Both the position numbers and the translations under genes were made by a program. Positions 1 to 64,000 of a stretch of 64,000 bases of DNA are shown here, one piece after another. The notes beneath the pieces were generated by a model, which had not been told where the DNA came from, did not search any database, and saw only the letters and a list, made by a program, of their open reading frames with translations. Position 1 is the stretch's first letter. Each line of letters begins with the position of its first letter. Location: the NCBI GenBank assembly GCA_965219385.1, contig CBDCNM010000002.1, forward strand, positions 1,792,936 to 1,856,935, given 5' to 3'. The stretch is from Candidatus Latescibacterota bacterium (GTDB lineage: Bacteria; Latescibacterota; UBA2968; UBA8231).

Positions 1-429
1 GGACTGGGAGATGAGAATGTCGAGGACGCGGCGGCGCTGGTCTGGAAAACGCAGCACCAGGGATACGTCTTCGGGGGAGAAGTGAACGGTTTTAAGAACC
101 CCCAGGACATCCGATACCCGGACCAGGGGGTTTTTATCGCAAAAAGCCCTCTTACCCTCTTTCTGCGCATAGTATATCCGCAGCTGGCAGTCGCGCCGGC
201 CGTCGTTGCACAGGGCCCGAATATCGAAGTGCTGCCCTCCGTGAGGTACGACCTGATGGTCTTTGGCCCCGCGTACGGACTTGCCGATGGACAGATAGGA
301 AATCGCTTCCAGGATATTGCTCTTCCCGTGGCCGTTCCTTCCTACTATCAATACCCGGTCCGCCTCTAAGGAGAGACAAAACTGGTCGAAATTGCGAAAG
401 GGCTGCAGTGTGATCGAACGGATCCTCAC
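1..429 (-). CDS. recF: DNA replication/repair protein RecF, N-terminal part (runs off the window edge)
   Basis: Not in the ORF track. Manual translation from GTG at 429 gives VRIRSITLQPFRNFDQ...LIVGRNGHGKSNILEAISYLSIGKSVRG...VHFSPED...RRRVLD, with the Walker A and RecF motifs. It lies directly downstream of dnaN. Confidence 0.93.
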   Translation of the reverse strand, partial: MRIRSITLQPFRNFDQFCLSLEADRVLIVGRNGHGKSNILEAISYLSIGKSVRGAKDHQVVPHGGQHFDIRALCNDGRRDCQLRIYYAQKEGKRAFCDKNPLVRVSDVLGVLKTVHFSPEDVSLVLRFPDQRRRVLDILISQS

Positions 430-443
430 CAGGATCGCTTACC

Positions 444-1610
444 TCAGCCGCTCGGCCGCAACGGCATCAACAAGCAAAAGTAATCCTCGCCTTCCTTCTG
501 CTCTGCCGGGCGCATTAAGGTTGCCGTGACCGAGTTATTCAGATCGAAGATCACCTCCTGCGAATCCATCTTGCGCAGGATCTCCATCAGGTAAACCGCG
601 TTGTAACCAATCTCCATTTCCTCTTGATCGTACTCGGCGGGAACAAGCTCGCGGGCTTCGCCGCCGACCTCCTGGCTGGTTGCCGACAACTCCAGGCTAT
701 TGCTGCTCAGGCCCATGCGTATCTGATGGGTATACGAACTGGAAAGGATGGATACTCGCCGAACCGCGGGCAGGAAGTAGTGGTTGGAAATCCGCAGTAT
801 TTTATCGTTCTGCTGGGGTATTACCTGCGCGTAGTCTACATAAGGCCCTTCGATCAGGCGGGACAGTAGATGGGTTTCGCCCAAATCGAAAAACACCTGG
901 CTTTCACCCAGGACCAGCTTCGCGGGCTCGTGCTGGCTGCCCAGGAGTTTGACCAGGTGACTGCACACCTGGGGAGGAATGATTACCTCGGCTGATTCCT
1001 CCTCTCCGATCTGTGCTTTTAAATCCGCCTTTTGATGGTACCGGGCCAGGCGGGTTCCGTCCGTTGCCACCATTTCCAGGCCTTCATTGTCCAGGCGCCA
1101 GAGGACGCCGTTCAACACGGGCTTTGTTTCATCCTTTAAAACGGCGAATCCCGTTTTGTTGATCATATTGCTCAGGACCTGCGAATCCAGCTCTCCAGAG
1201 GCGCCAAAGTCTATAGAAAGGCCGCTCAGGGAGGTCGGCATACCCGGAAACTCATCGGGCGGCATGCCTGCCAGGGCGTAGGTACCTTCACTACCCTCTG
1301 CGGTGTCCAGTTTGCCGCTGAGCAACAAACGCTCCTCGCGGACCTCTAAGCTCAGCTCGGCTTCGGGCCATTCTCTTGCAATCTCGGCAAAGGTGCGGGC
1401 AGGCGCGGTGATCCTCCCCGGCTGGTGAACCCTGGCCGGGATGCTGGTACTTATGGATAAATCGAGATCCGTAGCCCCTAGAGAGAGACGGTCCGCTTCG
1501 GCGTTGAGGAGGAGGTTGGAAAGGACCGGCAATGCCGGTTTGGAGGGGACTATGTCCAGAACCGCGTCAATGCCTCGCCACAGTTCGTTGCGCTCGATCG
1601 TCAGTTTCAT
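444..1610 (-). CDS. dnaN: DNA polymerase III beta sliding clamp
   Basis: 388 aa with the motifs ATDLDL, PVLNGV, VATDGTRLA, SRLIEGPYVDY and C-terminal LLMPLR. Sits between dnaA and recF. Confidence 0.97.
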   Translation of the reverse strand: MKLTIERNELWRGIDAVLDIVPSKPALPVLSNLLLNAEADRLSLGATDLDLSISTSIPARVHQPGRITAPARTFAEIAREWPEAELSLEVREERLLLSGKLDTAEGSEGTYALAGMPPDEFPGMPTSLSGLSIDFGASGELDSQVLSNMINKTGFAVLKDETKPVLNGVLWRLDNEGLEMVATDGTRLARYHQKADLKAQIGEEESAEVIIPPQVCSHLVKLLGSQHEPAKLVLGESQVFFDLGETHLLSRLIEGPYVDYAQVIPQQNDKILRISNHYFLPAVRRVSILSSSYTHQIRMGLSSNSLELSATSQEVGGEARELVPAEYDQEEMEIGYNAVYLMEILRKMDSQEVIFDLNNSVTATLMRPAEQKEGEDYFCLLMPLRPSG

Positions 1611-1652
1611 ACAAGATTATGGGGTTGTATCTGTATTTACTTAATACTATGA

Positions 1653-1681
1653 AAGTTAAATATATACAGGGGCTCTGTCAA
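1653..1681 (-). promoter_or_regulatory. Putative sigma70 promoter of dnaN
   Basis: Minus strand TTGACA-N17-TAACTT, about 40 nt upstream of the dnaN start. Confidence 0.55.
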
Positions 1682-1910
1682 GTCTATTCCGGGCCTTGAG
1701 GCGTGCTTTTCGCGGTGTTTTGGGTATGATTAAGTTTCATATTTTATAACATATTATCCATTAGTGGTCAATCCGGGATGAGATGCGGGCGGCTCGTATC
1801 TCGTATATTTTAAAGATAAAAACTGCCCTTATGTTCAGGTGTGTATGATATAGAAAAATTAGTGTGTGTAGCCGTTATTCTTTCTTTCCACAGGGCAACT
1901 ATATCTGGGA

Positions 1911-1972
1911 TATAATTTTTATAATAAATATTATTGTAGAGGTTCTAGTAGGGGGTGTGGATGTGTGGATAA
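1911..1972 (-). promoter_or_regulatory. Origin unwinding module: tandem DnaA boxes, C-run, DnaA-trio-like repeats, AT-rich tract
   Basis: Minus strand reads TTATCCACA-CATCCACA-CCCCC-TACTAGAACCTCTACAATAAT-ATTTATTATAAAAATTATA. Confidence 0.75.
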
Positions 1973-2250
1973 GCTGTTGAGGACCGCTCCCTTTCCAAGT
2001 CTTTGAACATCTTCATTAACAATAGGTTAAATACAATAACAAAAGGGTACAGGAGCGGCTTGAAAAGGTGTGGATAAGTAAGTTGACAATTCGAGATTAT
2101 CCACTTCCAACAGGGGTTCCGAGATCTTTCCACATTTTCAGGAATATATCCACACAACCTGTAAGCATTGGTGTGGATATTGGTGTGGATAAAATATTAA
2201 CCTGGAATGTCAAAATGGCATAGTGATATAAAAGGTTGAAAAATAAGGAG

Positions 2251-3690
2251 TCAGCTAGGTGAATGTTCTTTTTGAATGGAATCGGACAGGACTTCAACCA
2301 CCTGCGCATAGGAGGAATCGTCCCTGGCTCTCTTTTCCACGGTTTGAATTGCGTGGATCACCGTGCTGTGATCCCGGTTTCCGAAGTGGAGACCAATGGT
2401 TTTCAAGGGATTTTGAGTAAGGCGCTTGGCCAGGTACATAGCGATTTGTCGGGCGGCCGCGATGTCTTTCTTGCGGGTTTTTCCTACCAGTAATTCTGGG
2501 GTCAGGCCAAAATGCACCGCTACCTGCTGTTGAATGACCTCAATGCTCAACTGGGAGTCTTGGGACGACGTGCGCTCCTTGACGATCTGGCGTGCTGCTT
2601 CTACGCTCAGTTCCTCCAGCTGGTTCACCGAGCAGAAAGCCATCAGGTGGGTCAAAGCGCCTTCTAGTTCGCGGATATTTGAACTGATGAAGTTGCCCAG
2701 AAAAGTCGCCACGTCGTCGGGCAGGTAAATGCCATTGATCTCCGCCTTCTGGCGTAGAATAGCTATGCGGGTTTCAAGGTCGGGTGGCCCGATCCGGGTT
2801 ACCAGTCCCCACTGGAAGCGCGAAATCAACCTCTCCTCCAGACCTTCTAGCTGGTCTGGAGGACTGTCGCAAGTCATGGCAATAAGCTTGCCGTTTTGGT
2901 GTAGAGCGTTGAAGGTGTGGAAGAATTCGGTTGGTGTAGCTTCACCTTTGATAAGAAACTGAATATCGTCCACCAGCAAGATATCGGCGCTGCGGTAAAG
3001 ACGCCTGAATTCTCCCTGAGTGTGAGTGGCCATAGCGTCGATGAAATCGCTTAGGAACTTTTCAGAGGGCACGTAGGTCACTTTCTGTGCCGTCCCCTGG
3101 TTGCGGGCATAGTGGCCGATGGCTTGCAGCAGGTGGGTCTTGCCTAGCCCTACTCCGCCGTAAATGACCAGGGGGTTGAACTGAGTTCGGCCCGGTGATT
3201 TGGCTGCGTCCAGAGCCGCTGCGTGGGCAAACCGATTGCCTTCACCCACCACGAAGGTTTCAAAGGTGTAGCTTTCGTTCAGAGAAATGAATGGAGGAAG
3301 GTTCGAAGAGGATTCTTTGCCCTTGGACAGTTCCTCTTGGACTTCCTGTAGGTGTGGTTTTTCGGGTTTTAAACTCGTCGACGCGGATAGTGTCGGACCG
3401 TGACCCGGGACTAGAGCCGGTGCTTGCGCGGTCTCTTCATCGGCAACAATAAAGGCAATCTTTGGAACAAGGGCCGTGACTTCCTGTACTGTCTTCTGGA
3501 TCTTGTCCAGGTAGTTGGTTTCGACGTAGTCCGCGAAGAATGAGGTAGGGACCTCCAGAACCAGACTTTCGGCATCAAAGCGGCGGGCTCTGGTGGGACG
3601 GAACCAGGTATTAAAGCTTCTTGGGCGAACACTCTGCTCGATGTTCAGCAGGCATTGGGCCCAAAGCTCGTGGGGATCTTGTTGTGGCAT
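2251..3690 (-). CDS. dnaA: Chromosomal replication initiator DnaA
   Basis: YTFETFVVGEGNRFA, NPLVIYGGVGLGKTHLL, LLVDDIQF, RELEGAL and the domain IV motif RDHSTVIHA. Confidence 0.98.
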   Translation of the reverse strand: MPQQDPHELWAQCLLNIEQSVRPRSFNTWFRPTRARRFDAESLVLEVPTSFFADYVETNYLDKIQKTVQEVTALVPKIAFIVADEETAQAPALVPGHGPTLSASTSLKPEKPHLQEVQEELSKGKESSSNLPPFISLNESYTFETFVVGEGNRFAHAAALDAAKSPGRTQFNPLVIYGGVGLGKTHLLQAIGHYARNQGTAQKVTYVPSEKFLSDFIDAMATHTQGEFRRLYRSADILLVDDIQFLIKGEATPTEFFHTFNALHQNGKLIAMTCDSPPDQLEGLEERLISRFQWGLVTRIGPPDLETRIAILRQKAEINGIYLPDDVATFLGNFISSNIRELEGALTHLMAFCSVNQLEELSVEAARQIVKERTSSQDSQLSIEVIQQQVAVHFGLTPELLVGKTRKKDIAAARQIAMYLAKRLTQNPLKTIGLHFGNRDHSTVIHAIQTVEKRARDDSSYAQVVEVLSDSIQKEHSPS

Positions 3691-3948
3691 TTAAACGATA
3701 TATCGCGGGTTCTGAGTGGGGAGTTTGACACTCACACCAGGTTTTACCCGGCCTAGGGGTTGCACGCCGGAACCCGCTACCTGTTCAACTGTTAAAGAGC
3801 CAGCCTGCATAAAATGGCCAGCGCATCAAACTATGTCAAGCCCAAGAGCAGAGGTGTTTTCGAGAAAGGCGCATCCACTTGAATCACCCCTCTCGAAATC
3901 CGCTTCATCCCACGCATAAAAACCTGGGCTCTCTCGGAGATTTTCTGT

Positions 3949-3977
3949 AAGCTATTAAATGAGGGCTTTTGCGTCAA
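3949..3977 (-). promoter_or_regulatory. Putative sigma70 promoter of dnaA
   Basis: Minus strand TTGACG-N17-TAGCTT in the dnaA/rpmH divergent spacer. Confidence 0.45.
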
Positions 3978-4033
3978 GGGTTTTTGCTGGTTAAATGGGG
4001 TGAATTCGACCCCTGATTTCGATTTGAAATGGA

Positions 4034-4061
4034 TTGACAGTAGAGAATGTACCCCTATATT
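4034..4061 (+). promoter_or_regulatory. Putative sigma70 promoter of the rpmH operon
   Basis: TTGACA-N16-TATATT upstream of rpmH. Confidence 0.5.
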
Positions 4062-4135
4062 TATAAGCTTCAATTACTTCTCAATTTTGCAAAACAATCA
4101 TTGGATTTTTTCTCGATCGAACAGGGAATAATCGC

Positions 4136-4270
4136 TTGAAACGCACCTACCAACCCAGCAATAGAAAACGTCACAACAAGCACGGCTTTCGCAAACGCAT
4201 GGCCAGCCCATCCGGTCGCGCTGTTATCAACCGGCGCCGGAGGAAAGGTCGCAAGCGTCTGGCTGTCTGA
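4136..4270 (+). CDS. rpmH: 50S ribosomal protein L34
   Basis: Not in the ORF track. TTG start; translates to [44 protein letters not shown] (44 aa). Confidence 0.97.
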
Positions 4271-4312
4271 GTGCTCCGCCCAATCCACCCCGGTTGTCCG
4301 TGATTTTCATCT

Positions 4313-4561
4313 GTGCGCTGGATCAAAGGTCAAAGCTTGTGGATCCGCCGCCGGCGAGAGGGCTCTGGCGTTCTCCTGGCGGTCCGCGGAAAATTGGGGA
4401 AAGCCGTTGTGCGCAATCGCCTCAAGCGTCGCCTGCGAAGCATTTGCCGGGATCTGAAATCGCCTCCCGACGGTTTGGTCATCTTCCCCCAGGCTTCTGC
4501 CCTTCAAGTTCCCTTTAGCCGGCTTCGAGAGGAACTCGAAGACCTCATCTCCAGGCTTTGA
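4313..4561 (+). CDS. rnpA: Ribonuclease P protein component (short, 82 aa)
   Basis: RNR motif KLGKAVVRNRLKRRLR; canonical position between rpmH and yidD. Start is uncertain. Confidence 0.8.
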   Translation: MRWIKGQSLWIRRRREGSGVLLAVRGKLGKAVVRNRLKRRLRSICRDLKSPPDGLVIFPQASALQVPFSRLREELEDLISRL

Positions 4562-4576
4562 GGGGAGCCTGCCTCG

Positions 4577-4786
4577 ATGAAGCTACTCTGTATTTTTTTG
4601 ATCCATTTTTATCGTCTCTGTTTATCCCCCTTTCACCCCCCAGGCTGCCGCTTCCAGCCTACCTGTTCCAGGTACGCTCTGGAAGCTTTCAACAAATACG
4701 GTTGTTGGGGAGGTGCCCGCCGCGCTTTATGGCGGCTTTTGCGCTGTCATCCCTGGGGAGGAGAGGGCTATGACCCTGTTGACTGA
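4577..4786 (+). CDS. yidD: Membrane protein insertion efficiency factor YidD
   Basis: CRFQPTCSRYA...RLLRCHPWGGEGYDPV. Confidence 0.95.
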   Translation: MKLLCIFLIHFYRLCLSPFHPPGCRFQPTCSRYALEAFNKYGCWGGARRALWRLLRCHPWGGEGYDPVD

Positions 4787-4870
4787 GGAGTTTGGGTTAC
4801 TCGAGTTCTGCTGTTGGTCGGTTGCAGGCATGCTGTTTTTTTCATCATTCACCAGGATTGGTAGGCACTC

Positions 4871-6565
4871 ATGCAGGATAAGAGGACGCTACTAGCTTTT
4901 TTGTTGATCGGGCTGATTCTCCTGGCCCTGCCCTATTATTACGAACTGGTGGGTCCGGGGCCAAAACCTGTCGGAGAAGCCCCTCCCCCTGCGGCCGAGG
5001 AGCCTCTTCCCCTCGCGCCTGAACCAGAACAAGCGCCCTCTTCCCACAGGACCACAACTCAGCCGCCGGCGCCCGAGCGCCTTCTAACCCATGAACCCGT
5101 GGAGGAACTCCCGCACAAACCCTCGTTCACCCCTCGAGATATCGAGGTCCGTACCCCCCTACAAGAGCTTATCTTCTCGACCGAAGGTGGGGTTCTCAAG
5201 TCCGCTCTGCTGTTCAAATACCGCCGTTTGGGCGGAGAAACCGTAGATCTCATCCCCCCTGGAGGCCGTGGCTTGGTGCTTTCCCTGGAGCATGGGGAGG
5301 GCGAGAAGGACCTTTCGTGGATTGAATTTGTCCCCGACCAAGCCGGTATCCGGATAGGTCCTCAGGAACGGGCGACCTTGCGGTTCCGCGCCGAACTGAG
5401 CAACCACAGAGTCCTTGAGAAGGTTTTCCGGTTTTCCGGTGACCACTACGGCTTTGAAATGGACCTGCGCTACCTTGGTTTTGATCAGGAACCCCAGGTT
5501 TTTCTGGGCTGGGAGAACGGCATTGCCAATACAGAAGTAAACCCCGGAGGCGATCTACCCGGAGGGTTCGTCGGTGCCCAGGAAATAGGGGCTGTGGCTT
5601 ATATGGGAGGGGACTCGGCGGATCGTATCACTGCGGACGATGAGACTATGGTGGCGGAAAAAGGAGCTTTGAAGTGGGCCGGTGTCGCCAACCAGTATTT
5701 TTTCCTTGCCCTGGCTCCGCTGGATCAAGGCCACTACCGCCTGGAACTCCATCCCCAAATTTCCGGGCAGCCCTTTGCGTGGGAGAAATACTCCTTCAGG
5801 GTGGGAACCCGGCTCAGTGGCTCCGGTACCTGGAAAACCCTGGTTTATCCAGGCCCTCTCGACTACGAAGAACTCCTTATGTATCAGGTTGACCTGGAGC
5901 AAGGCATTGATCTTGGGTGGCCCATCATTCGGGATATCAGCAAAGTTCTGCTCATCGTGTTTCTGGCGGCCTATACCTACGTCCCCAACTACGGGTGGGT
6001 GCTCATCCTCTTCGCCGTTGCCATCAAGATCCTGGTTTATCCCTTGACCCACAAGTCCTACGAGTCCATGGCCAAGATGCAGGGACTCCAGCCCAAAATC
6101 GCCGCTTTGCGCGAGAAGTACAAGAACGACAACCAGCGCCTCAGCCAGGCGACCATGAAACTCTACAAGGAAGAGGGCGTCAACCCTCTCGGCGGATGCC
6201 TGCCCATGCTCCTGCAAATGCCCATTTTCTTTGCTCTTTACAGACTTTTTTACAACATCGAGTTGCGGCAAGCTCCCTTTGTACTCTGGATTGACGACCT
6301 TTCCCGGCCCGATGAGATTTTAATTGCCGGATTCGGCCTGCATATTTTACCCTTGTTGATGGCTGCTTCCATGCTCATTCAGCAGAAAATGACCATGAAG
6401 GATCCCAAGCAGGCCTTTCTGGTTTACCTGATGCCGGCTTTTCTTCTCTTTATTTTTTGGAGTTTGCCTTCTGGACTGGTGCTCTACTGGACGGTCTTCA
6501 ACATACTGCAGATCGGTCAACAAATGCTGGTCAACCGCCTTAGGCTCGGCCCGCAAACAAAATAA
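4871..6565 (+). CDS. yidC: Membrane protein insertase YidC
   Basis: N-terminal TM segment, periplasmic domain, then NYGWVLILF, GVNPLGGCLPMLLQMPIFFALY and PSGLVLYW. Confidence 0.97.
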   Translation: MQDKRTLLAFLLIGLILLALPYYYELVGPGPKPVGEAPPPAAEEPLPLAPEPEQAPSSHRTTTQPPAPERLLTHEPVEELPHKPSFTPRDIEVRTPLQELIFSTEGGVLKSALLFKYRRLGGETVDLIPPGGRGLVLSLEHGEGEKDLSWIEFVPDQAGIRIGPQERATLRFRAELSNHRVLEKVFRFSGDHYGFEMDLRYLGFDQEPQVFLGWENGIANTEVNPGGDLPGGFVGAQEIGAVAYMGGDSADRITADDETMVAEKGALKWAGVANQYFFLALAPLDQGHYRLELHPQISGQPFAWEKYSFRVGTRLSGSGTWKTLVYPGPLDYEELLMYQVDLEQGIDLGWPIIRDISKVLLIVFLAAYTYVPNYGWVLILFAVAIKILVYPLTHKSYESMAKMQGLQPKIAALREKYKNDNQRLSQATMKLYKEEGVNPLGGCLPMLLQMPIFFALYRLFYNIELRQAPFVLWIDDLSRPDEILIAGFGLHILPLLMAASMLIQQKMTMKDPKQAFLVYLMPAFLLFIFWSLPSGLVLYWTVFNILQIGQQMLVNRLRLGPQTK

Positions 6566-6581
6566 AACCTCCTTCCTTTCT

Positions 6582-7949
6582 TTGACCGAGTCCGATACCA
6601 CCATAGTAGCCATATCTACTCCCCCTGGCCAAGGAGGAGTGGGCTTGGTGCGTTTGAGTGGGCCTGAAGCCATACCCATCGGCAGAGAGGTATTTCGTTC
6701 CAGGCCTCCGCTGGGTGGACGCATCCGGCACGTTGAGTACGGACTGATCACCACGCAAGATGGCAGGGAAATCGACACCGGACTGGCCTGGGTTCTCAAG
6801 AGGCCAAAATCCTACACTGGAGAGGACACGGTCGAGATTAGTTGCCACGGCAGCCAAATGGTTCTGGAAACCCTTGTCCAGGCCGCTCTCTCCTGGGGCG
6901 CCACGGCAGCAGCTCCCGGCGAATTCACCCGCAGAGCTTTTTGCAATGGCCGTCTCGATCTTTTGCAGGCCGAGGCAGTCATTGACCTGATCCGCTCTGG
7001 TAGCCAGAACAGTCTCGACACAGCTTACGGATTGGCAAGCGGTCGTCTCTCGGCTCTGGTTAGAGAGCTAAAGTCTCTGATTATAAAGGCCTTATCACTT
7101 ATTGAAATCGGCCTGGATTTTACCGAAGAGGATGTAGGTGAAGTAGAGCAGCAGCAGGTGCTCGACCACATTCGGCAGGCCCTCGATCTGGCCAGACGTT
7201 TAAGCGATACCTTTGAGGGATCTCGGAGGCGACAAGGCGGCCTCTTGATCGCCCTCATCGGGCGTCCCAATGTTGGCAAATCCACCCTGCTGAATGCCCT
7301 GTTAGGGGAGGAGAGAGCTATAGTCACCCCTTTTCCCGGGACTACAAGGGATCTTGTCGAAGGTAGGACTGTCTGGGCGGGCGAGACCGTGCGGTTGGTA
7401 GATACCGCAGGATTGCGGAAGGGTGGTGAACCGGTTGAACAGGAGGGCATCCTGCGATCTCGAAAGATTGCTTCATCCGCGGATCTTGTTATTGCTGTTT
7501 TTGACGCCTCTACTGACTGGCAGGAGGAAGACTGCGAGGTGTTGGAATGGATCGGTCAAAAGCCAGCCGTTGCCGTTTTCAACAAAACAGATCTGCCGCG
7601 CAAGTTTCACAACCTTCCTCCCCATTTCTCCAGTTCGGTTTGTTGCGTTGATATTTCTGCACTTACAGGTGAGGGCCTCGTCCAATTGCAGCATATAGCC
7701 ATGGAACGAGTGCCCCGCCTTGATCTCGTCGAAGGGATTGGTTTAACCCGCCAGAGACATAAAGATTGTATCATCCAGACCATAGCTCGGGCTGAGTCAG
7801 CTTACCAGATGATGCTGGATAGGCAACTGGAAGAATGCATCGTTGCCGAACTCCGCGAAGCACTTTTCAGCCTTGGTGAGATGCTGGGAGAAGAAGTAGG
7901 AGAGGATGTTCTCGAGCGGATTTTCTCCGACTTCTGCATTGGTAAGTAG
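6582..7949 (+). CDS. mnmE: tRNA modification GTPase MnmE
   Basis: DTTIVAISTPPG, SYTGED, GEFTRRAF, GRPNVGKS, DTAG, NKTD and C-terminal FCIGK. Confidence 0.97.
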   Translation: MTESDTTIVAISTPPGQGGVGLVRLSGPEAIPIGREVFRSRPPLGGRIRHVEYGLITTQDGREIDTGLAWVLKRPKSYTGEDTVEISCHGSQMVLETLVQAALSWGATAAAPGEFTRRAFCNGRLDLLQAEAVIDLIRSGSQNSLDTAYGLASGRLSALVRELKSLIIKALSLIEIGLDFTEEDVGEVEQQQVLDHIRQALDLARRLSDTFEGSRRRQGGLLIALIGRPNVGKSTLLNALLGEERAIVTPFPGTTRDLVEGRTVWAGETVRLVDTAGLRKGGEPVEQEGILRSRKIASSADLVIAVFDASTDWQEEDCEVLEWIGQKPAVAVFNKTDLPRKFHNLPPHFSSSVCCVDISALTGEGLVQLQHIAMERVPRLDLVEGIGLTRQRHKDCIIQTIARAESAYQMMLDRQLEECIVAELREALFSLGEMLGEEVGEDVLERIFSDFCIGK

Positions 7950-7968
7950 GAGAAGGTATGCCGGGGGG

Positions 7969-7984
7969 TGTTTCACGTGAAACA
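7969..7984. promoter_or_regulatory. parS site (ParB binding)
   Basis: Perfect consensus palindrome TGTTTCACGTGAAACA. Confidence 0.92.
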
Positions 7985-8112
7985 CAACGGTTTTTTCCCT
8001 ACAAGGTAATGAGTCTGGCGCCGGGCAATCCCGCCGCGGCCGGTTAGGAGAGGATGTGTTGCCTCTTGGGCCTTTGGTGCAAGTCCCACTGGGGGATTTT
8101 GAGAGGGAGAGA

Positions 8113-8128
8113 GGTTTCACGTGAAACC
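8113..8128. promoter_or_regulatory. parS site (second copy)
   Basis: Palindrome GGTTTCACGTGAAACC, extending to 20 bp (8111-8130). Confidence 0.85.
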
Positions 8129-8151
8129 TCCGGAGATAGCAAACCGAAGGG

Positions 8152-8793
8152 GTGTTAATGCTAAACCTACCATGTGAGCTGGAGGAGGATTTTTCCAGAG
8201 TGGAAGAGTTAATAAGAAGAACTGTATCAGGGGAACCGGAAGAGGCTTTAGGGCAATTGCGCCATTATATCGGTCTGTTGCATCATTGGTCGGGTCGGAT
8301 GAGTCTGGTTTCAGTCGGGGATAGAGTTATTTTAGGGACAAAGCATCTTATGCCTGCCCTGGCAATGGTTCCGCTGGTATGTTCTCTACCGCACCGAACG
8401 GTGCTGGATTTTGGGTCCGGAGCTGGATTGCCTGGCATCCCATTAAAGATCATGCTGCCGGAGACGAGAATTACGCTGGTGGAAAGCAGGAGGCGAAGGG
8501 TTAGTTTTTTAAGAGAGGTGGTGCGGAAATTGGGGCTGCAAGGCGTCGAGATTATAAATAAAAGGCTGGAGGATTGGGGCGGCGCTAAAGCAGGAGGGGT
8601 GGATCTGGTTGTCTCGCGATCTGTAAATCAGGGGAAAGTATTGGATCAGGTAAGGCACTGCCTGGCGCCACATGGGGCAGTTCTGGTGAGCCTGGGGCGA
8701 GAAGGGGGGGCTAAAGGCGGTAAGGGAGTCGTTTTGTTAGAGAAAAATATGAGTTGGGGCGGGGGGAAGACCCGTTTGGGGTTAATGGCATGA
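8152..8793 (+). CDS. rsmG: 16S rRNA m7G527 methyltransferase RsmG
   Basis: VLDFGSGAGLPGIPL, LVESRRRRVSFL and DLVVSRS; origin-proximal position. Confidence 0.92.
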   Translation: MLMLNLPCELEEDFSRVEELIRRTVSGEPEEALGQLRHYIGLLHHWSGRMSLVSVGDRVILGTKHLMPALAMVPLVCSLPHRTVLDFGSGAGLPGIPLKIMLPETRITLVESRRRRVSFLREVVRKLGLQGVEIINKRLEDWGGAKAGGVDLVVSRSVNQGKVLDQVRHCLAPHGAVLVSLGREGGAKGGKGVVLLEKNMSWGGGKTRLGLMA

Positions 8794-8812
8794 AAGGCTG
8801 TTTTATCCAAGA

Positions 8813-8847
8813 TTATCCACAACCTGCCCACAGAGAAATGTGGATAA
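8813..8847. promoter_or_regulatory. Inverted pair of perfect DnaA boxes outside the main origin
   Basis: TTATCCACA at 8813-8821 and TGTGGATAA at 8839-8847; weaker TTATCCAAG at 8803-8811. Confidence 0.75.
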
Positions 8848-9086
8848 CCCAGAGCCCAGGAGTTGCAGTCGGTACCAGCGGATTATATGTCTGGATTACA
8901 ATAAGATAGCAATGCAAGGTATGTATGAGACTGATGTCAGGACCCGGTAATATCAACAAACCAAGTGAGCACTTTGTTGAAAATTAAAAAAACCTTTGCA
9001 AGGGTAGGGATTCACCCTATATTTTACTTCAATAAAGTCTCACACCTTTATTGAATTTGTAGAGAACTCGAACCGGATGAATTGAA

Positions 9087-9698
9087 TTGTTGGTCTGGAC
9101 GCAATTAAAAACCTGGATGAACGACGGTCTGCGGCCTCTGGCCCAGCTTTTCATCCGCATGGGGTTTCGTCCCGACTGGTTGACGCTGGCGGGTCTGGTC
9201 ATGAATCTGGTGGCAACCGCGGCCTTTGCAACAGCCAACTTGAGGTGGGGAGCGGCAATCATGCTTTTGGCAGGGCTCTGTGATATATTGGACGGCCAGG
9301 TGGCCAGGGAGGGGCGCAAGGAAACAAAATTTGGAGCTCTGCTCGATTCTACTACGGATCGTTACGCTGAAATATTCCTTTTCTTCGGCATAGGGGCCTA
9401 CCTGATCAGCCAGGATGCCTGGCCCGAAAGCGGGATTCTCTTCTTTGCCTTGACCGGGTCTTTGATGGTCAGCTATGTCAGGGCTCGGGCAGAAGGATTG
9501 GGGGAAGACTGCAAGGTTGGGTTTATGCAACGCCCTGCCCGGATTGTGGTTCTGGCCCTAGGGGGAATTGTCGGCCACGAGGGGCTCGTCGGAGTTCTTG
9601 TAGTACTGGCTGTGACGACGAACTACACGGTCATTGAGCGGCTTGCTCATATCCGCAAAAAGCTGAAGTCAAGTGCGGGTTCGACAGCATCTTTCTAG
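9087..9698 (+). CDS. CDP-alcohol phosphatidyltransferase
   Basis: Signature DILDGQVAR...GALLDSTTDR, plus SYVRARAE; multiple TM segments. Confidence 0.92.
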   Translation: MLVWTQLKTWMNDGLRPLAQLFIRMGFRPDWLTLAGLVMNLVATAAFATANLRWGAAIMLLAGLCDILDGQVAREGRKETKFGALLDSTTDRYAEIFLFFGIGAYLISQDAWPESGILFFALTGSLMVSYVRARAEGLGEDCKVGFMQRPARIVVLALGGIVGHEGLVGVLVVLAVTTNYTVIERLAHIRKKLKSSAGSTASF

Positions 9699-9766
9699 CG
9701 GCTCCGCAAGTTGGATATCCTCCTCTAAGATCCCACTGGAAACTACCAAACAACAGGTTTGCTCTC

Positions 9767-10441
9767 TTGCACAGAGCTTTGTTCATTGTCTATGAAGGAA
9801 TTGATGGTAGTGGAACGACAACCCAGAGCAAGCTTCTGGCGGATTATATCCAGGAAGAACTGGGCCATCCCGTGGTGTTTACCAGGGAGCCAGGGGGGAC
9901 CCCTTTGGCGGAAAGAATACGGGCCTTGGTCCTGGATCCCGAAGCCAGAGAAATGCACTGCAGGGCCGAATTGTTTCTGTATGCTGCCAGCAGGGCCCAG
10001 CATGTACAGGAGTTGATCAAACCGGCTTTGCAGACAGGGAGTCCGGTCATTTGCGATCGTTTTACGGACTCGACCTTGGCATACCAGGGGTATGGGCGCA
10101 ATCTGGACCTCGGACAGGTCGCAAAAATAAACGACATGGCCATTGAGAGCTGTTCTCCTGATCTGACGATTTATCTCGACCTGTCTGTAGAGGAGGCCAG
10201 GAAGCGACGCCAGGAAAGGGCTTCCCGACCGGATCGGTTGGAAAGTGCTGGAGAAGAACTCCAAGAACGGGTTTGCAGGGCCTATCGAAAGATCGCCAGC
10301 CAGAAACCAGAGACTTCATTGGTGCTGGATGCGGCTATGGGGGCTCGTGAACTGGCCGCTGTGATCCAGTCCGAACTCAGAGCCCGGTGGCCGGAATTCC
10401 CCTTTGGACACAATAAAGTAGAGAAGGGTTTGTCCTCATGA
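9767..10441 (+). CDS. tmk: Thymidylate kinase
   Basis: YEGIDGSGTTTQ P-loop, TREPGGT and DRFTDSTLAYQG. Confidence 0.95.
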   Translation: MHRALFIVYEGIDGSGTTTQSKLLADYIQEELGHPVVFTREPGGTPLAERIRALVLDPEAREMHCRAELFLYAASRAQHVQELIKPALQTGSPVICDRFTDSTLAYQGYGRNLDLGQVAKINDMAIESCSPDLTIYLDLSVEEARKRRQERASRPDRLESAGEELQERVCRAYRKIASQKPETSLVLDAAMGARELAAVIQSELRARWPEFPFGHNKVEKGLSS

Positions 10442-12327
10442 AAATCGTTTTTGATTGCGGATTTTTGGGTTTGCCTGCCCTGGTGATCCTCATCTGTCCG
10501 GCCCTGGTGATCCTCATCTGTCCGGCCCTGGTGTGGGCTAGTTCGGTGGATCCCTACGAAGAGGTAAACCACAGCTGGGAACAATTCGGTGCGGTGTACA
10601 CCCGCATACTGGATAACTATTACGCAGACCTGGACCAGAACCAGATCATGAGAGCAGCGATAGAGGGCATGCTTGAGGAACTGGACTCGTACAGCCAGTT
10701 CTACGACGAAGAAGGGTTGCGCCAGCTGCGCCAGGACACCTCGGGAAAGTTTGCCGGTCTGGGCATCACCGTAGGACTCAAGGACCACTACCCGGTGGTC
10801 ATTGCCCCCATCGAAGGTACCCCAGCATACCGTGCTGGTCTGGTACCGGGAGATTTGATTGTAAAGATAGAGAATCGGGATACCTTCGATCTCTCACTGA
10901 AAGAGGTGGTGGACATTCTTCGCGGAGAGCCGGGTACATCGGTGCGCATCAGGGTGGATCGAAAAGGGGGACCCCCAGCCTGGGATCTGGTCATCAAACG
11001 CGAAATCATAAAGATCAAGAGCGTAGTCCTGGCAGAGGAGATTCAGCCGGGCATTGGTTATATCAGCATGCGCCAGACCCGTTTTTCAGAGGATACGGCA
11101 AGGGAGGTAGAGGGAGCCATCAAAGATTTGAAGGCAAAGGGGGTGAAAGGGGCAATCTTCGACCTGCGAGGCAATCCGGGGGGGCTGTTGAGCCAGGCCA
11201 CTCAGGTGGCGGATTTGTTTCTCCCCAGAGAAGCCCCGATCGTTACCATAAAAGAGAAGGCTGGTGCCCGCGGGGAACTCAAACGTTCACAGAGGAGGCC
11301 CATAGCAGGAGACTGGATGCTGGTCGTGCTGATCGATGCCGGCAGTGCCAGCGCATCGGAGATTGTGGCCGGTGCCATTCAGGATAATGACCAGGGCGTG
11401 ATCATGGGTACCACTTCTTTTGGGAAAGGATCGGTGCAGACCATTTTTGATCTTCACGAAGCCGAGAACAGTGCGTTAAAATTAACCACAGCGCTGTATT
11501 ATACCCCGAGTGGACGCAGCATCCACCGCGAGAGCTTTGCCAACCTGGGAGGATTCCCTGTTAAAATCTCCTTTGGCGAGATAGAACTGCCCATAGGACT
11601 GGTGCTGGATCTCATCCTCAGAGCGCCGGACAGGGTCTGGGCCGAAACAGCCTTGCGAGCCCGTTTTGCACTGGAAGAGTTGCAGATTGGGCAGGTACTC
11701 TCAACCCCCCTAGGTGAGCTGATCGAGGCCCGTTCTGCTGGAGACAGCTTAGAGGACTCGGTCGAGATCTTTTACACCATGAAGGAAAGAAAGGTCTACG
11801 GCAGGGGGGGGATCTCGCCGGATATCACGGTCGAACCGATCCGTCCTCCAGGCTGCGTGCTTGAGCTGTACCGCCGTCGGCTATTCTTCGATTTTGTCGT
11901 GGATTATGTATCCAGGGATTCTGTCCTGGCTCAATCCGGTGTAGTCCCCGAGGTGGATGAGGCCATGCTGAGGGTTTTTGAGGATTTTGCTCGCGAGTCT
12001 GATGCGGATCCTGCTTCTCGCCAGGCCGGCCGGAAAGAGCTGGAGGCACTTGGGAAGGTGGTAGAGGAAATGGGGTGGAAAGAGTCCGTTCAGGTGTGGG
12101 TCGACAGTCTGGAAGCCAGCATTGAAGAGGAACGGGCCCGAGGGGTCACTGCCGGGGTTGAGCCGTATATAAAGGCTGCGCTCAGGCGGGAACTGGCGCT
12201 CAGGCTGGTAGGCAAGAAGGCCAGCCTGCTCATGGTTCTGGAAGAAGACGCTCAGTTTCAGGAAGCGGTTCGGTTGTTGCAGGCCCCACAGCGTTATAAC
12301 CAGGTGTTGCAAAAAGGGGCTTCTTAA
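10438..12327 (+). CDS. S41 family C-terminal processing protease (PDZ)
   Basis: Signal peptide, PDZ domain, DLRGNPGGLL, SASASEIVAGAIQD, SFGKGSVQ and YYTPSGRSI. Confidence 0.93.
   Translation: MKIVFDCGFLGLPALVILICPALVILICPALVWASSVDPYEEVNHSWEQFGAVYTRILDNYYADLDQNQIMRAAIEGMLEELDSYSQFYDEEGLRQLRQDTSGKFAGLGITVGLKDHYPVVIAPIEGTPAYRAGLVPGDLIVKIENRDTFDLSLKEVVDILRGEPGTSVRIRVDRKGGPPAWDLVIKREIIKIKSVVLAEEIQPGIGYISMRQTRFSEDTAREVEGAIKDLKAKGVKGAIFDLRGNPGGLLSQATQVADLFLPREAPIVTIKEKAGARGELKRSQRRPIAGDWMLVVLIDAGSASASEIVAGAIQDNDQGVIMGTTSFGKGSVQTIFDLHEAENSALKLTTALYYTPSGRSIHRESFANLGGFPVKISFGEIELPIGLVLDLILRAPDRVWAETALRARFALEELQIGQVLSTPLGELIEARSAGDSLEDSVEIFYTMKERKVYGRGGISPDITVEPIRPPGCVLELYRRRLFFDFVVDYVSRDSVLAQSGVVPEVDEAMLRVFEDFARESDADPASRQAGRKELEALGKVVEEMGWKESVQVWVDSLEASIEEERARGVTAGVEPYIKAALRRELALRLVGKKASLLMVLEEDAQFQEAVRLLQAPQRYNQVLQKGAS
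10477..10533 (+). repeat. 24-bp tandem repeat (about 2.4 copies) in the signal peptide
   Basis: GCCCTGGTGATCCTCATCTGTCCG twice plus GCCCTGGTG, encoding ALVILICP twice. Confidence 0.95.
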
Positions 12328-12358
12328 ACTAAAATCGGGAAAAACTTGCAAAAACTCC

Positions 12359-13048
12359 TTGCTCGCCTTCGCTTGCTTTGTTAGTATATAATATGATTAG
12401 GAAAGAAAAGCTTTTTTTAATCTTTGTGACATAATCAAAAACCAGAATTTGCGCGATTAGGGAATGCGCTTGTTCAGGGCCCTCCCTTCTTTTTCTCGCT
12501 ATAACTTTTTCAACACTGTATCGGAGTATCGGAAATTTTTAGCATCAAGCCTTCAGGTTGCATGGAATCAACTGCACAAAGGTGCTCTATGTCCACAGGT
12601 TTCCACCTGAGTCTTTTGCCTGTGCTCATGGCTTCCGGCCAGGAGTACTCATGGTCTAAGTTCTCCATGTACCCGCACAATTATTGCTGGACCCTGCTGG
12701 TACGGGATATAAAGCAGGGATTGGGGGCTGCGGTCCAAAACCAGGAACAGCCGCATAACCCATTGCCTCAAGCGGTTTGCAAACAGCTCCGACGACCTGA
12801 TTTCAACGGCCTGGCAAATTTCCAGCATGTCAAGAAAACAAATGCGAGATTAGGTACAACAGGTCGACCAGACCTTATCCCCTCCCTGAAAAAGCCCTCC
12901 AGATCTTTTTCTAAAGGTATTTTATAACCTTGTGAAAAAGGCCCTGCGCCTTTCCCTGATCGCAAAAAGACTTCTGGTCCGAACCACAGATGGGCGGCCT
13001 ATGCTCTACCTGGGGATGGGCTTTACATTTTTGATCAGGGAAGGTTGC
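12359..13048 (+). promoter_or_regulatory. Putative promoter and long structured 5' leader of the RNase E/G gene
   Basis: TTGCTC-N17-TAGTAT at 12359-12387, several stems, and a 12950-12961/13033-13044 pairing that covers the RBS. Confidence 0.45.
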
Positions 13049-14575
13049 ATGCGGACAGAAATATTCATAAACGAAGGGATTCACGAATCCCGGATTGCCA
13101 TAGTAGAAGACGGAGTCCTCGCCGAAATCTGGGTTGAAAGGCCGGAACACGCACGCATGGTGGGCGATATCTACAAAGGGATAGTAACGGCGGTCCTGCC
13201 CAGTTTACAGGCGGCTTTTGTCGATATCGGTATCGAGCGCACCGCCTTTCTCCAGGCCCGCGACATGGTGGTGGCGGACAGCATGGAAACAACAGAGGCC
13301 GGCAACTCTCGCAACGGCCGTCGGCCCCGCAATTACCCGTCCATTCAAGAACTCACCAAAAAGGGAGAGGCGCTGCTGGTGCAGATCGCCAAAGAGCCGA
13401 TCGGCACCAAGGGCGCCCGAGTCACCACCCAGCTATCCATTCCAGGACGCTTTGTAGTTCTGGTGCCCGGGGGCGACTGGGTTGGGGTCTCGCGCAAAAT
13501 TTCCAGCTGGAGCGAGCGTCGCCGGCTGCGAGAACTGGTGAACAGCATTCGGCCCCCAGGCTACTCCGTAATCGTGCGCACCGAAGGCCTCAATAAGTCG
13601 GAGAAGGAGTTCAAGCGGGATCTGAGGTATCTGGTGAAGGCCTACGAGCGTTTAAATCGGGCCAACCGGCGCCTGCGGACTCCAGATCTGGTCCACAAGG
13701 AACTGGGCATGACTTCCAGTGTGATCCGGGATCTTTTTACCGAGGATGTGGACCGTCTGGTGGTGGATACCAAGGAGTTGCACAAAGAGATTGTATCCTA
13801 CCTGCGCACGGTTTCACCGGAACTGCGGAAGAGGGTCGAGTACTACCACGACAGGCGTCCTATCTTCGATGCATTCCACATCGAGGAAGCCCTGGAAAAA
13901 GCCAACAACCGCATGGTGTGGTTGCGCAAAGGGGGCACTCTGGTCGTTGATCACCCGGAGGCCGGCACCTTCATCGACGTAAATTCAGCCCGGTCAGTCG
14001 GTTCCAGGGATCAGGAGGAGAGCAACCTGAACACCAACCTGGAAGCAGCCCGCGAAATCGCCCGTTTGCTCCGCCTGCGCGACATTGGCGGCATCATCGT
14101 CATTGATTTTATAGACATGAACGAAGAGAAGAGCCGCCGGCGGGTGATCGAGAGACTGATCGAAGAAGTGAAAAAGGACCGGGCGAAGATATCCGTCAGC
14201 CCCCAAATCAGTGAATTCGGTCTGGCAGAGATGACCCGCCAACGGGTGCGCCCGAACCTGTTGCACACCCACAGCGAGCCCTGTCCGACCTGCCAGGGTA
14301 TGGGCCGGGTGATGGGCCCCGATACCACGGTCACCAAGATTGAGCGCTGGTTGCAGCGCTCCCATGCCGCCAGTGGAGAACGTCGTTATTTGCTGAAGGT
14401 CCATCCGGATGTAGCCAGGTACATGCGCGAAGAGCGGGACGCCCGGCTCAAGTCCATTCGCAAGGCGACAAAAGCACGGCTGGAACTGGAGCTCGACGCC
14501 ACCCTTTCCCCTGAGGACTACCGTTTCTTTTCCGAAAAGCGCAATCTGGACGTGACCGCCGAGTTCAGGGTTTGA
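13049..14575 (+). CDS. Rne/Rng family ribonuclease
   Basis: S1 domain VGDIYKG...AAFVDIG, KEPIGTKGARVT, IDVNS, LRLRDIGGIIVIDFIDM and CPTCQG. Start moved to ATG 13049 (GGAAGG RBS). Confidence 0.93.
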   Translation: MRTEIFINEGIHESRIAIVEDGVLAEIWVERPEHARMVGDIYKGIVTAVLPSLQAAFVDIGIERTAFLQARDMVVADSMETTEAGNSRNGRRPRNYPSIQELTKKGEALLVQIAKEPIGTKGARVTTQLSIPGRFVVLVPGGDWVGVSRKISSWSERRRLRELVNSIRPPGYSVIVRTEGLNKSEKEFKRDLRYLVKAYERLNRANRRLRTPDLVHKELGMTSSVIRDLFTEDVDRLVVDTKELHKEIVSYLRTVSPELRKRVEYYHDRRPIFDAFHIEEALEKANNRMVWLRKGGTLVVDHPEAGTFIDVNSARSVGSRDQEESNLNTNLEAAREIARLLRLRDIGGIIVIDFIDMNEEKSRRRVIERLIEEVKKDRAKISVSPQISEFGLAEMTRQRVRPNLLHTHSEPCPTCQGMGRVMGPDTTVTKIERWLQRSHAASGERRYLLKVHPDVARYMREERDARLKSIRKATKARLELELDATLSPEDYRFFSEKRNLDVTAEFRV

Positions 14576-14600
14576 CAGATTCTGGGAAAGAGCTTACTTT
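14572..14600 (+). promoter_or_regulatory. Putative sigma70 promoter of rplU-rpmA
   Basis: TTGACA-N17-TACTTT. Confidence 0.6.
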
Positions 14601-14631
14601 TCTCTTTCCTACGAATTCTTAGGAGAATGGC

Positions 14632-14982
14632 ATGTACGCAGTAGTCAAAATCGCCGACAAGCAGGTGCAGGTGAACAAGGGCTTGCGGCTGAAGGTGCCC
14701 AAGCTGGACCTCCAGGAGGGGGCCACGCACCGGTTCACGGATGTCCTGCTGGTCTCCGAAGAGGGTCAGATCCATGTAGGAAATCCGCTGGTTCCTGGTG
14801 CTGCGGTCGAAGCCACCGTGCTCGGGCACGGCCAGGGTGAGAAGGTGATTGTCTTTAAGATGAAGCGACGCAAGAAATACCGCCGGCGCAATGGCCATCG
14901 GCAGTATTACACCGAAATCGAGGTAGGGGATATTCAGCTGGAGGGGGTGGCCCCGGTCCTGGAAGGCACAGCAGAGGAGTGA
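14632..14982 (+). CDS. rplU: 50S ribosomal protein L21
   Basis: MYAVV...KQVQV and KVIVFKMKRRKKYRRRNGHRQYYT. Confidence 0.97.
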   Translation: MYAVVKIADKQVQVNKGLRLKVPKLDLQEGATHRFTDVLLVSEEGQIHVGNPLVPGAAVEATVLGHGQGEKVIVFKMKRRKKYRRRNGHRQYYTEIEVGDIQLEGVAPVLEGTAEE

Positions 14983-14985
14983 GAG

Positions 14986-15240
14986 ATGGCCCATAAGAAA
15001 GGTGTTGGCAGTTCGAGAAATGGCCGCGACAGTCAGTCCAAACGGTTGGGGGTCAAATGCTATGGCGGCGAAAGGGTCACGGCTGGAACCATCCTGGTTC
15101 GGCAGCGTGGCACCAGGATTCATCCGGGTATAAATGTCAGAAAGGGAGGCGATGATACCCTCTTTGCGCTGGTTGATGGAGCCGTCCAGTACGAGAACTG
15201 GGGCAAGGGCCGCAAACGCGTGAGTGTGCACGCGGCCTGA
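14986..15240 (+). CDS. rpmA: 50S ribosomal protein L27
   Basis: [24 protein letters not shown]. Confidence 0.98.
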
Positions 15241-15356
15241 GTATCCTGGCGCTCCCTCAAAGGGTTTGAAGCGGCGGCCGTTTTGTCCAGTTCGGCGGCC
15301 GTTTTATTTTGTCTCTGGCTCTAGGTGGGAGGGGACTTATCTCGGGGAAAAATCCT

Positions 15357-15385
15357 TTGACGGAAAGGTGGGGAGGGATTATTTT
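15357..15385 (+). promoter_or_regulatory. Putative sigma70 promoter of the frd operon
   Basis: TTGACG-N17-TATTTT. Confidence 0.5.
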
Positions 15386-15459
15386 TTCCACTGTGGCAGG
15401 TGGATCCCACCGACATTCTAAGAAGGTAAGAAGGCTTCGGTAAGAGCCGAACTAAACCT

Positions 15460-17166
15460 ATGAATGGACCTGTACATGACGTCCTGGTTGTGGGTGGCGG
15501 CGGCGCGGGTCTGCGCGCGGCGATTGCCGTGGCCGAGGAACACGAAAATCTCAGCATCGGGATGATCTCCAAGGTCTACCCTATGCGGAGCCATACGGTT
15601 TCGGCCGAGGGTGGTTCCGCGGCTGTGATGCGCGACGACGACGACTTCGATTCCCATGCCTACGACACCATCAAGGGAAGCGATTTTCTAGCCGACCAGG
15701 ATGTGGTCGAGACCTTTGTCAAGGAGGCCCGGGACGAAGTGATCCAGCTGGAACACTGGGGGTGTCCCTGGAGCAGAGATCCGGACGGGCGGGTGAGCGT
15801 GCGGGCCTTTGGAGGCATGACGGTGAAGCGGACCCTGTACGCGGCGGACAAGACTGGATTTCACATGCTGCACGCCCTGTTCCAGACCTCCTTGAAGTAC
15901 CAGCGCATCGTCCGCTACGACGAGTGGTACGTCACCTCGTTGATCGAAGACGGGGGTAGGGTGTGCGGGGTGACCGCCTTGAATCTGCGCTCGGGGGACA
16001 TCCATGCCATTCCAGCCAAGTCCGTGATCGTCTGTACAGGGGGAGGGGGCCGGATCTTCCCCTTTACCACCAATGCGGCCATCAAGACCGGAGATGGCAT
16101 GGCCCTGGCCTACAGGGTCGGGTGCCCCTTGAAAGACATGGAATTCGTCCAGTACCATCCGACCGGACTGCCCGGAACCGGTATCCTCATGACCGAAGCC
16201 TCCCGCGGGGAGGGGGGGTACCTGATCAACAACAAGGGGGACCGCTATCTGAGCGAGTACCTGCCCAGCAAGATGGAGCTGGGACCCCGGGACATGGTTT
16301 CCCGGGCCTTTGTCCACGAGGAACGGGCCGGGCGGGTCTTCGAGGGCCCCTACGGGACCTATGTCCACCTGGATTTGCGGCACCTGGGGGAAAAGAAGAT
16401 TGACGAGCGCATCCCTTTCGTGCGCGAGCTGACCAAGAATTATGTGGGAATTGATCCGGTCCACGAACCGGTACCCGTGCGCCCGGTGGTCCACTACATG
16501 ATGGGTGGGGTGCACACAGATATAACCGGGGCGACGCCGATTCCAGGCCTTTTCGCGGCCGGGGAAACCGCCTGCGTCAGCATCAACGGAGCGAATCGTC
16601 TGGGCTCCAACTCCCTCTCCGAATGCCTGGTGTTCGGCGCGCGCGCGGGCAGGGCGGCAGCGGTTCACGCCCGGGAGCAGGGAAACCCCTCGGGCAATGC
16701 CCTGGAGAGCCGTGCCAGAGACGAGCAGCAGCGGATTGCCGACCGTTTTTTCAAGTCTGACGGCCGGGAGCGGGTGGCCGATATACGCACCGACCTGCAG
16801 AAGGCCATGGAGCGCGGGGCCGGCATCTACCGCACCGAAGAGGAACTCAAAGAGACGTGCGCCCAGTTCCCCCTGCTGCGGGAGCGCTACGACCGCGTCA
16901 AGCTGGACGACCATTCAGAGGTGTTTAACACCGAACTCCCCGCAGCGGTTGAATTGGGTTGTATGCTGGACGTGGCCGAGACCGTGGCTCATTCAGCCCT
17001 GATGCGGCGGGAGTCGAGGGGATCTCACTCCCGTTCAGACTTTGAGGAGCGCGACGACGAGCGCTTTTTGCAGCACTCGCTGGCTTATCGAACCGACGAG
17101 GCACCGCGCGTCGAATACCTGCCCGCGACCATAACCCGCTGGCAGCCCGAAGAGCGCAAGTACTGA
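15460..17166 (+). CDS. frdA: Fumarate reductase/succinate dehydrogenase flavoprotein
   Basis: [17 protein letters not shown] (covalent FAD His), [21 protein letters not shown] and ESRGSH. Confidence 0.93.
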
Positions 17167-17185
17167 GTCTCCACGAAAGGTTTCC

Positions 17186-17932
17186 ATGAGTGAACAGACC
17201 ATCACCATGCAGGTGACCCGGTACCGTCCGGAACAGGAAGAGGAGCCCACCTTGCAGACCTACGAGGTTCCCTTCACAGAGGACTGGGTGGTCCTGGACG
17301 CCCTCAATTACATCAAGGACCAGCAAGACGGCACCCTCTCCTATCGCTGGTCGTGCCGCATGGGGGTGTGCGGCAGTTGTGGCATGCTGGTCAACGGCGA
17401 GCCCAAACTGACCTGTGCCACCTTTCTGCGCGACTACTATCCGGGCGAGATGCGGGTGGAACCTCTGGCCAACTTTCCGGTCGTCCGCGACTTGGTCATC
17501 GATATGGAGGATTTTCTGGAGAAGTTTCAAGCGGTCAAACCTTGGATTGTCCGCCAGGAAGAAAAACCCGTGGAGGAAGGCGAGTACCTCCAGACTCCGG
17601 AGCAGTTGTCCGAGTTCAAGCAGTTCAGCATGTGCATCAACTGCATGCTCTGCTATGCCGCCTGCCCGGTGTACGGACCCGAATCCGAGTTTATCGGCCC
17701 GGCCGCCCTGGCCCTGGCCCACCGCTACAACCTGGATTCCAGGGATGAGGGCAAAGAGGAACGCCAGGAGGTCATCGCCAGCGAGGCCGGGATTTGGAAT
17801 TGCACCTTTGTGGGTGAGTGCTCCGAGGTCTGCCCCAAAGACGTGGACCCGGCCGCGGCCATACAGCGCACCAAGGTCGCCACCACCGGGGACTGGTTCA
17901 AGTCGTTCCTTTTGCCCGGGAGGAAAAAATGA
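17186..17932 (+). CDS. frdB: Fumarate reductase iron-sulfur subunit
   Basis: [22 protein letters not shown] and [14 protein letters not shown]. Confidence 0.93.
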
Positions 17933-18351
17933 ACCGACGCCAGGGGGAGCGTGGATACTACAGGTACAAAGCCTACATTCCTTCCAGGCCGTCCACCTGG
18001 TGGCTGCGCAACCTCAAGTACTTCCTGTTTATGATGCGGGAGTTGAGCAGTGTTTTTATCGCTGCCTTCCTGCTTGTGTATCTCTACGGGTTTTTCTTGC
18101 TGTCCAAGGGGGCCACTGTACACGAAGCCTTCCAGGTATCGCTGCGCTCACCCGCCGTCATTGTCTTCTACGCGGTTTCTCTGGTCTTTGCTCTGTACCA
18201 CACCATCACCTGGTTTGGGGTGATGGGGCGGATTCAGGTGGTGCGTCTGGGCAAGTTAAAGGTTCCTCCGGCCCTGGTCACGGCCGGCGCCTTTGCCGGG
18301 TGGATTGCGGTTTCGGCGGTTATCGGATACTTTTTCTTCCAGGTGTTGTGA
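17929..18351 (+). CDS. frdC: Fumarate reductase membrane anchor subunit C
   Basis: TWWL...[13 protein letters not shown]...LYHTITWF with 3 TM segments. ATG 17929 overlaps the frdB stop. Confidence 0.85.
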
Positions 18352-18352
18352 G

Positions 18353-18715
18353 ATGGTGGACAAAAAAGACAGCAAGGAACCTTTCTGGTGGAGCATGTTT
18401 TCGCTGGGCGGGGTGGTCGCTGCCCTGCTGGTACCGATCCACATTTTTGTAGCGGGCCTGGCCGTGCCCCTCGGCCTGATCGAACCCCAGACCCTGAGCT
18501 ACGAGAGCATGCGGCCCCTGATTGCTCATCCGCTCGTCAAGTTCTACCTTTTCGTCCTGGTGGTTCTGCCTCTGTACCACGCAGCGCACCGGATTCGGTT
18601 TTCCCTGTACGAGCTGGGGGTGCGCGAGTTTCGCATCTCCATGGACGTGCTTTGTTACGGCGGGGCCTTGATCGGCACGGCTCTCACTGCGTACATTCTG
18701 CTGAAAGTATTGTAA
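18353..18715 (+). CDS. frdD: Fumarate reductase membrane anchor subunit D
   Basis: EPFWWSMFSLGG...LPLYHAAHRI...LCYG; ATG at 18353. Confidence 0.87.
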   Translation: MVDKKDSKEPFWWSMFSLGGVVAALLVPIHIFVAGLAVPLGLIEPQTLSYESMRPLIAHPLVKFYLFVLVVLPLYHAAHRIRFSLYELGVREFRISMDVLCYGGALIGTALTAYILLKVL

Positions 18716-18931
18716 AACTGCACCCTCTCCCAGCTGCTGCGCTCGCTCGCAGTTCCCACCGTCCTGCCGACAACATCCCCTTCCGGCTTCGAGTCCGGTT
18801 TGTTCACGCGGTTTCATCAATCTACGGATGATCAGTATTGCGCGGATTGAAGGTGGCCGTGCAGGGCTTGCGCCTCTGGGGTTGGGTGCGTCCCGGCCGG
18901 TAAACCGACGGCTTGCCACGAGCGGAAAGAC

Positions 18932-20092
<1,161 letters not shown>

Positions 20093-20104
20093 GGGAAACG
20101 AAAA

Positions 20105-20971
20105 ATGAGCATTTGGGTGGGTGAAAGTACCAGATTGGTGGTGCAGGGAATCACCGGTAGCGAGGGGTCCTTCCACACCCGGCAAATGGCAGATTACGGC
20201 ACCCGGATCGTGGCGGGGGTAACACCGGGTAAGGGAGGTCAGGAATTCGAGGGAATACCTGTTTTCGACACGGTCTGCCAGGCCGCTGACGTCGGCGCCA
20301 ATGTCTCCGTCATCTTTGTGCCGCCCCCCTTTGCGGCCGATGCTATCATGGAGGCCGCCGAAGCCGGTATAGAACTGGTAGTGTGCATCACCGAGGGCAT
20401 CCCCACGGCCGATATGGTGCGGGTCCACCACTACCTGCAGAGCCGCCCCACCCGTTTGCTCGGTCCCAACTGCCCCGGGATAATATCTCCGGGCAAGTGC
20501 AAGATCGGCATCATGCCGGGATTCATCCACACCCCCGGCAAGGTAGGGGTGATTTCGCGTAGCGGCACCCTCACCTACGAGGCCGTGGGCCAGCTGAGCG
20601 AGCGTGGCATCGGCCAGTCCACCTGCATCGGCATAGGGGGCGATCCCATCATCGGCACCCGCTTCGTGGACGCTCTCAAGCTGTTCAGAAAGGACGAAGA
20701 CACCGAAGCGGTGGTAATGATCGGCGAGATCGGCGGCACGGCCGAGGAAGAGGCGGCCGCCTACATCCGGCGCTACTACGACAAGCCGGTGGTCGGCTTC
20801 ATCGCCGGCCGCACCGCGCCCCCCGGCCGGCGCATGGGTCATGCCGGGGCCATTATCGCCGGGGGCAAGGGCACGGCCGGCGAAAAGATGAAGGCCATGA
20901 GTCGCGCCGGCATCCACGTGTGCGAAAGTCCGGCGGAAATCGGCGCGACCGTGGAGGCGGCACTGGGCTGA
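20105..20971 (+). CDS. sucD: Succinyl-CoA synthetase alpha subunit
   Basis: [21 protein letters not shown] and RRMGHAGA (phospho-His). Confidence 0.98.
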
Positions 20972-21057
20972 TAGAGCTGGAACAGTATCAGGACTTGACG
21001 AAATCGGCGAACGGCGGGGACATTGCCCCCGGCGTTTTACATCCATACGCGGACATT

Positions 21058-21104
21058 AAAACCCCGTCTTCTGCTGGATTGGCAACAGAAGGCGGGGTTT
21101 TTTT
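21058..21104. terminator. Intrinsic terminator between convergent sucD and CPBP genes
   Basis: AAAACCCCGTCTTCTG...CAGAAGGCGGGGTTTTTTT hairpin with a T-tract. Confidence 0.8.
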
Positions 21105-21909
21105 ATCTTATCCGGGAGGGTAGGGGCAGGAAAGTGGGTTGGCGGCGCAAAAACAGCAGGCCGCCCACCAGGACTACCGAGAAGAGCGCAGTAAAGGGCA
21201 AAGGCAGAGGCTGGTCGAGGCCGAGTGTTTCCAGGCCCAGGTGGGCCTTCAGGTTTACCCCGGTAGCGGAGACCAAGTTGTTGACCATGTGGCCCAGGAT
21301 GGCCGGGTAGATGCTGTGGGTCCAGTAGACCAGGGCGACCAGGAAAAGGCCAAAGAGGAAAAGGGCAGGTAACTGCCAGGGCCTGAGGTGGACCAGAGCG
21401 AACAACAGGGCCGAGCCCAGGATCGCAGCCCGAGGACCGTGATGGACGTAGAGTCCGGTGAAGACCAGGCCGCGAAAAAGCAGCTCTTCGCATAGACCAG
21501 GTACCAGGACAACACCTGCCAGAACCAAGCCCAGTTCCGGCAGATCGCGGACGATCTGGACCTCGAGGAGGTAGCGCTGGAAGGCGAGCGGGAAGGGCAT
21601 ATCCAGAAAGTCCAGGAGTTCGCCGAACAGCAGATCGAGATCGGAGACGAGCAAGCTGGCGCACAGGGCCGTCACCGCGGTTCCGATGAGCGTAGGGAGG
21701 GGCGTAGCGTTGAGCAGCAAAAGGTCCTCTGGAATCATGCGCTGCCGGCGGATGAAGAGCGCCATGAACCCGAAGATGGAGAATTCCGCCAGGAGCAACC
21801 CGACGTGCTGGGAATACAGGCCGACCAACTGCCCTATGAGCAATGGGGCCAGGAAAGCGGCGAGGAGGACCAGACGCAGGATCTGGCCGAGGTTGGGATA
21901 GGGGTTCAT
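21103..21909 (-). CDS. CPBP/CAAX family intramembrane metalloprotease
   Basis: EELLFRG, LFALVH and GHMVNN motifs; multi-TM. Confidence 0.9.
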   Translation of the reverse strand: MNPYPNLGQILRLVLLAAFLAPLLIGQLVGLYSQHVGLLLAEFSIFGFMALFIRRQRMIPEDLLLLNATPLPTLIGTAVTALCASLLVSDLDLLFGELLDFLDMPFPLAFQRYLLEVQIVRDLPELGLVLAGVVLVPGLCEELLFRGLVFTGLYVHHGPRAAILGSALLFALVHLRPWQLPALFLFGLFLVALVYWTHSIYPAILGHMVNNLVSATGVNLKAHLGLETLGLDQPLPLPFTALFSVVLVGGLLFLRRQPTFLPLPSRIR

Positions 21910-21966
21910 TGGCCGTGGTACGCAAAGAGACCTCCGGGTGAGGAGGCCTTGAAGGATACGGGTTTA

Positions 21967-22098
21967 AGAAGCCGTCTCAAAACCCCCGCTGGCCTTCGCC
22001 CGGCTGCAACGGGCGTGGGCTGCGAGCGCAGCAGGTGGGGGGACCCACGCCTGTTGCGCTCACGCTTGGGGCACCCCGGGAATTTTAAGAACGCTTCC
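21967..22098. mobile_element. MITE/REP-like element, long copy (132 bp)
   Basis: Imperfect 16-bp terminal inverted repeats AGAAGCCGTCTCAAAA / TTTTAAGAACGCTTCC and an internal hairpin. Ends are shared with 27159-27226. Confidence 0.6.
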
Positions 22099-22122
22099 AA
22101 GGGAAGCGGAGGCGTGAGAAGA

Positions 22123-22623
22123 TCATTTCTTCTCGCCCTCTTCCGTGAGGAAATGCACCTTGCCGTTGTGACAGGTCATGCAGGTGATACCCGCCCCTTC
22201 CTCGGGCAAGGGCATGGTTTTCTGCAAGGTTTTGCCGGCCGCTGTGGTGGCCGTCAGGTGGATGCCGGCGGAGTCGCCCTTGGCATGGTAGATTGCTTTG
22301 ACCATGGTCTTGTGGTCTTCTTCGGCAATTTCTACCTGGCCCTGCCCCTTGTGCACCAGGCTGTCCACAAAACTGTACTTCATTGAGCGGGCCAGTTTTT
22401 TGTGCGGGGTGTTGACCTCGTACTTGATTTTGCCACCCTCTTTGGTGTGACAGTACAGACACTTGACCCCCAGGGATTGGGCGATCCCTTTCATGGCTTT
22501 GATGGTTTCTCTTTTATTTTCTCCAAAAATGGTCTTGCCCTTCTGGGCAGAAACTGGTACTACAGTAGTACCCATAAAGAGAGTCAGAAAACCGCAGAGT
22601 AATACCGCAGCATTTTGGGGCAA
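22123..22623 (-). CDS. Secreted dihaem c-type cytochrome (reaction-centre cytochrome-like fold)
   Basis: Signal peptide; two CxxCH motifs (CLYCH, CMTCH) in a M...SLGVKCLYCH...KKLARSM pattern. Confidence 0.8.
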   Translation of the reverse strand: MPQNAAVLLCGFLTLFMGTTVVPVSAQKGKTIFGENKRETIKAMKGIAQSLGVKCLYCHTKEGGKIKYEVNTPHKKLARSMKYSFVDSLVHKGQGQVEIAEEDHKTMVKAIYHAKGDSAGIHLTATTAAGKTLQKTMPLPEEGAGITCMTCHNGKVHFLTEEGEKK

Positions 22624-22732
22624 GGTGATCCTCCTTCCTTTGGGGGTATTGCACTAGACTCCCCAGAAAGATAGAGGTTCGGCGAGTTTTGGCAAGAAGG
22701 CAGTGCAGCCCGACAGAGGTTTTTCCGCCGTA

Positions 22733-23668
22733 TCACCGATTGGGGGTATCGGTGTCCAGGTAGCCGCGGGTGCGGTTGTACCACCACAGGTAGTCGAAGA
22801 AGATATCGGGGACATAGTGCTCCATGCCCCACCGGGTGAGCAGGTGGATGGGGGTATAGACCGCCGGAGAGAGCGCCAGGCGCAGGAGCAAGCCCCTGGG
22901 AGAAAATGGCGATGCCGCCAGGAAGTCGAGTCTGAGCAAGGAGAAAAGTCCAGGGTGTTTTTGCAGGAGCACGGGCAGAGATTTTTGTCCGTAGGTGTAC
23001 ATGAGGCGGCAGAGCGGGTCGAGGGAGCGCAGGTGGTTGTGGAAAGAGAGGGCCTGCGGAGCGTAGTGGAAAGTCACGCCGTGCAGGTGAAGGCGGTAGC
23101 CCAGTTCGAGGTCCTCTCCCCCGTAGCTCGTAAAGTCCTCGTCGAACAGACCTACCTGGAGCAGCTGATCTCGCTGCATGGACGAGTTGCCCGTGACAAA
23201 GCACTTGAAGGGCACAGGTTGGTCCGGTTTGAGCCGGTGCACACCCCGGCCGTTGATGTAGCGGGCCAGAGAGGTATCCGGTATATGGGGTCCGAACCGG
23301 ATGTTGCCGATGACCACGGTTCCGGGGTGCTTTTGATGCGCGGCGGCATGGGTTTGCAAAAAGTCGCTTTTTACCGTCATATCGCTGTCGAGGAAGACGA
23401 CGATGACGCCGGTGGACGCTCTGACACCGCTGTTGCGGGCCCTGCCCCTGCCCTGGTTGTTCTCGTGCCGGATCAGTTTCAGGGAACAGGGGCCGGCAGC
23501 GGCCCGGAGGCCATCCGGGTCGTAGCACGGGGAAGCATCGTCCACCACGACGAGTTCCACCAACTCGGGGGGGTAATCCTGACGGGCCAGGCTGCGCAGG
23601 GATTCCTCCAGCCGTTCGGGCTCGTCGTAGGTGGGGATGATGATACTGAGCGCAAGGGTAGGGTCCAC
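22733..23668 (-). CDS. Glycosyltransferase family 2
   Basis: LSIIIPTYD, VVVDDAS, ARNSG, FLDSD and YGGEDLELGYRL. Start shortened to a GTG near 23668 to remove the overlap with the upstream gene. Confidence 0.9.
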   Translation of the reverse strand: MDPTLALSIIIPTYDEPERLEESLRSLARQDYPPELVELVVVDDASPCYDPDGLRAAAGPCSLKLIRHENNQGRGRARNSGVRASTGVIVVFLDSDMTVKSDFLQTHAAAHQKHPGTVVIGNIRFGPHIPDTSLARYINGRGVHRLKPDQPVPFKCFVTGNSSMQRDQLLQVGLFDEDFTSYGGEDLELGYRLHLHGVTFHYAPQALSFHNHLRSLDPLCRLMYTYGQKSLPVLLQKHPGLFSLLRLDFLAASPFSPRGLLLRLALSPAVYTPIHLLTRWGMEHYVPDIFFDYLWWYNRTRGYLDTDTPNR

Positions 23669-23694
23669 AACCACGAGTCCGTTGAGAAGCCTTC

Positions 23695-26600
23695 TTATTG
23701 CAAGAGCAACAGCCGGCTCGTCTCCTTGAATTCCCCGGCCCGCAACTGGTAGAAGTACACCCCCGTGGCCATGGCCCTGCCGCCTTGGTCGCGGCCGTCC
23801 CAAACCTGTCGGTGGGAGCCCGGCTCGGACCTGTCCCATTGCCACTGCCGCACCAGCCTTCCCAGGATATCGTAGATAATCAACTCGACGGCCACCGGCC
23901 GGGGGAGATCGTAGCGGATGGTGGTCTGGGCGTTGAAGGGGTTGGGAAAGCTGGCGTGGAGCGCGAAACGGGTCGGCCTGGCGTTTGACTCCCCCTCGAC
24001 CACGGTCTGCCCCGGCTCTTTTTCGAGAAAGGGCATCCAGTCCACCAGGCCCTCAATCAGGGTATCGATCGCCGTACTGTCCGCCGTGCCCCAGTAATTG
24101 TCCTGCGCCGGCAACGACAGCGGCGAGAGATTCTCCACCGCCGTGTGGTTGCCCACAAAGATATTCTGGGTTATGGTCATCGGCACCCTGTTGCCGGTGA
24201 CCTTGAGGGCGAGCAGATTGTTGGCGAAAATATTCTCCCTGAGGGTCGGTCGAGAGTTCTCAGAAGACAGCCCCAGCGGGGTATTCTCAAAATCACTTCT
24301 GCGCACGATCAGGGCGTGGATGCCTTTGAGCAACACTCCGGCGTTGCCGCGAAAATGGCTCATATCGATGATGCCGGAAGCCCCCGCCTTCAGGATCAGG
24401 CCGGTGCCGATATTGTCGGCAAAGGTGGTCGTCCAGATCTCTACGGGCGCATCCTCTATGGTAGCGCCCGCACCCAGGTTGCGCGCCACCTGCATGTCTT
24501 CGAAAATCACCCTCTCCAGTCCGGCCGCCTGCAGCCCGTTCGCTTTGTTGCCGCTGATTTCGCTGTGGTGCAACTCGAGCACCCCCTCCCAGGAGTCCAG
24601 ATCCAGACCGTGTACCCCGTTGCCGGTGATCGCACAGTTCCACATCTCGATCTTCTGGCCGCGCCCCCCCACAGCCTGCAACCCGGAGCGCCGGTTCTCG
24701 GAATCCACTTTGCCGTTGTCGTGGATGCGGGTGGCGATCGCCTCCAGAGAACAGTTGACCAGAAAAAGGCCCTCCCAGCCGTTGTTCTCTAGGGCGACAT
24801 TGCGCAGTAGAAGCCTGCCGTTGCCCTGTACCCGGATGCCCCAGGGGGCATGACTGGCAAAGGTGGTCCGGTCGACTTCTACCTGGCCGTTGATCATCAG
24901 CCGCAGCCCGCCTCCGCCCGTCCTTTGCAACAGGCCGTCCTCTAGCCGCAAGCTACTGGCTTCGGAGACCTCGCCGATGAATCCACCGACGCTCTGCTCG
25001 ATCTGCAGAAAACGGGCCTGGACCTGGGCCCCCGGTTCCAGGTACACCCCGAACCAGAGTGAATCCGAACGCCCGGTGTTGAGGGTAAAGACGACCTCGT
25101 GCCCGGTGCTGCCCTCCACCGTAAGCCCCCCTTCGACAATCAGTTCGGTCCGCGTCGGGTCGTAGCCTCCGCCACTCATATCCGCACTGGTAAAACCGAC
25201 CCGGGTTCCGCTTTCGACCACCAGTTCCGCGTTTGCCGGCACGACCAGGTCCCGCCGGATTACCTGGCGACCGGACCAGCGGGTGGTGCCCGGTGGCAAG
25301 TGAGAGCGCACCAGGCCATGCCGGGCGTTGGCGATGGTCACCCGCTCCAGATTGGGATTCTGGCCATTGAGCAGGTAGATGCCGCTCCAGTCTTGGGCGC
25401 GCGGCCGGGCCGCCGCCGAGATAAAACGCAGCGGTCCTGAGGCGCCCTCCAGCACCAGGTCCCCGAAGACCAGCAACTCGCTGAGATTCGGGTCGAATCC
25501 ACTCTGGCGGCTGTCCCGGCGCGCCGCAAAATGCACCGTGGTGCCCCCGGCTACTCGCAAGGCGGCACCCCTTTCCACCACCACATCCCCATCCACCTCC
25601 ACCTGTCCGGACCAGGTCGTATCCGTGCGGATATGCCCCTCCAGGGGCTGCCGCAACAGGATATCCGCGATTATGCGGTCTCCGTCGGCGCGGATATTGT
25701 CCACCACCAGGCCCACAGGCAGGTTGCGGCTAAACCCGGTATGAGCGCTGGGCCGTGGATTGGTGTCGTAGGCAAAACGCGTAAAGCGAACCCCGTCGAA
25801 AGGATCCGTGGCATCGCCCTCATTGCCGTTGTGGGCGGCTTGATAGGCCACGTCGCGCGAGCGGAAGTCCAGGTTGTCGCCCCCCCTCACCGGGTCGGGC
25901 TGCCCGCCGGGAAAACCCCGGTCCAGGTAGAGCCCATCCGCGCAGACCAGGTCCACCTGCTTGTGGCGTTCCTCGTCGTTGTCGGCGCGCTCGTCCACGT
26001 GCCAGATCAGCAGGCCTTCCCCCGGTATATTGCGGTCGTAGTAACTTCCGGTGCGCTGACGGTTTTCCAGCATGAAGTACTCGTCCTGACTCACCGGAAT
26101 CTTGAAGACCTTGCCCCCGCGGTCGATGTCTTCGATAACCATGTCCCGCATGCTCTCCGTGACCTCCACCAAGTTCTCATTGTCCACACCGACCCACCCC
26201 AGCTTGGCCAGTGACCAGGCGCAAAACGCATTGGGGCCGTCCTCGACGTTGTCGACAATCCAACCCTGGGTTCCCAGCCCCATCAGGCCCCACCGGCCAA
26301 TACCGGCGCTGTCCAGCTCCGGATCCGGTTCATTGTCCTTGTCCCAGTAGCTCTGGTCGAAGAGATCGGGCAGGCCCAGGACGTGCGCGAATTCGTGGCA
26401 CAGGGTCCCGGCCACCAGTGGAAAGACATGGCCCTGCTGGGTCGTGCCGCCAAACCCCTTGAAACGGCTGCGGATGCGGATGGTGGCACCGCTGGCCGCC
26501 GGATCGTTGCTGATATAATCCGCGTCCAGTCCCAGAGAAGCAAGGCCTGTGGCCGTACCGATGAAAAACCCTTCCGGCCGGCTGTTCAGGTTGATGAAAA

Positions 26601-27123
26601 CAATGTCCACGTAGCCGTCGTCGTCCCCCGAATTGGGGATTCGGTCTGGCCCGTCGTTGTCGAACTGCCCCAGGTCTACATCCCGGTCGACCTGGTCCAG
26701 GATCTCGAGGTTGAACTGGGCGAACTTACCCCTCCCCCTCGGGGTCTCGGCCACGTACGCGGATGCGGCTTGCAGCGAGGTGTAGCGGCGCGTCAGGACC
26801 TGTCCTTCCACTCGCAGCTGACCCCTGGACATCTCGTCGTAGAAATGCGCAAAACTGCCCGGCCGCGAGCGGTCGAACAGGTCCTGGGCCCAGGAAGGTG
26901 CCTCGTTGGAAACGCGGGTCTCATTCCTGAACTTGGCAAAGATGACCAAGGCGCTCAGACTGCCCGTGGTTTTGACGGCTGCTTTGCCGGCAGGAGCGGG
27001 CTCCACCGCATTGCCGGTACAGAGGAACTCGCCGCGGACCGGTCCAGCGCTCCATAGAACCGACAGTATTGCAAAAAGGAAGATCGGAAGTATTGCAAAA
27101 AGGAAGATCGGACGATGGAGCAC
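23695..27123 (-). CDS. Secreted M6 (immune inhibitor A-like) metalloprotease with beta-helix repeats and C-terminal FlgD-Ig/sorting domain
   Basis: HEFAHVLGLPD zinc motif, EYFMLENR, GLLIWHVDE and the FPNPFN...WDGRD...GVYFYQL tail. The ORF is open to 27351 but the start is likely just before the signal peptide (about 27123, uncertain). Confidence 0.85.
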   Translation of the reverse strand: MLHRPIFLFAILPIFLFAILSVLWSAGPVRGEFLCTGNAVEPAPAGKAAVKTTGSLSALVIFAKFRNETRVSNEAPSWAQDLFDRSRPGSFAHFYDEMSRGQLRVEGQVLTRRYTSLQAASAYVAETPRGRGKFAQFNLEILDQVDRDVDLGQFDNDGPDRIPNSGDDDGYVDIVFINLNSRPEGFFIGTATGLASLGLDADYISNDPAASGATIRIRSRFKGFGGTTQQGHVFPLVAGTLCHEFAHVLGLPDLFDQSYWDKDNEPDPELDSAGIGRWGLMGLGTQGWIVDNVEDGPNAFCAWSLAKLGWVGVDNENLVEVTESMRDMVIEDIDRGGKVFKIPVSQDEYFMLENRQRTGSYYDRNIPGEGLLIWHVDERADNDEERHKQVDLVCADGLYLDRGFPGGQPDPVRGGDNLDFRSRDVAYQAAHNGNEGDATDPFDGVRFTRFAYDTNPRPSAHTGFSRNLPVGLVVDNIRADGDRIIADILLRQPLEGHIRTDTTWSGQVEVDGDVVVERGAALRVAGGTTVHFAARRDSRQSGFDPNLSELLVFGDLVLEGASGPLRFISAAARPRAQDWSGIYLLNGQNPNLERVTIANARHGLVRSHLPPGTTRWSGRQVIRRDLVVPANAELVVESGTRVGFTSADMSGGGYDPTRTELIVEGGLTVEGSTGHEVVFTLNTGRSDSLWFGVYLEPGAQVQARFLQIEQSVGGFIGEVSEASSLRLEDGLLQRTGGGGLRLMINGQVEVDRTTFASHAPWGIRVQGNGRLLLRNVALENNGWEGLFLVNCSLEAIATRIHDNGKVDSENRRSGLQAVGGRGQKIEMWNCAITGNGVHGLDLDSWEGVLELHHSEISGNKANGLQAAGLERVIFEDMQVARNLGAGATIEDAPVEIWTTTFADNIGTGLILKAGASGIIDMSHFRGNAGVLLKGIHALIVRRSDFENTPLGLSSENSRPTLRENIFANNLLALKVTGNRVPMTITQNIFVGNHTAVENLSPLSLPAQDNYWGTADSTAIDTLIEGLVDWMPFLEKEPGQTVVEGESNARPTRFALHASFPNPFNAQTTIRYDLPRPVAVELIIYDILGRLVRQWQWDRSEPGSHRQVWDGRDQGGRAMATGVYFYQLRAGEFKETSRLLLLQ
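27065..27112. repeat. Exact 24-bp tandem duplication in the signal peptide
   Basis: AGTATTGCAAAAAGGAAGATCGGA twice, encoding PIFLFAIL twice. Confidence 0.95.
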
Positions 27124-27158
27124 AGGGCAAGAGAAGGAGTTATTGTGTTTGATGCTTG

Positions 27159-27226
27159 AGAAGCTGTCTGAAAACCCCCGTTGGCAGCCACCCCTGGGGC
27201 TCACCGGGAATTTCCAGACAGCTTCT
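27159..27226. mobile_element. MITE/REP-like element, short copy (68 bp)
   Basis: 15/16 terminal inverted repeat AGAAGCTGTCTGAAAA / TTTCCAGACAGCTTCT. Confidence 0.65.
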
Positions 27227-27247
27227 GAGAGGATCGCTCTGGGCACC

Positions 27248-28498
27248 TCACGGCCTCCAGGGGTAATGGTCGGAAAATTGTTTTTTCCAGTGATACCGTT
27301 CGAGAGCGGCCCGTCTTCCATGCATTCTGTATGTTTGCAATGCTTTCTCATTCGATATCATCCTGGTGATGGCTCGGGCGATGGCCGACGGCTCCAGTTT
27401 GTCAAAAACGATACCCACTTTCTCTTTTCTTATAATGCTGGCGAGAAACGGCAGATCACTGGTTGCCAGGGCAAGTCCACCCATTATATAATCAAACAGC
27501 TTGTTCGGCGATATGTAGGTATTATTTAGGTTTGCTGGTTTATAAGGAATGACACCGATATCGTGATCTTTGATGATCGTCATCGCCTCTTCGGGGTCGA
27601 ATCGACCGGTAAAGTGAACTTTGCGAGCCAAACCTTCTGAGGTGGCGAGCGCTTTCAATCTTTCGAGAAGCGGACCGTCACCTGAAATCGTCAACTCTGC
27701 ATTCTCGATCACCCGAAACGACGATATCAGTTCCTCGAGACCCCGATAGGCCTGCACCCTGCCCTGGTAGAGCACCCGCACGGGGGAATGAAGCCTGGTT
27801 ATATCGGCGTGCTTCTCAGATACATAAGGACAGTTCATGACCACAGCGGGCTTTTGCTCCAGTTTGTAGGTATTCACAAGGAGATCGGCGATAAAGGGAT
27901 TCACCGTGACAACATAATCGGCGCGATGGATCATATCGCCCTCAAGTTCGAGGTAGGCGCGATTCGAGAAACTGCCTGCGGTGCCCATCCCCGGCCAGAA
28001 TTCGTGGGTATCGTAGAGCAACGCCCTGGCTGTACCGGAAGCTTTCAAGCTACAACCAGCCGCAAGGGATTCGACGTCATTACAATGAACAAGGTCAAAC
28101 GAATGACCGGTAAAGGCCCGAACCATGGCGCGATTTATCTTGGCCATGCTTCTCAACATATGCCGGAAATTCATGGTGAGAAGCAGGTTGCGCACCGCAG
28201 CTTTCAACGAGGAAGATGTATCGCCCTCGTGCAGACTCGTAGCAGCGCGCCCCATACCCGGGCCGAGTCGGCCTACAAACTTGGTGTACAAACGTTTCAG
28301 GATAAAATCACTGTAATGGGGAAAGCGAACAATCCGCATCTCCTGGTATGTTTCGTCGTTTATTTTTTTTGAGGGATTAGTACAGCCGATGGTGACCCGC
28401 GCGCCGCTGTTTTTGAGCGCTACACAGGTTTTGAAGACTCGGGGATCTTCCAAAGCCTCATTGACGAGCAGTACCAGAACACGTGGATTTGATTCCAT
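27248..28498 (-). CDS. Glycosyltransferase family 4 (GT-B)
   Basis: DPRVFK, VHCND, LYDTHE, YQGRVQAYRGLEEL and SPNKLFDYI. Confidence 0.9.
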   Translation of the reverse strand: MESNPRVLVLLVNEALEDPRVFKTCVALKNSGARVTIGCTNPSKKINDETYQEMRIVRFPHYSDFILKRLYTKFVGRLGPGMGRAATSLHEGDTSSSLKAAVRNLLLTMNFRHMLRSMAKINRAMVRAFTGHSFDLVHCNDVESLAAGCSLKASGTARALLYDTHEFWPGMGTAGSFSNRAYLELEGDMIHRADYVVTVNPFIADLLVNTYKLEQKPAVVMNCPYVSEKHADITRLHSPVRVLYQGRVQAYRGLEELISSFRVIENAELTISGDGPLLERLKALATSEGLARKVHFTGRFDPEEAMTIIKDHDIGVIPYKPANLNNTYISPNKLFDYIMGGLALATSDLPFLASIIRKEKVGIVFDKLEPSAIARAITRMISNEKALQTYRMHGRRAALERYHWKKQFSDHYPWRP

Positions 28499-28540
28499 AT
28501 GCTTCTTACAGGTATGGAGAGTTCGGAATTACCAGTGCGA

Positions 28541-30244
28541 TCACCATTTTCTGGTAAAGGTAATCCCCTGTTCGGGATCAATATTTTGGGGTCGCACTAC
28601 AAGGGACTCATGGTTGAGGTTGGATGTTCCGCTCGCTCCTCCGACCGCAAAGTTCATTGATCTGATACTTGGGGCGGAAAAGGAGAAATCCATATCCTCT
28701 GGAAAGGCCGTTCCCCTTATCCTCCACATATTCGGGGCACACTCCAGGGCGCAGAGAATCCGTTCGCGACTCCGCCACCAGTTACCCAACTCCAGGCCTG
28801 TCATGGAGCGGCAGCGGTCGAGGCGGCATCTTGCCAGGAAAGAGGGGTAGAATTGAGCCAAAGATGGTATTGTGAGCGGATCCATGCAGTCGGGATGTAC
28901 CAGTGCGCTGATCATGCCACCGGAGGCTTGCGCAAAAAGATACGCCTCCATTATCCGATGTTTCACCAATTCGGGATCCTCCTCCATATTAAGGAACAGT
29001 CTGTCCATAAAATGAAGGGGAATCTCTACCATGTCCCCGGCTTCACGTTCGGCTGAAAACGGAAAAAACGGCGATGCCATACCATTGCGAAACCCGGGTC
29101 TGTCGCTAAATCCCAGGGTGGCGTCGTAGGTCAGCCCGGCTTGAGAAGCAGCCTCAAGGGTCTTCCCATGGCGAAACATGAGGTAGTGATGTCGAGTTCC
29201 CAACAGCTTGAACCCTAGTCGGCTTTCATAGGTTTCGAGTTGCCGCTTCAATTCGTTCGCGTCGAGAAAGGCCCGCCGGGTCGCGTGCAGGGCGATCTCG
29301 CAGCCGTTTTCCAGAATCCGTCTTATGGCGGAGGTTATTTCCGCCGGGTTCCGGCGATACACCGGATCCATGGCGCCCCTGGGATTGTTGTAATCGCCGC
29401 CAAACGGAGCAAAAAACCACGTTGAGCGAAAACCGTTGGCGCTCTCGAGCAGCAACAGTTCATCGAAATTCCAGCAGGGATCCTCTCCTTTCAGCGCCCC
29501 AGACAGCGCCCCCACCCTTTTTGTGAAACAGTTTCCGCGAAAACGCAGCAATTCCAGGATCGATAACGCAAGTTCATAGGCCACTCGTTTCGCCGTCCAT
29601 TTTTTGACCACATCGACGTCGTAACTCAGAAAAAGAGCCATAGGGGCCGATGCCGGCCAGCGCGGTAGTGAAAAGAGCGGCAGATCGAGTTTTGTATAGA
29701 GATAGCGGATTACCTGGTCGATGAGGTTGAAGTGGAAAGACACGCTGGGTGTATAATATATATTCTCCGACGGTGGGTTGTGGCGGCCGTACTGGTCGTT
29801 TCCGGTGTGCTCTTCGACTGCACCGGATAATATGCGGGTGGTCTCTTTGATGAGATCTGCCGCAAACAACATGGTCGGGGTAGCGCCGATCATACCTTCA
29901 AAAATAAGAGGATCACCTTCCAAGGTTTTTACATAGGGAACAAATTCCTCGAGTGCAACCGACTGCATGCTTGCGAGGATCGGGGTCTTGACCGTCATGG
30001 CCTCGTAGTGATGAGAGCATGACGGTATATCGCCATGGTCGACCGCTGGAATGGCAATCAACGCCCGATAGTGTTCGCTGACGACCCCGAGCGCCTGCTT
30101 GGATGTATTCCCATAAACCAATGCAACGGGTGCTCGGGAACCTCCTTCGTATAAACCGAAGGGTATCCCCGCATGAACTCGAAAGTTTCTCGCGAACGAC
30201 GAGACAGGTCCTTCCGCCGGGGGAATCAGAATCAAGTCAACCAT
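28541..30244 (-). CDS. Polysaccharide deacetylase-like (NodB fold) protein
   Basis: LSYDVD, STWFF, EIALH, GTRHHYL, YDATLG...GFRNG, VEIPL..MD and LVHP. Confidence 0.8.
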   Translation of the reverse strand: MVDLILIPPAEGPVSSFARNFRVHAGIPFGLYEGGSRAPVALVYGNTSKQALGVVSEHYRALIAIPAVDHGDIPSCSHHYEAMTVKTPILASMQSVALEEFVPYVKTLEGDPLIFEGMIGATPTMLFAADLIKETTRILSGAVEEHTGNDQYGRHNPPSENIYYTPSVSFHFNLIDQVIRYLYTKLDLPLFSLPRWPASAPMALFLSYDVDVVKKWTAKRVAYELALSILELLRFRGNCFTKRVGALSGALKGEDPCWNFDELLLLESANGFRSTWFFAPFGGDYNNPRGAMDPVYRRNPAEITSAIRRILENGCEIALHATRRAFLDANELKRQLETYESRLGFKLLGTRHHYLMFRHGKTLEAASQAGLTYDATLGFSDRPGFRNGMASPFFPFSAEREAGDMVEIPLHFMDRLFLNMEEDPELVKHRIMEAYLFAQASGGMISALVHPDCMDPLTIPSLAQFYPSFLARCRLDRCRSMTGLELGNWWRSRERILCALECAPNMWRIRGTAFPEDMDFSFSAPSIRSMNFAVGGASGTSNLNHESLVVRPQNIDPEQGITFTRKW

Positions 30245-30373
30245 TATGAGAGAGTTTGGGCCGAATTCGATGCTGTAGCAGTTGATGCGGCGAGGGGCAC
30301 CAGGGGTTCAATGGCATAAACGTGCAAAGACGGAGGCCCAATTTGCCGAGACTTCAGCCGATCAACTCGCTTC

Positions 30374-30402
30374 AAGATATACCAATCTAACACCTCAGTC
30401 AA
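30374..30402 (-). promoter_or_regulatory. Putative sigma70 promoter of the deacetylase-GT4 genes
   Basis: Minus strand TTGACT-N17-TATCTT; the -35 lies in a CAGTCAA/TTGACTG inverted repeat (30396-30420). Confidence 0.5.
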
Positions 30403-30420
30403 GCACATCAGGGTTGACTG

Positions 30421-30460
30421 AAAAATAAAAAAGCAGCCCTGCGAAAAGCAGGGCTGCTTT
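30421..30460 (-). terminator. Intrinsic terminator (minus strand)
   Basis: 13-bp perfect stem AAAGCAGCCCTGC/GCAGGGCTGCTTT, continuing into a T-rich tail on the minus strand. Confidence 0.85.
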
Positions 30461-30635
30461 GGGGGAGAATCAAGAGTGTGGCGATCGTAGGATGTGATCG
30501 AAAACCGCAACCGAGATCTTCAAACGAGGCGGTGTGGGGAGGTATTGATTTAAAGATCTCAGATACCCGAAAAGGGGAGTTCGAGTTTTGCGGCGTGTTG
30601 GTTCAGTCACGCTCAATAAACCGCCACACTCAAAA
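30421..30635 (-). ncRNA. Candidate structured non-coding RNA (unknown family)
   Basis: Four nested helices whose imperfect pairs are almost all G-U on the minus strand, a C-rich apical loop, a terminator and an upstream promoter; no credible ORF. Confidence 0.6.
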
Positions 30636-30673
30636 TTAAATTATCTAACCTGGTCTTTTTATTAAGTTTAAAT

Positions 30674-30824
30674 ATACACTCTCAAGTGTGTGTGAAGACG
30701 TTCAGCCCAATCGGTCATTTTTTTCTTACACCCTAATTTACGCACACTGGGCTGTGTTGTCAAGTAGAATTTCACTGCCGGAAAGGAAATGAGACCAGGG
30801 GCTGACATACACAAAAGAGTGTAT
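30674..30824. promoter_or_regulatory. Divergent control region with three ACAC-N6-GTGT palindromes and a minus-strand promoter
   Basis: ATACAC-N6-GTGTGT at 30674-30691, ACAC-N6-GTGT at 30744-30757 and ATACAC-N6-GTGTAT at 30807-30824. Minus strand TTGACA-N17-TAAATT at 30763-30735. Confidence 0.65.
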
Positions 30825-30873
30825 ATTTAATTTTTTCTTGCGGCGGGATGTTTTTGAGCTAAATTACACCTCT

Positions 30874-31437
30874 ATGAATAGAGGCGACAGGAAAGACGGT
30901 AAAAACTTTGCGCATATGATTGGGGATGCCCGGAGGAAAATAGGCCTCAGCCAGCGCCAACTGGGTGAGCGGATTCAGACCGCAAAGAGGCCTAATGGGG
31001 TGTGGAATACTTATGTGGGCCAGATTGAAAAAGGTGAAAAGGTCCCCTCGGACGAGGTCGTGCTGAAACTGGCTGAAGTTCTGGAACTGAACTCCGACGA
31101 AGTTCTCGTAGCGGCCTGTGTAGCACGGGCGGAATCCGACGAAGCCAGAGCCTTGTTCAAGAAAATGGAAGGGGTCCTAACCGACCCGGTGGTAGAGCGA
31201 CTCCTCGCAGCGGACGAGCCTCTTGATCCGGGTATTCTGGATGCCTTGGCCGATGAGAATATCCGTGGTGCACTGAAAGAAGAAATGTGGAGCACGGTAT
31301 TTGCGCGGTGCTATCAGAATAGAAAAAAGCGGGATATCCTGGGCCTGCTGGTCCTGGCCGAGGCCATGAGCGACAAGCAGTGGACCGCCATGATGAACAT
31401 CCTCGAAACCATGGATATCGAAGTCTCAAAGGAGTAA
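30874..31437 (+). CDS. XRE-family helix-turn-helix transcriptional regulator
   Basis: ARRKIGLSQRQLGE...TYVGQIEKGEKVPSDEVVLKLAEVL. ATG 30874 is preferred over TTG 30838. Confidence 0.88.
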   Translation: MNRGDRKDGKNFAHMIGDARRKIGLSQRQLGERIQTAKRPNGVWNTYVGQIEKGEKVPSDEVVLKLAEVLELNSDEVLVAACVARAESDEARALFKKMEGVLTDPVVERLLAADEPLDPGILDALADENIRGALKEEMWSTVFARCYQNRKKRDILGLLVLAEAMSDKQWTAMMNILETMDIEVSKE

Positions 31438-31577
31438 AAGGAGTAGAATTCGGCGTGAATTCGATGTCGTATCAGGTCGGGCATGTTTGTACTATCTGGG
31501 AACCTTTTTCCACCTAGTAAAGTCTAGCAATCAATCGGATCGGTTCACATCTAGCCTGAAAGGCCCTATAGAAGGAG

Positions 31578-32045
31578 GTGTTTATTGCATTGAGGTGTGA
31601 GGATTTTGAAGTAGATTTATCGGAGTACATCGAAGGAGAACTGAGTACGGAAACATTCCGGCGCATGGAGGAACATGCGTTGTACTGCCCGGTCTGCAGC
31701 GACACCCTGAGAGGGGTGCTGCAGGTGCGTCAGGCTTTGTACGGTCTGGGCGAGATCAATCCGCCGGCCACCTTCAAACTCGGACTATACAGCTTTCTGC
31801 AGGGAAAGGCCGTCAGACCGCGGCGCCTGTGGGCCCGGCCCCTGGCCGTAGGACTTGCCCTGGCTACGGCTCTGGCCATTTTGCTGTGGCCGGATCAACA
31901 CGATGAGAGGGCCGAACATGCGTCCTGGGATGGGCAGGATCATCTGGCCGAGCGCGAGTTGGGCGGCGTCTGGATCGAGCGTCTGCCCGAGCTGTCGCGA
32001 CCGGGTCCATACTCGTCCGCGCCCGCCCGCGCGGTTTCTTTTTAA
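31578..32045 (+). CDS. zf-HC2 (ZAS) anti-sigma factor-like membrane protein
   Basis: C...LSEYIEGEL...EEHALYCPVC (HxxxCxxC) followed by one TM helix. Confidence 0.8.
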   Translation: MFIALRCEDFEVDLSEYIEGELSTETFRRMEEHALYCPVCSDTLRGVLQVRQALYGLGEINPPATFKLGLYSFLQGKAVRPRRLWARPLAVGLALATALAILLWPDQHDERAEHASWDGQDHLAERELGGVWIERLPELSRPGPYSSAPARAVSF

Positions 32046-32539
32046 TTTTCCGACAGCTCAAACTCGCCCCTGGCAATAGCCTGTTCCAGTTCCCGGTGAA
32101 ATACGCTGTCCAGGTGGGTCGTCATTTTCCAGCCCTCGGGCTCGCGGACAAAGTAAGAAAAGGGCGAGGTTTGCGGTGATCTCAGGGTAGAAGAGTCAAA
32201 GAGCAGGTAGCCTATCCTGTCATTGATAATCCGTTCGTCAATGATCTCCCGGCGCAGTTCGGCCTTAACCCAGATCTCGCTTTTTTGCTGCCACTCTCTA
32301 GCCCAGGTGGAGTAGTTGCTGTTGGTACTCTTTTTGTAACTGGTGCTATAACAGGACCAGAGAAGTTCCAGATCCCTGGCCGCCAGAGCCTCCTGGTGGG
32401 TCTTGAAGGTGAGGGATGGGGCCGCGAAGCGCGGGTCCACCTCCTCACATCCGGGAATCAGGACCAGAATCCCCAGAAGCGGACCTAGTTCTCTAAGCGC
32501 GAGCAGTGTTGGAAGAGTGGGCATGAGTCGTGCCGCCAA
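32042..32539 (-). CDS. Hypothetical lipoprotein
   Basis: Hydrophobic stretch ending in IPGC (lipobox-like); FVREPEGWK tail resembles NTF2-like folds. Confidence 0.6.
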   Translation of the reverse strand: MAARLMPTLPTLLALRELGPLLGILVLIPGCEEVDPRFAAPSLTFKTHQEALAARDLELLWSCYSTSYKKSTNSNYSTWAREWQQKSEIWVKAELRREIIDERIINDRIGYLLFDSSTLRSPQTSPFSYFVREPEGWKMTTHLDSVFHRELEQAIARGEFELSEN

Positions 32540-32561
32540 AAAGACGGGTGGGAGGGTTTCT

Positions 32562-33332
32562 TCAGGCCTTGCTCTTGTTGAGCAGCTCTATTTTGTCGCG
32601 CAGTTTTGCTGCGGCCTCGTATTCCTCGCACAGTACGGCCTGCTCCAGTTTGGCCTGAAGCAGGTTGAGTTCAAGCTCTTCTTCCCCAGCAGGTTCCGCA
32701 GCAGATTCGGCCTTCGATTGCAGGGGGATAGGTGCGGCCTTTTCGCTTTCTCTGGCAAAGGAAGCGGTTGATCCTTCAGAAGAGGCTGGGTGAGGTGGCT
32801 GCTCCGGGGGAGGATTTTGGGTCTCTTTTTCGAGGATTGGAGGCTCGGTTTCATGGAAGCGGGCCATGGTGCGCTCGACGTCCGACTCGTCTTCCAGGGA
32901 CTCCAGACCGGCCTGCTCCAGCAGGTCGTGGGAGACGAATATGGGCGAACCCGCGCGCAGGGCCAGGGCTACAGCGTCGCTGGGACGCGAGTCAATCTCT
33001 TTGATCTTGTGGTCTTTCTCGATGACGACCTTGGCGTAAAAGGTATGCTTGCGCACACTGTGGATGACGACCCGAAGCATCTGGACGGCCAGTTCGTCCA
33101 GCATGGTGGCGAGCAGGTCGTAGGAAATAGGTCGAGGAGGATCTTCTTGGTCGAGCTGCATCTGTATGGCAGCGGCCTCGAACTGACCGATGGGAATGGG
33201 AAGTAGCCTGGGACAATCAGCATCTTTTTCACACAACCACAAAAGAGGCCTGTTGGCCGAAAGGTAGGGGCTCACTTTTACTACAACCATTTTCACTGAG
33301 GGACCATTACCCATGAGAAGCTTCCTTTTCAA
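32562..33332 (-). CDS. Bifunctional nuclease (DUF151) family protein with C-terminal UVR domain
   Basis: LPIPIGQFEAAAI, PRPISYDL, IDSRPSDAVALAL and EEYEAAAKLRDKI. Confidence 0.92.
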   Translation of the reverse strand: MKRKLLMGNGPSVKMVVVKVSPYLSANRPLLWLCEKDADCPRLLPIPIGQFEAAAIQMQLDQEDPPRPISYDLLATMLDELAVQMLRVVIHSVRKHTFYAKVVIEKDHKIKEIDSRPSDAVALALRAGSPIFVSHDLLEQAGLESLEDESDVERTMARFHETEPPILEKETQNPPPEQPPHPASSEGSTASFARESEKAAPIPLQSKAESAAEPAGEEELELNLLQAKLEQAVLCEEYEAAAKLRDKIELLNKSKA

Positions 33333-33379
33333 ACAGTTAGGTAGTAGACTTGTCGCGTAATAATGGGCTTTTCCTTCAT

Positions 33380-33403
33380 AAGTATCTATAAAAGTATCTA
33401 TAA
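33380..33403. repeat. 12-bp exact tandem repeat in an AT-rich intergenic region
   Basis: AAGTATCTATAA twice. Confidence 0.85.
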
Positions 33404-33540
33404 ATTCAATAATTTATGGAAATTATGGGTGAAATTACAGTATGTACTTGTTTTTCAGTAATTTACAACTCATTTTTTCCTTATAACGCGACAACTCTAG
33501 TGTACCGGGTTGGCGGATCTACAGGCAAATTCACGAGGGA

Positions 33541-33570
33541 AATATAACACCATTCAGAAGCAGGTGTCAA
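33541..33570 (-). promoter_or_regulatory. Putative sigma70 promoter upstream of the DUF151 gene
   Basis: Minus strand TTGACA-N18-TATATT with a TGn extension. Confidence 0.5.
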
Positions 33571-33586
33571 CCGACTTCTGCACGGC

Positions 33587-33745
33587 CTAGGGACCGGGGT
33601 TTTGCCGTTCTTCGGATAGTTGCTGCCGGAGCTGTTCAAGTTCCTCCCACAGATTTTTCTCACGGCGTTGAAGCCGCATCACATAGGCGAAGAGTAGTAT
33701 CCAGATAGCTGTGTATGCCGCAAAGAGATAGGACAGGTTTTCCAT
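33587..33745 (-). CDS. ccmD: Heme exporter protein CcmD
   Basis: MENLSYLFAAYTAIWILLFAYV: one TM segment plus a charged tail, directly after ccmC. Confidence 0.85.
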   Translation of the reverse strand: MENLSYLFAAYTAIWILLFAYVMRLQRREKNLWEELEQLRQQLSEERQNPGP

Positions 33746-33755
33746 GTGCATTCCT

Positions 33756-34436
33756 TCAGAACCGGGTTTGAACACCCTGTTCCATTCTCAGCTGGGCCAG
33801 GGTATCTGAGGCTACTTCGATTTTCAGACGTCGTTTCAGCAGGTAAAAGAAGAGCAGAAAAAAAGCCGCGTAACACAGGTAGAGGGTGTGTTCCATCTCC
33901 GGGGACAAATCCACCTTCCTGGGGTGTAGCTGCTGCTCGGGGGCCCACAGGTGCACCGAGTAGTAGACCAGTGGCACGTTGACAAACCCCAGAATGCCCA
34001 GCACCGCCGCAAAGCGCTGCGTTTGCGCCCCTTCCGTGCCGTAGCTGCGCACCATCAAATACGCCACGTAGATGGTAAACAAAATCAACATGGAGGTGAG
34101 CCTGGGCTCCCAGCGCCAGTACACCCCCCAGATCGGCCGGGCCCACAGCGGTCCGGTGACCAGCACGATCAGCGAAAACAGCACACCCAGCTCCGCGGCG
34201 CACCGGGCCAGCCGGTCCCAGTGCGCCCCCCGGGTGCGCAGGTACTGGAGACTGCCGACGAAAACCAGAAAAAAAGCCACAAAGGCGCAGTTGGCCGAGG
34301 GTACGTGAAAATAGAAGATGCGCTGGACCAGCCCCATTTCCCGCTCGGTGGGCACGTACATGAATACGGCGTAGAGGGCGGCCTCCATGCTGAGAAAGAC
34401 CAGGATGGGAAAGAGGATGGAAATGGGGGATGCCAT
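33756..34436 (-). CDS. ccmC: Heme exporter protein CcmC
   Basis: RIFYFHVP and the Trp-rich motif WARPIWGVYWRWEPRLT. Confidence 0.93.
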   Translation of the reverse strand: MASPISILFPILVFLSMEAALYAVFMYVPTEREMGLVQRIFYFHVPSANCAFVAFFLVFVGSLQYLRTRGAHWDRLARCAAELGVLFSLIVLVTGPLWARPIWGVYWRWEPRLTSMLILFTIYVAYLMVRSYGTEGAQTQRFAAVLGILGFVNVPLVYYSVHLWAPEQQLHPRKVDLSPEMEHTLYLCYAAFFLLFFYLLKRRLKIEVASDTLAQLRMEQGVQTRF

Positions 34437-34447
34437 GGGCTGGGCCC

Positions 34448-35125
34448 CTATTCTTCGACTACGTACTCGAACAACAGAAAAGACAGCGTGGTGAAGACCA
34501 CCACATATACACCGAGAATCTGCAGGTGTGGATAGAGCCTTTCGACACTGCTGTGTTTGAAAACCTGGGCAGTGGCCTGCACGCAGGAAATCAGCGCCGG
34601 CATGACCATGGGGAGCACCAGCAGGGGCAACAAGAGTTCGCGCAGGCGGGTATTGATGGACACGACGGCAAAGAGCGTGCCCACAGCGGCCAGACTGGCT
34701 GCCCCGAGGAAGAGAATGCCCAGCAGGGGCAACAGGTACACACCCAGGGAAAGATTAAAGAAGAGGACGAAAAAAGGCAAGCTGATCAGTTCGATGAGGA
34801 CTAAGAAAAACAGGTTTCCCAGCATCTTGCCCAGGTACACCGCTCCCCGGTCACCCGGAGCCAGCAACAAAGCGTCCAGGCAGCTGTTCTCCCGTTCGGT
34901 CGCAAAGGTGCGGCTGAGTCCCAGAAGGCTGGCAAAGACATAGGCCGACCACAGCACCCCCGGACCGATCTGGTGGAGGGCGAACCCGCCCAGTTCAAAG
35001 GAGAAATTGAATACCAGAAGAGTCAACAGCACGAAGAAAACCATGGAGCTGAGGCGTTCTTTGGTGCGCCATTCGGTCAGGAGGTCCTTGTGCAGAATGG
35101 CGAGGGTCCGGCTGGTAAAGTTCAC
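34448..35125 (-). CDS. ccmB: Heme exporter protein CcmB
   Basis: KDLLTEWR, FATERENSCLDALLL and LLPLLVLP. The GTG start overlaps the ccmA stop. Confidence 0.92.
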   Translation of the reverse strand: MNFTSRTLAILHKDLLTEWRTKERLSSMVFFVLLTLLVFNFSFELGGFALHQIGPGVLWSAYVFASLLGLSRTFATERENSCLDALLLAPGDRGAVYLGKMLGNLFFLVLIELISLPFFVLFFNLSLGVYLLPLLGILFLGAASLAAVGTLFAVVSINTRLRELLLPLLVLPMVMPALISCVQATAQVFKHSSVERLYPHLQILGVYVVVFTTLSFLLFEYVVEE

Positions 35126-35844
35126 GGGCTTTCTTCCAGGTGTTCTTCGTAGACAGCTTGCAACTCGCCCGGGTCGCGGCTGGTCCAAGAAGCATCGTGG
35201 CAGACGCGGCCGCGCTTGAGGATGAGCAGGTGGTCCATCAGCCGGATGGCCGCGTCCAATCTATGGGTTGCGAAGAGGCTGGTGCACCCCTGTTGCTTGA
35301 GCTGGTCCAGATGCTGAATCAGGGCCTGAGAGGCGCGCTGGTCGAGACCGGTGAACGGTTCGTCGAAGAGCAGGATAGAAGGCCGGTGCAAGGTGGCCCG
35401 GGCCAGAGCTAGGCGCTGTTTCATGCCGCGCGAGAATTTGCCTATCCGGTCGTGCTGGCGGTCTTCGAGGCCGGCCCGGGCCAAGGCCTGGCTCACCCGC
35501 TCTTCCCGGGCGGCCAGACCGTAAAGGCGGGCCGCGAAGAGCAGATTCTCGCGGGCGTTCAGATCGTCGTAGAGCAGAGTCTGGTGGGAGAGCAGGCCAA
35601 TGGCCGCGCGCACAGAGGGGGTGCGGCCGGGGTCGGCTCCCAGGATCAGCACCCGCCCACTGCTGGGCCTGCAGATGCCGGCCAGCACCCGCAGCAGGGT
35701 GCTTTTGCCGGCGCCGTTGGACCCGGCCAGCAGGGCGAAGCTGCCCTGGGGCAGACTCAGGTCGATCCGGTCCAGGGCGGTAAAAGCACCGAAGTTCTTG
35801 GAGGCTTGCTCCAGGAGGACAGGTTCATAAGCGGGTGGGTTCAT
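35122..35844 (-). CDS. ccmA: Heme exporter ATP-binding protein CcmA
   Basis: GSNGAGKS, FSRGMKQR and LLFDEPF; adjacent to ccmB. Confidence 0.92.
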   Translation of the reverse strand: MNPPAYEPVLLEQASKNFGAFTALDRIDLSLPQGSFALLAGSNGAGKSTLLRVLAGICRPSSGRVLILGADPGRTPSVRAAIGLLSHQTLLYDDLNARENLLFAARLYGLAAREERVSQALARAGLEDRQHDRIGKFSRGMKQRLALARATLHRPSILLFDEPFTGLDQRASQALIQHLDQLKQQGCTSLFATHRLDAAIRLMDHLLILKRGRVCHDASWTSRDPGELQAVYEEHLEESP

Positions 35845-36964
35845 CTTGCTGCTCCAAAAGGCGGTACACATTCAGGGCCTGGTCCATAAGGCGGGCTCTC
35901 TCGACCAGGTAACGGCGGTCGTCGCGGTGGTCGGCATGGGCGTCGTCGAGCCGGGCCAGCTGCTGGAGGAGTTGCGAGCGCTGCTGGCGCAACTCCTCGG
36001 GATCCGGTTCCACGGCCGCGGCCGTGGTCATGCGGCGAAAAACAAGGGCCAGGGTCCCGGACAGGGCTGCCGCGCTCAGCGCTATCCACTTGAGCACCCA
36101 GCGCCAGGGTTGGGGCAGAGGAAAAGGAATCAGAACCGTCTGGCCACGCTTCAGGTTTTGCAATTGCAGATGGCGGTAGGATTCGCCGTGAAAATCCGCT
36201 GTGCCCAGATCCTCGAAAGGAGGCCCTAACTGCAGGGAAGTGGGTTGCAGGAAGACCTCGAGCCGGTCGGTGGGGTAGAGGACCTGATGGAGGTATCCCC
36301 CGTCGAGTTGACGCGGATCGAGCTGGAAGTTGAAGAGGATCTGCGAAAGGCCTGGAGGCAGGGGCCGGTTGTTGTAAAAGCGGGAGTCTCGGCCCGGCTT
36401 CAAGCTGCCGGACAGGTTGAAGACTCCAGCGGGCAGGGCGAACTCCATAACCTGCCGGACCTTGCCTTGGTTGCGACCTACGTAGGTTTTTTCGCCCCGG
36501 TTGTCGGCCTGGACGGACTGGGCAACCTCCAGGCCACGAGGCCGGAGACTCAAAAACAGGGTGCAGGTGGCGATGCGGATCTGGGAGTCAGCTGTGGTGG
36601 GGTCGTAGACTTCCAGGATGATTTCCTTCTGAGCGCCCACCTGGAGTTTGGAGGAGGGGTAGGGGACCTCCTGGTACAGGGCCATCAGCACGAAGTTCAG
36701 GTCGGGGGTCAGGAAGGGACCGGAAAAAGCAAAGCGGCCCTGTGCATCCGTGGGCTTGCGCAGTATTTCGCTTACCTGGCCGTCCTGGCTGACGAAGAAG
36801 ACTACTTCCGCATTGTGGATGCGGGTCCCGTCGATTGGATTGATGACATAACCCTGGACTGTTTCGGCGCGGAGGGCACAGACCTGCAGCAATCCTGCCA
36901 GGACTGCTGCAGGGACTAGGGCCCGTCCGAGAATTGATTCGCTGGTCCGAGCTCCGTAGCTCAT
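35825..36964 (-). CDS. Hypothetical membrane-anchored periplasmic protein in the ccm operon
   Basis: Signal-like segment, beta-sandwich-like TDAQGRFAF, C-terminal TM and LLQQLARLDD coiled tail; ATGA coupling with the upstream gene. Confidence 0.7.
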   Translation of the reverse strand: MSYGARTSESILGRALVPAAVLAGLLQVCALRAETVQGYVINPIDGTRIHNAEVVFFVSQDGQVSEILRKPTDAQGRFAFSGPFLTPDLNFVLMALYQEVPYPSSKLQVGAQKEIILEVYDPTTADSQIRIATCTLFLSLRPRGLEVAQSVQADNRGEKTYVGRNQGKVRQVMEFALPAGVFNLSGSLKPGRDSRFYNNRPLPPGLSQILFNFQLDPRQLDGGYLHQVLYPTDRLEVFLQPTSLQLGPPFEDLGTADFHGESYRHLQLQNLKRGQTVLIPFPLPQPWRWVLKWIALSAAALSGTLALVFRRMTTAAAVEPDPEELRQQRSQLLQQLARLDDAHADHRDDRRYLVERARLMDQALNVYRLLEQQDEPTRL

Positions 36965-37404
36965 TCTACCTCCTCGAAGCGGGTGCCGCACTGGGAGCAG
37001 AACCGGTCTCCTGGATGGTACTGGGCCCTGCAAGAAGGACACCGGAGTCCGCGGGAAGACGCGCCGCGCAGGGTCAGAATATCTTCTTCGATTCGGGCTT
37101 GCAGGGCTTCGATGTGGGTGTGACCATTCAGCTGATCCAGCTTTTGGAGGAGGGCGAGGGCCTGGGCTTCGAGTTCCTGGCGCTGGTGCTGGTAATCCTC
37201 CTCGGCTAGTTTGCCCAGGGAGCGGTCGAACTCGAGTTCCTTGATGGTGGCGTAGAGCTGCTCCTTGCGTTCTTGTAGCGATCTGGCCGGGGCCCCGAAG
37301 GAGGGCGATTGCACCTGCTGCCGGGAAGCGTACAAGGGAAGGCCTACATAGAGGACGAATCCCACCAGCAGGGCCGCACAGCCCAGAGGAACGAGGTAAT
37401 CCAT
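36961..37404 (-). CDS. CcmI-like N-terminal domain plus zinc ribbon protein
   Basis: TM segment, IKELEFDRSLGKLAEEDY and CPSC...FCSQCG. Confidence 0.75.
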   Translation of the reverse strand: MDYLVPLGCAALLVGFVLYVGLPLYASRQQVQSPSFGAPARSLQERKEQLYATIKELEFDRSLGKLAEEDYQHQRQELEAQALALLQKLDQLNGHTHIEALQARIEEDILTLRGASSRGLRCPSCRAQYHPGDRFCSQCGTRFEEVE

Positions 37405-37411
37405 ATCGGGG

Positions 37412-37891
37412 TCAGCGGGTGTCGAAGTGGTCCAGTTCTCGGCGGAGTTTATCCTGGTACTCCGCTGTTTTTTCCGTGCCCGGCGGCGCGGCCGCGGCCG
37501 CGCGGTTCTGGCTTGTGGCGTGGCCGCGGCGCCAGCGGATCAGCACTGAGCGCACCACCGCGACGCCGAAGACCAGCATGGCGATGGGGACGATCCAGGC
37601 CAGCAGGTTGTAGCCTTGGGGCGGGGGACTGGCCAGGACGATCTGGCCGTACTGGTCGACGAATTGGCGGATGATTTCCCGCCGGGCCTTGCCGGCATCC
37701 AGATTCTCGGCTAGCTCCTGGCGTTGGGCCTGGGCAAAGGAACACAGGCAGGTGGCCAGGGATTCGCGGTTGCAGTCGCCGCACAGACACACCAGTTCGC
37801 GGGCCACTTCCTTGATCTGGGTTGGAGTGGCCGCCCCGGATGGGGGGACCCAGGACAGGGCAATCAGGATCGACAAGAGCAGTGGGGGCAC
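37412..37891 (-). CDS. ccmH: Cytochrome c biogenesis protein CcmH
   Basis: LVCLCGDC, FVDQYGQIVLASPP and LLAWIVP; follows ccmF. Confidence 0.87.
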   Translation of the reverse strand: MPPLLLSILIALSWVPPSGAATPTQIKEVARELVCLCGDCNRESLATCLCSFAQAQRQELAENLDAGKARREIIRQFVDQYGQIVLASPPPQGYNLLAWIVPIAMLVFGVAVVRSVLIRWRRGHATSQNRAAAAAPPGTEKTAEYQDKLRRELDHFDTR

Positions 37892-37969
37892 GATTTGCAG
37901 CCTCTTCGGAAAAAAACTTAATAGTGAGTATTAACGGGTTGGCAGGACACAGCGTATGAACCAGTGAAG

Positions 37970-39952
37970 TTAGGTAGACAATACCCGGACCGTCCGCCGG
38001 TCCAGCTCGGCCAGGCGGCGATCTCGCGGGGTGGGCCACATCGACCACAGGGCCCCCGCCACAAAGAGGATGCCCCCGAACCACACCCCGTTCACCAGCG
38101 GGTTGACGTAGACCTGAAACTTGGCGCTGTTGGCTTCGTCCCAGCCCACCAGGATCAGGTAGAAATCCTCCCACAGACTCGAGTAAATCGACACCTCCGT
38201 GGTGCCCTGATCAAAGTCCTTGTAGTCGTGGCGGGCCGGCAGCAGGGTGCAGAGGAACTCGTTGTCCCTGAACAGGCTCAGGGCCGCGGCCACGGCGGTC
38301 TTGTTGGCATCTTTGCTGCGGGCCAGGGTTTCGTAGCGCACCGTATAGTCTTTGACCTGCACCGATTCTCCCTGGTGCAGGACGAACTCCTTTTCCGTGG
38401 TGAAGGCCTTGCCCGTGAAGCCCACAAACAGCAAGATCATGGCCAGGTGGACCACGTACCCTCCGTAGCGCCGCCGGCTTTTGCACAACAAGGCGTAGAG
38501 ACCCTTGGGGTAGGACTCGCCCGTGGTGCGCTGCCGCGCCCGGGCCCCGCGGTGGAACTCCATGGACAGGCTTTGCACCACAAAGGCGCACAGACTCAAC
38601 GACATCAGCGCATACACATCCCGCACGCCGAAAACCACCAGGACCAACCCGGCTCCCAGTCCTGCCAGAACCGGGTTGGTGAAGTTGCGCTTGAGACTCT
38701 CCACAGAGGTCCGCCGCCAGGCAAAGAGCGGGCCGGCTCCGGTCAAAAACAACAACACCAGTCCGATGGGGATGTTTACCTGATTGAAAAAGGGCGCCCC
38801 CACCGTGATCTTTTCGCCCGTGAAGGTCTCCGACAGCAGCGGAAACACCGTGCCCCACAACACCGCGAAGAGCATGCCCAGCAAGACCCAGTTGTTGAGC
38901 AAAAACGCGGTCTCCCGCGACGCCAGCGACTCCAACCGGCTCTCTGCCCTCAGATCCTTGAGCCGAACCCCCAACAACCCGAAGGAAAGCACCAGCAATA
39001 GCACCAGATAGACAGAAAAAAAAGACCCGACATTGGACTGGGCAAAGGCGTGCACCGACTCGATGATGCCGCTGCGGGTCATAAGGGTGCCGAAGATGCA
39101 CAGCCCGTAGGTAAGAATCACCAGGACCAGATTCCACATCTTGAGCATGCCCTTGCGCTCCTGGATCTTGATCGAGTGCAAAAACGCCGTGGCGGCCAGC
39201 CAGGGCATCAGCGAGGCATTCTCCACCGCGTCCCAGCCCCAGTAGCCGCCCCAGCCCAACTCCACGTAGGCCCACTTGCCCCCCAGCAGCAATCCGGCGC
39301 CCAGAAAGGTCCACGGGATCAGCATCCAGCGCCGGGCCGCCTGCACCCAGGTGGTATCCAGCTGCCGGCTGCCCAGAGCGGCCAGGGCAAAGGCAAAAGG
39401 CACGGCCATGCCTACCATGCCCAAGTAGAGCAGGGGCGGATGGATGGCCATGACCGGGTGCTGCAACAGCGGATTTAGACCCTGTCCATCGGCCGGGGCA
39501 AAGGGCAGGCGCGCGAAGGGATCGGCGCGAAACAGGTGTAAGAGGACAAAAAAGAAGCAGGTGGCAGCCATGGTGGCCACCACGTAGGGCATCAGGAGCT
39601 GGTAGCGATAGCGGTTGAACAGCACCACGGCCACCCCGTAGAGCGAGAGCAGCCAGTTCCAGAACAGCAGGGAGCCGTTCTGTCCACCCCACAGGGCCGC
39701 TACCACGTAGATGGTGGGCATGGCGCGGTTGCTGTTTTCGGCCACGTACTGGATCTGGAAGTCGTGGGTGAGCAGGGCGTGCCACAGGGCCCCCACGGCC
39801 AGGGTGAGCAGGCCGGCCAGGGCCAGCAGGGCGCGTTCGCCGCTGCGCACCAGGCCCGGGTGCTGGCGACGAACCCCCAGGAGAGAAGCGGCCACGGCAA
39901 AGCCGGCGGCCACCAGGGCCAGGCACAGCGAAAAATAGCCGAGGTCTACCAT
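37970..39952 (-). CDS. ccmF: Cytochrome c heme lyase CcmF
   Basis: WGGQNGSLL, GLNPLLQ...IHPP, WAYVELGWGGYWGWDAVENASL and SVHAFA. Confidence 0.96.
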   Translation of the reverse strand: MVDLGYFSLCLALVAAGFAVAASLLGVRRQHPGLVRSGERALLALAGLLTLAVGALWHALLTHDFQIQYVAENSNRAMPTIYVVAALWGGQNGSLLFWNWLLSLYGVAVVLFNRYRYQLLMPYVVATMAATCFFFVLLHLFRADPFARLPFAPADGQGLNPLLQHPVMAIHPPLLYLGMVGMAVPFAFALAALGSRQLDTTWVQAARRWMLIPWTFLGAGLLLGGKWAYVELGWGGYWGWDAVENASLMPWLAATAFLHSIKIQERKGMLKMWNLVLVILTYGLCIFGTLMTRSGIIESVHAFAQSNVGSFFSVYLVLLLVLSFGLLGVRLKDLRAESRLESLASRETAFLLNNWVLLGMLFAVLWGTVFPLLSETFTGEKITVGAPFFNQVNIPIGLVLLFLTGAGPLFAWRRTSVESLKRNFTNPVLAGLGAGLVLVVFGVRDVYALMSLSLCAFVVQSLSMEFHRGARARQRTTGESYPKGLYALLCKSRRRYGGYVVHLAMILLFVGFTGKAFTTEKEFVLHQGESVQVKDYTVRYETLARSKDANKTAVAAALSLFRDNEFLCTLLPARHDYKDFDQGTTEVSIYSSLWEDFYLILVGWDEANSAKFQVYVNPLVNGVWFGGILFVAGALWSMWPTPRDRRLAELDRRTVRVLST

Positions 39953-40392
39953 GCCTTATCCGCGCTCTTCATGGCCTCGATGTGGCCCTGGTAATCCTGA
40001 CCTTCGTACTTGGAAGGACACTTGGCAAGGACCACCTGGGCCTCGAAGCGCTGCTGGTCGGCATCGTAATGGCCTTCCAGAACCACCTGGGCCTGGTCTT
40101 TGAAGGTGTCGGGCAGCACCCCGTTGCCGCTGTACTTCACCCGCAGGGTGTGCTCGCCGTTGGTGATGACGAATTCGGGGCGGTGGCGGTACTGGTCCCA
40201 CTTAATCGAGCCTGCGACCACGGTGCAGCCGCCCAGTTGAATGCGCTGGTCGCCGATCTCATCAACGGCCTCTTGCAGCAGGGTGGACAGGGTCATGTGG
40301 GTGGCTGCGGACTCTTCGACCGAGGTGATGAACAGGTAGAGCAGACCGGCTGCGATCAAGAGGGCACCCAGAGTGAATTTGTGGTTTTCCAT
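39946..40392 (-). CDS. ccmE: Heme chaperone CcmE, CxxxY variant
   Basis: N-terminal TM, LPDTFKD, VVLEG and VLAKCPSKY; AGGAG RBS before ATG 40392. Confidence 0.9.
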   Translation of the reverse strand: MENHKFTLGALLIAAGLLYLFITSVEESAATHMTLSTLLQEAVDEIGDQRIQLGGCTVVAGSIKWDQYRHRPEFVITNGEHTLRVKYSGNGVLPDTFKDQAQVVLEGHYDADQQRFEAQVVLAKCPSKYEGQDYQGHIEAMKSADKAW

Positions 40393-40752
40393 GGATTTAT
40401 TGCTCCTGTAAGTCAACCGGACTATAATCAGTACTTCACGGGATCGGCGGCCGCGCGGGTCTTGTGCCTTTGGCGTTTTATGATGCCCAGGACGCTCTTG
40501 CCCCGCTCCCCCTTCCTGCTGCTACGCCTGCTTGCAGCCCACCCCACCCTGCCGGCACCCCTTCCGGCCTTGAGCCGGGTATGGTCTCTCGGCTTTGTTA
40601 TGCACTGATAATCTGCTCAATTTCCCCCTCTTTTGCAAGTCGCCACCGACCTTGTGGGCCCGCCAAGCGTCGGCGCTCGGATCCGCGGACTGCGCCAGCA
40701 GCTCCCGACCGGCCGAGGTGCGGAAAAATTGGAGAGAAGCGGACGCGGTAGA

Positions 40753-41889
40753 TCAGACCTCCAGAAACACGGGAAAGCTCGTGAGGTTGTCGCACCCGTT
40801 TGCCTCGACTACCACCACGTCCTCGATGCGAACCCCGCCCAGACCCGGATAGTAGAGTCCGGGCTCGACGGTCACAACCTGGCCGGCTTTGAGGGTGTCG
40901 CCCTTGGGACCGATGCGGGGGGCTTCGTGGATTTCCAGTCCCAGACCGTGGCCAGTGCTGTGGAAGAAGCCCTGCATATGGCCGTCTTTTTCGCCGGTTT
41001 CGCAACCGGCCTGGATGAAAAAATCCTGAAGGGCCTGATGGATCTGGCCGCCGTCGGCGCCAGCGCAGACCTGATCCAGAGCCAGCTGCTGGCCGCGGTG
41101 GACCAGGTCGTAGAGGCGCTTCAAGGCAGCCGGTGCTGCGCCTTTGCAGAAGGTCCGGGTGATATCGCCGAAATAACCGCTGGCGGTGTCGCTGGGAAAG
41201 ATATCGATGATGATGGTCTGGCCGGCCCGCAAAGGACCGCTGCCCACTTGGTGGGGATCACACCCTTGCTCGCCGCCGGCCACGATGGTGTGCCGGGCCG
41301 TGCAATCCCGTTCCACAAGCGCCAGGTGGATCAGCCGCCGCAGCCGCTCCGCCGTCAGCACCTGGTCTTCAAAGTAGAGCGTCTGTTCCCTGACTTGGGC
41401 GGCGCCAAGGGTCGAAACCGCCATTTCCATGCCGCGCTCTGCCGCCTGCATGGCCCTGCGGATGGCGTTGATTTCTTCCGGGGTTTTGATCTGGCGCTGG
41501 GGAAACAGGGGCGAGGTCGCCACTTCGAGCTGGATGCCCTCCCGGCGCAGGAAATTGGCCGGGTCGAGGGGGAAGTCCGCCGGCACCTTCAAGGTCTTGA
41601 GGCCCAGGTCCTGCAGCAGGGCCAGGACCACCTCGCGAAAGCTCGGGTTCTGGTGCCCCTTTTCGCGCAACCGGGCTTCGTAGCGGGCGCTGGGCAGGAC
41701 CTGGGCCACCGCGGCCTGTTCCCGGGCGCGGTCGAGTTCGAGGTTGCCGACCACGAGGATCTTGTCGGTGGGGGTCCACAGGAAGACGAAGGGATCCGGG
41801 GCCCGGAAGTGAGTGGCGTAATAAAGATCGGCACTGCGCTCGCTGTCGCCGATCATGAGCAGCGCGTCAGCGCCGTCGAGTTCTATCAC
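40753..41889 (-). CDS. Xaa-Pro (M24) peptidase
   Basis: IKTPEEI, YFGDITRT, HSTGHGLGLEIHE, TVEPGLY and GVRIED. Confidence 0.94.
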   Translation of the reverse strand: MIELDGADALLMIGDSERSADLYYATHFRAPDPFVFLWTPTDKILVVGNLELDRAREQAAVAQVLPSARYEARLREKGHQNPSFREVVLALLQDLGLKTLKVPADFPLDPANFLRREGIQLEVATSPLFPQRQIKTPEEINAIRRAMQAAERGMEMAVSTLGAAQVREQTLYFEDQVLTAERLRRLIHLALVERDCTARHTIVAGGEQGCDPHQVGSGPLRAGQTIIIDIFPSDTASGYFGDITRTFCKGAAPAALKRLYDLVHRGQQLALDQVCAGADGGQIHQALQDFFIQAGCETGEKDGHMQGFFHSTGHGLGLEIHEAPRIGPKGDTLKAGQVVTVEPGLYYPGLGGVRIEDVVVVEANGCDNLTSFPVFLEV

Positions 41890-43450
41890 TGGAGTCCTCC
41901 AGAATCCTCAAGGCCCTGACCTCGAACCCCTGGTCCTGCCGCCAGAACCAAAACAGGGCTGCCTTGTCCTGTTCGAGACCGGAGATGAAGTGGGCGCACT
42001 GCTGCTCCGAGGTGATGCGCTGCTGGTCGATCCCGGTCAGCAGGTCTTGGGGCTTGATGCCCTTGGCGGCCGCTGCGCCGTCGGTCTCGACCGCGGTTAC
42101 GATGACCGCCTGTTCTTCCTTTTCAAAGCCCAGTTCAGCGGCAATCTCATCGGTAAAACCCATCTCCCGGGCGGTCTCCCGGGTGAGTTCCTTTACGGTC
42201 ATACCCAGGAGGGAAATCCGCTTCCTGCCCCGGGCCAGGAGCTGGTCTTCTTCGCGTTCGTCCAGAACCACCTCGAGGTGTTGCCGCTCGTCGTCGCGCA
42301 GGATCTCGAGGACCAGGCTATCGCCGGGGTTCTTGCTGTAGATAAGGGTCTGGATCTGATTGGGTCGATCCACCTTACGACCATCGACAGCCAGGATCAC
42401 ATCGCCGCGGAGCAGTCCGCCCAGTTCGGCCGGACTCCCCACCAGGGTGCTGGTAATGTACACCCCCCGGGGTCGTTCCAGCTTCAGGTCTTCTTCTGCC
42501 ATGAGTTCCTGGCTCACTTCCGCCATGGCCACGCCCAGATAGCCGCGCACCACGCGGCCGTGGGTGAAGATATCGTCGATGGCTTCGCGCGCCAAGTTGA
42601 TGGGCACGGCCAGACCGTAGCCGATGAAAAACCCCGTGCGGGTGGAAATGGCGGTATTGATACCGATCACCTCGCCGCGCAGGTTGAGCAGGGGCCCCCC
42701 TGAATTGCCTGGGTTGATCACCGCATTGGTCTGGATGAAACTCTCGATTCTGTATTCTCCCCGCAGGACTGCGGCCTGGCGACCCAGGGCACTGATGATA
42801 CCGTCGGTCAGGGTGGTGCCCAGGCCCAGGGGGTGGCCAATGGCCAGGACGATTTCGCCGATTTTCAACTCGTCCGAATCGCCCAGGCGGACGACGGGTA
42901 GATCCACGCTCTGGATCTTGAGCAGGGCGATGTCGATCAGGGAATCGAAGCCGACGACCTCGGCCTCGAAGACCCGGCGGTCGGAAAGCGTGACCAGGAT
43001 GGAGTCGGCGTCCTCGATCATGTGGTAGTTGCTCAGGATATATCCATCCGGGCTTATGATGGCGCCCGAGCCGATCCCCTTGAACTCCTCTTCCGGCACC
43101 GCAGGGTGGAAGGGGGGCAGCCGCAGCCGGGAAAGATCCCACTGTCGGGTGGTGGTGACCAGCACTACGGCCGGCGAGACCTGCTCGTAAGCGGCGTTGA
43201 AGACATTCCCCAGTGCCTCCAGGTAGCGGGTATCGGCAAGCCTTGGCAGAGGCTCTTCCCCAAAGGTGGCCGCCCCGATCCCCGCAAGGCCACCCAGGGC
43301 CACGACCAAGGCGAAGAAGACCCTGGTCCGGCGCCGCCGGACCCTGCTGCCGGGATGGGATTTGTACTGAGCACCGTCACAATTGCCGCTTTTGCGGTGG
43401 ACTCCACACGGGTCGGGTGCGGTGCTAAGTATCGACTTTTCGGATATCAT
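41867..43450 (-). CDS. HtrA/DegP serine protease with two PDZ domains
   Basis: GSGAII, SNYHMI, DIALLK, INPGNSGGPL and RGYLGV. Start is uncertain. Confidence 0.93.
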   Translation of the reverse strand: MISEKSILSTAPDPCGVHRKSGNCDGAQYKSHPGSRVRRRRTRVFFALVVALGGLAGIGAATFGEEPLPRLADTRYLEALGNVFNAAYEQVSPAVVLVTTTRQWDLSRLRLPPFHPAVPEEEFKGIGSGAIISPDGYILSNYHMIEDADSILVTLSDRRVFEAEVVGFDSLIDIALLKIQSVDLPVVRLGDSDELKIGEIVLAIGHPLGLGTTLTDGIISALGRQAAVLRGEYRIESFIQTNAVINPGNSGGPLLNLRGEVIGINTAISTRTGFFIGYGLAVPINLAREAIDDIFTHGRVVRGYLGVAMAEVSQELMAEEDLKLERPRGVYITSTLVGSPAELGGLLRGDVILAVDGRKVDRPNQIQTLIYSKNPGDSLVLEILRDDERQHLEVVLDEREEDQLLARGRKRISLLGMTVKELTRETAREMGFTDEIAAELGFEKEEQAVIVTAVETDGAAAAKGIKPQDLLTGIDQQRITSEQQCAHFISGLEQDKAALFWFWRQDQGFEVRALRILEDSSDRTRRR

Positions 43451-44955
43451 TTGAGGCTGTATTCGTCCAGCTTGCGGTAGAGGGTACGCACCCCGATATC
43501 CAGGATTTCAGCCGTTTTTTTGCGGTTGCCTCCGACTAGGTTGAGGGCTTGCTCGATCGCCTCTTTCTCCAGGTCTTTGAGGGTGCGCCCCTGGGCCTCG
43601 AGAGGATTTTCTGGTTCTTCGGGAGCGATGGCCACTTCCTCCAGGGGATAGACCGGCGCTGCCGAAGGAGACGCGGGGATCGGCTCCAGGAGTCGTTCCT
43701 CCAGCCGACGCCGCAGTTCGGAGACCTCGCGTTTCAGGTCGAGCAGGGCAAAGTAGATGAGTTCGCGCTCGGACTGGTCCGGGGTCTTGTTGGTGGGCAC
43801 CGGCAAATGGGCGCCCAGCACCGGGGGTCTTTCCAGGTGCGGCAGCAGGTCCCGGGGCTCTATCTGGCCGCGCGGCCCAAGAAAGGCCAGGTGTTTCACC
43901 AGGTTGATCAGTTCGCGCACATTGCCAGGCCAGTCGTACTCCTGGAGCAGGTCCATGGCCGCGGCGGAAAATCCCTCGAAGCGCACCTGGCTTTGCTGCC
44001 TCAGTTCGTCGACAAAGTGCTGGACCAAAGCCGGGATGTCTTCCGGACGCTGGCGCAGGGGCGGGATGGCCAGTTCCATGCCCTTGAGCCGGTAGTAGAG
44101 ATCCAGGCGGAACTCCCCCTGGCTCACGGCCTGTTGCAGGTCCTTGTTGCTGGCGGCGATGACGCGGATGTTCACGGGAATGGAGGTATTGCCGCCGACG
44201 CGGGTGATTTCGTGGCGCTCCAGGACGCGCAGCAGGCGCACCTGGGCGGTCAGGGCCATTTCGCCGATTTCGTCCAGGAAAACGGTGCCGCCACTGGCCT
44301 GCTCGAAGTCCCCCAAACGCCGGGCTTTGGCATCGGTGAAGGCCCCCTTTTCGTGGCCGAAGAGTTCGCTCTCGATCAGGTTTTCGGCAATGGCGCCGCA
44401 GTTGACCGGGATGAAGGGGCCGTCCCGGCGAGGACTGTAGTGGTGCAGGGCACTGGCGATATCCTCTTTGCCGACGCCGCTTTCCCCGCTGAGCAGAACC
44501 GTCACCGGGGTGGGGGCCACCAGGAGGATCTTCTGCCGCAGTTCGCGCATGGAACGAGCCTGGCCCACCAGGGTGAGACCCTGGAGAAAACGACCCTTCT
44601 CCAGCAATTCCTCCACCCGGTCGCGCAGGGCCTCCGGAGCAATCCCGGGATCCAGTATTTCCTCGATGGGTCTGCCGCGGGAGACGCGGTCCCAGACCCC
44701 CGGCGAGTTTTGCCCGAACAGCACCAGGGGAAGATCCTCGTACTCGGCCAGGATGCGGGCGCTTTCTTCCAGGGATGGGATCGGCAGATCCAGATCCACA
44801 GCCGCCAGCCCTGCCTCTCGATGCAGCAGGGGTCTCAGTAATCCGGCCTCCTCGACCTCGACGATGTGGTGGTCGCCCTCCAGGGCCGTCTTGAGTTTTT
44901 CCACCAGACGGGGATCGCGGGTGAGCAGGGGGATGCGAAGTTTTCTGTGCCTCAT
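43447..44955 (-). CDS. Sigma-54-dependent transcriptional regulator (AAA+, Fis HTH)
   Basis: GESGVGKE, ESELFGHEKGAFTDA, FLDEIGE, WPGNVREL and a C-terminal HTH; degenerate receiver-like N-terminus. Confidence 0.93.
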   Translation of the reverse strand: MRHRKLRIPLLTRDPRLVEKLKTALEGDHHIVEVEEAGLLRPLLHREAGLAAVDLDLPIPSLEESARILAEYEDLPLVLFGQNSPGVWDRVSRGRPIEEILDPGIAPEALRDRVEELLEKGRFLQGLTLVGQARSMRELRQKILLVAPTPVTVLLSGESGVGKEDIASALHHYSPRRDGPFIPVNCGAIAENLIESELFGHEKGAFTDAKARRLGDFEQASGGTVFLDEIGEMALTAQVRLLRVLERHEITRVGGNTSIPVNIRVIAASNKDLQQAVSQGEFRLDLYYRLKGMELAIPPLRQRPEDIPALVQHFVDELRQQSQVRFEGFSAAAMDLLQEYDWPGNVRELINLVKHLAFLGPRGQIEPRDLLPHLERPPVLGAHLPVPTNKTPDQSERELIYFALLDLKREVSELRRRLEERLLEPIPASPSAAPVYPLEEVAIAPEEPENPLEAQGRTLKDLEKEAIEQALNLVGGNRKKTAEILDIGVRTLYRKLDEYSLK

Positions 44956-44996
44956 GGTCGAGTTACACTGTAGTGGATGATTCCCTCCAAGCAGCC

Positions 44997-47900
44997 CTAG
45001 CCCCCCAGTTCCCGGCGCAGTTCAGTGACGCGATCCCGGGCATAAGCGCCGAAGTTGCTGCCGCCTCCCTCCCGTCGGATGATGCGTTCGTACACGCTGA
45101 TGGCGGTGTCGTATTCTTGCAGAATTTCGTGGCACTGTGCTCTCATGTAGTCTGCGGTGTTGATAAAGGTGGCGGAAGCGTCCGCTCCATAGTAGCTCAC
45201 GCTGTAGTAGTTGCTTATGGCCTCTCTGTACTTGCCCATTTTCTGATAGGACTGGCCTATGTAGAGGTAGGCTTCCGCCTCTTTGTTGCCCTGGGCCCAT
45301 TCGAGGACCTTTTCGAGGTGGGCTATGGCCTGAGTGTACTGACCTTTATCCTTCAGAATGGCGCCCAGTTCTATTTTTGCGTCCCGGGCATCGGGATGGT
45401 CGGGGAAGTCCCGCAGGAGGCGTTCGATGGTGCGGTGCGCGTCGTCGTGCTCAAAGGCTTTCTGGTAACTATTCACCAGTTGCCAGATGGCCTCTTCCTT
45501 GCGCTCCTTCTCTGCCTGGCCATTGACCACGGCCTTGTAGTTGCCGGCCGCGATCAGGTACTGGCCCAGGCCGTAGTAATAGTTCCCCAGGCGCAGGCGA
45601 ACCTCGGCGACATGGGGACTGTTCGGGTGGTTCTGGACAAACTGGTTCTGGGCTTCCAGGGCGCGGCCGGCGGTCTCCTCGCTGGGTGCGCCCTGGTTCT
45701 GCTGCCACAGGGCCAGGGCGGCATGGTAGGCCCCATCGTCGGTCCACTCGCCGCCCTGTTCTTCAAGCTTGAGGAACTTCTTAAACGCCTTTTCGTAGTC
45801 CTTCTTGCCCAGATAGTACAACCCTTCTTCGAGCAGGAAGCGCTGGGGCCAGACCGGATCCTTGGCAAAACGCTTGGCAAAAGCAGAGGCGGCCTTGCGG
45901 GCCTCCTCGAGGCGTTGCAGGCGAAAAAGCGCCAGCACGGCCCGGCCGTGGGTCTGCGGCTCGGCGGTGGTGGCCAGCAAGGGCAAATAGGTCTGGTAGG
46001 CGCGGTCGTAGCGCTCCAGCGCAAAGAGCAGGTGCCCGGCCTGTTGGGCGGCCCGGGAAACCAATGGACTGGCGCCAAACTTGTCCCGCACCTGCAGGAA
46101 CCGGCGGATGGCCTCTTCTTCCCGGCCCAGGGTGTCCAGGAGGACCGCCTGGTTGAAGTAGAGGGTGTCCAGGCCCGCCGCCTGCGCATGATGGGCCACC
46201 ACCTGTCCGTACAGCTGCAGGGCCGCTTCGAATTCGCCGTGGCGGTGGTAGGATCTGGCCAGGCGGCGCTGGACGCGGCCGTCCGCATCCTCGACTTCCT
46301 GTCCTCCGAGCCACTGCCGGTAGAGGGCGATGGCCGCAGGGTAGTCTTCGAGCCGGTAGTGGGTGTCGGCCAGCTGTAGCTGGACGGCCCGGTGTTGCGG
46401 GAAGGCAGGATGGGTCAGGAGCAGTTCCTGAAAACGCGAAGCAGCGGCGCGCAACTCGCCCTGCTGGAGCAGGAGCTGGCCCAGTTGAAAAAGGACCTGA
46501 GCCGAGAGCGGGCTGCCAGGGTAGTCGCGGAGGATCCGCCTCAGCGAGTCGGCCGCCGCCCGGTATTCGCCTTTGTGACGGTAGCACAGACCCAACCCGA
46601 AGAGGGCCTGGACGGAAAGCGGACTTTGGGGTACCTGCTGGCGCAAGCGGCGGTAGGTCCGCATGGCAGTGTCGAGTTCGGCCGCCCGGGTCGCGCCCAG
46701 GTGGCGCCGGGCGTCGGCCAGGCGCAACAGGGCCAGGTCCCGGTGCGGGTTGTCGTCCCCGGAATGGTTGGCGAGAAAAAGGGCAAATCCTTCTTTGAGG
46801 AGGAGGTGGCGCAGCGAGTCGGGGGCGGCCTCGGCCTCGATTTCGACGAGGCGGATCTGGGCCATCTGCGACCATTCGTCCACCTCCTCGGCCGCCGCCA
46901 GGATGCGGTGCTCCCGCAACGCCATCTGCCGCAGCGAGTCGGTCTGCTCGGGGTGGCCTTCGAGCTGCCGCTTGCGCGTCAGTTTGTAGAGGCTTTCCGC
47001 CAGGTAGAACTGGGCTTTGGGAAGGTAGGGCCGGTCGGGGTACGAGGCCACGTAGATTTCGAAGAGGCGGGTCGAGTTTTCGATATCGTGATGCTCGTAC
47101 AGGGCCTGGGCCAGGTCCAGCAGGATGATTTCGCGCGGGGTGCCGCTGAGTTCGTCGAGTTGGGCCTGCTGGTACACGCGGTTCAAGCTGGCCGCGTCCA
47201 TCACGGTGAAGTGGTTGAGGTACTCGACCCGGTCGCGGGCCTGCCGGGTCTGGAGATGGGCGGGGAACCTTTCCAGGAATACCCTGTACTCGCGCAGGGC
47301 CGCCTGGGGCTGGTCGCTTTGTTCAAGGGTCGCGGCCAGGCCGCACTGGGCGGCTGCGGCTATGGGCATTGGGCCGTCCGCCAATTCCCGCAAGATGGGG
47401 ATGGCCTGTTCGTAGTAGCCGATCTGGGCGTAGATCCGGGCCAGGGAGCGTTTTACCTGGTCCAGGTCCGGGGCTTCGGGGACGGCTCGCAGGTAGGTGC
47501 TGTACCAGGTGATGGCCCCGTTGTAGTCCCCGCGGCGCTGGTAGAGCGCGCCCAGCTCGCGGAAACTGTCCGTGGCTTCAGGCGTGTCCGGGCGGGTTTG
47601 AATGAGGCGCTGAAACAGGTCGAAGGCCGCCGTGAACTCGCCTGTCTGGCCGTAGGCAACGGCCAGCCCGAGCCGAACCCGCCCTCCGTCGGGATGATCC
47701 GGCGGCACTGCTTTCAAGAGGGCCTGATAGTGGCCCAGGGCGGGTTGGATCTGGCCACTCTGCCGCAGGGCATCGGCCAGTCCGAGCCGGGCGCGCAGCT
47801 TCAGGTCGGGGTCTTTGATGCGCTGGTGCGCGATCTGAAAGGCATCCCCGGCCTGGCTGAACCGCCGCAGGTTGTAAAGATGGGAAGCCAGTTCCAGGTC

Positions 47901-48704
47901 GGCGCTGTCCGCCTGGGCCGAAGAACCAAAGTGCTGATGCAGGCGGGCGAACTTTTTCCTGGCCTGCTCCACGCGGCCCAGAAACAGGTTGATACCACCG
48001 CTCAGGAGCAAGGCGCTGGGGGCTTCGGGGGCTGCGGCGCCGGCCGCGCCAATGTCTTCGAGGAGCGCCTGAGCCACTTCGGGCGCACCCCTGGCAAAGT
48101 AGAGCTCGGCCAGGCGGTAACGGGCCGGATGGACCTGCGGCTTGTCGCTGTACTCGGCGATGATTTTGCCGTATAGCCGGGCGGCTTGCTCGGGTTTTTC
48201 CGCATAGGTATAATTGGTGCCGGCGGCGAGCAGGGCCTGGGCGGCGAATCCGCTGGCGGAAAAGAGGCTCTGGATCTCTTCGTAGGCGCGGGCCGCATCC
48301 AGGTAGCGTTTTTCCAGGTTCAGACAGGCGGCCCGTTCCTGGCGCGCCTCGGCCGTGCTCAGGTGCTCGGGGTGTTCCTGATAGAAGGATTTGTAGGCCT
48401 TGATCGCCAGGTCGCAACGCTGGCTGTTCTTGTAGGCGCGGGCCAGCAAGAGGCGGGCATCGGCCAGCAGGTCGCTGGCTGGGTGGTTGCGGATAAACTC
48501 GGCGAATAAACCGCTGGCGGTGGCGTAATCCGTGTCGCGGTAGAGGTTTCTGGCGCGTTTGAAGGCGTCTTCCTCGCTGTCCTGGGCCCGGACAGAGCCA
48601 CACAGACACAGGGCAAGGGTCGCGCAGACGCTGAGAGTCCATGCCAGAATCCCCGCCTGACACCTGGCCGGGTGGGGGGGGCTGAATGGCGAACGCGGCA
48701 GCAT
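44997..48704 (-). CDS. Large secreted tetratricopeptide repeat protein
   Basis: Signal peptide ending VRA-Q followed by many TPR-like helix pairs. The ORF is open to 48803; ATG 48704 is preferred. Confidence 0.85.
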   Translation of the reverse strand: MLPRSPFSPPHPARCQAGILAWTLSVCATLALCLCGSVRAQDSEEDAFKRARNLYRDTDYATASGLFAEFIRNHPASDLLADARLLLARAYKNSQRCDLAIKAYKSFYQEHPEHLSTAEARQERAACLNLEKRYLDAARAYEEIQSLFSASGFAAQALLAAGTNYTYAEKPEQAARLYGKIIAEYSDKPQVHPARYRLAELYFARGAPEVAQALLEDIGAAGAAAPEAPSALLLSGGINLFLGRVEQARKKFARLHQHFGSSAQADSADLELASHLYNLRRFSQAGDAFQIAHQRIKDPDLKLRARLGLADALRQSGQIQPALGHYQALLKAVPPDHPDGGRVRLGLAVAYGQTGEFTAAFDLFQRLIQTRPDTPEATDSFRELGALYQRRGDYNGAITWYSTYLRAVPEAPDLDQVKRSLARIYAQIGYYEQAIPILRELADGPMPIAAAAQCGLAATLEQSDQPQAALREYRVFLERFPAHLQTRQARDRVEYLNHFTVMDAASLNRVYQQAQLDELSGTPREIILLDLAQALYEHHDIENSTRLFEIYVASYPDRPYLPKAQFYLAESLYKLTRKRQLEGHPEQTDSLRQMALREHRILAAAEEVDEWSQMAQIRLVEIEAEAAPDSLRHLLLKEGFALFLANHSGDDNPHRDLALLRLADARRHLGATRAAELDTAMRTYRRLRQQVPQSPLSVQALFGLGLCYRHKGEYRAAADSLRRILRDYPGSPLSAQVLFQLGQLLLQQGELRAAASRFQELLLTHPAFPQHRAVQLQLADTHYRLEDYPAAIALYRQWLGGQEVEDADGRVQRRLARSYHRHGEFEAALQLYGQVVAHHAQAAGLDTLYFNQAVLLDTLGREEEAIRRFLQVRDKFGASPLVSRAAQQAGHLLFALERYDRAYQTYLPLLATTAEPQTHGRAVLALFRLQRLEEARKAASAFAKRFAKDPVWPQRFLLEEGLYYLGKKDYEKAFKKFLKLEEQGGEWTDDGAYHAALALWQQNQGAPSEETAGRALEAQNQFVQNHPNSPHVAEVRLRLGNYYYGLGQYLIAAGNYKAVVNGQAEKERKEEAIWQLVNSYQKAFEHDDAHRTIERLLRDFPDHPDARDAKIELGAILKDKGQYTQAIAHLEKVLEWAQGNKEAEAYLYIGQSYQKMGKYREAISNYYSVSYYGADASATFINTADYMRAQCHEILQEYDTAISVYERIIRREGGGSNFGAYARDRVTELRRELGG

Positions 48705-48808
48705 CAAAGGTCTGGATTCAAAGTGGCAAAATACCCATAAGTGCATGATATTAAGTAAGAATGTATACCTTATAGATATATGGTATCCAGAGGAAGAGGT
48801 CAAGCCCT

Positions 48809-49693
48809 ATGGATGTAGACCTGCTGGTGGAAAGAGCCTGGAGCAAAATCAATCTGGGGCTGAAGGTGCTGGGGCAGCGAGAGGATGGCTACCACGACAT
48901 CCGCAGCATTGTCCAGAGCGTGGATCTGGCGGATACCCTCTACTTTCGCCCGGCGGCTACAACCTACCTCACCTGCTCGGACCCGACCCTGTCCACCGGG
49001 GCGGACAACCTGGTTCTGCGGGCCGTGGAGTTGTTCAACGCCCGGCTGGGGCAAGCTCCTCGAGACCTGCACATCCACCTGGAGAAGAAGATCCCGGTAG
49101 GGGCCGGACTGGGCGGAGGGAGTGCGGACGCCGCGGCGGTGTTGCGCGCCCTGAATTCGATGTATGGGAAGCCTTTCGCCGCGGCACAGCTTGGCGCCAT
49201 GGCCGCCCGCCTGGGCTCGGATGTCCCCTTTCAGGTCCTCGGCGGCACTGCCCTGATGAGCGGCCGGGGCGAACGCCTCGAACCACTGGAGTGGAAGGGG
49301 GAGGTATTCTACGTCCTGGGACACCCCGAGGTGGAGGTGAGTTCCGCCTGGGCGTACCAGCACGTCGAGGTGGGCTTGACACCCGCTTCTCCCTATCTTA
49401 AATTTATTGATTCGCTAAGCGTAAGCGGCGGGTGCGTTGACCACAAAGCCCTTTTCCGCGTCCTGGAAAATGATTTTCAAGACCTGGTTGAACGCGCCTA
49501 TCCCATCGTCGCACAATTGGGTGTCTACCTCGAATCGACAGGTCTTCAGGCCTGCTCCATGTCGGGTAGCGGCTCGACTGTATATGGTATTTTCGACGAC
49601 CGGAACGCCGCTTATCAGGCCCAACAAGGGCTGCAAGCGAGGGGTTGCCGGTCATTTCTTTGTGCGCCAGTTTCTCCGGGGGTGGACAGATAG
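48809..49693 (+). CDS. ispE: 4-diphosphocytidyl-2-C-methyl-D-erythritol kinase
   Basis: KINLGL...DGYHDI, KKIPVGAGLGGGSADAA, GSDVPF and MSGSGST. Confidence 0.96.
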   Translation: MDVDLLVERAWSKINLGLKVLGQREDGYHDIRSIVQSVDLADTLYFRPAATTYLTCSDPTLSTGADNLVLRAVELFNARLGQAPRDLHIHLEKKIPVGAGLGGGSADAAAVLRALNSMYGKPFAAAQLGAMAARLGSDVPFQVLGGTALMSGRGERLEPLEWKGEVFYVLGHPEVEVSSAWAYQHVEVGLTPASPYLKFIDSLSVSGGCVDHKALFRVLENDFQDLVERAYPIVAQLGVYLESTGLQACSMSGSGSTVYGIFDDRNAAYQAQQGLQARGCRSFLCAPVSPGVDR

Positions 49694-49703
49694 AATTCCT
49701 GGT

Positions 49704-49778
49704 TGCCCGGTCGTTCAATTGGTAGGACAACGGATTTTGGGTCCGTCTATCAAGGTTCGAATCCTTGCCGGGCAGCCA
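49704..49778 (+). tRNA. tRNA-Gln(TTG)
   Basis: Acceptor stem TGCCCGG/CCGGGCA, anticodon arm ACGGA-TTTTGGG-TCCGT, T-loop GGTTCGAATCC and an encoded CCA. Confidence 0.96.
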
Positions 49779-49800
49779 TTTTTTTGTGGAGACGCTTCTT

Positions 49801-50565
49801 ATGTCAGAGGTTGTTGCGGAAGAGGTTACAACAGAAGAAGGCCCGCCCGAAGAGGTCTTATCGGGCCCCAAGACGATCGCCCTGCAGCTGCGCATGCGGG
49901 AAGAGATTCTCCTGCGCCTGTTGCCGCGAGACGAGCATGGCAAGGGGCCGGTAGGCCGCCTGCGCCGGGAGATGGGGATGCTGCCGGGGGTCTTGTATGG
50001 ACACCAGCAGGAGCCTCTCTCTTTCAAGGTGGAGGCCCTGTTGCTTGAGCGGCTTTTGAGCAAGGGCGCCCAGAACGCCACTTTCATGGTCGAGATCGAA
50101 GGTGCGGACCAGGAGGTCCAGCGCGCCGTGGTGCGCGAAATCCAGTACCACAAGGTCCGGGGAGATATCCTGCACGTGGACCTGCTGCGCATAAATCCCG
50201 AAGAGAAACTGCGGGTCAGCGTACCGCTGATTGCGCAGGGCATCCCGGCCGGGGTGCGCACCGGCGGCGCTCTCCAGCAGTCGCTTGCGGCCATCGAGGT
50301 GGAGTGTGTGGCCAGCGAGCTGCCCAGCGGCATCGAGATTGATGTATCCCCGCTCGAGGTGGGCGACAGCGTCCACGTGAGGGACCTGCTGGAGCAGGAA
50401 AGCCGCATCCTGGCCGATCCCGAGCGCACCGTCTGCACGGTGCTGGCGCCGCGGCTCATTGAGGAAGCCGCCGAGGGCGAGGAAGTTGCCGAAGGCGAGG
50501 AAGTTGCCGAAGGCGAGGAAGTTGCCGAAGGCGAGGAAGCCGCCGAGGGCAGCGCCGAAGAATAG
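49801..50565 (+). CDS. rplY: 50S ribosomal protein L25/Ctc
   Basis: GKG...RLRR...PGVLYG, REIQYH...LHVDL, GVRTGG and an acidic tail. Confidence 0.93.
   Translation: MSEVVAEEVTTEEGPPEEVLSGPKTIALQLRMREEILLRLLPRDEHGKGPVGRLRREMGMLPGVLYGHQQEPLSFKVEALLLERLLSKGAQNATFMVEIEGADQEVQRAVVREIQYHKVRGDILHVDLLRINPEEKLRVSVPLIAQGIPAGVRTGGALQQSLAAIEVECVASELPSGIEIDVSPLEVGDSVHVRDLLEQESRILADPERTVCTVLAPRLIEEAAEGEEVAEGEEVAEGEEVAEGEEAAEGSAEE
50461..50550 (+). repeat. 18-bp tandem repeat, 5 copies, encoding EE(V/A)AEG
   Basis: GAGGAAGTTGCCGAAGGC three times, flanked by two GAGGAAGCCGCCGAGGGC copies. Confidence 0.95.
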
Positions 50566-50584
50566 GCCGCCGGGGCGGAGCGTT

Positions 50585-51145
50585 TTGCACCTTGTCGTCG
50601 GGCTGGGGAATCCCGGCTCCCGCTATGCCTCGACGCGCCACAACATTGGTTTCATGGTGGTAGATCGCCTGGCGCAGGAGGGCCGCAGGGCGTGGAGCTC
50701 CGACCAGGAGACCCGCAGCCAACTGGCCCTGGTCGAGTTGGCCGGGAGCGAGGCGCTCCTGGTCAAGCCCCAGACCTATATGAACAACAGCGGGGAGGCC
50801 ATCCGGGCCCTGCACCTGCGGCTGGGCTTTGAGCCGGGCGAAATCCTGGTAGTGATGGATGATTTTCTCCTGGATTTCGGGTGCTTGCGCTTGCGCCGCA
50901 AGGGCAGTGACGGAGGGCACAACGGACTGGCCTCGGTGATCGAAAAGATGCGCTCCCAGGACATCCCGCGACTGCGGATGGGGCTAGGGAGTCCAGCGCC
51001 AGGGCAGGATTCCATTGACTACGTGCTGGCCCCCTTCGGAGAGGACGAAGCCGTGGAAGAACTGGTCGAACGGGGTTGTCGGGCGGTGGAGTCCTTCGTG
51101 GAAGAAGGCATTGACACGGCCATGAACCGCTTTAACAGTTGTTGA
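50585..51145 (+). CDS. pth: Peptidyl-tRNA hydrolase
   Basis: LVVGLGNPG..Y..TRHNIGF, KPQTYMNNSG and GGHNGL; TTG start after GGAG. Confidence 0.96.
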   Translation: MHLVVGLGNPGSRYASTRHNIGFMVVDRLAQEGRRAWSSDQETRSQLALVELAGSEALLVKPQTYMNNSGEAIRALHLRLGFEPGEILVVMDDFLLDFGCLRLRRKGSDGGHNGLASVIEKMRSQDIPRLRMGLGSPAPGQDSIDYVLAPFGEDEAVEELVERGCRAVESFVEEGIDTAMNRFNSC

Positions 51146-51166
51146 AATTTTCACCCAAGGGGGGTT

Positions 51167-53230
51167 ATGGATACCTGGACCACAGTGGCGCCCATACTGG
51201 GCATAATCGGCTTGCTCTTTGCTTTTTTTATTTACCTGTTCATTAAAAAGCATTCCTCCGGCTCCCAGCAGATGGTCGATATTTCCGAGGCGATCCACGA
51301 AGGGGCCATGGCGTTTCTCAAGCGGGAGTACTCCATCCTGCTGATCTTCATTGCCATCGTCTTTGTGCTGCTCTTCGTCGTCCTGGAGGATCCGCGCACG
51401 TCCTATGCCTTTCTGGTGGGCGCCGCCTGTTCGATTCTGGCGGGTTTCACCGGCATGAAAGCGGCGACCCGGGCCAATGTGCGCACGGCCCAGGCCGCCA
51501 ACCAGGAGGGCCAGGGACCGGCCCTGAACCTGGCTTTTATGGGCGGCTCCGTCATGGGTCTGGCCGTGGCCAGTCTCGGTTTGCTGGGTGTGGGAACCCT
51601 TGGTCAGGTGTTTGGTGTGTGGGAGGACATCGATAATGCCGCGGTCATCAACGGTTTTGCCATGGGCGCCAGTTCCATCGCCCTTTTCGCCCGCGTGGGC
51701 GGCGGCATCTTCACCAAGACGGCGGATGTGGGGGCGGACCTGGTGGGCAAGGTGGAGGCCGGCATTCCCGAGGACGATCCGCGCAATCCCGCGGTGATTG
51801 CCGACAATGTCGGCGACAACGTCGGCGACGTGGCGGGCATGGGCGCGGATATCTTCGAGTCCTACGTGGGTTCGGTCATTGCCACCATCGCCATCGCCGC
51901 TACCGCGTCGGTCGCCCTGATCGGCAACCTGGCGCCGGCTATCGGGGATCCAACCCAGGCCAGGATGGCGGCCATGGGCTACCCGTTGATGGTGATCATG
52001 ATCGGCCTGGTAGCCTCGTTGATCGGGGTGCTGGCGGTGCGCGTGCTGCAAAACATCAACCCGGGCTCGGCGCTGCGCTATTCCACCTTCATCGCCGCGG
52101 GCCTGCTGCTGCTCGCGGCCTATTTTCTCACCCAGTCCATGCAGCTCTCCCCCGGTGTTTTCTGGGCCATGCTCTCCGGCTGTCTGGCCGGGATTCTGAT
52201 TGGTCTGCTGACCGAGTACTACACCGGCGGCAAGCCGATCCGCGACATTGCCGAGGCCTCCAAGACCGGTTCGGCGACCAATATCATCACCGGCTTGGCC
52301 GTGGGCATGGAGAGCACGGCCCTGCCGGTCCTGGGCATCGTCGTCTCCATCGGGCTGGCTTATTACTTTGCCGGTCTTTACGGCATCGGCATCGCCGCGG
52401 TGGGCATGCTCGCCACCGTGGGCATCACCATGTCCGTGGACGCCTACGGCCCCATCGCCGACAATGCCGGCGGCATCACCGAGATGGCCGGCCTGGGAGA
52501 TGATACCCGCAAGATCACCGACGGGCTGGATTCCCTGGGCAATACCACGGCGGCTATCGGCAAGGGATTTGCCATTGGCTCGGCCGCCCTGACTGCCCTG
52601 GCCCTGTTCTCGGCTTATACCTCCGCGGTAAAAGAGTTCAGCGGCAAGGCCATCGTCATCGACGTGACCAGTCCCAACGTGGTCATCGGGCTCTTCATCG
52701 GGGCCGTCATTCCCTACCTGGTAGCGGCCATGACCATGACGGCCGTAGGGCGGGTGGCCTTCAAGATGGTCGAAGAGGTGCGCCGGCAGTTCAGGGATAT
52801 CCCGGGTCTGATGGAGGGCACGGGCAAGCCGGATACCCGCCGGTGCGTGGATATCAGCACCGGCGGAGCGCTCAGGGAGATGATCCTGCCGGGTCTGGTG
52901 GCCGTGATCGCGCCGGTCGTGGTCGGCTTTATCCTGGGGCCGGTGGCCCTGGGCGGCATGCTGGCCGGAGCCACGGTGAGCGGGGTGTTGCTGGCCCTGA
53001 TGATGTCCAATGGCGGGGGCGCCTGGGACAATGCCAAGAAGTGGATCGAGGAGGGCAATCTGGGAGGCAAGGGCTCCGAGACCCACAAAGCCGCCGTGGT
53101 GGGCGACACCGTGGGAGACCCATTCAAGGATACCTCGGGGCCGTCGATGAACATCCTCATCAAGCTGATGTCCGTGGTGTCCCTGGTACTGGCGCCGCTT
53201 TTCGTCCAATACGGCCTGAAACTGTTCTAG
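51167..53230 (+). CDS. hppA: Membrane-bound cation-pumping pyrophosphatase (K+-dependent type)
   Basis: [41 protein letters not shown] and [14 protein letters not shown]. Confidence 0.96.
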
Positions 53231-53254
53231 GCTACACACAGAGAAAGCAAAGAT

Positions 53255-53755
53255 ATGAAGAACTACGAACTGGCCTGCATCCTCGATCCTCAGCTCGGCG
53301 GTACCAGCCTTGAAGAGGTGATCGAAAACTACGAGAACCACCTCAGGGCCAACGGCGCCGAGATAAGCCACATAGATCGCTGGGGCCTGCGCAAACTGGC
53401 CTACTCCTCGGTGGGTTTGAAAAAACGCCGGCAGGGCTACTACGTACTCTTTCAGTTCGCGGCCGAGCCGGCTCTGCTCCCGCCCCTCGAGCAACGCCTG
53501 AAGCTGGACGAGGGGGTCCTCCGCTTTATGGTCATCTCGGTCCAGGGCGAGTTTTTGCGGGTGCCGCAACTGGCGCCCGACAGCGAGATTCTGCGCGAGA
53601 GCCGGCCCCCGCGCGAAGCCGAGATCTCCCGGCCTCCCGCTCCTGAAAGGCAGCAAGAGACCGCCGAGGAACCCACCAAGGAGGAAGAGGGTGAAAAAGG
53701 CCCTGAGCAGGTCGAGGACGCAGAGACGCCGCAAGAAGCCGAAGCAGCCCGCTAG
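53255..53755 (+). CDS. rpsF: 30S ribosomal protein S6 with acidic C-terminal extension
   Basis: MKNYEL..ILDP, WGLRKLAY, GYY and VLRFM. Confidence 0.93.
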   Translation: MKNYELACILDPQLGGTSLEEVIENYENHLRANGAEISHIDRWGLRKLAYSSVGLKKRRQGYYVLFQFAAEPALLPPLEQRLKLDEGVLRFMVISVQGEFLRVPQLAPDSEILRESRPPREAEISRPPAPERQQETAEEPTKEEEGEKGPEQVEDAETPQEAEAAR

Positions 53756-53797
53756 TTTTCCTCCCGTCCGAGTCCCGGCCGCACAGGTGCTTGTCGG

Positions 53798-54676
53798 ATG
53801 TTGCTGTTAGTGGGAATTGGGTTGGCCGCGGTCGCGTTGTTGGCCTGGCTGCTGGTGGGGGCCGGGCTGGCCGCCGCCGCGCTGCTGGCCTGCAGGAAAC
53901 ACGGCGCGCGGCGCGCGCTGCTCTGGACGGTTCTGGCTGCGCTGGGCATCACCTGGTTGTTCGACCAGATTCTGGGGATCGCTCCCCTCGTGGGGCTCAT
54001 CCTCGGGTTTCAGGTGGAACGCCGACAAGGCTACGGTCGGATCCTGGCCGCCGCTGCCCTGCCCGTGGTCGTGCAGGCCCTGCTGCTCCTGGCGGCGCAC
54101 GAAACCCTGCCGCGCGAGGAGTTGATGGCGCGGGTGCTGGAACAGCAGGCCCAGCTGGAGCGCATGGGTTGGCCGCTGGAAGGTGGAGCAAAGGCCTTGC
54201 AGGAGACCGTGTTTTTCCTGGTGCGTTTGCTGCCCGGCACTGTGTTTGTGTTCATGATGCTTACTGCTGTCGTGGCCTACCGGCTGGGTCAGATCGCGGC
54301 CGGCCGCTTTCAGGTGGCGCTGCCAGCGGCCCTGCCTTTCAGGTTGTGGCGGCCCTGGAGCCAGATGATCTGGGTGCTGATCGCCGGACTGGCTCTAAAG
54401 CTACTGGGCAGCGGCAGGGCAGAGGACCTGGGTCTCAACCTGATGATGGTGATGGGGGTCCTCTACGCGGTCCAGGGTCTGGCTGTCGTGCGTTTTTACG
54501 CGGGGCGTCTGGGCATATCCCCGCTGCTGGAGCTTGTTTTCTATCTGGTTTTGATCGGTTCGGGGGGCGCTGTGTTTTTCTTTCCATGTCTGGGTCTGCT
54601 GGACACTTGGTTCGACTGGCGGCGGCTTGAGTCCGTGGCCGATCAGCCCCCCGCCGGGGGAGGGGAGACGGGGTGA
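53798..54676 (+). CDS. DUF2232 (YybS-like) membrane protein
   Basis: Multi-TM with QGLAVV and GLLDTWFDWR; typical position before rplI. Confidence 0.85.
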   Translation: MLLLVGIGLAAVALLAWLLVGAGLAAAALLACRKHGARRALLWTVLAALGITWLFDQILGIAPLVGLILGFQVERRQGYGRILAAAALPVVVQALLLLAAHETLPREELMARVLEQQAQLERMGWPLEGGAKALQETVFFLVRLLPGTVFVFMMLTAVVAYRLGQIAAGRFQVALPAALPFRLWRPWSQMIWVLIAGLALKLLGSGRAEDLGLNLMMVMGVLYAVQGLAVVRFYAGRLGISPLLELVFYLVLIGSGGAVFFFPCLGLLDTWFDWRRLESVADQPPAGGGETG

Positions 54677-54723
54677 TTGGGCAGGAGATTCTCGCGAGTT
54701 TTTTACCAGGAGGACTTATATAA

Positions 54724-55167
54724 TTGAAAGTAATTTTGCTGAAAGACATAGAGCATTTGGGACAGGCCGGAGAGGTGGTACAGGTAGCCGATGGTTTGGG
54801 GCGCAACTTTCTCATTCCCCAACGACAGGCCCTGGTGGCCACGGACGCCAACAGGGCCCAGTTCGAGTCCTGGCGCAAGCAGCACGTAGCCGCGGCCGAA
54901 AAAGAGCTGCGAGCGGCTGAGATCCTGGCTAAAACGCTCAAAAAGGATTCGCTCACGGCCATGGTGCGGGTTGGCGAAGAGGATCGTCTCTTCGGTTCGG
55001 TGACAGCGCAGAATATCGCCGACTTGCTGGCGGAGAAGAACTACGAGATTGATCGCCGCGCCCTCGAACTGGAGGAACCCATTCGCGCCCTCGGCGTATA
55101 CAATATCGAGGTTCGCCTGCATCCCCAGGTCAAGGCCACGGTTAAGCTCTGGGTGGTCAAAGAGTAA
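54724..55167 (+). CDS. rplI: 50S ribosomal protein L9
   Basis: MKVILLKDI..LG..GEVV.VADG.GRNFLIP, LFGSVT and PIRALG. Confidence 0.97.
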   Translation: MKVILLKDIEHLGQAGEVVQVADGLGRNFLIPQRQALVATDANRAQFESWRKQHVAAAEKELRAAEILAKTLKKDSLTAMVRVGEEDRLFGSVTAQNIADLLAEKNYEIDRRALELEEPIRALGVYNIEVRLHPQVKATVKLWVVKE

Positions 55168-55183
55168 AAAGTCGGAGAAAACC

Positions 55184-56071
55184 ATGCCGTTGAGAGGGGT
55201 GCTGTTCGTCCTGACCTGCGCACTGGCGACGGGATGTGCCCCCGAGAGGCAACCAGGCCCCTTTGAGCTGACCGAAGAAAAGGTGTGGAAGGTCGTCAAC
55301 CGCAATCACCGGGGCGGCGACGGCATCTACCTGCAGGCGGCCTTCCACACCTTTGCCTACGAGATCGTCAAGGCCTATGCAACGGCCGAAGAGCAGGACC
55401 TGGATCAGGGGCAGCTGGAGAGCCGCCTCAAGGAGCTGATCTATCGGCACGCCATCAGCGACTACCCGGCCCAGGACGGCACCGACATCAACAGTCTGTA
55501 CATCCAGTACCTGATCTATGTAAACCCCTCCTTTGATCCGGCCAACCCCCTGCAGAAAAAGGTCTTCGACAACTGGACGGCCCAGTACGTGCGCCAGGTA
55601 CTGGACAAGGTCTACGACCGCAACTTCCCCATGCTGCGGAACTACTACGACGAGCGCTGGGGCACGACTCTGTACAGCCGCTTGATCTTCTTCGTTTATC
55701 TGGACAATACCGATTCATACCTGCAGCCCCGCATTGACGATATCGGCGAGCACACCTTCCTGGTGGACGATCTGGGAAACCGCTACAGCTCCAGTGGCAT
55801 GGCCGGCCCCTACCCGTACGAGTCCAATCGTCCCAGGGAGACCCACCTGAAGGACAAGCTGGTGTACCCGGTTTTTTTCCCGAACCGCCAGGCCGACCAC
55901 AAGACCCCGATCATCACCCCGCAATCCAGGTACATACAACTGGAGATAGAAGGTCTGGGGGGGGAAAAGGTGCGGAATCTGCGCTGGAATTTGCCGCTGC
56001 AATACCCCGAGATGCCCTCGCGCCGCCTGCCTTCGGCGGCCGAGAAAGCGGCTCTATCCAGCGAAAGGTAG
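55184..56071 (+). CDS. Hypothetical lipoprotein
   Basis: GGAG RBS and a signal peptide with lipobox LATGC; no family recognised. Confidence 0.7.
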   Translation: MPLRGVLFVLTCALATGCAPERQPGPFELTEEKVWKVVNRNHRGGDGIYLQAAFHTFAYEIVKAYATAEEQDLDQGQLESRLKELIYRHAISDYPAQDGTDINSLYIQYLIYVNPSFDPANPLQKKVFDNWTAQYVRQVLDKVYDRNFPMLRNYYDERWGTTLYSRLIFFVYLDNTDSYLQPRIDDIGEHTFLVDDLGNRYSSSGMAGPYPYESNRPRETHLKDKLVYPVFFPNRQADHKTPIITPQSRYIQLEIEGLGGEKVRNLRWNLPLQYPEMPSRRLPSAAEKAALSSER

Positions 56072-56107
56072 CTAGGGCGGCTATGTTTGTGACCTAGGAG
56101 ACTCGAT

Positions 56108-56917
56108 ATGTTGACCCAGGAACAAGTGAATCATTTCGAAACCTTTGGCTTTCTGATCCTCAGGCAGGCTTTCGGCCCGGCGGAAATGGAGCAAATCACC
56201 GGTGCGGCCAACCAGCTCTGGGCTGGGGAACTGCGGCGCAACCCCGGTGCCACCGATCTGGCCATGGCCCCCTTTATCGAGCTTAGGTCTTCGCTGGCCT
56301 GGCTGGCGGAGGACGACCGCCTCTACACGGCCATGGAACAACTTCTGGGCAGCAGCTTCATCTGGTCCGGGTCGGAGGGCCAAAACGGCATCCGCCCCGA
56401 ACCGGCGCACGACTGGCACGCCGACCGCCCCACGACGCGGGAGCTGGACTATCTTCGCATCAAGATCATGCTCTACCTGTCGCCTATGAAAAAAGAAGAG
56501 GGTGCGCTGCGGGTCATTCCCGGCTCCCACCGCGATCCCCTGCACACCCAGCTACACCCATTTCAGGCCGTGCACGGCCAAACAAACCCGACCTTCTTCG
56601 ACCTGCCCGGCTCCGAGGTGCCCTGTTACGCCCTGGAGACGCATCCGGGAGACGCCGCCGTGTTCAGCCAGAGCCTTTTCCACGGCGTCTACGACAAGGT
56701 GCCAGATCGGCGCTACATCGCGCTGAAATACGCTGCCCGCCCGACCACGGACGCCCATTTGGCCTCCCTGTATCACTACTCCCCCTATGCCTTCAAGCCA
56801 CACGGTTCGTTCGTCGATAGCGACAGACCACGCATTCAGAGTATGGTCGACAACCTCGTCCAGCTGGGTGACAGGGCCGCCCGCCTGGTACCGGAGTATT
56901 ACCCTGTCAACCCCTGA
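56108..56917 (+). CDS. Phytanoyl-CoA dioxygenase (PhyH) family Fe(II)/2OG oxygenase
   Basis: LTQEQV..FETFGFL, WHAD, GALRVIPGSH and PGD...FHG. Confidence 0.9.
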   Translation: MLTQEQVNHFETFGFLILRQAFGPAEMEQITGAANQLWAGELRRNPGATDLAMAPFIELRSSLAWLAEDDRLYTAMEQLLGSSFIWSGSEGQNGIRPEPAHDWHADRPTTRELDYLRIKIMLYLSPMKKEEGALRVIPGSHRDPLHTQLHPFQAVHGQTNPTFFDLPGSEVPCYALETHPGDAAVFSQSLFHGVYDKVPDRRYIALKYAARPTTDAHLASLYHYSPYAFKPHGSFVDSDRPRIQSMVDNLVQLGDRAARLVPEYYPVNP

Positions 56918-57893
56918 ACATGGACTCGTCGATCCAGCCGGGCTTGTAGTGGCGCGGCGACCAGTCCTCCGGAACGCTGTCCGGCGCCACGAAAGAGCCG
57001 CCCTTTTCCAGGTGGGAGTAGTACCCGGCCAGGAAGATCTGGACCTTCTTGCGGATGATGTCGAAGGATTGGAACGGCTCCCCCTGAAAGCTTTTCTGCA
57101 TCGCCAGAAGCTGAGGCGCAAAGAAGTGGTAGAGGGTTTCTCCAGGGTCCGGGCTGCGGGTCATTTCGACGGCGTCGATCCCCTTGTCGCCGACGACATG
57201 GAGAGAGAGATAGGGCGTCTCCTGGTTGGCGTGGAGGGTGGCCAGAAACGGGGGCTGGTCGTCCCCGCCCCTGAATAGAAGGGTGTCCTGGAGGTAGGTG
57301 CAATCGCGCTCGTCGTCGGTCAGCAGAGATACCTGGTCCACCTCGTAGCCGAGCACCCGCAGGAGGAAGAACGGAAGGTGAAAGTGGCCCGGGTACTCCT
57401 TGCTGTTGCACACCCCGTAGACCGATTGGATCACCCCGATACTGGACAGCCGGTCCTTCAGGATAGAGGCCTGGATGAAGTGCTCGAACACGTTGGTGGC
57501 CATGATCGGTGTGTGGCGTTTGGCGGCCAGGTCCAGGAGGGCGTCGAGGTCGCGCAGACGATAAGAGAAGGGGCGGCTCAGGTAGGTCGGCACGCCCGCC
57601 TCCACATAGGGTCTGGCCAGCAAATGCTGCCAGGGGACCTCGTAGAAGCCGCCCAAGGCGATGGCGTCGACCTGGCCGAGCATGCCGTCGTAGTGCTCGA
57701 CCACCTCGCAGCCGTAGTGGTCGGCGAATCCGGCGGCCAGCTGCGGATTGACGTCCCAGCAGTGGGTTACCTCCAGGTGCAGGAGCGGCGAGCCGAAGGG
57801 TCCCTGCTCTGAGAGGGCTTCGGCCCATATGCCCCAGAAGGAGTACTCGCCCACACTGAGTGCTCCCAGGCGGATTTTCTTGTTTTCGGCCAT
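56907..57893 (-). CDS. Gfo/Idh/MocA-like oxidoreductase
   Basis: KIRLG Rossmann start, THCWD, VDAI and LARPYVEAGVPTYLSRPF; AAGGAG RBS before ATG 57893. Confidence 0.7.
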   Translation of the reverse strand: MAENKKIRLGALSVGEYSFWGIWAEALSEQGPFGSPLLHLEVTHCWDVNPQLAAGFADHYGCEVVEHYDGMLGQVDAIALGGFYEVPWQHLLARPYVEAGVPTYLSRPFSYRLRDLDALLDLAAKRHTPIMATNVFEHFIQASILKDRLSSIGVIQSVYGVCNSKEYPGHFHLPFFLLRVLGYEVDQVSLLTDDERDCTYLQDTLLFRGGDDQPPFLATLHANQETPYLSLHVVGDKGIDAVEMTRSPDPGETLYHFFAPQLLAMQKSFQGEPFQSFDIIRKKVQIFLAGYYSHLEKGGSFVAPDSVPEDWSPRHYKPGWIDESMFRG

Positions 57894-58183
57894 TGGCTCT
57901 CCTTTTGTGAAAGACGGGGGTTTTACCCGGCGGAAATAACAACCTCTGCAAGTTCCAGAGGACAAATAAGGTCTCTTTCCGGCCTGAATGTCAAGCAATG
58001 CGCGCACCTTCGAGGTCTGGCCCGCGTAGCCGCTTTCTACGTAAGTCTGTTGCCCACCAGCCCCCCCAAAGCTATATTTGCGGCTGTACGAAGCCAGGCG
58101 CCCCGGCATTGTTACTGTCATTTTTACAATTTCGAGTCGTATTCATGCGTAGCACTGCTGAGTGATTTCCTATTGGAGTGATT

Positions 58184-60535
58184 ATGTCGGACGACGTTGG
58201 ATTTCTTTCGGATCTCCTGTCTCGACCATGGTCGTCGAATGGGAAGGATGGCCTGCGGCCGGCGGGTCTGTTTGTCGGCAAGGGGGCGCATGCGGTCGAG
58301 GTCGCCGTTGCCAAGACGTCCCATGCACCGGCCCGCGCGACCTTGGTGGCAAGCTGGAAGGCGCGAAAAGGGCAGCGGGCGGCACCGGTGCTCCTGGTTG
58401 TCCTGCGTTTGGGGAAAGCGGCACTGTGCGGTGCATCGGGAGAGTCGCCGCCGGTCTATACGGACCTGGATGTGGGACAGGTCGAACGCCTTTGCCGCGA
58501 GGTGCTCGCTCAGCCTGACCGGCACGCGGCGCTTCGGCTTCTGTCCCAAGCCCTGCCGTCGCTGGAAACGGCGCTACCCGGTCTCAACAATGAGGGGTTG
58601 CTCGCGCTTCACGAACTGGAGCGGGGCGTACCGGGGCGACCGGACTGGGCCAAGGCGAGACGCAAGGCAGCAGGGGTGCTGAGCAAGCGCGACGGCGAAC
58701 TCTTGAGTGGACTGGGTTTCTCCGTCGAGCCTCTCGACAACCTGACCAGCCTCTTGCGCAGCGGCGAGCGCCGCACCGCCCTCGCGGTCATGCTGCGCGA
58801 AAGCGAGTCGGCGGAGGCTGGGTCTGCCCGTTTCAACAGCCTGTCGCCGATCAGCTACGCGCTCAAGAAGGCCGACGATGAGAACCTTCCCTGGGTCGTT
58901 CTGACACAGGGTAGCCGGCTTCGCCTCTATGCGACCGATGTCGATGCCGGGGTGGGCCGGCGCGGGCGCACCGAGACCTATATCGAGTGCCAGCCTTCGC
59001 TGCTTGCCGAAGAGCATACACCCTATCTCTGGCTGCTCTACTCCGCCGAAGCCCTGGCGCCGGACGGCAGCTTACGGCAGGTCATAGAGGGATCGCAGCG
59101 TTTTGCCGGCGACCTCGCCGAGCGCTTGCGGGAACGGATTTACGACCATGTGGTCCCCGAACTCGCGCGGGGTATTGCCGAGGCGCGCGGCATCGATCAA
59201 CCGCGGCCCCAGGACCTCGCCCGCACCTACGAAATGGCGCTGACCGTCCTGTTCCGGCTGCTGTTCATCGCCTATGCAGAGGATCGCGATCTCCTGCCCT
59301 ACCGGTTCAACGACGCCTACCGGCGCCGCTCCTTGAAGCAGAAGGCGCAGGAACTGGCGGCTGCTGTCGCCAAAGAAACGCCGGTCGCCGAAGGAAATGC
59401 TCACTGGCAAGAGACCGCGCTGCTGTGGCAGGCGGTGGCCCTGGGCAATGCCGGATGGGGTGTTCCTGCCTACGACGGCGGTCTATTCGAAAGCGATGAT
59501 GCGGTGTCGCAGGCGGGCGCTGAATTGGCCGCCATCACCCTGCCGAACGAATGCTTCGAGACAGCGCTCCGCCACCTCCTGGTTATCGAGACCCCGGAAG
59601 GGGTGCCCGGGCCTGTCGATTTCCGTTCGCTTGGGGTGCGCGAGTTCGGCACCATCTACGAGGGCCTGCTGGAATCGGAGCTGGCGGTGGCCGAGTCCGA
59701 CCTTGTCCTCAAGAAGCAGAAGGGGGAACTCGTGTACGCGCCGGCGCGGAAGGGAGAGGACCCAAGCGTACATGCCGGCGAGACGTATCTGCACAACCGG
59801 TCCGGCGCGCGCAAGTCGTCGGGCAGCTACTATACCAAGCCGTTCGCGGTAGAACACCTGTTGAATGGCGCACTGGAGCCGGCCCTGCGCGACCACTTCG
59901 AGCGCCTCGACGACCTCGATGATACGGACGCCGCCGGGGCCTTCTTCGACTTCCGGGTGGCCGATATCGCCATGGGTTCCGGCCATTTCCTCATAGGAGC
60001 TATCGACCACATCGAAAAACGCATGGCCGACTATCTGACGGCGCGGAATCTGCCGGGCGTGCGCCGGGAACTGGCGAATCTTCGCGCCGCCGCCTCGGAG
60101 GAATTGGGAGATCTTGGGGAGAACACCACGATTGAGGACGGCCAGCTGTTGCGCCGCCTGATCGCCCGGCGCTGCATTTACGGTGTCGATCTCAACGACC
60201 TGTCGGTTCAGCTCGCCCGTCTTGCGGTCTGGATTCACACCTTCGTGCCCGGCCTGCCGCTCTCCTTTCTGGATCACAATCTGGTTCACGGCAACTCCCT
60301 GGTCGGCGTCGGCTCCCTCGACGAGATCAAGGAGGAATTCGAGAAACGCTCCCTACCGCTCTTTCCCGTTGATGCACAGAGCCTGCTCGGCCAGGCGGCT
60401 GCCCCGCTGAGGAGACTCGCCAATATCAACGATGCGTTATCAACGATGCGTCCTTGCAGGACATCGCGGCTGCCCGCGAGGCAGCGCGAGAGGCCCGCGA
60501 GGCGATCCGGAGCACCGAAGCGCTCTGCGATCTGA
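58184..60535 (+). CDS. Type IIG/Eco57I-like restriction-modification enzyme, N-terminal fragment (frameshifted)
   Basis: WVVLTQGSRLRLY, RLLFIAYAEDR, GTIYEGLLE, RKSSGSYYT, motif I DIAMGSGHFL and IYGVDLN. The frame is lost after the 14-bp duplication at 60424-60451. Confidence 0.88.
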   Translation: MSDDVGFLSDLLSRPWSSNGKDGLRPAGLFVGKGAHAVEVAVAKTSHAPARATLVASWKARKGQRAAPVLLVVLRLGKAALCGASGESPPVYTDLDVGQVERLCREVLAQPDRHAALRLLSQALPSLETALPGLNNEGLLALHELERGVPGRPDWAKARRKAAGVLSKRDGELLSGLGFSVEPLDNLTSLLRSGERRTALAVMLRESESAEAGSARFNSLSPISYALKKADDENLPWVVLTQGSRLRLYATDVDAGVGRRGRTETYIECQPSLLAEEHTPYLWLLYSAEALAPDGSLRQVIEGSQRFAGDLAERLRERIYDHVVPELARGIAEARGIDQPRPQDLARTYEMALTVLFRLLFIAYAEDRDLLPYRFNDAYRRRSLKQKAQELAAAVAKETPVAEGNAHWQETALLWQAVALGNAGWGVPAYDGGLFESDDAVSQAGAELAAITLPNECFETALRHLLVIETPEGVPGPVDFRSLGVREFGTIYEGLLESELAVAESDLVLKKQKGELVYAPARKGEDPSVHAGETYLHNRSGARKSSGSYYTKPFAVEHLLNGALEPALRDHFERLDDLDDTDAAGAFFDFRVADIAMGSGHFLIGAIDHIEKRMADYLTARNLPGVRRELANLRAAASEELGDLGENTTIEDGQLLRRLIARRCIYGVDLNDLSVQLARLAVWIHTFVPGLPLSFLDHNLVHGNSLVGVGSLDEIKEEFEKRSLPLFPVDAQSLLGQAAAPLRRLANINDALSTMRPCRTSRLPARQRERPARRSGAPKRSAI
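60424..60451 (+). repeat. Exact 14-bp tandem duplication causing the frameshift
   Basis: TATCAACGATGCGT twice. Confidence 0.95.
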
Positions 60536-62238
60536 TCGCGGCCCAGCCGATCTCCGAGGACCTGAAGGTGACCCAATTCCCCTTTGAGGATTGGGAACGG
60601 CTTGCGGATAAGGCGGATGAATCGGAGGCGGTACAGGTCGCGCGGCAGGATCTGGGCAGCCTCCAGGCGCTTCACTTCCCGGTTACCTTCCCGGAGGTGT
60701 TTCTCCGCGAACGGCCGGGATTCGACCTGATCATCGGCAACCCGCCGTGGCAGGAAACAAAAGCAGAAGAAAGGTCCTTTTGGACCCGCCATTTCCCAGG
60801 CTTGCGTTCCCTACCACAACGCCAGCAGGAATCGGAAAAGGAGCGGCTGAGGCAAGAGCGCCCTGATCTGTTTTTGATTTATATGGAGGAGTTGTCGGAG
60901 TCTGAAAGAATGCGCTTGGCGCTGGTGGGCGGTGCTTTTCCCGGCATGGGAACGGGTGACCCCGATCTTTACAAGGCGTTCTGCTGGCGGTTCTGGCGGC
61001 TTACCGGTCAGGACGTCGGACGTATTGGCGTCGTATTGCCTCGCAGTGCGCTCGCCGCCAAGGGTTCGACCGATTTCCGGCAGACGATATTCGACGATGC
61101 GGAACGGGTGGATGTGACGATGTTGGTCAACAATCGCCGTTGGGTGTTCCCGGAAGTGCATCCTCAATATTCCATCGGTCTCGTATGCGTGAAGCAGGGT
61201 ACGCCGGAAGAAGAGTCGATCTATTTGCGAGGTCCCTACGCGACGCGGCCCAGTTTCGATGCGGGGATTGTCAAGGAACCGGCGGCGTTCTACAACGCAG
61301 ATGTCCGCGCATGGAACGACAGCGCCTCGCTGCCGTTGCTGCCGAACGAGGAATCGGTCGAAGTATTCGCGCAACTCCGCAAGGCGCCCCGGCTCGACTT
61401 GAACTCGGCCAGGCAGTGGCGGGCGCGACCGGATGCTGAACTTCACGCCACCGCTCAAAAGAACCTGATGGATCTCGCAAGCGAAGAGTGCCCCGACGGG
61501 TTCTGGCCGGTCTACAAGGGGGAGTCCTTCGATTTGTGGACCCCGGATACCGGCACCTACTATGCCTGGGCGGACCCGGAACCGGCGCTCAAGTGGATTC
61601 AGTCCAAGCGTCTGAAGGCGGGAAAGAGCAGCCGCGATAGCGCCCACGGGGAGTTCTTGCCTCAGCATTTGCGGAACCCCAAGACCCTGCCGTGCTTCGC
61701 GCCGAGGGTAGCGTTCCGGGACGTGACAAATCGCACTAATCAGCGAACAGTCATAGCATGCCTCGTGCCACCTGAGGTGTTCATCACTAACAAGGGGCCG
61801 TACTTTCTCTGGCCACGCGGCGAGGAGAAAGACCAAGCGTTCTTGCTCGGTGCTTTGTCCTCCATACCGCTCGATTGGTATGCCAGGCGTTTCGTCGAAA
61901 TCAACCTCAACTTTTTCATTCTCAACCCTTTTCCAATTCCACGTCCCGCCCGGGACAGCGCACTTTGGCAGCGTGCGGTACAACTTGCCGGTCGTCTTGC
62001 CTGCCCCGACAAGCGTTTTTCGGTCTGGGCGGAAGCGGTAGGTGTCGAGTGCGGTCCCCTTGCCGCCGATGAGAAGGAGGACATGATCCACGAACTCGAT
62101 GCCGTGGTCGCCCATCTCTACGGCCTGAGCGAGTCTCAGGTCGTCCATATCTTCCAGACCTTTCACGAAGGCTGGGACTATCAGGAGCGCCTCGACGGCG
62201 TACGCCGCCACTTCCGGGCCTGGAGGAGTCGTCGATGA
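60454..62238 (+). CDS. Type IIG/Eco57I-like restriction-modification enzyme, C-terminal fragment (catalytic motif and target recognition region)
   Basis: FPEVF...GFDLIIGNPPW (amino-MTase motif IV), DLYKAF, RDVTNRTNQRT and ELDAVVAHLYGL. Confidence 0.88.
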   Translation: MQDIAAAREAAREAREAIRSTEALCDLIAAQPISEDLKVTQFPFEDWERLADKADESEAVQVARQDLGSLQALHFPVTFPEVFLRERPGFDLIIGNPPWQETKAEERSFWTRHFPGLRSLPQRQQESEKERLRQERPDLFLIYMEELSESERMRLALVGGAFPGMGTGDPDLYKAFCWRFWRLTGQDVGRIGVVLPRSALAAKGSTDFRQTIFDDAERVDVTMLVNNRRWVFPEVHPQYSIGLVCVKQGTPEEESIYLRGPYATRPSFDAGIVKEPAAFYNADVRAWNDSASLPLLPNEESVEVFAQLRKAPRLDLNSARQWRARPDAELHATAQKNLMDLASEECPDGFWPVYKGESFDLWTPDTGTYYAWADPEPALKWIQSKRLKAGKSSRDSAHGEFLPQHLRNPKTLPCFAPRVAFRDVTNRTNQRTVIACLVPPEVFITNKGPYFLWPRGEEKDQAFLLGALSSIPLDWYARRFVEINLNFFILNPFPIPRPARDSALWQRAVQLAGRLACPDKRFSVWAEAVGVECGPLAADEKEDMIHELDAVVAHLYGLSESQVVHIFQTFHEGWDYQERLDGVRRHFRAWRSRR

Positions 62239-63383
62239 CTCTGTATGTCGATGTGAAACCGGAGCTCTTGCGCTGGGCGCGCGAGCGGGCGGGTATCGAC
62301 TCGGACGCGTTGGTGAAGCGTTTTCCCAAGTACCGCGAGTGGGAGAGCGGGGAAAAACAGCCAACGTTCAAGCAGCTTGAGAAACTTGCCAAAGTCACCC
62401 ACGCGCCAATCGGCTCCTTTTTCCTTTCGGAGCCGCTGCACGAACCGGTCCCGATACCTGACTTGCGTACTGTGGACAATCAGTTTGTCGAACGGCCCAG
62501 CGTCGACCTCCTCGACACCGTGTATCTCTGCCAGCAACGCCAGGACTGGTACCGGGACTTTGCCCGCATGGAAGGTGAGGATCCGCTGCCGTTCGTCGGC
62601 TCGGCTACACCCGCGAGCGATGTCGAGTCCACCGCAACGAGGATAAGAGCGGCGCTTGGTTTCGATCTCGAGGAACGCCGCACACTGCGCACCTGGACCG
62701 GGGCGCTGCGGCGCTTCGTCGAGCGGGCCGATGCTCTCGGCGTGCTGGTGATGACGAGCGGCATCGTCGGCAACAACACCCGCCGCAAGCTCGACCCGGA
62801 CGAGTTCCGCGGCTTTGCCCTCGCCGACGATCTCGCGCCGCTCATCTTCATCAACGGCGCCGATACCAAGGCCGCGCAGATGTTCACGCTGGCCCACGAA
62901 CTGGCGCACATCTGGCTCGGCGAATCGGCACTCTCCGACATTGAGCCGGTCTCGGTTCCATCTCATGAGGTAGAGGTCTGGTGCAACTGCGTCGCCGCCG
63001 AGCTTCTCGTGCCCCTGGAGATGCTGCGCGAGGTCTATCGAGAGAGCGAGGATCCCACCGGCGAGCTCGACCGCTTGGCCCGCCATTTCAAGGTGAGCAC
63101 GCTGGTCGTACTGCGCCGGATATCCGACATCGGCGCCCTCGACCGGGATACGCTCGCCTTTGCCTACCGCCGCGAGCTGGATCGCTTACGGTCCATGCCG
63201 ACGGCAGGCGGCGGCAGCTTCCATCCAACGCTCAAGGCGCGTGTCGGCCGAAGATTCGGCTACGCACTCGTGACCAGCACGCTGGGGGGCCGGACTTCGT
63301 TCTCCGAGTCCTTCCGTCTCCTCGGCATCAAGAATACATCGACGTTGCGGGAGTTCGCGGCGAGCTTGGAAGTGAGGTCGTAG
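62235..63383 (+). CDS. XRE-HTH plus ImmA/IrrE Zn-metallopeptidase
   Basis: LRWARERAG...WESGEKQPTFKQL HTH; FTLAHELAH (HExxH); EVWCNCVAAELL. Confidence 0.92.
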   Translation: MTLYVDVKPELLRWARERAGIDSDALVKRFPKYREWESGEKQPTFKQLEKLAKVTHAPIGSFFLSEPLHEPVPIPDLRTVDNQFVERPSVDLLDTVYLCQQRQDWYRDFARMEGEDPLPFVGSATPASDVESTATRIRAALGFDLEERRTLRTWTGALRRFVERADALGVLVMTSGIVGNNTRRKLDPDEFRGFALADDLAPLIFINGADTKAAQMFTLAHELAHIWLGESALSDIEPVSVPSHEVEVWCNCVAAELLVPLEMLREVYRESEDPTGELDRLARHFKVSTLVVLRRISDIGALDRDTLAFAYRRELDRLRSMPTAGGGSFHPTLKARVGRRFGYALVTSTLGGRTSFSESFRLLGIKNTSTLREFAASLEVRS

Positions 63384-63878
63384 ATGGCGTATCTCCTCGA
63401 CGCCGACGTTTTCATCCGCGCCAAGAACCTTCACTACGGCTTCGACTTCTGTCCCGGTTTCTGGGACTGGCTGATTCAGGCCAACGCGCAGGGGCGCGTT
63501 TTCAGCATTGAGAAAGTCGGTGACGAAATCAAGGCAGGAGACGACGAACTGGCCGATTGGGGGAACGAACGCGGGGACGGCTTCTTTCTCGCGCCTACAC
63601 CCGAGGTGCTTGGAGCCCTCGGAACAGTCAGCGATTGGGCGAACAGCCAGGATTACCAGGCCACCGCCATCGACACATTCCTTCAGGTCGCTGACTACTA
63701 CTTGATTGCCCACGCACTTGCCGGCGGCTATGAGGTGGTTACCCACGAGATCCCATCCTCCTCCAGGAAAAGGATCAAGATTCCCAACGTCTGTATCGGT
63801 CTGTCTGTCAAGTGTCTGACACCCTTTGAAATGCTGCGCCAAGAACAGGTACGCTTTGTCCTGGGGGCCACTCCATGA
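63384..63878 (+). CDS. DUF4411 family PIN-like protein
   Basis: YLLDADVFI, FWDWL, ADYYLIAHA, VVTHE and KIPNVC. Confidence 0.88.
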   Translation: MAYLLDADVFIRAKNLHYGFDFCPGFWDWLIQANAQGRVFSIEKVGDEIKAGDDELADWGNERGDGFFLAPTPEVLGALGTVSDWANSQDYQATAIDTFLQVADYYLIAHALAGGYEVVTHEIPSSSRKRIKIPNVCIGLSVKCLTPFEMLRQEQVRFVLGATP

Positions 63879-64000
63879 ACCGAGAACCCTCCTTCATCGA
63901 CAACCGTGAGGGCAACACCCTGGCACGGGCCCTGGGTACTCTACTGGATGTCGGGCCGGGAGCCGCAATGGGGGCATTCACGGAGAAACCCGATCAGGTC
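63875..64000 (+). CDS. Start of the next island gene (partial), possibly a PLD-like/SNF2 helicase
   Basis: ATGA overlap with DUF4411; MNREPSFIDNREGNTLARAL... is open to the window end. The product guess rests only on the IDN-x-GNT start and context. Confidence 0.55.
   Translation, partial: MNREPSFIDNREGNTLARALGTLLDVGPGAAMGAFTEKPDQV

Follow-up and report, generated by a model that had tools for sequence, protein, structure and literature searches.

A conserved structured RNA beside an XRE-type regulator gene in Candidatus Latescibacterota, with a complementary partner RNA upstream of tal and zwf

The C-rich small RNA RoxS of Bacillus subtilis is repressed by Rex and has a sponge RNA, RosA, and in Staphylococcus the small RNA RsaE is accompanied by RsaI (PMC8216469, in its accessible sections). 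The C loops of the actinobacterial 6C or B11 RNA could pair with G tracts in 5' UTRs, with no chaperone known according to the available part of the preprint (10.1101/2022.10.27.514065). The QrrT-QrrX-Qrr1-4 system of Vibrio cholerae combines a transcription-factor gene beside the RNA under its control with a long conserved sRNA-sRNA duplex; QrrT is a LysR-type activator, and both Hfq and RNase E are required (PMC9732341, in excerpt). Synthetic STARs are trans-acting RNAs with complementarity to a linear stretch and to the 5' stem of an intrinsic terminator that precedes a gene; these engineered RNAs span the stem's 5' half entirely, and the accessible text of the preprint on them states that no natural antitermination of an intrinsic terminator by a small RNA was then known (10.1101/022772). 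A review, in its available portion, describes effects of small RNAs on Rho-dependent termination as well as leaky sRNA terminators upstream of genes (PMC6582626). The literature that we searched for a natural STAR, with sources from 2015 and 2019 and few subscription journals covered, yielded no example. The 6S RNA, finally, is a rod with a central unpaired bubble (PMC9130861, in part).

Here we analyze a locus in a 64,000-nucleotide stretch of DNA from Candidatus Latescibacterota (the window), whose genome we term G000 and whose family we term f1. It encodes a real RNA family, absent from Rfam, that is accompanied by a regulator gene dedicated to it and by a complementary partner RNA that is likewise conserved. 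The comparisons that follow hold for the accessible parts of the papers cited above. Like RoxS-RosA and RsaE-RsaI, the system has C-rich single strands on a small RNA that would be under repressor control, and like them it includes a stand-alone complementary G-rich RNA and a link to central carbon metabolism. Our RNA has no sequence or Rfam similarity to RoxS or RsaE; it differs from them in having an adjacent, dedicated XRE gene as its probable regulator and a partner that heads the tal/zwf operon. The partner is about 60 nt long, unlike RosA (about 229 nt), and offers a single match of 17-20 pairs that runs into its own terminator, such that its G-run lies in the terminator stem, whereas RosA's G-rich regions are single-stranded. 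The two C-rich loops recall 6C/B11, from which the RNA differs in its branched 158-nt core with a closing helix, in lacking an Rfam match and in that G-tract targets were not found here. With the Qrr system it shares the transcription-factor gene beside the RNA and the long conserved duplex, the regulator here being an XRE protein with operators in repressor position, in a genome in which no Hfq was found. The partner resembles a STAR target in placing a linear stretch and a terminator 5' stem, both complementary to a trans RNA, upstream of a gene; unlike in STARs, the match is natural, displayed in a loop, and extends over 2-3 Watson-Crick pairs of the stem along with wobble pairs.

Structure, expression and distribution of the RNA

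The RNA unit comprises these elements of the window:

30735-30763, minus strand: sigma-70-type promoter, TTGACA-17-TAAATT
30634-30728, minus strand: variable 5' leader, about 100 nt in G000 and about 0-120 nt in homologues
30474-30631, minus strand: conserved structured core of 158 nt, with a closing helix, two inner helices and a three-way junction
30565-30586, minus strand: side hairpin, the fifth helix, with the C-rich loop CUCCCCUU (0.90 unpaired; C-rich across homologues)
30523-30547, minus strand: apical loop, in which 30542-30523 is complementary to the partner RNA over 20 contiguous pairs
30421-30460, minus strand: intrinsic terminator, a 13-pair hairpin (30460-30430) followed by a U tail

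The initial annotation had placed a minus-strand promoter at 30763-30735 and a strong terminator at 30460-30421 around a stretch devoid of any credible ORF, and all three parts of this picture hold. By itself a scan of this region gives 3 promoter-like sites versus 1.6 in shuffled sequence, which is not above chance; we trust the promoter call because 31 of 32 homologous loci have a TTGAC-16/18-TAnnnT arrangement upstream of their core. The terminator hairpin with its U tail is present in most of 37 loci and was not seen in three. Between 30421 and 30763 the only ORF with an ATG start and at least 10 codons has 16 codons and lies inside the leader, which is nearly missing in some homologues. 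Judging from the -10 box, transcription would start at about 30728, and one RNA contig extends into the leader as far as 30686. As read from the homologous loci, the conserved RNA is the 158-nt core together with the terminator, and a structured RNA on the minus strand at 30631-30421 is confirmed.

All four helices of the earlier drawing are present, namely the closing helix 30631-30619/30486-30474 (11 Watson-Crick and 2 G-U pairs), 30610-30602/30502-30494 (7 Watson-Crick pairs, 1 G-U and 1 C-A), 30594-30588/30510-30504 (6 Watson-Crick pairs and 1 G-U) and 30562-30548/30525-30511 (12 Watson-Crick and 3 G-U pairs). The fifth hairpin, 30586-30565, was missing from it, and the CUCCCC pointed out earlier at 30579-30574 lies in the loop of this hairpin; a further copy at 30462-30467 is likewise present and turns out not to be conserved across loci. 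The C-rich apical loop, annotated as 22 nt long, is predicted to be 0.98 unpaired. As in small RNAs with C-rich seeds, the unpaired C-rich motifs are conserved across homologues. The segment 30421-30730 folds far better than shuffled sequence, with z-scores of -6.56 on the minus and -5.03 on the plus strand; as both strands fold well, this measure by itself leaves the strand undecided. The imperfect pairs over 20 homologues comprise 111 G-U versus 8 A-C, which extends the G-U bias seen in the single sequence and settles the minus strand as that of the RNA structure. The helices also covary: in an alignment of 20 sequences pairing accounts for 96.5% of the cells, and two-sided changes are seen at 14 of 36 pairs, a level reached in 0 of 500 shuffles, in a control that ignores kinship and for a structure derived from the same alignment, while structures slid along it drop to 39-51%. 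Sequence hardly varies in the outer closing helix, which is hence uninformative on pairing. A pairing of the apical loop with the 5' strand of the closing helix was considered and dropped, no consistent covariation being visible by eye.

The RNA was recovered in two of four metatranscriptome runs, all from one sponge study, as contigs inside the unit: 30482-30686 at depth 70 in one run and 30481-30597 at depth 185 in the other. Contigs of the neighboring genes have depths of 2-9 only, in a measure that cannot rank genes. Runs X3 and X4 have no RNA contig over the core, and none of the four runs has one over 29434-30480, gaps to which we attach no weight. The contigs are unstranded and give no ends, strand or level.

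By gathering score only a tRNA of the window matches Rfam, and by E-value the RNA itself has only sub-threshold matches, mostly over the terminator. With 6S included, no family matched, so that the suspected novelty stands, and the partner region has no Rfam match either; the SRP RNA, RNase P RNA and tmRNA of G000 are accounted for at other loci. No description was found in the literature on Latescibacter* with small RNA or 6S RNA, or on XRE with C-rich sRNA. A DNA search recovered the core in 20 of 36 genomes of the same family and in 0 of 24 others. With a covariance model exactly one copy was found in 57 of 76 family genomes (G000 included), all Ca. Latescibacterota, and none in 56 genomes of the class's three other families, and a broader model on a phylum sample detected the core in 46 of the 63 genomes from the family and in none of the 87 others. 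Scanning a species collection for the loop pattern gave 79 loci, 43 of which score strongly with the model, under the labels Ca. Latescibacterota, Handelsmanbacteria, Gemmatimonadetes-type names and uncultured bacterium. The RNA was not found in three near-complete genomes of genus g16, and G017 and G129 lack it as well, its flanking genes adjoining each other there; it is therefore dispensable in some lineages.

The XRE regulator, its candidate operators and a related RNA

Divergent from the RNA lies the gene of an XRE-type protein, with these features in and around the intergenic region:

30874-31437, plus strand: XRE/HTH_3 regulator of 187 aa, with an HTH_3 domain and an all-helical C-terminal part
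30838-30865, plus strand: likely XRE promoter, TTGCGG-16-TAAATT, read from the sequence, with the same spacing in some homologues
30807-30824, either strand: candidate operator O1, just upstream of the XRE promoter
30740-30757, either strand: candidate operator O2, the 18-bp palindrome ACACNNACNNGTNNGTGT, which fills the spacer of the RNA promoter
30676-30693, either strand: candidate operator O3, in the transcribed leader; the best matrix match in the genome (25.4 bits)

Phage switches such as lambda cI and P22 c2 have palindromic operators, divergent promoters and a leaderless cI mRNA, and repressors bind between the -35 and -10 boxes of promoters with a 17-bp spacer. The three candidate operators between divergent promoters give the locus a layout like that of a phage repressor switch. 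The XRE mRNA looks near-leaderless, its predicted -10 box lying 8 nt before the ATG (window 30838-30876). The locus is thus like lambda cI and P22 c2 in its XRE-type HTH, three palindromic operators, divergent promoters and near-leaderless repressor mRNA, and unlike them in that the promoter taken to be repressed drives a non-coding RNA and that the regulator has no peptidase domain. A fold search with the C-terminal part of the XRE protein returned nothing at E 0.001 or below.

The RNA is conserved, and covaries, beside orthologous XRE genes, as had been anticipated. An 18-bp palindrome-like site occurs in all 19 XRE-adjacent loci, where it mostly occupies the promoter spacer; of 13 loci that lack an adjacent XRE, 3 have such a site. 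Its consensus was read from the same loci in which it was counted. A matrix of 36 sites from other genomes gave 18 matches above 12 bits in G000, counted without a shuffle background; the XRE-RNA locus holds the best of them (25.4, at O3, to which one training 18-mer from another genome is identical), together with one of the three that score 16.8 and another at 14.9, and the two best distinct matches in the genome include two sites of this locus. The same scan for a wider XRE regulon in G000 found no cluster of sites elsewhere. From the positions of these sites we infer that the XRE protein probably binds the palindromes and represses the RNA, with this locus as its main target.

In families f2 and f4 the XRE orthologue, the promoter and the palindromes are all shared with f1, while the RNA folds differently and keeps its UCCCC motifs in the same order. 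This form is single-copy in 30 of 132 class genomes, none of which belongs to f1. Models R1 and R3 miss it and model R2 misses the f1 RNA; given this lack of cross-detection, homology of the two forms is argued from the XRE gene, the promoter, the operators and the short motifs. Since these are common and the fold differs, the motifs rather than the fold would be the old feature, and on such comparisons an XRE gene with a C-rich RNA is the older unit. The f2/f4 RNA lies downstream of the XRE-divergent promoter (L145, L147-L152, L154, L156, L157) and has about 230 nt with four to five hairpins, its first loop, CUCCCCAC, being complementary to the 5' strand of its last helix; this might possibly constitute an internal switch ahead of a conserved gene for a 115-aa coiled-coil protein.

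Several further observations concern the surroundings of the regulator. In L158 (G077) and the other g22 genomes (15 of 15) the same HTH starts open frames of 610-670 aa, and in L158 one palindrome lies upstream of this frame and no RNA was found. In g18, g6 and g8 (L132-L136, L138, L139) a conserved A/T-rich motif beginning with TAAC stands between the promoter and the core and resembles IHF or Xer-type sites. At 31578-32045 of the window the XRE gene is followed by a zf-HC2 anti-sigma-type gene, present in some homologous loci only, with no sigma factor adjoining it among the ORFs examined.

The complementary partner RNA and the search for mRNA targets

An ungapped scan of G000 with the apical loop gave a single outstanding non-self match, with a score of 51 (the next has 42); it exceeds the best match of each of 113 shuffled loops (113 of 113), which score at most 48. 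The match belongs to a unit of its own:

G000, contig C2, 1162597-1162698, outside the window: partner unit, between an ATP-cone gene and tal-zwf

This unit consists of a promoter-like TTGACA-17-TAACTT, about 10 nt, the 20-nt match and a terminator, predicting an RNA of about 60 nt. In G000 loop and partner could form 20 contiguous pairs, two of them G-U, at -42.7 kcal/mol, and for 19 of the 20 genomes computed the duplex energy lies between -33.9 and -46.5 kcal/mol. Of 20 fetched pattern loci 18 show the unit and the other 2 are coding matches; 15 further pattern loci comprise 1 partner, 1 other promoter-linked start region and 13 coding-like matches. It stands upstream of tal in 11 of 30 loci (16 are without it and 3 not assessable), is also present in G004 and G023, and in genus g13 occurs at 26 of 26 zwf loci among 31 genomes.

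As in sponge RNAs, complementarity to the seed is conserved, in most genera by comparison of their sequences. In genus g3 a C-to-U change of the loop and a G-to-A change of the partner amount to one compensatory event; the match of genus g9 is interrupted by an internal mismatch, and that of most g13 partners by a bulge. The exceptions are G006 and G022, in which the promoter and hairpin of the partner are kept and the complement is gone. In G010 and G013 the loop is near-intact and no partner was found. Where no partner was found in g18, g6 and g2, the middle of the loop drifts and UCCC and CCUC persist, which fits a role of the loop beyond the partner. In the GT4 tree 10 of 11 partner-less genomes fall on one branch (92/94), hence the co-loss represents two or three events and not a statistic. 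For f2/f4 no partner was found at the ATP-cone site in 5 genomes, nor a promoter-linked complement of the 3' loop, the loop searched, in the 30 of 45 matches viewed, and for g18 none was promoter-linked in the 30 of 35 matches viewed. A promoter-linked search pattern missed the partner in all 10 g13 genomes to which it was applied, 9 of which have it, and the blanks of this pattern in other genomes are therefore weak.

In the tal-linked genomes a second conserved hairpin follows the partner terminator and overlaps the likely tal promoter (G000 contig C2, about 1162705-1162755; L246, L247, L249, L251, L269). A palindrome with a CGCATTATGCG core touches the partner promoter upstream of its -35 box in g13 and g15 (L233-L235, L227-L232), and is a candidate regulator site for the partner. 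G016 has two near-identical partner-tal loci on different contigs (L223, L224), with a longer, U-poor hairpin.

The trans-acting small RNA of the initial annotation fares differently in its two parts: trans action through the C-rich loop appears most likely, and pairing with ribosome-binding sites, an analogy drawn from RoxS and 6C-type RNAs, finds no support in the target scan. Against 4,650 roughly called start regions of G000 the loop scored no better than shuffled loops or than coding regions did, with 8 shuffled loops and a sample of 800 genes as the comparison. The sole attractive candidate, the start region of recA, was rejected, its 8-nt match occurring in G000 only among the 15 of 30 recA loci caught by the motif; target prediction thus yielded no conserved mRNA. 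Two recA genes are present in G000 and in 17 of 19 of its f1 relatives, and one in other families.

Possible circuits and their rivals

The reading that we tentatively favor is that of an XRE-repressed C-rich small RNA acting in trans and antagonized by a G-rich partner, as in RoxS-RosA. The divergent XRE protein would bind the three 18-bp palindromes, one of them in the promoter spacer, and so repress the RNA. When made, the RNA would display its C-rich loops on a closed scaffold, a structure backed by covariation, and these would probably pair with G-rich mRNA sites without Hfq, which was not found in G000 (a 94%-complete genome). The partner of about 60 nt, made from its own promoter, would enter the apical loop through a single-stranded 5' toehold, its free 5' end threading the loop and invading the top of the stem to give a duplex of 17-20 pairs. 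The outcome may be that the loop is blocked, or that both RNAs are sent to RNase III, as RosA does to RoxS; RNase III is present in G000, and a 20-pair duplex would suit it. We favor this antagonist reading since the partner is outlived by the large RNA and by the short C-rich motifs in it; the reading has against it that the G-run half of the partner match sits in the partner's own terminator stem.

Alternatively, the partner would be an attenuated leader of tal/zwf, whose 12-nt toehold and G-run are bound by the loop to cause read-through, which we regard as possible, if on the unlikely side; that it constitutes a chromosomal, naturally evolved STAR, the loop of a repressor-controlled RNA invading the foot of the terminator in the tal/zwf leader, is doubtful. 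XRE would then indirectly control NADPH-producing glucose oxidation by the pentose-phosphate route, or, in a variant of opposite sign, the duplex would trigger cleavage of the read-through mRNA. In all cases in which the following gene was read, this gene is tal, zwf or, in G006, a glucokinase-like gene, and the unit immediately precedes it on the same strand; the exceptions are G094 and G025, where another ORF follows. Blocking the G-run weakens the predicted hairpin of G000 from -24.5 to -9.8 kcal/mol, and those of most of 26 units by about 9-15. The beginning of the U-tract and the zwf start are only 20-28 nt apart in 20 of 26 g13 genomes, with no SD, which leaves little room for a promoter of zwf's own; yet these 20 are close kin, and gene order is conserved in the family anyway. 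Toehold plus 5' stem is the STAR design, and the units without complement keep promoter and hairpin as a cis part should; the overlap of the trans RNA with the 5' stem is, however, partial, with only 2-3 Watson-Crick pairs covered. Also against read-through, the tal-linked genomes have a second promoter-like site past the terminator, resembling that of tal in partner-less genomes (score of at least 8 in 10 of 26; mean 6.0 versus 4.2 in shuffles), and leaky-terminator small RNAs upstream of genes are known without such a switch (PMC6582626, in its available portion). The antagonist and the read-through readings can both hold. Reversing the roles, such that mRNAs are regulated by the G-rich RNA of about 60 nt and the large XRE-controlled RNA serves as a sponge for it, as with QrrT and QrrX, appears improbable. 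A regulator gene beside a sponge gene has a precedent (PMC9732341, in excerpt), the large RNA is a closed scaffold displaying one long loop, and its contigs are deep (70 and 185, versus 2-9 for the neighbors), with the proviso that contig depth cannot rank genes; but the large RNA is kept in at least 10 genomes and in f2/f4 where searches, not exhaustive ones, found no partner, and there a pure sponge would have nothing to bind.

Two further readings do without the partner. An RNA polymerase-binding RNA, a divergent 6S or Ms1-like one, would account for a single copy, a length of 160-200 nt, paired ends, an invariant closing helix and apparent abundance. Rfam 6S (RF00013) was detected in 0 of 132 class genomes, the 6S of the class, if any, thus not having been found, and the zapA (26-nt gap) and ygfA (119-nt gap) sites of G000 have no room for one. 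We nonetheless consider it very improbable: the RNA does not match RF00013 and is no rod with a central unpaired bubble, having a branched fold and a short apical stem; its invariant apical loop has a genomic complement, it has been lost from complete genomes, and f2/f4 have a different fold at the same locus. Equally remote is a cis-acting leader, riboswitch or attenuator, of the downstream gene, which the initial annotation had offered as its alternative. Such a leader would fit the GT4 gene that 35 of 37 loci have behind the RNA on the same strand, frequently 60-100 nt past the core and without an SD, and the three loci without a clear terminator. Yet no conserved antiterminator competing with the terminator was found in 22 loci: pairing of the terminator's 5' arm upstream gains 0.1-6.2 kcal/mol, like shuffled arms, and the terminators, at -12 to -33 kcal/mol, outweigh it. 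A GT4 orthologue is missing from G000 (best 30%), where the RNA is nonetheless intact, G017 and G129 keep GT4 without the RNA, and the f2/f4 form precedes the unrelated coiled-coil gene. In G000 the downstream gene, for which a promoter-like site lies at 30402-30374, encodes a 567-aa product without a Pfam match, so that its earlier naming as a deacetylase is unconfirmed.

The antagonist reading, the read-through reading and the reversed one make different predictions, and cheap ones. With a dedicated repressor, a defined operator, a structured RNA and a partner, the system is small enough to be rebuilt in a laboratory strain or in vitro. If the proposed circuit is true, it would be an RNA regulatory circuit described in a phylum without a cultured member, and regulation by C-rich, Hfq-independent small RNAs and their sponges would extend beyond Firmicutes and Actinobacteria. 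Were the partner instead a tal/zwf attenuator, it would be a natural counterpart of the engineered STARs and a new way of controlling NADPH supply.
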